From contig NIVC01000180.1 of NCBI GenBank assembly GCA_002269645.1, positions 558,001 to 622,000 on the forward strand: a stretch of 64,000 nucleotides of DNA, read 5' to 3'. The notes below the pieces were generated by a model that saw only the letters and a list, made by a program, of their open reading frames with translations, did not search any database and was not told where the DNA came from. Source of the DNA: Macrostomum lignano. Lineage: Eukaryota. This document shows positions 1-64,000 of this stretch, one piece after another. Position numbers and translations under genes: made by a program. Position 1 is the stretch's first letter. Every line of letters starts with the position of its first letter.

Positions 1-83
1 TGACAATCAAATATATAAACACTGAGTAAAGAATGATAATTTAAAAAAGCGACTGTTCTGCAAACAAAAGCTGAGTTTTTACA

Positions 84-932
84 GATCTCAGTTTCAGATC
101 CAATAGATCTCAATCTCACACCCAACAGATCTCAATCTCACACCCAACAGATCTCAATCTCACACCCAAAAGATCTGTCTCACACCCAACAGATCTCAAT
201 CTCACACCCAACAGATCTCAGTCTCAGATCCAACAGATCTGTCTCACACCCAACAGATCTCAATCTCACACCCAACAGATCTCAATCTCACACCCAACAG
301 ATCTCAATCTCACACCCAAAAGATCTGTCTCACACCCAACAGATCTCAATCTCACACCCAACAGATCTCAGTCTCAGATCCAACAGATCTGTCTCACACC
401 CAACAGATCTCAATCTCACACCCAACAGATCTCAATCTCACACCCAACAGATCTCAATCTCACACCCAACAGATCTGTCTCACACCCAACAGATCTCAAT
501 CTCACACCCAACAGATCTCAGTCTCAGATCCAACAGATCTCAATCTCACACCCAACGGATCTCAGTCTCAGATCCAATAGATCTCAATCTCACACCCAAC
601 AGATCTCAATCTCACACCCAACGGATCTCAGTCTCAGACCCAACAGATCTCAGTCTCACACCCAACAGATCTCAATCTCACACCCAACAGACCTCAGTCT
701 CACACCCAACAGACCTCAGTCTCAGATTCAACAGATCTCAATCTCACACCCAACAGACCTCAGTCTCAGATTCAACAGATCTCAATCTCACACCCAACGG
801 ATCTCAGTCTCAGATCCAACAGATCTCAATGTCACACCTAACAGATCTCAGTCTCAGATCCAACAGATCTCAATCTCACACCCAACGGATCTCAGTCTCA
901 GATCCAACAGATCTCAATCTCACACCCAACAG
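84..932. repeat. Minisatellite, 22-nt unit AGATCTCAATCTCACACCCAAC
   Basis: Direct tandem units with variants, ending just upstream of the DEGS acceptor and ATG. Confidence 0.95.
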
Positions 933-975
933 ATCCAGATTCTCTCGCCACCCTTCACAGCAGCCGGCAGTTGCC

Positions 976-1759
976 ATGAACAGCCCAGCCGAAAATCTCC
1001 GGTGGTCGTTTTTCAACGCGCTGAAGCTGAGCATGAAGCTCGAGCTGGACGCCGACACGTGGGAGTACAACGAGGAACCTCATGTGACCAGGCGGCGGGA
1101 GATCCTGGCAAAGTATCCCCAGATTAAGAAGCTGATGGGCTACGATCCCAGAATTGCTCTGGTGGTCAGCGCAGAGGTTCTCATCCAGCTGCTGATCTGT
1201 CAGGTGATCTCGCAGGCCAACCCGTCCTGGGGCTGGTTGGTGCTGCTGGCGTACGTGGTTGGAGCCACTCTGAACCACAGCCTGGCCTCCGCCATTCACG
1301 AAATCGGTAGGTGGATTGCTGGGTAGGTTGGTGAGTAGATTGTTGGGTAGGTTGGTGGGTAGATTGTTGGGTAGGTTGGTGAGTAGATTGTTGGGTAGGT
1401 TGGTGGGTAGATTGTTGGGTAGGTTGGTGGGTAGATTGTTGGGTAGGTTGGTGGGTAGATTGTTGGGTAGGTTGGTGGGTAGATTGTTGGGTAGGTTGGT
1501 GGGTAGATTGTTGGGTAGGTTGGTGGGTAGATATCTGGTGGGTTAGCGGGTAGATTGCTGGGTAGGTTGGTGGGTAGATTTCTGGTGGGTTAGCGGGTAG
1601 ATTGCTGGGTAGGTTGGTGGGTAGATCGCCGGGTGGCGCGAGGTACGTTCGCGAGTGGAATGACAGTGAGCAACCTTTTTGGAGAGAATTTCCAAAGTAT
1701 TAGTAATGTATTAATGGATTTACTAGCGAGTAGATTAGCGAGTAGCTCGGTGGGCAGAT

Positions 1760-1842
<83 letters not shown>

Positions 1843-3451
1843 AGAGTGTCTGTGGCAATGCGCACTAACTTACTGACATGCTGTTTATACAAGAACTTAT
1901 TATGAAAATGCATCGATGGAGGGTAGTGAGCAGAGCGAGCTCAGCGCTCTCACGGCCCCGAGCACGTGACTAAGAGCTGCGAGCACTGAGTCCTCGACTA
2001 CTATTATTATGCGCCTTTCTCTACAGGCCAGCTCCAGAGAAAGATGCAAAGCAGCGAGTTTACTGAGCTTGTATCTTGGCAGTTTGAGCCTTCGTACAAC
2101 CCGCAGACATCTGCGAGGCTCAGAGTGAACCGGTCGAAATCTGCCACTGTCCTTTGGTTTGATTGCCGTGGTCCAGGGTCCCAGATCACAAACTGACCTC
2201 TATTTCATCTCTCCTGTCTCTAGGACCCAACGTGACCTCACATTGACCTCTCTTGTCCCCGATCACAGTTGACCTCCATTTGACCACTCCTGCATACAGA
2301 TTTTAAATTGACCTTGAATTAACCTCACTTCTCTTATCTTTGAGCTCCATTATCCATGGACGTAGGTCGTAAACAATCTGACCCCTCCTTGACCTCTCCT
2401 GTCCGCAGGTCACAATCTAGCCTTCGGTCACAAGCGGCCGTGGGCCAACCGGCTGCTGTCCATCTGGTGCAACCTGCCCATCGCAATCCCGCTGGCCATC
2501 AGCTACAAGAAGTACCACACCGACCACCATCGCTGGCTCGGCCACGATCAGAACGACGTCGACATTCCAACCGGTCTGGAGGCGCGGCTGTTCCGGCACC
2601 CGGCCACGAAGCTGCTGTGGCTGTGCGCGCACCCCTTCATCCACGCGCTGCGCCCGTTCGTGAAGTCGCCGAAGCCGACAACGCCCTGGGAGGTGTTCAA
2701 CTTCGCCTGCTGCCTCGCCTTCGACTTGGCCGTCTACAAATTCTTCGGGGTGAAGCCGCTCTGCTACCTGGTCATCGGGTCCCTGTTCGGCTTCGGCATT
2801 CACCCCATGGCCGGGCACTTCATCTCCGAGCACTACCTGTTCTCAGGTGGCCAGGCCACTCACAGCTACTACGGGCCAATGAATGCCCTGCTGTTCAATG
2901 TGGGCTACCACATCGAACACCACGACTTTCCGTACATTCCGTACAGGTGTGTAGTAGCAATAGCAGTAGCAGCAGTAGCAGTAGCAATAGCAACAGTAGC
3001 AGCAGCAATAGCAGTAGCAGTAGCAGCAGCAGTAGCAGTAGCAGCAGCAGCAGCAGTAGCAGTAGCAGCAGCAGTAGCAGCAGCAGCAGCAGTAGCAACA
3101 GCAGCAGCAGTAGCAGCAGCAGAAGCAGCAGCAGCAGCAGTAGCAGCAGCAGTAGCAGCAGCAGCAGCATTAATTGCTGCTGGTTCACCTGTACTGAGAA
3201 TTTGCACTGATCCAACAGCAAATAATTCGCCTTCCAGTCGCCTACCAGAGGTTCGCCGAATCGCTCCGGAGTTCTACGACCCGCTGCCGCATCACTCGAG
3301 CTTGCTGCGGGTGCTGTGGGACTTCATCACCAAGGACCAGCTGGGCCCGCACGCCAGAGGCGTCACCAACGAGAACAAGAGCAACCCGGAGCTGTACAAG
3401 GAGGTCCGCAAGGACATGGCCTTGCGGATTCGGCCTTTGGCGACGCAGTGA
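976..3451 (+). CDS. DEGS1: Sphingolipid delta(4)-desaturase / C4-hydroxylase (DES1/DEGS family), 3 exons: 976-1306, 2409-2946, 3238-3451 (about 360 aa)
   Basis: The spliced translation has the DEGS N-terminal motif (WEYNEEPHVTRRREILAKYPQIKKLMG) and three histidine boxes: HEIGH (across intron 1), HTDHH and HIEHH. It also has GHFISEHY, SYYGPMN and the C-terminal RLPEVRRIAPEFYDPLPHH. Splice sites are atcg|gtaggt, ccgcag|gt, tacag|gtgtgt and ttccag|tcg, with phases 1/1 and 2/2. The start could be ATG976 or ATG1033. Confidence 0.93.
1310..1625. repeat. Minisatellite, 24-nt unit GGGTAGATTGTTGGGTAGGTTGGT (DEGS intron 1)
   Basis: Tandem units start immediately after the donor site. Confidence 0.95.
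1762..1839. repeat. (GA)n microsatellite
   Basis: Seen directly. Confidence 0.95.
2952..3170. repeat. (GCA/GTA)n trinucleotide repeat filling DEGS intron 2
   Basis: Seen directly. Confidence 0.95.
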
Positions 3452-4084
3452 AGTGTGGCGGCTGGTTTCCGGTGTCACAAACCTCGTAATGCTTCTCAAA
3501 CTGATTTTGGCGCAGTTTTAAATCCGTGATTTTTTTCTACAGCAATCTGAAACTGAGCAAACTCAGCAGCGTGGCGGCGAAATTGTGCCTCATCTGACAG
3601 ATATTTTTTGGTCAAGTTGACTAACCGGCTTTTTACTATGTTTTCTAGCGCTCCATCGTTTTCCAGCCTGCTTACTGTCAGTAGCGCAAGGCGCGCATGC
3701 GCCCGCGGCGAATTTTCGCGGCGGGCCGGACCTCGCTGACGACATTGTTGCTGCCTTCGTTTTCAGGCCCCTTTATTTTATCGTTGATATTCCAATAATC
3801 ATTCCTAGAGAATGATATCTGTGTTTTCCATTTACCTGTTTACAGCTTTACCTGCAAGGTTTAGGTTTCTTGAAGCACTGGCTTGAAAAAAAAATTGTCT
3901 CAACCTAAACTGGAACTCTTATTGTAGCTTCTGCAGCTTTGCTTTTGCCTGCTCAATTTTAATTTGAAAGCTTCTAATTAGCATATTTGGCCACTGTTGC
4001 TGGGTTTGATTGATGTTATCATGAGATTCTCACTGGCACTCCCTTGAGTATTTGAGTAGCAATTCTTTGATAATCTTAGACACG

Positions 4085-4870
4085 CCATTAGACTCTTGAG
4101 CACTCCACTGAGCACTCACTGAGCACTCCCTAAACACTCACTGAGTACTCACTGAGCACTCCACTGAGCACTTCCTGAGCACTGCCTGAGCATTCCACTG
4201 AGTACTCCCTGAGCACTTCCTGAGCACTGTCTGAGCATTCCACTGAGTACTCCCTGAGCACTTCCTGAGCACTGCCTGAGAATTCCACTGAGTACTCCCT
4301 GAGCATTCCACTGAGTACTCCCTGAGCACTTCCTGAGCACTGCCTGAGCATTCCACTGAGTACTCCCTGAGCACTTCCTGAGCACTGCCTGAGAATTCCA
4401 CTGAGTACTCCCTGAGCACTTCCTGAGCAGTGCCTGAGCATTCCACTGAGTACTCCCTGAGCACTTCCTGAGCACTGCCTGAGCATTCCACTGAGTACTC
4501 CCTGAGCACTTCCTGAGCACTGCCTGAGAATTCCACTGAGTACTCCCTGAGCACTTCCTGAGCAGTGCCTGAGCATTCCACTGAGTACTCCCTGAGCACT
4601 TCCTGAGCACTGCCTGAGCATTCCACTGAGTACTCCCTGAGCATTCCACTGAGTACTCCCTGAGCACTTCCTGAGCACTGCCTGAGCATTCCACTGAGTA
4701 CTCCCTGAGCACTTCCTGAGCACTGCCTGAGCATTCCACTGAGTACTCCCTGAGCATTCCACTGAGTACTCCCTGAGCACTTCCTGAGCACTGCCTGAGA
4801 ATTCCACTGAGTACTCCCTGAGCACTCCCTAAGCAATCCCCCGAGCACTCCCTTGAGCATTCCCTGAGCG
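4085..4870. repeat. Compound minisatellite built from CTGAGCACT/CTGAGTACT sub-units
   Basis: Tandem units between the convergent DEGS and neuropeptide genes. Confidence 0.9.
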
Positions 4871-5317
4871 CTTCCCTGAACAATCCTCATGAGCACTTCC
4901 CTGAGCATCTCTTTCAGCACTCCCTCGAATGGTACTCCCTGCGACTCTGTCAACAATTTAATAAACTTGTTTTTGCATATCAAAATGTAGAATACCGTTA
5001 GCCATTGCTATTTTTGGTGTGCATTGATTTACAATTGCTTTGAATACACGCAGTCCCTCATTAGTTTTTTATTCAGAGCGAAGCTCCTTGAGAGCGGGAG
5101 CAGCAAGCTGCTTCAGAAATCAGAAACTCAAATAAATAAAAAATTGTTGATTTTTTTGAAGAAGAGAATGGCCGTGGCTGCTTTATTGCGCAAAAAATTC
5201 ATCAGATTGATTATCGTTTATTGTTTATCAGTCCGATTCCCCACAAGTCAGCCGAAAATCTCCCCGCCCAAGTTGTAGAGGTTTACTCCGTGTGAAACAC
5301 GAAACACCTGGAAATAT

Positions 5318-6001
5318 TTAATTGTGATCAGCAGCCTCCCCTGGTTCTATATCTAATCCCTGTCGCTTCCCCAGTCGGACAAAGCTCGGACGTTTACCCA
5401 GTCGGACAAAGCTCGGACGTTTCCCCAGTCGGACAAAGCTCGGACGTTTCCCAAGTCGGACAAAGCTCGGACGTTTACCCAGTCGGAAAAAGCTCGGACG
5501 TTTACCCAGTCGGACAAAGCTCGGACGTTTACCCAGTCGGACAAAGCTCGGACGTTTACCCAGTCGGACAAAGCTCGGACGTTTACCCAGTCGGACAAAG
5601 CTCGGACGTTTACCCAGTCGGACAAAGCTCGGACGTTTCCCCAGTCGGACAAAGCTCGGACGTTTCCCCAGTCGGACAAAGCTCGGACGTTTACCCAGTC
5701 GGACAAAGCTCGGACGTTTACCCAGTCGGACAAAGCTCGGACGTTTCCCCAGTCGGACAAAGCTCGGACGTTTCCCCAGTCGGACAAAGCTCGGACGCTT
5801 ATCAATATCACCGCCCTGTAGGCTTTCAGCGGCCGAGTCCTGCATCAGCCAGGAGTCCCGGGCGGTCGAGGGCTCCTCCACCGCGGCGTCACTGAGACTC
5901 GCTGACGGCACTTCGCCAGAGCTGGCGGCCAGGGCGAGCGGCAGCAGGGCGGCCAGGGCGAGCGGCAGCAGGGCGGCCAGCAGCAGCGGCATGCAGCGCA
6001 T
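5318..6001 (-). CDS. npp-1: Neuropeptide prepropeptide, FVRIamide/FxRIamide (flatworm npp-1-like) family: signal peptide, acidic spacer, 16 x PSF(V/F)RL-G-KR
   Basis: True ATG in gccATG context, then a hydrophobic signal (MRCMPLLLAALLPLALAALLPLALAASS). After DIDKR come 16 tandem 27-nt units, each encoding PSFVRL plus Gly (amide donor) plus a KR dibasic site. Unit differences are mostly synonymous (GGT/GGG, CTG/CTT), with one V>F. An acceptor ttttag lies 28 nt before the ATG and an AATAAA about 95 nt after the stop. The family name rests on recalled similarity to FVRI/FVRL-amides. Confidence 0.9.
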   Translation of the reverse strand: MRCMPLLLAALLPLALAALLPLALAASSGEVPSASLSDAAVEEPSTARDSWLMQDSAAESLQGGDIDKRPSFVRLGKRPSFVRLGKRPSFVRLGKRPSFVRLGKRPSFVRLGKRPSFVRLGKRPSFVRLGKRPSFVRLGKRPSFVRLGKRPSFVRLGKRPSFVRLGKRPSFFRLGKRPSFVRLGKRPSFVRLGKRPSFVRLGKRPSFVRLGKRQGLDIEPGEAADHN

Positions 6002-6300
6002 GGCTGTTCGGTCAGCTCCGGATGCACTCCTAAAACGGTTGAAGATCCAATCGGTTCAATTCAGTCAGACAGCGCTCAAAATCAGCAACCAACTCACTTG
6101 AAAAATTTGATAAACTCGCAAATCCGAATGAAATTTCCTTGGAAGCAGAAGCAGCAGACAGCAGCAAAGGCGGCGGCGGCAGCAGCAAGAAGACAAGCAG
6201 AAGTGGGCGGGCGCTGTTTTCAGCCAGGGATTTCAGTTTCAATCATTGGCTGTCCGGCTGTGCGCCTGTCCGCGAGCGCCAGGGACCGGAGGACTGGCCG

Positions 6301-7115
6301 GGAGCGGCAGTGTGAGATTATCAGAGCGGCAGTGTGAGATTATCAGAGCGGCAGTGTGAGATTATCAGAGCGGCAGTGTGAGATTATCAGAGCGACAGTG
6401 TGAGATTATCAGAGCGGCAGTGTGAGATTATCAGAGCGACAGTGTGAGATTATCAGAGCGGCAGTGTGAGATTATCAGAGCGGCAGTGTGAGATTATCAG
6501 AGCGGCAGTGTGAGATTATCAGAGCGGCAGTGTGAGATTATCAGTGCGGCAGTGTGAGATTATCAGAGCGGCAGTGTGAGATTATCAGAGCGGCAGTGTG
6601 AGATTATCAGTGCGGCAGTGTGAGATTATCAGAGCGGCAGTGTGAGATTATCACAGCAGCAGTGTGAGATTATCAGTGCGGCAGTGTGAGATTATCAGAG
6701 CGGCAGTGTGAGATTATCAGTGCGGCAGTGTGAGATTATCAGAGCGGCAGTGTGAGATTATCACAGCAGCAGTGTGAGATTATCAGTGCGGCAGTGTGAG
6801 ATTATCAGAGCGGCAGTGTGAGATTATCAGTGCGGCAGTGTGAGATTATCAGAGCGGCAGTGTGAGATTATCACAGCAGCAGTGTGAGATTATCAGTGCG
6901 GCAGTGTGAGATTATCAGAGCGGCAGTGTGAGATTATCAGTGCGGCAGTGTGAGATTATCAGAGCGGCAGTGTGAGATTATCACAGCAGCAGTGTGAGAT
7001 TATCAGTGCGGCAGTGTGAGATTATCACAGCAGCAGTGTGAGATTATCAGTGCGGCAGTGTGAGATTATCAGAGCGGCAGTGTGAGATTATCAGTGCGGC
7101 AGTGTGAGATTATTC
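6301..7115. repeat. Minisatellite, 22-nt unit GAGCGGCAGTGTGAGATTATCA
   Basis: Seen directly. Confidence 0.95.
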
Positions 7116-7961
7116 GAGCGTGGCGGCCTGGCCTAAAAGCGACCAAAGAAGCGGTGTTCTCTAATGCTCTCTTGTGGGCCCGAGAGGTCTGTCATTCAGC
7201 AGTTTTTTTGGTTGGATTTTCCATCAGTGTGGCGCAGTTTTGCGAAATCAGACTAAAAATAGCCTCTCTTTGCAATCAAATTTTGCCGTGGATTCCACGA
7301 AACCAGCATGAAAAACTGTTTCTGTTTTGGGCCTAAAAAAACCGACTCATTACGGGCAGATCGCAGGGCGCAGTCTGGAAATTTGAAGTGTTTCAGAATT
7401 TCAACCGGGGGAAGGAGACAGGCAAGAGTGCATCGTAGTGGAACAAGCCAAAATTTGCAGGCAAATTTATTGAAGCAAAACTTTAAACGTTTAAGGAAAC
7501 TGCGAAAGACAAAAAAACTGAACAAACAAGACCCCTTGGCTCACAGACAGGACAGAGCACGTGCAACACACGCGAACAACGAGTCTCAGTCGCCTAGTTT
7601 TGACATTCTGCTGCCATAACCGGGATATATTTGGTATAAAAATCTCCATCTACACTTCGGGTTCACCTCGGCGGTTGCGGAATAACGGAAGAGAAGCAAA
7701 ATCAACGAGCGATTCTTGACGCAAAGTTTTCCGAATTTTGAAGCAACCTGCCTCTTGATTACGCTGGATACTCGCAGGTGTGGAAAAATATTGTGTTCTC
7801 TGTTCCGGAGCAGCAAAATTTAATTGCTGCTTTGCCGTGCTTCCTGCGCTCCGACCGGCCGAAATTTCCTTGGGGAATTGATTTCTGTCCGGGACAAATC
7901 TGCGACCCACCACCTCGGCCTGCATTCGCTTCCACCCACCGTGGCCTTTGAGCTCTATCGG

Positions 7962-8333
<372 letters not shown>

Positions 8334-8899
8334 GGGTCAGTCTGTTCAAGCAGTTCAATCCGCTCTCCCTCACTCAGTCAGTCTCCGCACGCCCCCATTC
8401 CACATCTGTGGGCCCCACCGGTGATTACCGGAATAAATTTTGAAGAGCCGCTGACCCGCCAGCGCGAGGACTTCATTATCATGGGTTCGCGAGGCGGGGG
8501 GGGGGGCGGTGGCCGTGCGGAGCGGCAGCCGTCATCACGGCCGTCAACCCACCCGCCGGCTCCTCATCGACCGCTCCCGGAGGGCCGAGGCCGCAATCCC
8601 GCCTTGCTCAAAATTAAATGGGGAGCTGGTGGAGGTTTGCTGCGGCCGCTGCCGAGGTAAGCGCAAACCTCTGCTCTCCACTGTCGGCGGCCTGTCACTT
8701 TGGCAGCTCTGTTTTCTGGCAATGAGACTCACCGATGCCTGACTGCGGCACTGCAAGCTCTTCTTTATCTCTTTTCCACGCGCCAAAGACCTCAGATTCG
8801 ATTCGAAATGAAAATCCAAGTGCCGAAGCCTCTGGGCACAAAGTCTGAGTGCAACTGTTCGCCTAATATATAATCTATCAACTCAAGACAGGATCGCCC

Positions 8900-10020
8900 G
8901 TCTCTTATTTCTAATGAGTCGTCTGTAATTAGGATTTCCCATCTCTTATCTCTAATGAGTCGTCTGTAATTAGGATTTCCCATCTCTTATCTCTAATGAG
9001 TCGTCTGTAATTAGGATTTCCCATCTCTTATCTCTAATGAGTCGTCTGTAATTAGGATTTCCCATCTCTTATCTCTAATGAGTCGTCTGTAATTAGGATT
9101 TCCCGTCTCGTATCTCTAATGAGTCGTCTGTAATTAGGATTTCCCATCTCTTATCTCTAATGAGTCGTCTGTAATTAGGATTTCCCATCTCTTATCTCTA
9201 ATGAGTCGTCTGTAATTAGGATTTCCCATCTCTTATCTCTAATGAGTCGTCTGTAATTAGGATTTCCCGTCTCGTATCTCTAATGAGTCGTCTGTAATTA
9301 GGATTTCCCATCTCTTATCTCTAATGAGTCGTCTGTAATTAGGATTTCCCATCTCTTATCTCTAATGAGTCGTCTGTAATTAGGATTTCCCATCTCTTAT
9401 CTCTAATGAGTCATCTGTAATTAGGATTTCCGGTCTCTTAATTCTAATTAGTCATCTGTAATTAGGGTCTCCCGTCTCTTAATTCTAATTAGTCATCTGT
9501 AATTAGGGTCTCCCGTCTCTTAATTCTAATTAGTCACCTGTAATTAGGGTCTCCCGTCTCGTATCTCTAATTAGTCACCTGTAATCAGGGTCTCCCGTCT
9601 CTTATCTCTAATTAGTCATCTGTAATTAGGATTTCCCGTCTCTTAATTCTAATTAGTCACCTGTAATTAGGGTCTCCCGTCTCTTAATTCTAATTAGTCA
9701 TCTGTAATTAGGGTCTCCCGTCTCTTAATTCTAATTAGTCACCTGTAATTAGGGTCTCCCGTCTCGTATCTCTAATTAGTCACCTGTAATCAGGGTCTCC
9801 CGTCTCTTATCTCTAATTAGTCATCTGTAATTAGGATTTCCCGTCTCTTAATTCTAATTAGTCACCTGTAATTAGGGTCTCCCGTCTCTTATCTCTAATT
9901 AGTCATCTGTAATTAGGATTTCCCGTCTCTTAATTCTAATTAGTCACCTGTAATCAGGGTCTCCCGTCTCTTATCTCTAATTAGTCATCTGTAATTAGGA
10001 TTTCCCATTTCTTATCTCTA
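8900..10020. repeat. Minisatellite, 41-nt unit TCTCTTATCTCTAATGAGTCGTCTGTAATTAGGATTTCCCA
   Basis: Tandem units. The variant type changes between the left half and the right half (after about 9420). Confidence 0.95.
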
Positions 10021-10584
10021 TTGAGTATTCTCTAATCTCATATCTATCTGTATACATGCGCTTCCCAGGTTAACAGTATATTTTTTTAAACTTTCGAGGC
10101 CTCTTGCGGCAGCTCGGCAGCCCAGTCCCGGCCCCTCAAACTTGGCTCCGCAACCCGAGCCAGGCGGAGCCGGAATTCCCCACAGGCCGCTCAGCGAAGG
10201 CCGCATTGGTGGCAATTTGTTCAAAGCAAAATTGCGGGTGGCGGCCGCTCCTGCCGCAGCAATATGCTAATCCCAATCGGCCTTATTTACCCAGCCGGGC
10301 ATCCCGGCTCCCCAGATTGAGGAAAAATTTCTTCAGTTGCACTTTCAGCAAAGACGAATAGCAGAGGCTTTCAAAATGAAAATTTCGGCTTTGGAAACAA
10401 TATTTCGGCCAGTTTATAAACTGCTGCGGCCGATTAAAGTGCTCGGGCGATTTTTAATACTGATGCAGCAGAGAGGCTGGGGATTGAAAAGTGCCCGTGT
10501 ACTTTATTAAGGAGATTGCTTAGACTAAGTTTATCCCAATGTTGTTGAAGGTGCTCAAAATTGCAGTGAGGCTGGAGTCTTCAA

Positions 10585-10820
10585 TCTGATCAATGGGATC
10601 AATGGGATCAATGGGATCAATGGGATCAATGGGATCAATGAGATCAATGGGATCAATGAGATCAAGGGGATCAATGGGATCAATGGGATCAATGGGATCA
10701 ATGAGATCAATGGGATCAATGGGATCAATGAGATCAAGGGGATCAATGGGATCAATGGGATCAATGAGATCAATGGGATCAATGGGATCAATGGGATCAA
10801 TGGGATCAATGAGATCAATG
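10585..10820. repeat. 9-nt repeat CAATGGGAT
   Basis: Seen directly; it abuts the 3' end of the LINE fragment. Confidence 0.95.
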
Positions 10821-11630
10821 GGCACGAACGTAGGCCACACTGCTGGCGCCGGCGTCAGCCAGCAGGCAGTCGACGAAACGCCGAGTGGTGGTGGTGGTGG
10901 TGGTGGTGGTTCCCGGCCAGAGCTAGTCCGGGGGCGCCTCTGCTCCCCTCTCCTCTGGAGATACTCGAGCACACGGGGGCCGTCGTCTGCGATGACTGGC
11001 AGCGTCGGGTTTGGTCACAGGACCTCCGCCCGGGTGTCTGCGTGTGTCGGGCATTGGATGATGAGGTGTTCGAGGTCCTCCTCGGCATTGCCGCATGCTG
11101 GGCAGTGGCCGGTGCGGAGCTGGGCCAGGGTCACTTGGACTTTGCGGCCGGAGCCCGGCGGTAGGCGTTTCGGTGGCCTCCCATGTGTGGCAGAGCGATG
11201 CGTCGCGCAGTGTTGGTCATTGGCGTAGGCCTGGTGGAGGTCCGAGGCTACCAGCAAGGCGATGGCCGACCGGGTGCTGCGAAGGTCCAGTGGAGCGTCC
11301 GCTTGAGGGAGCCGAGCCGCGTCGCGCGCTGTGCTGCCTGCCAGGTCTTTGAGCCGCAGGTCGCAGTGGCCAGATGTCCCTGCAGCATGGCGAGAGGCGC
11401 GGTGAGGGGCAGCAGCACCTCCTGCATCGGCAGCGGGGAGTTGGACTCTACCAGTAGGATTTCGTCTACCAGCTGGATTCGCCGATGGCCTAACAGTTCG
11501 CTGGGATGGGACAGGCCGGTGCGGCGACAGAGTGCCGCATTGGTGACTCGCTCGTAGCCGATCTTGAAGGTAAAGGCGCGCAGCAGGTCTATGCGCCGCA
11601 TAGACCTGCTGTTCGAGCGAGTCCGTCAGC
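10820..11630 (-). mobile_element. 3' fragment of a related RTE-like LINE interrupted by a second LINE 3' fragment (about 10885-11395) with a CCHC finger and (CCA)n tail
   Basis: The outer pieces (LLRAFTFKIGYERVTNAALCRR...QEVLL and tcggcgtttcgtcgactgcctgctggctgacgccggcgcc) match the 61.2-61.5 kb copy. The inner piece encodes LAQLRTGHCPACGNAEEDLEHLIIQC (CX2CX8HX4C). Confidence 0.72.
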
Positions 11631-11689
11631 GGACCTGCTCTTCAAATTACCTAAGCGATCTTAGCGAGAGTAAATTTAGAGAGATTAAT

Positions 11690-12480
11690 AGGAGATTATC
11701 GGAGAGATTTACAGCGAATTATCAGTAAGATTTACAGTGGACTATCGGAGAGATTTGCAGTGGACTATCGGAGAGATTTGCAGTGGATTATCGGAGAGAT
11801 TTACAGCGGGTTATCGGAAAGATTTACAGTGGATTATCGAAGGGATTTACAGTGGATTATCGGAGGGAGTTAGTGTGGATTATCGGAGAGATTTACTGTG
11901 GACTATCGGAAAGATTTACAGTGGATTATCGCAAAGATTTACAGCGGATTATCGGAAAGATTTACAGTGGTTTATCGAAGGGATTTAGTGTGGACTATCG
12001 GAGAGATTTACAGCGGATTATCGGAGAGATTTACAGCGGATTATCGGAGAGATTTACAGCGGATTATTGGAGAGATTTACTGTGGATTATCGGAGAGATT
12101 TACAGTGGACTATCGGAGAGATTTACAGTGGATTATCGAAGGGATTTACAGTGGATTATCGGAGGGATTTACAGTGGATTATCGGAGAGATTTACAGTGG
12201 ACTATCGGAGAGATTTACAGTGGATTATCGCAAAGATTTACAGCGGGTTATCGGAAAGATTTACAGTGGATTATCGAAGGGATTTACAGTGGATTATCGG
12301 AGGGATTTACAGTGGATTATCGGAGAGATTTACAGTGGATTATCGGAGAGATTTACAGCGGATTATCGGAGAGATTTACAGCGGATTATCGGAGGAATTA
12401 CAGTGGATTATCGGAGAGATTTACAGCGGATTATCGGAGAGATTTACAGCGGATTATCGGAGGAATTACAGTGGATTATC
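11690..12480. repeat. Minisatellite, 23-nt unit GGATTATCGGAGAGATTTACAGT
   Basis: Seen directly. Confidence 0.95.
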
Positions 12481-13324
12481 AACGATCAATGAGATCATCT
12501 GTGAGATTTTCATCAAACTCAAACAACTCTCATTCCCAGTCAGATGAGGAATGCATCCAAACAGAATTAGGCTAGGCTAAACTGCTCAAAACAGATTCGG
12601 ATCAAATCCCCCCTCATGTCATCGCTGGAGTTTGGGCAAACCGAATTTTCAGAACCTCCCCGACCCCCGACTCGCCCAGCTAAGCCGGAAATGGCCTGAC
12701 TGGCCTTGTTAACATTGGCCTGAGTGCCTTCTTGTGTTGAATGGCTGCGGGGACGATGATGCCAGATGAGGCCCGGCTATGCAGACTCTCCCCGGCTCTT
12801 CGTTTTTTCATTTTAGATCCCCCCCGAATTCGCAGTTGGAGACGGGGCGCCACGGCTGCAAAAGGATTCCTTCGCGGAGCGGTGACAGGGGTGGACGAGC
12901 TGCCCCAGAGAGCCCCTGCCTGCTGTGTCTCCAAGCATTTCCTGACGCCATTTGGCAATGCGCTGTTCGTTATGAATTAGCAAATTGGATTGAAACTGAT
13001 CTTCTCTGAGCAAGGACTGCTGAGTAGGGACCGCTGGGCAGGGACTGCTAGGCAGCTCATGACTGTTTAAGTCTGAAAGATAAATTTATGACTGACTCGA
13101 AATGATCCGACGAGCGAAGTTCACGCAAAATTGCATTTTCAATTGGAGTCGCTTCTGGGTATATTTTCTTATGAAGGATTTAGCTGGAATGTCTTTGACC
13201 GGCTTCTAGATGGTGAAGATATCATTTGATTTAATTTTAACTTGAGGCTCTATGCTCTACTAATAGTAGCATTGTGCTGGTAAATGCTGGTAAGTTGAAG
13301 CTTTCGAATTACAAACTAAATAAT

Positions 13325-14070
<746 letters not shown>

Positions 14071-14335
14071 GCTAGCAGATAATGGTCCGCCAGGAAAAAA
14101 AGCCATGATATTTTTTTTATGATTCGGGTGTTCGAGATAAAAGGGCTTATGCTGAAAAGACTGGCTTACACATTTTACTTATTTTCAATTAGGGTGGGAT
14201 TAACACATTGAGGATTAAAACAGATGTTCAAACAACACAGACAAGACATTGCTAAACTACGAGCTAATAAATATTGTCAGCCTAGCTCACTCCTGTAATT
14301 CCACACTACTGCCTCAGTTACTAAAGTTATTATTG

Positions 14336-28011
<13,676 letters not shown>

Positions 28012-28659
28012 GGCAAGACAGTCGGAGGGATTCGAAGTTCGAGTTGGACGAGTTGTGTGCTCGGCAACAGGTCCCGCGCTGGCAAGTGCGGGGGTTTTAT
28101 GAGCTCAATAGTGCACACTTGACTCTCCTCTCCTCAGCCAATGGCTTCGCTGTGGGAAGGTGGGGTTGGGTGGGAAAGTGGATGTGAGTGAGTAGGAGGC
28201 AGGATCGGCTCTTCATACCGGATGAGCTGAGATTCGAGCAGGGGCTGCCGGTTTACACTGACGATGAAGACTGACTGACAGCGGAAACACGCGAAAGCCT
28301 CTGCAGACGAAATTTCGTGTCAAAACAATGCAAAGCATTGTTAATTTGTTTAAGCAGGAGGAAGGGGAAATTAAAAGAAAATTAATAAAGAAATTAAGTT
28401 AAGTAAGCAATAGAAGAAAGAAGAAATATCAATAAGCCACACCAGAATTTGGCGCCAGCGATACAGAACGCCGCCCTTCAAACAGCACGACTGGGCGACT
28501 GGGTGAGGCCCACCACCTCAAACCAGCACCACCCCCCCGCTGAGCACGAGTACATGTACAAGTGAGTGCACAAGGCAGAGGGGAAAGAGAGCGGGGGAGA
28601 GAGGGAATGCACCTGGACTGATCACTAAACCCGATTTGCACAGGTGCACGCAAACCAAG

Positions 28660-28945
28660 TCATTAGTGAACCAGGTGCGAGCACCCATGTAAGCCGAGTC
28701 ATTAGTGAACCAGGTGCGAGCACCCATGTAAGCCGAGTCATTAGTGAACCAGTTGCGAGCACCCATGTAAGCCGAGTCATTAGTGAACCAGGTGTGAGCA
28801 CCCATGCAAACCGAGTCATTAGTGAACCAGGTGTGAGCACCCATGCAAACCGAGTCATTAGTGAACCAGGTGTGAGCACCCATGCAAACCGAGTCATTAG
28901 TGAACCAGGTGTGAGCACCCATGCAAACCGAGTCATTAGTGAACC
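28660..28945. repeat. Minisatellite, 39-nt unit GTCATTAGTGAACCAGGTGTGAGCACCCATGCAAACCGA
   Basis: About 7 units, roughly 650 bp upstream of the GPCR ATG. Confidence 0.93.
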
Positions 28946-29569
28946 AGCTGCACTCCTCCAGTCGCAGATGCGGTTGATGTCGGAGACGGGCAGCCCCAGC
29001 ACTGAAGCCCAGGTCGCACCCCCGCAGCGCAGGTGGCCGAGAACTTCTTGTCTTGCAGGAAAAGCGGTCCAGCTGTCTTCCCACTGACTGACTGACTGAG
29101 CAAGTGGCAGAAGTTCAGAGCTAAACAGATGTGCAGTTTGTTCACTTCTAGTGAGCTGAATAAAATAACGAGAGCGGTCTGCCGCTAGATTCAGTTGGGA
29201 TTATTAATGCTTCAGGCCAGGATGAGTCCGTGCCAAAATAATGCACACTGTGTCAGTGTAGTGCTGAATGGCAGCCCAACTAAATAATTAAAACTGAATT
29301 GCAAAGTTGAGTTCGCAATTGTCCCAAGTCAAGTGTTAAGACTTCTACCTCTCCGAAGGACAAATGATCCCATTGTATTTGGAGCAGACAGGCTTGAGAA
29401 AATTCGGCAATGCACCGAACAGATGCTGGAAGCGAACGCACCTGAGCCGTGTGTTCACGCTGCATTGAAAATTATTGCCTCAGATTTCAGGTCTTCACCT
29501 GCCTTCGCTGCTTCACCGATTCTTTTGTAAACTGGAATTTTCCTTGTCTGCCCCACCTTGACCGCCGTG

Positions 29570-29890
29570 CCCTCTGCCCTGCCCTCTCTGCCCTCCGATT
29601 CTCCACCCTCCCCTCTCTGCCCTGCCCTCTCTGCCCTCCGATTCTCCACCCTCCCCTCTCTGCCCTGCCCTCTCTGCCCTCCCCTCTCTGCCTTGCAATC
29701 CCCTGTCTGCCATCCCCTCTCTGCTCTCCCCTCTCTGCCATCCCCTCTCTGCTCTCCCCTCTCTGCTCTCCCCTCTCTGCTCTCCCCTCTCTGCTCTCCC
29801 CTCTCTGCTCTCCCCTCTCTGCTCTCCCCTCTCTGCCCTCCCCTCTCTGCCATCCTCTCTCTGCCCTCTCCTCTCTGCTCTCCCCTCTCT
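29570..29890. repeat. Pyrimidine-rich repeat of about 14 nt, CCCTCTCTGCTCTC
   Basis: Seen directly. Confidence 0.9.
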
Positions 29891-30419
29891 TCAACAGTCT
29901 TGTTCAAAATAAACAAGCGGTGCTTCAGTTTAAACACTTTAAGAGATCTCAGCGTTAGCGGAAATTCAATTCAAACGAGGTCCCTTTCTATTGAAACAGA
30001 TGACATTCAACTCAGACTGTCTGTGGCGAAAATTATCTCTGAGTGACGTGCGCGCACAGTTTTGAATTTCAAAAGAAAACAAAGTTACATTCTACAGCAT
30101 TTCGACAGATCATTTTGCACATAGATACGAGCGTACAAATTTATTAGGGCTGCACGAGTTTTAGCCAACGCGTGATGCGAGTCGGAGCACGCCATCAGGG
30201 GGCGGATCAAAGTTTCTGGAAAGGCAGTGGCCAAGAATTTACAGTGCGAGGGGCTGAAAACGCTGAAAATGCGGAACTGACACCGTTTTCTCACAGCTTT
30301 AAAGATCGGCTACTGCTTTTTGACTTCTACTTGTCTTTTTACTTTTCCTTTGTCTTAGACTGAACGCAGAAGTCCGTAAACATTTGAATTTTTGAATGAT
30401 TTTTTATTTTGCAAAGTTT

Positions 30420-33400
30420 CTAGTTTTTCTAGTTTCTAGTTTGTGATTATTCTAGAGTTTGTGAAGATTCTACAGTTTGTGAAGATTCTATGGTTTGTGA
30501 AGATTCTAAAGTTTGTGAAGATTCTAGTTTGTGAAGATTCTATAGTTTGTGAAGATTCTATAGTTTGTGAAGATTCTAGTTTGTGAAGATTTTAGTTTTT
30601 GAATATTCTATAGTTTGTGAAGATTCTAGTTTGTGAAGATTCTAGTTTGTGAGGATTCTATAGTTTGTGAAGATTCTAGTTTGTGAAGATTTTAGTTTTT
30701 GAATATTCTATAGTTTGTGAAGATTCTAGTTTGTGAAGATTCTAGTTTGTGAAGATTCTAGTTTGTGAAGATTCTAGTTTGTGAAGATTCTATAGTTTGT
30801 GAAGATTTTACTTTTTTAATATTCTATAGTTTGTGAAGATTCTATAGTTTGTGAAGATTCTATAGTTTGTGAAGATTCTATAGTTTGTGAAGATTCTAGT
30901 TTGTGAAGATTTTAGTTTTTGAATATTCTATAGTTTGTGAAGATTCTATAGTTTGTGAAGATTCTATAGTTTGTGAAGATTCTAGTTTGTGAAGATTCTA
31001 GTTTGTGAGGATTCTATAGTTTGTGAAGATTCTAGTTTGTGAAGATTCTAGTTTGTGAAGATTCTATAGTTTGTGAAGATTCTATAGTTTGTGAAGATTC
31101 TAGTTTGGGAAGATTCTGGTTTGTGAAGGTTCTAGTTTGTGAAGATTCTATGGTTTGTGAAGATTTTAGTTTGTGAAGATTCTACAGTTTGTGAAGATTC
31201 TAGTTTGTGAAGATTCTATAGTTTGTGAAGATTCTAGTTTGTGAAGATTCTAGTTTGTGAAGATTCTACAGTTTGTGAAGATTCTAGTTTGTGAAGATTC
31301 TATAGTTTGTGAAGATTCTATAGTTTGTGAAGATTCTATAGTTTGTGAAGATTCTATAGTTTGTGAAGATTTTAGTTTGTGAAGATTCTATGGTTTGTGA
31401 AGATTCTAAAGTTTGTGAAGATTCTATAGTTTGTGAAGATTCTATAGTTTGTGAAGATTCTATAGTTTGTGAAGATTCTAGTTTGTGAAGATTTTAGTTT
31501 TTGAATATTCTATAGTTTGTGAAGATTCTAGTTTGTGAAGATTCTAGTTTGTGAGGATTCTATAGTTTGTGAAGATTCTAGTTTGTGAAGATTTTAGTTT
31601 TTGAATATTCTATAGTTTGTGAAGATTCTAGTTTGTGAAGATTCTAGTTTGTGAAGATTCTAGTTTGTGAAGATTCTAGTTTGTGAAGATTCTATAGTTT
31701 GTGAAGATTTTACTTTTTTAATATTCTATAGTTTGTGAAGATTCTATAGTTTGTGAAGATTCTATAGTTTGTGAAGATTCTATAGTTTGTGAAGATTCTA
31801 GTTTGTGAAGATTCTATAGTTTGTGAAGATTCTATAGTTTGTGAAGATTCTAGTTTGGGAAGATTCTGGTTTGTGAAGGTTCTAGTTTGTGAAGATTCTA
31901 TGGTTTGTGAAGATTTTAGTTTGTGAAGATTCTACAGTTTGTGAAGATTCTAGTTTGTGAAGATTCTATAGTTTGTGAAGATTCTAGTTTGTGAAGATTC
32001 TAGTTTGTGAAGATTCTACAGTTTGTGAAGATTCTAGTTTGTGAAGATTCTATAGTTTGTGAAGATTCTATAGTTTGTGAAGATTCTATAGTTTGTGAAG
32101 ATTCTATAGTTTGTGAAGATTTTAGTTTGTGAATATTCTATAGTTTGTGAAGATTCTAGTTTGTGAAGATTCTAGTTTGTGAAGATTCTATGGTTTGTGA
32201 AGATTCTATAGTTTGTGAAGATTCTATAGTTTGTGAAGATTCTATAGTTTGTGAAGATTCTATAGTTTGTGAAGATTCTATAGTTTGTGAAGATTCTATA
32301 GTTTGTGAAGATTCTATAGTTTGTGAAGATTCTATAGTTTGTGAAGGTTCTAGTTTGTGAAGATTCTAGTTTGTGAAGATTCTATGGTTTGTGAAGATTC
32401 TATAGTTTGTGAAGATTCTATGGTTTGTGAAGATTCTATGGTTTGTGAAGATTCTAGTTTGTGAAGATTCTATAGTTTGTGAAGATTCTATAGTTTGTGA
32501 GGATTCTATAGTTTGTGAAGATTCTATAGTTTGTGAAGATTCTAGTTTGTGAAGGTTCTAGTTTGTGAAGATTCTAGTTTGTGAAGATTCTAGTTTGTGA
32601 AGATTCTAGTTTGTGAAGATTCTATAGTTTGTGAAGATTCTATAGTTTGTGAAGATTCTAGTTTGGGAAGATTCTGGTTTGTGAAGATTCTATGGTTTGT
32701 GAAGATTTTAGTTTGTGAAGATTCTACAGTTTGTGAAGATTCTAGTTTGTGAAGATTCTATAGTTTGTGAAGATTCTAGTTTGTGAAGATTCTAGTTTGT
32801 GAAGATTCTACAGTTTGTGAAGATTCTAGTTTGTGAAGATTCTATAGTTTGTGAAGATTCTATAGTTTGTGAAGATTCTATAGTTTGTGAAGATTCTATA
32901 GTTTGTGAAGATTTTAGTTTGTGAATATTCTATAGTTTGTGAAGATTCTAGTTTGTGAAGATTCTAGTTTGTGAAGATTCTATGGTTTGTGAAGATTCTA
33001 TAGTTTGTGAAGATTCTATAGTTTGTGAAGATTCTATAGTTTGTGAAGATTCTATAGTTTGTGAAGATTCTATAGTTTGTGAATATTCTATAGTTTGTGA
33101 AGATTCTATAGTTTGTGAAGATTCTATAGTTTGTGAAGGTTCTAGTTTGTGAAGATTCTAGTTTGTGAAGATTCTATGGTTTGTGAAGATTCTATAGTTT
33201 GTGAAGATTCTATGGTTTGTGAAGATTCTATGGTTTGTGAAGATTCTAGTTTGTGAAGATTCTATAGTTTGTGAAGATTCTATAGTTTGTGAAGATTCTA
33301 TAGTTTGTGAGGATTCTATAGTTTGTGAAGATTCTATAGTTTGTGAAGATTCTAGTTTGTGAAGGTTCTAGTTTGTGAAGATTCTAGTTTGTGAAGATTC

Positions 33401-34058
33401 TAGTTTGTGAAGATTCTATAGTTTGTGAAGATTCTATAGTTTGTGAAGATTCTAGTTTGGGAAGATTCTGGTTTGTGAAGGTTCTAGTTTGTGAAGATTC
33501 TATGGTTTGTGAAGATTCTAGTTTGTGAAGATTCTATGGTTTGTGAAGATTCTAGTTTGTGAAGATTCTATGGTTTGTGAAGATTCTATAGTTTGTGAAG
33601 ATTCTAGTTTGTGAAGGTTCTAGTTTGTGAAGATTCTAGTTTGTGAAGATTCTATGGTTTGTAAAGATTCTATAGTTTGTGAAGATTCTATGGTTTGTGA
33701 AGATTCTATAGTTTGTGAAGATTCTAGTTTGTGAAGGTTCTAGTTTGTGAAGATTCTAGTTTGTGAAGATTCTAGTTTGTGAAGATTCTATGGTTTGTGA
33801 AGATTCTATAGTTTGTGAAGATTCTATAGTTTGTGAAGATTCTAGTTTGTGAAGATTCTGGTTTGTGAAGGTTCTAGTTTGTGAATATTTTAGTTTGTGA
33901 AGATTCTAGTTTGTGAAGATTCTATGGTTTGTGAAGATTCTATGGTTTGTGAAGATTCTATAGTTTGTGAAGATTCTAGTTTGTGAAGGTTCTAGTTTGT
34001 GAAGATTCTAGTTTGTGAAGATTCTAATTTTGTGAAGTTTGTGAAGATTGTTTGTGAA
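30420..34058. repeat. 3.6-kb satellite of mixed 15/17-nt units AGTTTGTGAAGATTCT(AT) with higher-order structure
   Basis: The rare variant ttgggaagattctgg recurs near 31105, 31855, 32663 and 33457. Confidence 0.96.
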
Positions 34059-34614
34059 AGCGCCATGGAGGACCTAGACGGGCAGAGGGTGGTAAAATTA
34101 TTGATAATTAAAATTAGCATTTGAATATTCATTCCTTCCTTGGCCATCTTCATTTTCACCAGAATCTATCAATCCATTTCCTGAAGGGACGAACACTGCT
34201 TTGACTCGAAAGAAGACCAGGCAGGATCAGGTACCGCTTAGATGACTCAGCCTCGGCCTCTCGTCCGGGAAGTTCTGGCTGTCCAAAAAATCTAATTTCC
34301 CTTAGCCAGCAATTTTTACAGGCAGCTCTGCGAATCCGAATCCGTCCAACCCACCTGCGCGCCGAGCCCTTTTTGCACTTTAACGCTGCGTGGCTGCCTC
34401 GTTAGCTGTCGATCGCGTGCGTGTTGTGGTTGCTGGGAAAACTTCAAAATAGCGGATGAGAATCATTGAGGGACGCGCTGTTAATTCTTGACCAGGAGCG
34501 TGCGCAGGTGGGCTGAGCTGAGAAAATGACGCACTAGCGGCATAATTGCGAACAGCACACGCAAATTTATGATCAAATCGCTGTTTATAGATAGCTGGCA
34601 GGAAACTGAAACTA

Positions 34615-35955
34615 GAGCTGGGGAGGGCAGAGAGAATGCACAATGCTCAGTAAGGACTGGGAAGGGCAGAGAGAATGTACATTGCTCAGTAAGGACTAGG
34701 GAGGGCAGAGAGAATGTACATTGCTTAGTACGGACTGGGAAGGGCAGAGAGAATTTACATTGCTCAGTAAGGACTGGGGAGGGTAGAGAGAATGTACATT
34801 GCTTAGTACGGACTGGGAAGGGCAGAGAGAATGCACATTGCTCAGTAAGGACTGGGGAGGGCAGAGAGAATGTACATTGCTCCGTAAGGACTGGGAAGGG
34901 CAGAGAGAATGTACATTGCTCAGTAAGGACTAGGGAGGGCAGAGAGAATGTACATTGCTCAGTAAGGACTGGGGAGGGCAGAGAGAATGTACATTGCTTA
35001 GTACGGACTGGGAAGGGCAGAGAGAATGCACATTGCTCAGTAAGGACTGGGGAGGGCAGAGAGAATGTACATTGCTCAGTAAGGACTGGGGAGGGCAGAG
35101 AGAATGTACATTGCTTAGTACGGACTGGGAAGGGCAGAGAGAATGTACATTGCTCAGTAAGGACTAGGGAGGGCAGAGAGAATGTACATTGCTCAGTAAG
35201 GACTGGGGAGGGCAGAGAGAATGTACATTGCTTAGTACGGACTGGGAAGGGCAGAGAGAATGCACATTGCTCAGTAAGGACTGGGGAGGGCAGAGAGAAT
35301 GTAATTGCTCAGTAAGGACTGGGGAGGGTAGAGAGAATGTACATCGCTTAGTACGGACTGGGAAGGGCAGAGAGAATGTACATTGCTCAGTAAGGACTAG
35401 GGAGGGCAGAGAGAATGCACATTGCTTAGTACGGACTGGGAAGGGCAGAGAGAATGTACATTGCTCAGTAAGGACTAGGGAGGGCAGAGAGAATGTACAT
35501 TGCTCAGTAAGGACTGGGGAGGGCAGAGAGAATGTACATTGCTTAGTACGGACTGGGAAGGGCAGAGAATGCACATTGCTCAGTAAGGACTGGGGAGGGC
35601 AGAGAGAATGTAATTGCTCAGTAAGGACTGGGGAGGGCAGAGAGAATGTACATCGCTTAGTACGGACTGGGAAGGGCAGAGAGAATGCACATTGCTCAGT
35701 AAGGACTAGGGAGGGCAGAGAGAATGTACATTGCTCAGTAAGGACTGGGGAGGGCAGAGAGAATGTACATCGCTTAGTACGGACTGGGGAGGACAGAGAG
35801 AATGTACATCGCTTAGTACGGACTGGGGAGGGCAGAGAGAATGTACATTGCTCAGTAAGGACTGGGAAGGGCAGAGAGAATTTACATTGCTCAGTAAGGA
35901 CTGGGGAGGGTAGAGAGAATGTACATTGCTTAGTACGGACTGGGAAGGGCAGAGA
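34615..35955. repeat. Minisatellite, 39-nt unit GGGAGGGCAGAGAGAATGTACATTGCTCAGTAAGGACTG
   Basis: Seen directly. Confidence 0.95.
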
Positions 35956-36589
35956 TAGTGTACAACACTGTGTGCACTATCATAGTAGTGTAAGTTGTAT
36001 AAGCGCGCTCTATCATAGTAACGCAATTTGTATAAGCGCGCTCTATCATAGTAACGCAATTTGTATAAGCGCGCACTGTCTGAGTACAAAAGACAAAGGA
36101 GATATTAATTAAAACCACCGTCTATCGTGTAAAGCCGGTGCGCGTATAAACTGGAAATTAGACGCAAATAAAGAATTATATTTATATAAATATGCAGATT
36201 AATAAGTAGCAGTTCAAAGACTAATATAATCATATGTAGGAGTAAACAGGAAATATTGCAGTTAGCCATGGCCCCCGACATCCGCCACCAGCAGGAGCTA
36301 GTATGCAGCTACTCGAACAGAATTAGAAAGAGCAAAGTGGAATGCATTGAAGTGTTGTGAACAGGTGCCAGCAATACAAACAAAAGGCTTCTAGGAGAAG
36401 TGCCGACAAAGGACAGGCGACGCTCTTGCACTAAAAAACAAACCAGCTAAAAAGCGCATTGCACTTTTACAGAGTGAGAAAAACTGTGTTTGAAGGCTCG
36501 AGGCCGGATATTGTGACCTGAGCTCTGTAAAATTTTAGAATGACTCAATTATTAAGCACATTGTATCCACATCGTCAGATGAAATTCTC

Positions 36590-37140
36590 CCGGAAATTCC
36601 CCAATGAATTCCCTCGGAAATTCCCCATTGAATTATCTTGGAAATTCCCCATTGAATTATCTTAGAACTTCCCCCAAAAAAATTATCAGAAATTCCCATT
36701 AGATTCTCCTAAAAATTCCCCAAAGATATTTTCTCAGAAATTCCCATTGAATTATCTTGGAAATTCCCCAAAAATGTTTCTCAGAAATTCCCGTTAAATT
36801 CCCTCGGAAATTCCCTACTGAATTCTCTTGAAAATTCCCCATTAAAATCTCTGGGAAATTCTACATGGAATTCTCTAGGAAAGACCCATTGAATTCTCTC
36901 GAAAATTCCCCTTTGAATTCTCTCGGAAATTCGCAATTAAATTCTCTCGAAAATTACCTTTTGAACTCTCTCGAAAATTCCCCATTGAATTCTCTTAAGA
37001 ATTCCCCATTAAATTCTCTTGAAAAGTCCCCTTTGAACTCTCTCGAAAATTCCCCATTGAATTCTCTTGGAAATTTCCCATTGAATTCCCCATTCCATCG
37101 AAATTTCCTATTAAATTTTCCAGAAAATTCCTCATTGAAT
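36590..37140. repeat. Diverged minisatellite of about 24 nt, GAAATTCCCCATTGAATTCTCTC
   Basis: Seen directly. Confidence 0.85.
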
Positions 37141-37759
37141 TCTAACGAGTTTGCCGCAAAGTTGTTTTCAAGAAACCAAAGGAATGCAGCGGATCCCGCC
37201 AGAAGGACACAAATCAATTTAATCCGGGCCCTCAACCAACCTCAAGCAACCACCAGCGCCTTGGCGGTAAACAATTTCTACTCGCAGAAAGAAGAAAGCA
37301 GACGAGAAGCCAGCAGCAAAACGCAAAAGCTGTGCGCTGTGCGGTGAAAATGGCTGTGGCCTGCTCGCTGCCACAAAAAGGCAACAGGTCAGACAACAAC
37401 AAGAAATGGATTTCCCGGTGACATGATTGGCTCAGGTAAAAACACAAACATTGCTAACAAACAAAAAAGTTGATAAAAATAAAAAACCGGTCAATGCAAA
37501 AGACAACCGCACTGCTGCTGCTCAGAAACACAGAAATTGGTGCGCTGGTGAACTCAGCCAGCCAGTGTTGGCTGCGACAGTCTCGCGTGGGACAAAAGGC
37601 AAGCATGGAGATCGGATCGGTCACAGTTTTGGACAATGTCAGGTGAGCTTTTACATCGACTCAAGATTTAATAGTCCGAGGGACAGTCTCGAGAGTCTGG
37701 CAGACAGATCTAAGAGATTCGTATGAAGAATGCCAATAGAGTCTCATTATCAGCTATGT

Positions 37760-38225
37760 CTCAAAGACAGGAAACTGTCAGGACAGTCACAGGAAACTAT
37801 CAGGACAGTTACAGGAACGTGTCAGGACAGTCACAGGAAAGTGTCAGGACAGTCACAGGAAAGTGTCAGGACAGTCACAGGAAAGTGTCAGGACAGTTAC
37901 AGGAAACTGTCAGGACAGTCACAGGAAACTATCAGGACAGTTACAGGAACGTGTCAGGACAGTCACAGGAAAGTGTCAGGACAGTCACAGGAAAGTGTCA
38001 GGACAGTTACAGGAAACTGTCAGGACAGTCACAGGAAACTATCAGGACAGTTACAGGAACGTGTCAGGACAGTCACAGGAAAGTGTCAGGACAGTCACAG
38101 GAAACTGTCAGGACAGGCACAGGAAAGTGTCAGGACAGTCACAGGAGTGTCAGGACAGGCACAGGAACGTGTCAGGACAGTCACAGGAAAGTGTCAGGAC
38201 AGGCACAGGCAAGTGTCAGGACAGT
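37760..38225. repeat. Minisatellite, 22-nt unit CAGGACAGTCACAGGAAAGTGT, just 3' of the FIP stop codon
   Basis: Seen directly. Confidence 0.93.
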
Positions 38226-38269
38226 CACAGAAGCATCAGGGCTGTCAGGAATGCCTCAGGAGCCGACAC

Positions 38270-52515
<14,246 letters not shown>

Positions 52516-52769
52516 CTGTCGGGCCGATGGTAATGCGGATAATTCACAGTTTTATGGCAGAATGTTGCTAATTTTACCGGCCTTAAACTTCTCCTACCAA
52601 TGCCATTCATATGGCTATTAGAGGCAGGGGGTTGTGTGCACTCTGGCGCAATATAAGCGACATAGGCACACAACCGGCGAGAGGCATTACTGCCCATTCC
52701 GCCGACTCCCCTGAGCAGGCATACAAGCGCGCGGATACGTACGCAGGCACACACTCACACAGGAGTGTA

Positions 52770-52968
52770 CAGCGGCCCTAACTTTATTTTATCGTTAGGC
52801 ATGTACACTTCACTGCGCCTTGGGGAGTTGGCTCTCAAGGCCATTAATTGCACGAGCAGAGCCAAGCCGAGATTCCAATTCAGCCCCAAATTAATGTGAC
52901 TGCACTTGGAATCGAGCCTGGGTCGCTGGCAAACCAGAGCAGCTGCGCTACCGCTGGGCTACGGCCCC
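52770..52968 (-). mobile_element. Possible tRNA-derived SINE
   Basis: The minus strand has an A-box-like TAGCCCAGCGGTA and a B-box-like GGCTCGATTCC at tRNA spacing, no proper acceptor stem, and an A-rich end. Confidence 0.4.
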
Positions 52969-53386
52969 CCTTCATACATATGGCACATTAACAGTAGGAA
53001 TTTTACCAAGCCATTTTTCAGCCTGTTAAACTACAAAGGCCCCCCTCCCCTGACGATTTTTTTGCCCCCAGACCGTCGAGATAGTCGACGATACTACTGC
53101 CAGAAGGTCGGATTTTTTCCCATAAGCGCCAGCGTATTCAATACACCCCTGTGCGCCAATCAGCACTGCGCCTCAGTGCAGCCTTGACAAGCCTCCAAAT
53201 TTCATCAGCACGTCGACCACATGTGTCTGCATCAGCTTCTGGACATTCAACAGGTGGCACCAGGTGACCATGTGAACACCCCGTTGCGAATTTCTCGAGT
53301 TCCGCCTCGACAGCGGGCAAGCCTCAACTGCTGGACATCCTCATTAGCTCACTATATGAAGTAGACAAAGGCAATAAATCACTTAC

Positions 53387-54906
53387 GCAGGCAGCGGCTC
53401 GGTGGCCTGACGTTCATTACTGTCAGCCAGCTCGTCCGCTGACACAATTTCCAAGTTCTCAATTGGCGACTGGCGGTTAGAGGAGGCTGCCTTCGGCTGC
53501 AGGAAAATTTGGGCATTAATAATGCCACTTGAAGAATAAATAATAACTTGAGTTTGTCCAGCAGGTGAGCAGATTCACTCACCGAAATATCGTCTGCCTC
53601 TGGTGCCAAATCCAAGTCTGCTTGCTCTTCTGAAGCAATAATTTAAGAAGTCAATTAAATGAGGCTTATTAACTAATAAAATGGTTTTTAACTTGACAAG
53701 ACTCACCAATGCTATTACTGAAGTGATCAATTTCTTCATTTAACTGTTCAAAGTTGAGACCATCTGGATGCAGCTGTTGCAGCTTTTGAAGCAGTTCCAG
53801 TTTTTGCTAAAAGTTGGCATAAATAAATAATCAATGAATAGGTTTAGAAAGTCAAAGTACAATGTGGGACCAATATACTTGTTAAAACTTGTGAGTTTTG
53901 TAAAAGGTTAAAATTTGGACATATTTTAAGTCAAGGCATTTTAATATATTTTACCTAATGTTATACTATTTATATCCATTGACATTGGAATTTAAATTTA
54001 ACAATTAGAAAACTAAAACATTAATAGAATAGGTTAAGGCTTATAAAAATAATAATAGGCCTAATATATAAGAGATATCTAATACTATATATAGTTAATT
54101 TGAATTGAAATGAAAAAACCTTGAATTATTTTTAAAATCTATTTTTAAATGAAATTGAACATATAAAGACATAGTAAATACATTATAAAGTATCCCCTAT
54201 ACCAAATACCCATGCAAAAAAACTTATATTTATATGCCTATTTTATAAGATTTATTAGGGTCTATGATTTAAATGATTTAAGAATTCTGAATACTACTTT
54301 TGAAAATAAGCTACAAAATGCTGTTATATGTTTGTTTAAAAATAGTAAATTTTATGATAGAAATTAACAAATTTTAGACTAACTTATAATCTTATATACT
54401 AGAAATGATTTGTTTATAGTACTTGGGTATATTAATTAGATTGAATACTATACAATGATTTAGCTAGTGCTAGCTAGTGGGATAAGGTACAATAACTATA
54501 TAGTAATAATAGCATAAATATAAGCCAAGCCCCCTAAATTCTTTTTCAAGTAATATTATTACCAAGTACTATTTTATATACATCTGTATACAGCATGTAA
54601 AGAAGATTGGTTAGAATTAAGAAACCTTCTTTAACTAGTAATTAAATGAATCAAAATGCTAAATAATTGGCCATTGGCATCTTCTACTTACTAATTATTT
54701 TTTAATCAAACATAAAGAAATCAAATATATCATATGTAGCTAGATTTATAGAAAGTCACTATTAGTTACTACTTACTAGTAATACTTACTTGATCATTTA
54801 GCTCCCAACCAATGGATTCGATCACATCTGTATATTTGTTTGTGTGAATAAATCCAGCAAACTCAGGTGACAATGGAATTGGTGAATCTTCTGGTGCATC
54901 ATTCAT
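53387..54906 (-). CDS. Probable 5' exons of the Rab11-FIP3/4 gene: 54906-54790, 53806-53707, 53629-53583, 53496-53387 (degenerate EF-hand-like N-terminus)
   Basis: Four small exons with strong sites (gtaagt/gtgagt donors; ttttag, ttcag and ctgcag acceptors) give an open frame MNDAPEDSPIPLSPEFAGFIHTNKYTDVIESIGWELNDQ QKLELLQKLQQLHPDGLNFEQLNEEIDHF... It ends in phase 2, compatible with the acceptor at 52516. The full model is about 554 aa. Linkage to the FIP exons is inferred. Confidence 0.62.
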
Positions 54907-57429
54907 TTTATAATAATTTCAAGCAACTGTAAAGAATCTATGATAAGTTCGTGCAATATATTTTAATTTATTAAACCTTATTGTGTTTAGTCACACTACA
55001 AGCTGTCTAGTCATCTGTTTTTCGACCTTCTCCAAGTCCAACCCCAATGCCCGGCAATATTGTTTGATTCTAATTTGTACCAAAAACTTATCGAAAATTT
55101 GGAAGAAAGCTCGCAAAAATGCGAAAATAGACTGCAGAAACGCCTCTGTCGACTCCAGCACTATATGACGGCGTGACGACAAGGCTAGGCGGCCACAATT
55201 GTGGAATTAAATATAAAAGTCTAATGATTCAAGTGAACAATCGTGACTACGGCTTGCATTTATTTCCTGTAAACGCGGAATTCATAATTTCGTTTAAATT
55301 TTATTACCGCACATTCGAGTCGTTAGTAGCTTAGTGTAGTTTCAGTCTTTACAGAAGGTTGTCTGCCGAAAATATTAAATTTAACAAGTATAACTCAAAT
55401 AAAACTATGTATTCTTTAGGCACATACATTTATAGGATATTTTCTGTCGCGCGTAACTTGCTCGTTTGCTCCGCACCCCACCAGCCTTCAGAACGAGTTA
55501 AGGTTCTGTCTGGAACGGATTCTAAACAGGATCGACTGAAATCGGAAAAATTGCGAATCTGGTGCCAAAATGAGTGCCTGCAGCCAGTAGCGCAACCATA
55601 AATTTGTCGAGAAGGGGGCGGATTCTGGAGGGGGCTGCAGTGGCCTAAGTGAGTGCCTGCCTGCAGCAGCGCCAAAATGATTGCTGAAAAATAATGTACA
55701 TGTACATGGTAGAATTCTTGGCTTTGTCCCCCCCATACATGTAAATCCATGGCGACGCCTCTGATGCGTTACCCCGATCGTACATGTATATGTACTGCGT
55801 ACATTTCTGTGCGCGCACGAACCGGGCTCTTTTACATGAACTTTTGAATATGTAAATGTTGCTGAAAGGATACCTGGTTACGGTACACAAAATATTAAAT
55901 TCCAGCTGAACCAAATTCCAGCAGTGTTCGTCGCCGCAAACAGTTATTCGATTTATGTTTTTACAGTTTATTTAATTCGTACAAGTCGGTAAAAGTCCAA
56001 AATCTGGCTGGTGCTGCATGCATGGTACAGTAAGGCTGAGCTGCATGCCGGTGGCTTTGACTTTACTGCAAGGGGCACCGACAACTTCTATCGAATTCAC
56101 AGGGGTATATAATTAGGTACCTAGCTGGCGAGCATCGGTATCCTCTCGGGCCAGCAAAATGTCGAAGAGAACCGGGTGTGGCCCATGAGGTGAGGGAGCC
56201 GGGCCCCTGATGAAGACCGCGGGCAGTGGCAGATAAAGTGCTCAGTGTTTTCCCTACTTTAGCGACAAAGGGGCATCGCTCCACAGGAGACCTGGCTGAG
56301 CCTACGGAGGGCTCTACGCAGGAGGGGAGAGGGGCAGGGGATGGCAGCACGGGATTGCCTCCAATTGCAAGTGTTGTGCTCGGAGTATCAGTCAATTCAG
56401 CGAGCCTCAATGTGTATATAGTTGCAAACTGCAAACTGCTATGTATACAGTAGTGCACCGGGCTAATTCTCTCTCCTGCGTCTTCCTTCTAATATGGCTT
56501 CCACCGGACGAAAAGTGCTCTCTCTTCCGCAAGTGCGTGCGTCTCGACTCTCTGCTAGCGCTTATCGTAGCATTCCGTAGTAGTTTTATTATGGAGACGC
56601 GGCTGTAGAGAAGCTGCAGAAAGAGAAGTGCAGAGACAGATTAAACTAAATGTACAGTGTAAGCTTGTAGACCTGAAAAGCGCAATGGTTAAGCTGATGT
56701 CAAACAGAAATCAGAAGAATATGGAAGCACTTCAAAGGGTACGTGAGTAATATATTGTTGCGAGAAGTTTCTGGAAAAGATGTAAAAAACTTCGTTTTCA
56801 ACACCAAATATACGACTTTGCTTAGTACTCTACAAGCTACAATAAACTTAGCGCTATCTCCCCACTTTTTCATCGCTCTCAGCTGCGAAAGAAGTTCAGC
56901 CTTGCTCTAAAACTGTGGCTATAGCTGTATACATGCGCACTGTGTGCCTACACTGTATACGGACGTACTGCAGAACGCGGTGCCATCCGGGACCAATGCC
57001 TGTATCCATCCGCGAAATTAGTGTTAAAATTAAATGTACATGTACGTCATGAACAAAAATGCAGTGTGGCAAAAGTTGAGAATGCATTTGACAACCGTCA
57101 TGTACATGCGTTGTTGTGCTAAAATATGATTCAGCAGTTTTAAATCAGAAACGTTATAGAGGTTAAATGGCGAGCAAGCAGCTAATGGCCGATTTTTCAT
57201 TTCGTCTCTTGTTAGAAAACTATAATTTCTCTACAATGGCGGCCGCGGTAAGCAGCTCTGTAAGTTCTGGTGCATCATATTCATAATTTTTGTAATGATC
57301 AGTGCTCATGCACATTCCGATTTATGTAATCAGTTGTTATCGATTAGCAGTTGCTTATACAGGAATTTTTATTTCAGGGGACCAAACCTTAATTTTTGGG
57401 CGCCAATATTTGTGCCTTGGTGAGCGTCC

Positions 57430-58765
57430 TTGTCTCCTAGTCAAGCTCCCCTGTCTCCTAGTCAGGCTCCCCTGTCTCCTAGTGCAGGCTCCCCTGTCTC
57501 CTAGTCAGGCTCCCCTGTCTCCTAGTGCAGGCTCCCCTGTCTCCTAGTCAGGCTCCCCTGTCTCCTAGTGCAGGCTCCCGGCCCTGTCTCCTAGTGCAGG
57601 CTCCCCTGTCTCCTAGTGCAGGCTCCCGGCCCTGTCTCCTAGTGCGGGCGCCCCTGTCTCCTAGTGCAGGCTCCCCTGTCTCCTAGTGCAGGCTCCCCTG
57701 TCTCCTTGTGCAGGCTCCCCTGTCTCCTAGTGCAGGCTCCCCTGTCTCCTTGTGCAGGCTCCCCTGTCTCCTAGTGCAGGCTCCCCTGTCTCCTAGTGCA
57801 GGCTCCCCTGTCTCCTAGTGCAGGCTCCCCTGTCTCCTAGTGCAGGCTCCCCTGTCTCCTAGTGCAGGCTCCCCTGTCTCCTAGTCAGGCTCCCCTGTCT
57901 CCTAGTGCAGGCTCCCGGCCCTGTCTCCTAGTGCAGGCTCCCCTGTCTCCTAGTCAGGCTCCCCTGTCTCCTAGTGCAGGCTCCCCTGTCTCCTTGTGCA
58001 GGCGCCACTGTCTCCTTGTGCAGGCGCCCCTGTCTCCTTGTGCAGGCGCCACTGTCTCCTTGTGCAGGCGCCACTGTCTCCTTGTGCAGGCACCCCTGTC
58101 TCCTTGTGCAGGCACCCCTGTCTCCTTGTACAGGCGCCACTGTCTCCTAGTCAGGCTCCCCTGTCTCCTAGTGCAGGCGCCCCTGTCTCCTTGTGCAGGC
58201 GCCACTGTCTCCTTGTGCAGGCGCCACTGTCTCCTTGTGCAGGCGCCACTGTCTCCTTGTGCAGGCGCCCCTGTCTCCTTGTGCAGGCGCCACTGTCTCC
58301 TTGTGCAGGCGCCACTGTCTCCTAGTCAGGCTCCCCTATCTCCTTGTGCAGGCGCCCCTGTCTCCTTGTGCAGGCGCCACTGTCTCCTTGTGCAGGCGCC
58401 ACTGTCTCCTTGTGCAGGCGCCCCTGTCTCCTTGTGCAGGCGCCACTGTCTCCTTGTGCAGGCGCCACTGTCTCCTAGTCAGGCTCCCCTATCTCCTTGT
58501 GCAGGCGCCCCTGTCTCCTTGTGCAGGCGCCACTGTCTCCTTGTGCAGGCGCCACTGTCTCCTTGTGCAGGCGCCCCTGTCTCCTTGTGCAGGCGCCCCT
58601 GTCTCCTTGTGCAGGCGCCACTGTCTCCTTGTGCAGGCACCCCTGTCTCCTTGTGCAGGCACCCCTGTCTCCTTGTGCAGGCGCCACTGTCTCCTAGTGC
58701 AGGCGCCACTGTCTCCTAGTGCAGGCTCCCGGCCCTGTCTCCTTGTGCAGGCGCCACTGTCTCCC
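57430..58765. repeat. Minisatellite, 22-nt (and 18-nt variant) unit TGTCTCCTTGTGCAGGCGCCAC
   Basis: Seen directly. Confidence 0.95.
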
Positions 58766-60248
58766 CTGTGGCAGAAATTGAGCTCCCTGCCATTTGCCCA
58801 GGTTTTTTGCTTCTTTCCTTTTAATAGTGAAGCTTTTTAGAGTTTTACATAGAGGTGTTTCTAAGGAGCGCAATCTGTTTCGATCGTGGCCCCCCAGCCC
58901 CCCGGCCCTGTCTGCCTACATGTACGCGCCACTATCGATTAAATACATTATGTTTATATCAGTGCAAGGCGCGATTTAACATGCATGTTAAGCTTAAATC
59001 TAATTTATACCTGCATAAGCGCCTATTGCAGCACTGCACGTTTCAGATCGGAGTCACTGAGACAAGCCAATGGCCAATGGCCTTCTGTGACACACTCGAA
59101 CTGAACTACTGTGACCGCAACATATTTCCTGATTTCCATGAGCATCATGTCGCTGAAAGTATCCAAAATAGCTCCGATTTCGATTAAATATTATTTACTT
59201 CTATTTTTATAGCACCTTTTCGTTTCAAAGTAGAGCGAGACTGCTAATGACTATAAATAACTTAAAAATGATCAAGAGCAGAAAAGCAGCATGTAATTAA
59301 GACTTCACAAGAGCATTCCTTATCGCCCCGTGTAATGTACGAGCGTAGTACATGTAAATAACACTGCTTGTGTAGCTTCGTAGCAAAAGTACATTCTTAA
59401 GAACTAACACATGCACTTATTTCTAAATGTGACATGTACGTTTTGTTGAGCGACTAAGAAGGAACCTCACTCCAACCAACCAAAATAGCTATTCATATAC
59501 ATGCATATATAAGCCGGTGGTTTGAATCCTATATACTGTACGTGACTTTCTATTGTATATAGAAATCTTACCTTGGCTTCAATAGCTATATAAATTTCAT
59601 ATAAGTGTGAAAGAGGGCTCTATGAGTTGAGCCTTTTGAGAAGCCTACGCTCGTAGAACAGTCTGCATCTGACGTTTTAGCTGCACACAGGTAACGGCCG
59701 GTTGTGTGTACAATGTATATTGCGAAATTGAAACCAACATGCTGAGTGCCGAGTTTTCTTCGTTTTTTTCTCGCGTGAATTTTGGAAATAAAAGAATGAG
59801 AAAAAATTCCATGAGAACATCTGCTAACGCGCATCATACAGCTACATAAACGGCAGTACTGCAAGTAGCACAATATCTGTAGCGCTGACTGCACGCACCC
59901 ATGCATCTGAAGACATGGGCATGGGCATTATTATGATCATTTATGATATCCCAGCGGGCAAATCTCCCGCAACAAAACTGCGGCTGGAAAATCTCCAGCT
60001 GAAAAAACTCGAGCTCTGGCTGGAAAATCTTCAATTAGGGGCCAAAAGATTTAGCTCAAACTTATAGTTTGAATTAACTAGCGGTAGCAGTCAAACTTTT
60101 TTGAGCGAACAAGTACAGCAACTCGAATTAGTTTTGTAACGGTTTGACAATTCTTTAATTTGAATCTAGTTTATTTATTTTAACTTTAGTTAAGATCCTG
60201 TAGCTGTTAAATATGTTCGTAACTTATTCTAGGGTTCTAGTAAATAGA

Positions 60249-60505
60249 AACCTCTTCACATTACCAATTCCAGAACCAGAATCGGTTCGGATCTTCCAAG
60301 AAAAACAGCAGTATAACTATTTAACTCTGTTAATAGGTGACTGCCTTAACAGCCTCGCTTTGCACAAATTTTCACTTTCTTCTTGGCGATTTTCATTCAA
60401 TAATTAAGAGTTTATAGCAAGTATATCCCTCTAGTTAAGGAGAAAAAATTTATACTTTACAAATTGGTTCTGGTTCTAGAACCAGAACAAGCAATATGAA
60501 GAGCC
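60249..60505. mobile_element. About 255-bp MITE family, copy 1; further copies at 61079-61153 (split) and 63417-63673 (inverted)
   Basis: Short TIRs of the GG(C)CTTTTCATATT type and an internal ccaattccagaaccagaatcggttcgg shared by all copies. Confidence 0.75.
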
Positions 60506-61153
60506 TAGGCTGGGTTTTTTAAATTGGTTTCCGTTTCCAAGAAATGCGAGGGCGACTCATTAAACATGTGAGGTGGGGCGGAGAAAAAGAATTAAAAATT
60601 GAAAATCGGTCTGTCGTTAGCTGACACCGAAAAATGGGCGGTTCTAACTTTTGGATTCCGCCTTCGTAATCTCGGCACTCGCAAAGCCGGAAAATTTCAC
60701 GGATTCGTTCAAATCGCTTTTCTCCTGTAATACTCCATCTGCCGGGTCCTCAATTCCGGGGGAGGCCTAGTCGTAATCGTAGTCGAGCGGTCTAAATATA
60801 GTCTGCATAGTATGCTATAAATGGCAATGTCCCACTAGTTTCCTGCGTTAAATTATTTTGACCTGATTTTCGTCATTTTCTATATATATACATTTTCTAT
60901 TTGAAAATGCTAGGCCCTATTGATTGCTATCGGAATGCTATTTTCTATTTCTATTTTCCATATATATAGGCCTATATTTATTCTATATATATACATGGTT
61001 TCTGAATTGCATACCATTAAAGGCACCTAGGCCCACGTGAAGGCGAAGTTTTGTAGTCAGCATGGCAACCTGCAGTGAGGCTTTTCATATTACCAATTCC
61101 AGAATCAGAATCGGTTCGGATCTTCCAAGAAAAACAGCAGTATAACTATTTAA

Positions 61154-63394
61154 CAACAACAACAACAAAATACGCTGTCAGGATGGCAAATGTCTGCGTC
61201 ACAGGGCGTGCTTCATGGCTTGGGCGCGAACAAAGGCCGTGCCACCGGCAGTGTCCGGGGCGCCGGCGTCAGCCAGCAGACAGTCGACATAACGCCGAGT
61301 TCGCGCTTGACCTCGCCGGTATGGTGCCTGCAGCGTGAGCAGCAGCACCTCCTGCACCGGCTGTGGGCAGTATGACTCGGCGCGGATGAGATGGCCTGCA
61401 GGCTGGAGTCTCCGACGGCGCAGTAGATCACTTGTACGTGGCAGGCCAGCGCGGCGATAGAGTGCCGCGTTGGTGACTTGCTCGACGCCGATGTTGAAGG
61501 CGGCGCGCAGCAGGCCAGCGTGCGCCACATCGACTTGCTGTTCGATGAGTCCGTCAGCGTCCAGGTCTCGGCGTTGTACAGCAGGACGGTCTCGATTACC
61601 GCCTGGAACAGCGCCGCCCTCTTGCGGTCCGGTAGGGCCTCGGACTGCAGGACTGCCCTCACAGAACGAAAGGCAGCCCAGGCAAGCCCGCGGCGGCGTC
61701 GCAGGTCCTCGCGAGCGTCTGGAACCAGACCGCCGAGGTAGACGAACTGCTGACATCGCGGGAGTTCGGTCGCCTGCCCGTCAGCGCCTCGGCAGAATAT
61801 TGCAGCCTTGATGTCGTCCGGCACGCAGAGCACAACGGTCTTCTGCGTGTTGACCACCCTGGGCGCCCTCGACGGTCGAGGACAGCAGGTCGAGGTCGTC
61901 GGCGTAGCCAAGCACGCTGAGCCGCTTCTCCGGTTGACGTCGACCCACGCGTCGCCGCAGCAGAAAACCGTCGTCGTCGGTAGGAAGAGCAGTCCGCAGC
62001 ACCCAGTCAAGCACCAGGACGAACAGGAACGGCGCCAGCGTATCTCCCTAAAGTACTCCGGAGGATGTCTCAAAGGAGTCCGATAGGCCGTCCGGTGTTG
62101 TCACAGCAGCTGTCGTATCACGGTACATCGCCATGATGGCGGAGATCAGCTGCTCAGGCACGTTGTACGCGCGGAGCACCATTGGAAGCACGGCTCTGAC
62201 AACCGAGTCGAATGCCTTCTTGAAATCATAAAGATTAGAATCAGGATCGACTGGCGAATCCGCGCCTCCTCGATGACTCGGCGAAGAGCCAGGGTCTGCG
62301 CCACTGTGCCGCGATGGGGCCGGAATCCGTTTTGCTCTGGGCGCAGGTACGGATCAAGCACGGGCTGCAACTGCGAAAGCAGCATACGGTTGAACAGCTT
62401 CGCTGGACAGGACTGACGGCAGATGCCTCGATATTCTTCAAGCCTAGTGGTGCCCGGCTTCTTTAGAACAGCGACGATGTGCGCCGTGGTCCATTCGTTG
62501 GGCGCCGCCTCACCGAAGAGCACGCGGTTCATCACTCTGGCGACCTCAGCGGCCACACAGGGGATGCGCAGCGCCTCGATGGGCACCTAGTCCGGACCCC
62601 GCCCGGTGACTGCTGGGCGAGCTCGACAACGTCGGCTGCGTTGACTGGGGCTACGCTGAAACTCTCCTCTGCGGGCAACGGCGTCTCCGGCGGCAGCCTC
62701 AGACTCAGCCTCAGCCTCAGACGATGGCGGCGAAGAACTCGTGCAGCTCGTTCCTGCGCTCGTCCGGAGTGTCACCAGCCAGGTTCAGCGGATAGCGCCG
62801 CTTTCGCCCCGTCAGAGCATTGATGGCGGAACAGGCTACGCGCCCTCTGGCATCGGGCCCAGCGGCAGAGACAGCCTGAATGGCGTCATCGACAGCCGCT
62901 TGTTGGCGCTGCAGGTAGACAGCCGCCAGAGCTGCCTCTGCCTCGCGGGTTGGTCGCCTGCTCAAGCGGAGCCTCACCAGATCTTCCCTCGCTGCCTGAA
63001 TCGCAGGGTCGTCCTGCCAGACCGGCTGCCCACGTTGAGCCGGTTGCATCATCGGGACTGCTTGCTCCGCGGCGGTTCTGACTGCAGCGCACACTTCCGC
63101 ATACTCGGCACTTCCACGCTTGTCGCCCAGCGCGGTGTTAAAGGCGCTAGCAAAGCGACGCTGCGTGTCGGTGGCTCTGAGCGCGCGGTAGTAGCGCCGC
63201 GGTGGCCGCTTCGGCGGACGGTAGAGCGGATCGCGAAGGTTGAGGTCGCAGATGAGGAGCCGGTGATCGGACCGCAGAGCCAGCGGCGTGATGGTGCGGC
63301 AGTTGACGGCGCGACGACGCTCACGGAAACGCACGAGCACGTGGTCGAGCTGTGCTTGTCTCCGGGTTGCGTTCCTGCCACGCAGTCAAACATT
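61154..63394 (-). mobile_element. 5'-truncated, inactivated non-LTR retrotransposon (RTE-like: APE endonuclease C-terminus plus RT)
   Basis: LDHVLV...SDHRLL (APE end), EWTTAHIVAVLKK...YRGI, EQNGFRPHRGT, GVL*GDTLAPFLF and YADD, with several frameshifts and stops. Short 3' UTR with a (TTG)n tail. Candidate 8-bp TSD CTATTTAA at 61146-61153 and 63395-63402. Confidence 0.88.
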
Positions 63395-63416
63395 CTATTT
63401 AATTCTGTTGAATATA

Positions 63417-63673
63417 GGGCCTTTTCAAATTGCTTACTCTGGTTCCAGAACCAGAACCAATTTGTGAAGTATAACTTTTTGTCTCCATAACTAGACAGAG
63501 ATACGTACTATAAAGTTTTTATTATTAAATGACAATCGCCAAGAAAGTGAAAAATTGTGCTAAGTTAGGTTGTTAAGGCAGTCAAATATTAACAGAGTTT
63601 AATAGTTATACTGCTGTTTTTCTTGGAATTCCGAACCGATTCTGGTTCTGGAATTGGTAATATAAAAAGGCCC
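63417..63673. mobile_element. MITE copy 3, inverted relative to copy 1 and nested in copy 2
   Basis: Diverged reverse complement of 60249-60505, with ends gggccttttcaaatt and aatataaaaaggccc. Confidence 0.75.
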
Positions 63674-64000
63674 ATACTTCACAAATTGGTTCTGGTTTTG
63701 GAACCAGAACAAGCAATATGAAAAGGCCCATTGACGAACCTTTTTGACTCCCACCTCAGCGAGTTTCTCTGGCGCCAACTCTACCCAAAAAGAGCTTCGG
63801 CAACTTTCTGTACTGACTGACACATTACTAGGCCTACGCCATGTAGTACGAGCCTTTTAAGACCTAAGACTCGTTTTAAATCTTTTATAGGCCTAAACTT
63901 GCCTTTGTTTGTTCGTTTCAAATTTTGGGTTAAAATAATTTAATGCGGAACACTAGGACATTGCCATATAGGCCTATTTAATATGCAGACATCGCCTGTT

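What the first reader, a model, noticed from the sequence alone, without database searches (positions are those of the whole stretch)
5318..6001. 16-copy PSFVRLamide neuropeptide precursor hidden among non-coding minisatellites
At DNA level this looks like one more 27-nt minisatellite. It actually reads as signal peptide, acidic spacer and 16 units of PSF(V/F)RL-G-KR, predicting 15 PSFVRL-NH2 and one PSFFRL-NH2 (unit 12). Most unit variation is synonymous (GGT/GGG, CTG/CTT), which argues for coding constraint. From established knowledge, G-KR marks amidation and convertase cleavage, and FVRI/FVRL-amides occur in molluscs, annelids and flatworms (npp-1-like). The spacer-free, homogenised architecture suggests dosage amplification by repeat expansion and possible copy-number polymorphism (inference). 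Repeat-masked annotation could miss it.
Basis: partly seen in the sequence, partly recalled or inferred. Interest (0 to 1): 0.72.

Follow-up and report, generated by a model that had tools for sequence, protein, structure and literature searches.

The report
Flatworm FVRL-amide neuropeptide precursor gene
The 27-base repeat is a real gene of the flatworm Macrostomum lignano that should yield 16 copies of a small amidated signalling peptide; it belongs to a known neuropeptide family and already has a truncated database entry, so it is sound but ordinary.

Summary
Window 5318-6001 (minus strand) is an intact 227-aa ORF. It encodes a signal-like N-terminus, an acidic propeptide, KR, then 16 spacer-free units of PSF(V/F)RL-G-KR (unit 12 is PSFFRL), and a short acidic tail.

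The window is Macrostomum lignano assembly Mlig_3_7, contig NIVC01000180.1. The neuropeptide reading is well supported:
- Paralogues and environmental homologues keep SFVRLG unchanged through 277 synonymous and 0 non-synonymous codon differences.
- A paralogue encodes ASFVRL-G-KR. ASFVRL-amide was detected by mass spectrometry from planarian Smed-npp-1.
- About 40 mollusc- or annelid-type xSSFVRI-G precursors appear among the top 150 hits of an exhaustive search.
- An RNA-seq-based gene model with a canonical 68-nt 5'UTR intron lies on the minus strand.

Two corrections. The locus is not unannotated: BOX15_Mlig031594g1 is a "hypothetical protein, partial", and its model skips 297 nt (11 units), leaving only 5. 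Copy-number polymorphism is not shown; what is shown is 16 versus 9 units between about 98 % identical duplicate loci.

Verdict: a new member of the known npp-1 / FVRIamide family, unusual only in its spacer-free, homogenised array. Peptide processing, amidation and neuronal expression remain inferred.

The parts
6098..6171 (-). 5'UTR exon 1, the minimum extent covered by the deposited model. Conservation with the paralogue continues upstream to about 6300.
   Evidence: The P0001 N-terminus (AFAAV...FFK) is a translation of this stretch spliced to exon 2. It is 97-98 % identical to paralogue L002. In the spliced mRNA an in-frame stop lies upstream, with no in-frame ATG before 6001.
6030..6097 (-). 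68-nt intron in the 5'UTR, GTGAGT...TTTTAG
   Evidence: Removing exactly these 68 nt is the only way to reproduce the P0001 reading frame. The GT-AG boundaries are canonical, and there is one substitution relative to L002.
5318..6001 (-). Complete coding sequence of the prepropeptide: 227 codons plus TAA, on a single coding exon
   Evidence: ATG context is GCCATGC.
5924..6001 (-). Predicted signal peptide MRCMPLLLAALLPLALAALLPLALAA (cleavage around ALA|A or LAA|S)
   Evidence: One basic residue is followed by an uncharged hydrophobic run of 25 residues (mean Kyte-Doolittle 2.2), with small residues at -3/-1. This is a heuristic only; SignalP was not available.
5924..5996 (-). 24-nt tandem duplication inside the signal-peptide coding region. 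It adds 8 residues (AALLPLAL) relative to the paralogues.
   Evidence: TRF period 24, 3.0 copies. There is a 24-nt gap in L002. P0002 and P0003 lack it.
5801..5923 (-). Acidic propeptide SSGEVPS...GGDID (41 aa; 9 D/E, 1 R; no Cys)
   Evidence: All differences from L002 here are non-synonymous, so constraint is relaxed.
5795..5800 (-). First dibasic (KR) cleavage site, immediately before the array
5363..5794 (-). Array of 16 x 27 nt with no spacers: 15 x PSFVRL-G-KR and 1 x PSFFRL-G-KR. Variant pattern AABBAABBBBBCDABE.
   Evidence: The pattern points to a 4-unit (108-nt) higher-order duplication.
5471..5497 (-). Unit 12, GTC>TTC, PSFFRL-G-KR
5321..5362 (-). C-terminal acidic peptide QGLDIEPGEAADHN, followed by stop TAA at 5318-5320
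   Evidence: It aligns with the MS-detected Smed-npp-1 spacer SRLDYEPVDDYN.
5217..5222 (-). AATAAA poly(A) signal 95 nt after the stop. Further signals lie at 5182-5187 and 5068-5073.
   Evidence: The first is conserved in L002; the second is ATTAAA there.

Best explanation
This is a protein-coding neuropeptide precursor gene of Macrostomum lignano, a derived paralogue of the flatworm npp-1 / lophotrochozoan FVRIamide (S-Iamide) family.

Shown here:
- An intact ORF with a signal-like N-terminus.
- 16 tandem PSF(V/F)RL-Gly-Lys-Arg units.
- A spliced, RNA-seq-derived gene model on the minus strand.
- Protein-level conservation of xSFVR(L/I)-G-basic units across paralogues and other phyla.

Inferred from established prohormone biochemistry:
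- The signal peptide directs the protein into the secretory pathway.
- A PC2-type convertase cuts after each KR, and a carboxypeptidase trims K and R.
- Peptidylglycine alpha-amidating monooxygenase converts the exposed Gly into an amide.
- One precursor then yields 15 PSFVRL-NH2 ([M+H]+ 717.44), one PSFFRL-NH2 (765.44), an acidic N-terminal propeptide and QGLDIEPGEAADHN.

The peptides probably act as neuromodulators through an unidentified receptor, either a GPCR or, as for annelid FVRIamides, a peptide-gated DEG/ENaC channel.

The array evolves like the neighbouring minisatellites, by unit gain, loss and homogenisation, but selection restricts surviving variation to synonymous sites.
For: Identity and transcription. 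The window is 100 % identical over 12,171 bp to NIVC01000180.1 of M. lignano Mlig_3_7. The deposited model BOX15_Mlig031594g1 lies on the minus strand with a canonical 68-nt GT-AG 5'UTR intron. That annotation was built from RNA-seq and mapped transcripts (PMC5730564).

Coding constraint:
- In the window and L002 arrays there are 7 synonymous against 2 non-synonymous variant types, where 67-72 % non-synonymous is expected (P = 0.003-0.007).
- Across L003 (M. lignano ASFVRL paralogue), L004 (environmental) and the window unit, codons 2-7 (SFVRLG) show 277 synonymous and 0 non-synonymous codon differences. Ser is AGC here and TCA/TCG elsewhere.
- Outside the units, all four differences from L002 are non-synonymous. 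Constrained peptides with free spacers are the classic prohormone pattern.

Family:
- P0004 matches at E 3e-26.
- Smed-npp-1 matches in pairwise BLASTP at E 5e-12. Its ASFVRL-amide was detected by MS (observed 690.39; PMC2953531 supplement). My calculated mass is 690.418.
- The exhaustive phmmer search returned about 40 xSSFVRIG precursors with 7-19 copies, including Aplysia ACL31530.1, Elysia and Haliotis proteins.
- Annelid PSSFVRIa and ARSGFVRIa are active on peptide-gated channels (PMC9234716).

Specificity: this is the only ORF in the window combining a signal-like N-terminus with repeated GKR sites.
Against: - No peptide, amidation or expression pattern was observed here; these steps are inferred.
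- The signal peptide was judged by a heuristic, not by SignalP. This copy has an 8-residue duplication that gives an unusually long hydrophobic run of 25 uncharged residues (positions 3-27), which could behave as a signal anchor.
- Pro sits at P1' of every KR site. From memory, that position is under-represented at mammalian dibasic sites, although KR-P(S) is common in the invertebrate precursors retrieved.
- The transcript-based model holds only 5 units, so the transcript evidence does not confirm 16.
- The gene lacks the CxxxC...CxxxC pro-domain present in the ASFVRL paralogue and in many FVRIamide precursors.
- phmmer E-values are inflated by periodicity; several top hits are unrelated repeats.
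- M. lignano DEG/ENaC channels tested by others did not respond to the peptides tried, and FVRL-amides were not among those tried.
Confidence: 0.86

Rival explanations
1. It is a non-coding 27-nt minisatellite like its neighbours, and the ORF, the 'signal peptide' and the GKR periodicity arise by chance.
For: 41 % of the window is tandem repeat. Five of the six frames of this array are open, and many other arrays carry long ORFs. Flanking minisatellites also differ in copy number between the paralogues.
Against: The unit peptide is conserved in paralogues and other organisms with completely different codons (277 synonymous against 0 non-synonymous). It matches an MS-verified planarian neuropeptide motif. 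Its unique flanks include an ATG, a hydrophobic leader and a spliced 5'UTR in an RNA-seq-based model. It is the only ORF of 85 with these combined features.
Confidence: 0.02
2. The gene is real, but this copy is a redundant, decaying duplicate in a neopolyploid genome. It may be poorly expressed, or mis-targeted because of the 8-residue duplication in its signal peptide. The functional output would then come from the other copies or from the ASFVRL paralogue.
For: M. lignano has three subgenomes (PMC10733133), and three near-identical copies exist (MRCMP, MRFMP, MRYMP). Only this copy carries the 24-nt duplication and the V>F unit. All non-array differences from L002 are non-synonymous.
Against: The reading frame is intact over 227 codons, with 432 nt of repeat free of any indel. 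The deposited model's gaps add up to exactly 68 + 297 nt, so the underlying transcript contained the 24-nt duplication and therefore came from this copy. Relaxed spacers are normal for prohormones.
Confidence: 0.07
3. The gene is real, but the figure of 16 units is an assembly artefact. The true array could be shorter or longer, and the difference from the paralogue (9) or from the transcript model (5) could be technical.
For: The model built from transcripts contains 5 units here, and 8 of 9 in L002. The older ML2-derived P0003 shows frameshifts inside the array. The genome was hard to assemble (PMC5730564).
Against: The 432-bp array is far shorter than PacBio reads and sits between unique flanks. 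It has an ordered internal variant pattern (AABBAABB...) and no indels. Short-read transcript assembly is expected to collapse such arrays, so the 5-unit model is the likelier artefact.
Confidence: 0.15
4. It is a secreted multi-copy peptide precursor with a non-neuronal role, for example a gland, pharyngeal or antimicrobial peptide rather than a neuropeptide.
For: Smed-npp-1 expression was also reported in the pharynx (PMC2953531). The peptides are short and cationic. No expression data for this gene were available.
Against: Everything reported for this peptide family points to a neuropeptide role. The family was established through S-Iamide peptides isolated from an annelid (title cited in PMC3890597). 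FVRIamides gate annelid peptide-gated DEG/ENaC channels (PMC9234716). FVRIamide is expressed in neuron clusters of a polyclad flatworm larva (PMC13551398). Schistosome npp-1 immunoreactivity in the nervous system is from my memory of McVeigh 2011, which I could not read.
Confidence: 0.05

Closest known systems
Smed-npp-1 (Schmidtea mediterranea neuropeptide precursor-1, GenBank BK007036; Collins et al. 2010, PMC2953531)
   Same: It has a signal peptide, repeated xSFVRL-Gly-basic units and an acidic LD(Y/I)EP-containing peptide near the C-terminus. ASFVRL-amide was confirmed by MS. Pairwise BLASTP gives E 5e-12 to the window protein and 6e-16 to the M. lignano ASFVRL paralogue.
   Different: Smed-npp-1 is 92 aa with 3-4 copies separated by spacers and uses mixed GKR/GR/GKK sites. 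The window gene has 16 identical-length units with no spacer, always G-KR, and Pro instead of Ala at position 1.
Sm-npp-1 / Sj-npp-1 (Schistosoma; Smp_042120), the 'I/L-amides' AFVRL-NH2 and GFVRI-NH2
   Same: Same FVR(L/I)-amide core and the same named family.
   Different: The peptides are pentapeptides without the Ser, and there are few copies. Functional data (nervous-system immunoreactivity, effects on worm motility) come from my memory of McVeigh et al. 2011, which was not readable here.
Lophotrochozoan FVRIamide / S-Iamide precursors (annelid VSSFVRIamide and AKSGFVRIamide from Perinereis; Capitella PSSFVRIa; Platynereis FVRIa; Aplysia 'myomodulin-like neuropeptide 3' ACL31530.1)
   Same: The core is xSFVR(I/L)-Gly-basic, often with an N-terminal Pro (PSSFVRI). 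There are 7-19 copies per precursor, so 16 is typical.
   Different: They end in Ile-amide and have one more Ser. They use many monobasic sites and always have spacers (largest unit-to-unit distance at least 20 residues). Many carry an N-terminal CxxxC...CxxxC pro-domain that the window gene lacks.
M. lignano paralogues BOX15_Mlig018704g1 (L002) and BOX15_Mlig028341g1 (L003)
   Same: L002 is about 98 % identical through the UTR, intron, CDS and flanks, with the same architecture. L003 has the same gene structure (5'UTR intron plus one coding exon) and the SFVRL-G-KR core.
   Different: L002 has 9 units (one is PNFVRL), a different dominant synonymous variant (CTT GGG) and no signal-peptide duplication. 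L003 encodes ASFVRL, with KKKR sites, one spacer, a Cys-containing pro-domain and diverged codons.

Membership tests
Flatworm npp-1 / lophotrochozoan FVRIamide (S-Iamide) neuropeptide precursors | N-terminal signal peptide | tested here: met
   Heuristic only. The sequence is M-R followed by an uncharged hydrophobic run, with A-x-A / A-A-S type cleavage candidates at residues 25-27. SignalP was not available. The run is unusually long because of an 8-residue duplication.
Flatworm npp-1 / lophotrochozoan FVRIamide (S-Iamide) neuropeptide precursors | Multiple copies of x-(S/G/A)-F-V-R-(I/L) followed by Gly and flanked by basic cleavage sites | tested here: met
   16 units of KR|PSF(V/F)RL-G-KR.
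Flatworm npp-1 / lophotrochozoan FVRIamide (S-Iamide) neuropeptide precursors | Sequence similarity to recognised members beyond chance | tested here: met
   P0004 at E 3e-26 in a 5.8-billion-protein search. Smed-npp-1 pairwise at E 5e-12, including the C-terminal LD.EP peptide. About 40 xSSFVRIG precursors, including named Aplysia and Haliotis proteins, appear in the exhaustive phmmer search. Caveat: periodicity inflates the E-values.
Flatworm npp-1 / lophotrochozoan FVRIamide (S-Iamide) neuropeptide precursors | Purifying selection on the peptide units, with relaxed spacers | tested here: met
   277 synonymous against 0 non-synonymous codon differences in SFVRLG across family units. In the two arrays there are 7 synonymous against 2 non-synonymous variant types (P about 0.003-0.007). 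Propeptide differences are all non-synonymous.
Flatworm npp-1 / lophotrochozoan FVRIamide (S-Iamide) neuropeptide precursors | N-terminal CxxxC...CxxxC pro-domain (frequent in the family but not universal) | tested here: not met
   Absent from the window protein and L002. Present in M. lignano P0004 and in P0009/10/23/36/39/46/48/74/85/143. Also absent from Smed-npp-1 and Aplysia P0032, so it is not strictly defining.
Flatworm npp-1 / lophotrochozoan FVRIamide (S-Iamide) neuropeptide precursors | Acidic spacer peptides between at least some copies | tested here: not met
   Every unit-to-unit distance is exactly 9 residues here. Outside the M. lignano PSFVRL models, every FVR(I/L)-type precursor retrieved has a largest unit-to-unit distance of at least 20 residues.
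Flatworm npp-1 / lophotrochozoan FVRIamide (S-Iamide) neuropeptide precursors | Mature C-terminally amidated peptide detectable; expression in neurons | not testable with these tools
   This needs peptidomics and in situ hybridisation. Only indirect support exists: an RNA-seq-based gene model and MS detection of ASFVRL-amide in a planarian.
FMRFamide-like peptides (RFamides; Pfam FARP PF01581) | C-terminal Arg-Phe-amide; match to the FARP profile | tested here: not met
   The peptides end in Arg-Leu-Gly. There is no Pfam hit for the window protein at E <= 1. A relative, P0009, reaches only 13.5 bits against a 15.5 cut-off.
Myomodulin-like / RL-amide group (Collins et al. place npp-1 in an 'RL/RMamide' group; Aplysia homologue is named myomodulin-like neuropeptide 3) | C-terminal R-L-amide; myomodulin core x-M/L-x-M/L-L-R-L-amide | tested here: inconclusive
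   The -RL-Gly end is shared. Retrieved xMRLGKR precursors (P0035, P0069) have a different core and are hit only through the RLGKR periodicity. This is resemblance, not demonstrated membership.
Non-coding minisatellite | No frame-specific constraint; no conservation of a translated product in diverged copies | tested here: not met
   Variation is restricted to synonymous sites of one frame, and the peptide is conserved across different codons.

The most novel reading that the evidence does not exclude
The PSFVRL gene may be a lineage-specific offshoot of the canonical ASFVRL/npp-1 gene. It has lost the Cys pro-domain and all spacers and now evolves as a coding minisatellite. The tandem-repeat instability that fills about 15 % of the M. 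lignano genome would then drive rapid gain and loss of units (16 versus 9 between about 98 % identical subgenome copies). That would give heritable differences in peptide dose between subgenomes and possibly between individuals. The Pro-for-Ala change might also define a separate ligand-receptor pair.
Probability: 0.25. Interest if true: 0.45.

Novelty: new member of a known kind. Interest (0 to 1): 0.25.

Why it matters
The finding corrects a public gene model. BOX15_Mlig031594g1 should be a complete 227-aa prepropeptide with 16 units, not a 162-aa 'partial hypothetical protein' with 5.

It gives M. lignano, the flatworm in which transgenesis works, a named FVRL-amide neuropeptide gene with exact peptide masses, ready for peptidomics, reporter lines and receptor deorphanisation.

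It is also a clean small example of a tandem coding array undergoing concerted evolution under purifying selection, next to neutral minisatellites. It shows that short-read transcript assembly systematically under-counts neuropeptide copies.

It does not reveal a new kind of system.

Tried and rejected
- Exact look-up of the 227-aa product found nothing, because the deposited model is the truncated 162-aa version.
- A profile search with a 40-column alignment of three-to-four-unit segments (A1) returned no hit at E <= 0.001.
- A search with the 78 N-terminal residues also returned nothing, not even P0001, which contains the query verbatim. Both nulls are uninformative, probably because of bias filters.
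- Pfam gives no family for the precursor.
- The key papers McVeigh et al. 2009 (PMC2749192), 2011 (PMC3118037) and 2012 (PMC3862435) are not held. I therefore could not check whether an M. lignano npp-1 EST was already described; what I say about them is from memory.
- No held paper's main text contains 'PSFVRL' or the gene IDs; supplements and unheld papers were not searched.
- I first thought the 22-nt minisatellite upstream (6302-7120) was missing from the paralogue. Searches showed it is present (35.6 versus 37.2 copies), so that idea was dropped.
- The UniProt name 'Secreted protein' for P0003 was not used as signal-peptide evidence. That entry starts in translated 5'UTR and has frameshifts.
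- Top phmmer hits such as P0011-P0016 and P0019 are other periodic repeats or other peptide families. I rejected them as relatives after reading them.

Full report
**What is in the sequence.**

On the minus strand, window 6001 to 5318 is one uninterrupted 227-codon ORF. It reads as follows:
- MRCMPLLLAALLPLALAALLPLALAA, a signal-like leader (5924-6001).
- A 41-residue acidic propeptide with 9 D/E, 1 R and no Cys (5801-5923).
- KR (5795-5800).
- 16 back-to-back 27-nt units (5363-5794).
- QGLDIEPGEAADHN and TAA (5318-5362).

Fifteen units encode PSFVRLGKR, and unit 12 (5471-5497) encodes PSFFRLGKR. TRF reports the array as period 27, 16.0 copies, 97 % matches and no indels. The coordinates and the description in the finding are correct.

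**Is it more than chance?**

An open frame is not evidence here:
- 41 % of the window (44 arrays) is tandem repeat.
- Five of the six frames of this array lack stops.
- Most of the 50 ORFs of at least 150 aa in the window simply run through minisatellites.

The combination of features is what discriminates. Of 85 ATG-initiated ORFs of at least 70 aa, this is the only one with a signal-like N-terminus and repeated G[KR][KR] sites; it has 16. In the spliced mRNA an in-frame stop lies upstream, with no in-frame ATG before 6001. The start context is GCCATGC. AATAAA signals follow the stop at 95 and 130 nt.

**Source and existing annotation.**

The window is 100 % identical over 12,171 bp to contig NIVC01000180.1 of the Macrostomum lignano Mlig_3_7 assembly, GCA_002269645.1, at roughly positions 558,001-622,000.

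GenBank already has a gene here: BOX15_Mlig031594g1, a 'hypothetical protein, partial' of 162 aa (P0001). Reconstructing that model shows three things:
- It spans window 5318-6171.
- It removes a canonical GTGAGT...TTTTAG intron of 68 nt (6030-6097) in the 5'UTR.
- It also removes exactly 297 nt, which is 11 units, inside the array. This leaves 5 units.

The N-terminal 35 residues of the deposited protein are translated 5'UTR.

According to the assembly paper, the annotation was derived from RNA-seq (StringTie/TACO), BLAT-mapped de novo transcripts and TransDecoder (PMC5730564). The model is therefore evidence for a spliced minus-strand transcript. The 297-nt 'intron' is best explained by collapse of the repeat in short-read transcript assembly.

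The two gaps account for all missing bases, so the underlying transcript contained the 24-nt duplication that is specific to this copy.

**Evidence for coding constraint.**

Within the window array there are four synonymous variant types and one non-synonymous type.

Adding the near-identical duplicate locus L002 (NIVC01002097.1) changes the count. Its genomic ORF has 9 units, one of them PNFVRL. The combined arrays give 7 synonymous and 2 non-synonymous variant types, against an expected non-synonymous fraction of 0.67-0.72 (binomial P = 0.003-0.007).

The stronger test uses diverged relatives. One is the M. lignano ASFVRL paralogue (L003, 8 units matched by the scan). The other is an environmental transcript (L004, 4 units matched). 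In both, nearly every codon of the unit varies, yet SFVRLG never changes. That amounts to 277 synonymous against 0 non-synonymous codon differences, and Ser switches between AGC and TCA/TCG.

Outside the units the pattern reverses. All four differences between the window gene and L002 are non-synonymous: C3F, Q>R, D>E and G>E. Constrained peptides embedded in freely evolving spacers are the signature of prohormones.

**Family assignment.**

The first homology search gave M. lignano paralogues and environmental proteins with ASFVRLGKR or PSFIRIGKR units.

The planarian prohormone Smed-npp-1 is printed in the supplement of Collins et al. 2010. It carries ASFVRL-G units, and ASFVRL-amide was detected by mass spectrometry (observed 690.39). 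My calculated mass is 690.418. Pairwise BLASTP gives E 5e-12 for the window protein against Smed-npp-1, and E 6e-16 for P0004 against it. The alignment includes the window C-terminal peptide against the MS-detected spacer SRLDYEPVDDYN. Schistosome npp-1 encodes AFVRL-amide and GFVRI-amide.

An exhaustive phmmer search of 1.84 billion representatives gave 515 hits. Periodicity inflates these, and several top hits are unrelated repeats or other peptide families. About 40 of the top 150 are genuine xSSFVRI-G precursors with 7-19 copies. They include Aplysia 'myomodulin-like neuropeptide 3' and proteins from Elysia and Haliotis.

Annelid S-Iamides (VSSFVRIamide, AKSGFVRIamide) were isolated biochemically (title cited in PMC3890597). 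PSSFVRIa and ARSGFVRIa gate annelid FaNaC-type channels (PMC9234716).

The window gene is therefore a member of the npp-1 / FVRIamide family.

**How it differs from its relatives.**
- It has no spacers at all. Outside the M. lignano PSFVRL models, every FVR(I/L)-type precursor retrieved has at least one gap of 20 residues or more between units.
- It lacks the CxxxC...CxxxC pro-domain found in many family members and in the M. lignano ASFVRL paralogue. That domain is also absent from Smed-npp-1 and the Aplysia protein.
- Its array is nearly homogeneous, with variant pattern AABBAABBBBBCDABE, which suggests a 4-unit higher-order duplication.
- The duplicate locus L002 is 97-98 % identical through the UTR, intron, CDS and flanks. 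It nevertheless has 9 units, with a different dominant synonymous variant (pattern BDFDDDDGH). The two loci share the distinctive last unit ending in AAG CGA.

Interior units have therefore turned over since the duplication, and the edge unit has not. This is concerted evolution. The flanking non-coding minisatellites are conserved in position and also differ in copy number, for example 37.2 versus 35.6 copies of the 22-mer.

M. lignano is reported to have three subgenomes (PMC10733133). That fits the three near-identical copies seen: MRCMP, MRFMP and MRYMP.

**Most likely mechanism.**

Shown: gene structure, transcript model, coding constraint and family membership.

Inferred from established prohormone processing:
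- Co-translational signal-peptide removal.
- Convertase cleavage after each KR.
- Carboxypeptidase trimming.
- Amidation of the exposed Gly.

This would give 15 PSFVRL-NH2 and one PSFFRL-NH2 per precursor. The receptor and the physiological role are unknown.

**Caveats.**
- The signal peptide was judged heuristically.
- This copy has an 8-residue duplication, which gives a long hydrophobic run.
- Pro occupies P1' at every site.
- The figure of 16 rests on the assembly alone.

**Verdict.**

The claim that annotation could miss the gene is only half right: the gene is annotated, but mis-modelled and unnamed. Copy-number polymorphism is not shown; only a difference between duplicate loci is.

This is a new member of a known family in a published genome, and I score interest at 0.25. 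I could not read McVeigh et al. 2009, so I cannot exclude that an M. lignano npp-1 EST was already listed there.

Noticed in passing
window 5924-5996: A 24-nt tandem duplication lies inside the signal-peptide coding region and adds AALLPLAL. It is present only in this copy and absent from L002, P0002 and P0003. It lengthens the hydrophobic core to 25 uncharged residues (positions 3-27).
   Followed up: partly
window 14336-15673 (-), with 15038-15264 and 18147-18401 (-): This is the last exon of a rhodopsin-family GPCR, covering TM6-TM7 with NPIIY (Pfam 7tm_1 at E 8.5e-10; PDB hits to aminergic, opioid and GnRH receptors). It lies about 8 kb upstream of the neuropeptide gene on the same strand. 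Its loop region before TM6 is encoded by the 42-nt minisatellite (NRLGNQPADTGNQS repeats). A TM5-like ORF lies at 18147-18401. There is no evidence linking it to the peptide.
   Followed up: partly
window 46400-51042: This looks like a young LTR retrotransposon. Two 242-nt direct repeats, 100 % identical (46400-46641 and 50801-51042), flank an intact 1320-aa gag-protease-RT-RNaseH-integrase ORF (46820-50782, minus strand). Related 18-nt minisatellites sit just outside or inside both ends. The sequence was not printed.
   Followed up: partly
window 829-1326 (+): An ORF matches the N-terminal domain of sphingolipid delta4-desaturase (Pfam Lipid_DES, E 4.5e-17). It is probably an exon of a DES gene lying between minisatellites.
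   Followed up: no
whole window; e.g. 19586-22006, 30434-34037, 39500-42020: 41 % of the window (26,057 nt in 44 arrays) is tandem repeat. This includes (TATC)x605, an 18-mer x 210 and a 22-mer x 114. Many arrays carry long spurious ORFs in several frames.
   Followed up: yes
L002 6001-6644 (NIVC01002097.1): The deposited model of the paralogue (BOX15_Mlig018704g1, P0002) also omits one 27-nt unit. Its gaps are 68 + 27 nt, so it has 8 of the 9 genomic units, and no PNFVRL unit appears in the deposited protein. Under-counting of units seems systematic for this gene family in the annotation.
   Followed up: partly
L004, L006-L008 (JGI samples 3300030743, 3300030741, 3300030589) and L005 (SRR22388065): Short environmental contigs encode complete precursors of two related types, ASFVRLGKR x5 and PSFIRIGKR x3 (plus LRLGRK). 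Both types occur in the same JGI sample. The source organisms are unknown.
   Followed up: no
window 15882-17159: Fragments of transposon-like ORFs, with a retroelement integrase-like motif (...HIPQQNGVAE...), lie inside the presumed GPCR intron. This is judged by eye only.
   Followed up: no
window 45301-45879 (-): An ORF has a weak Rab11-FIP3-like domain match (28.8 bits, below the 31.9 cut-off). It lies next to an (ACAG)n microsatellite.
   Followed up: no
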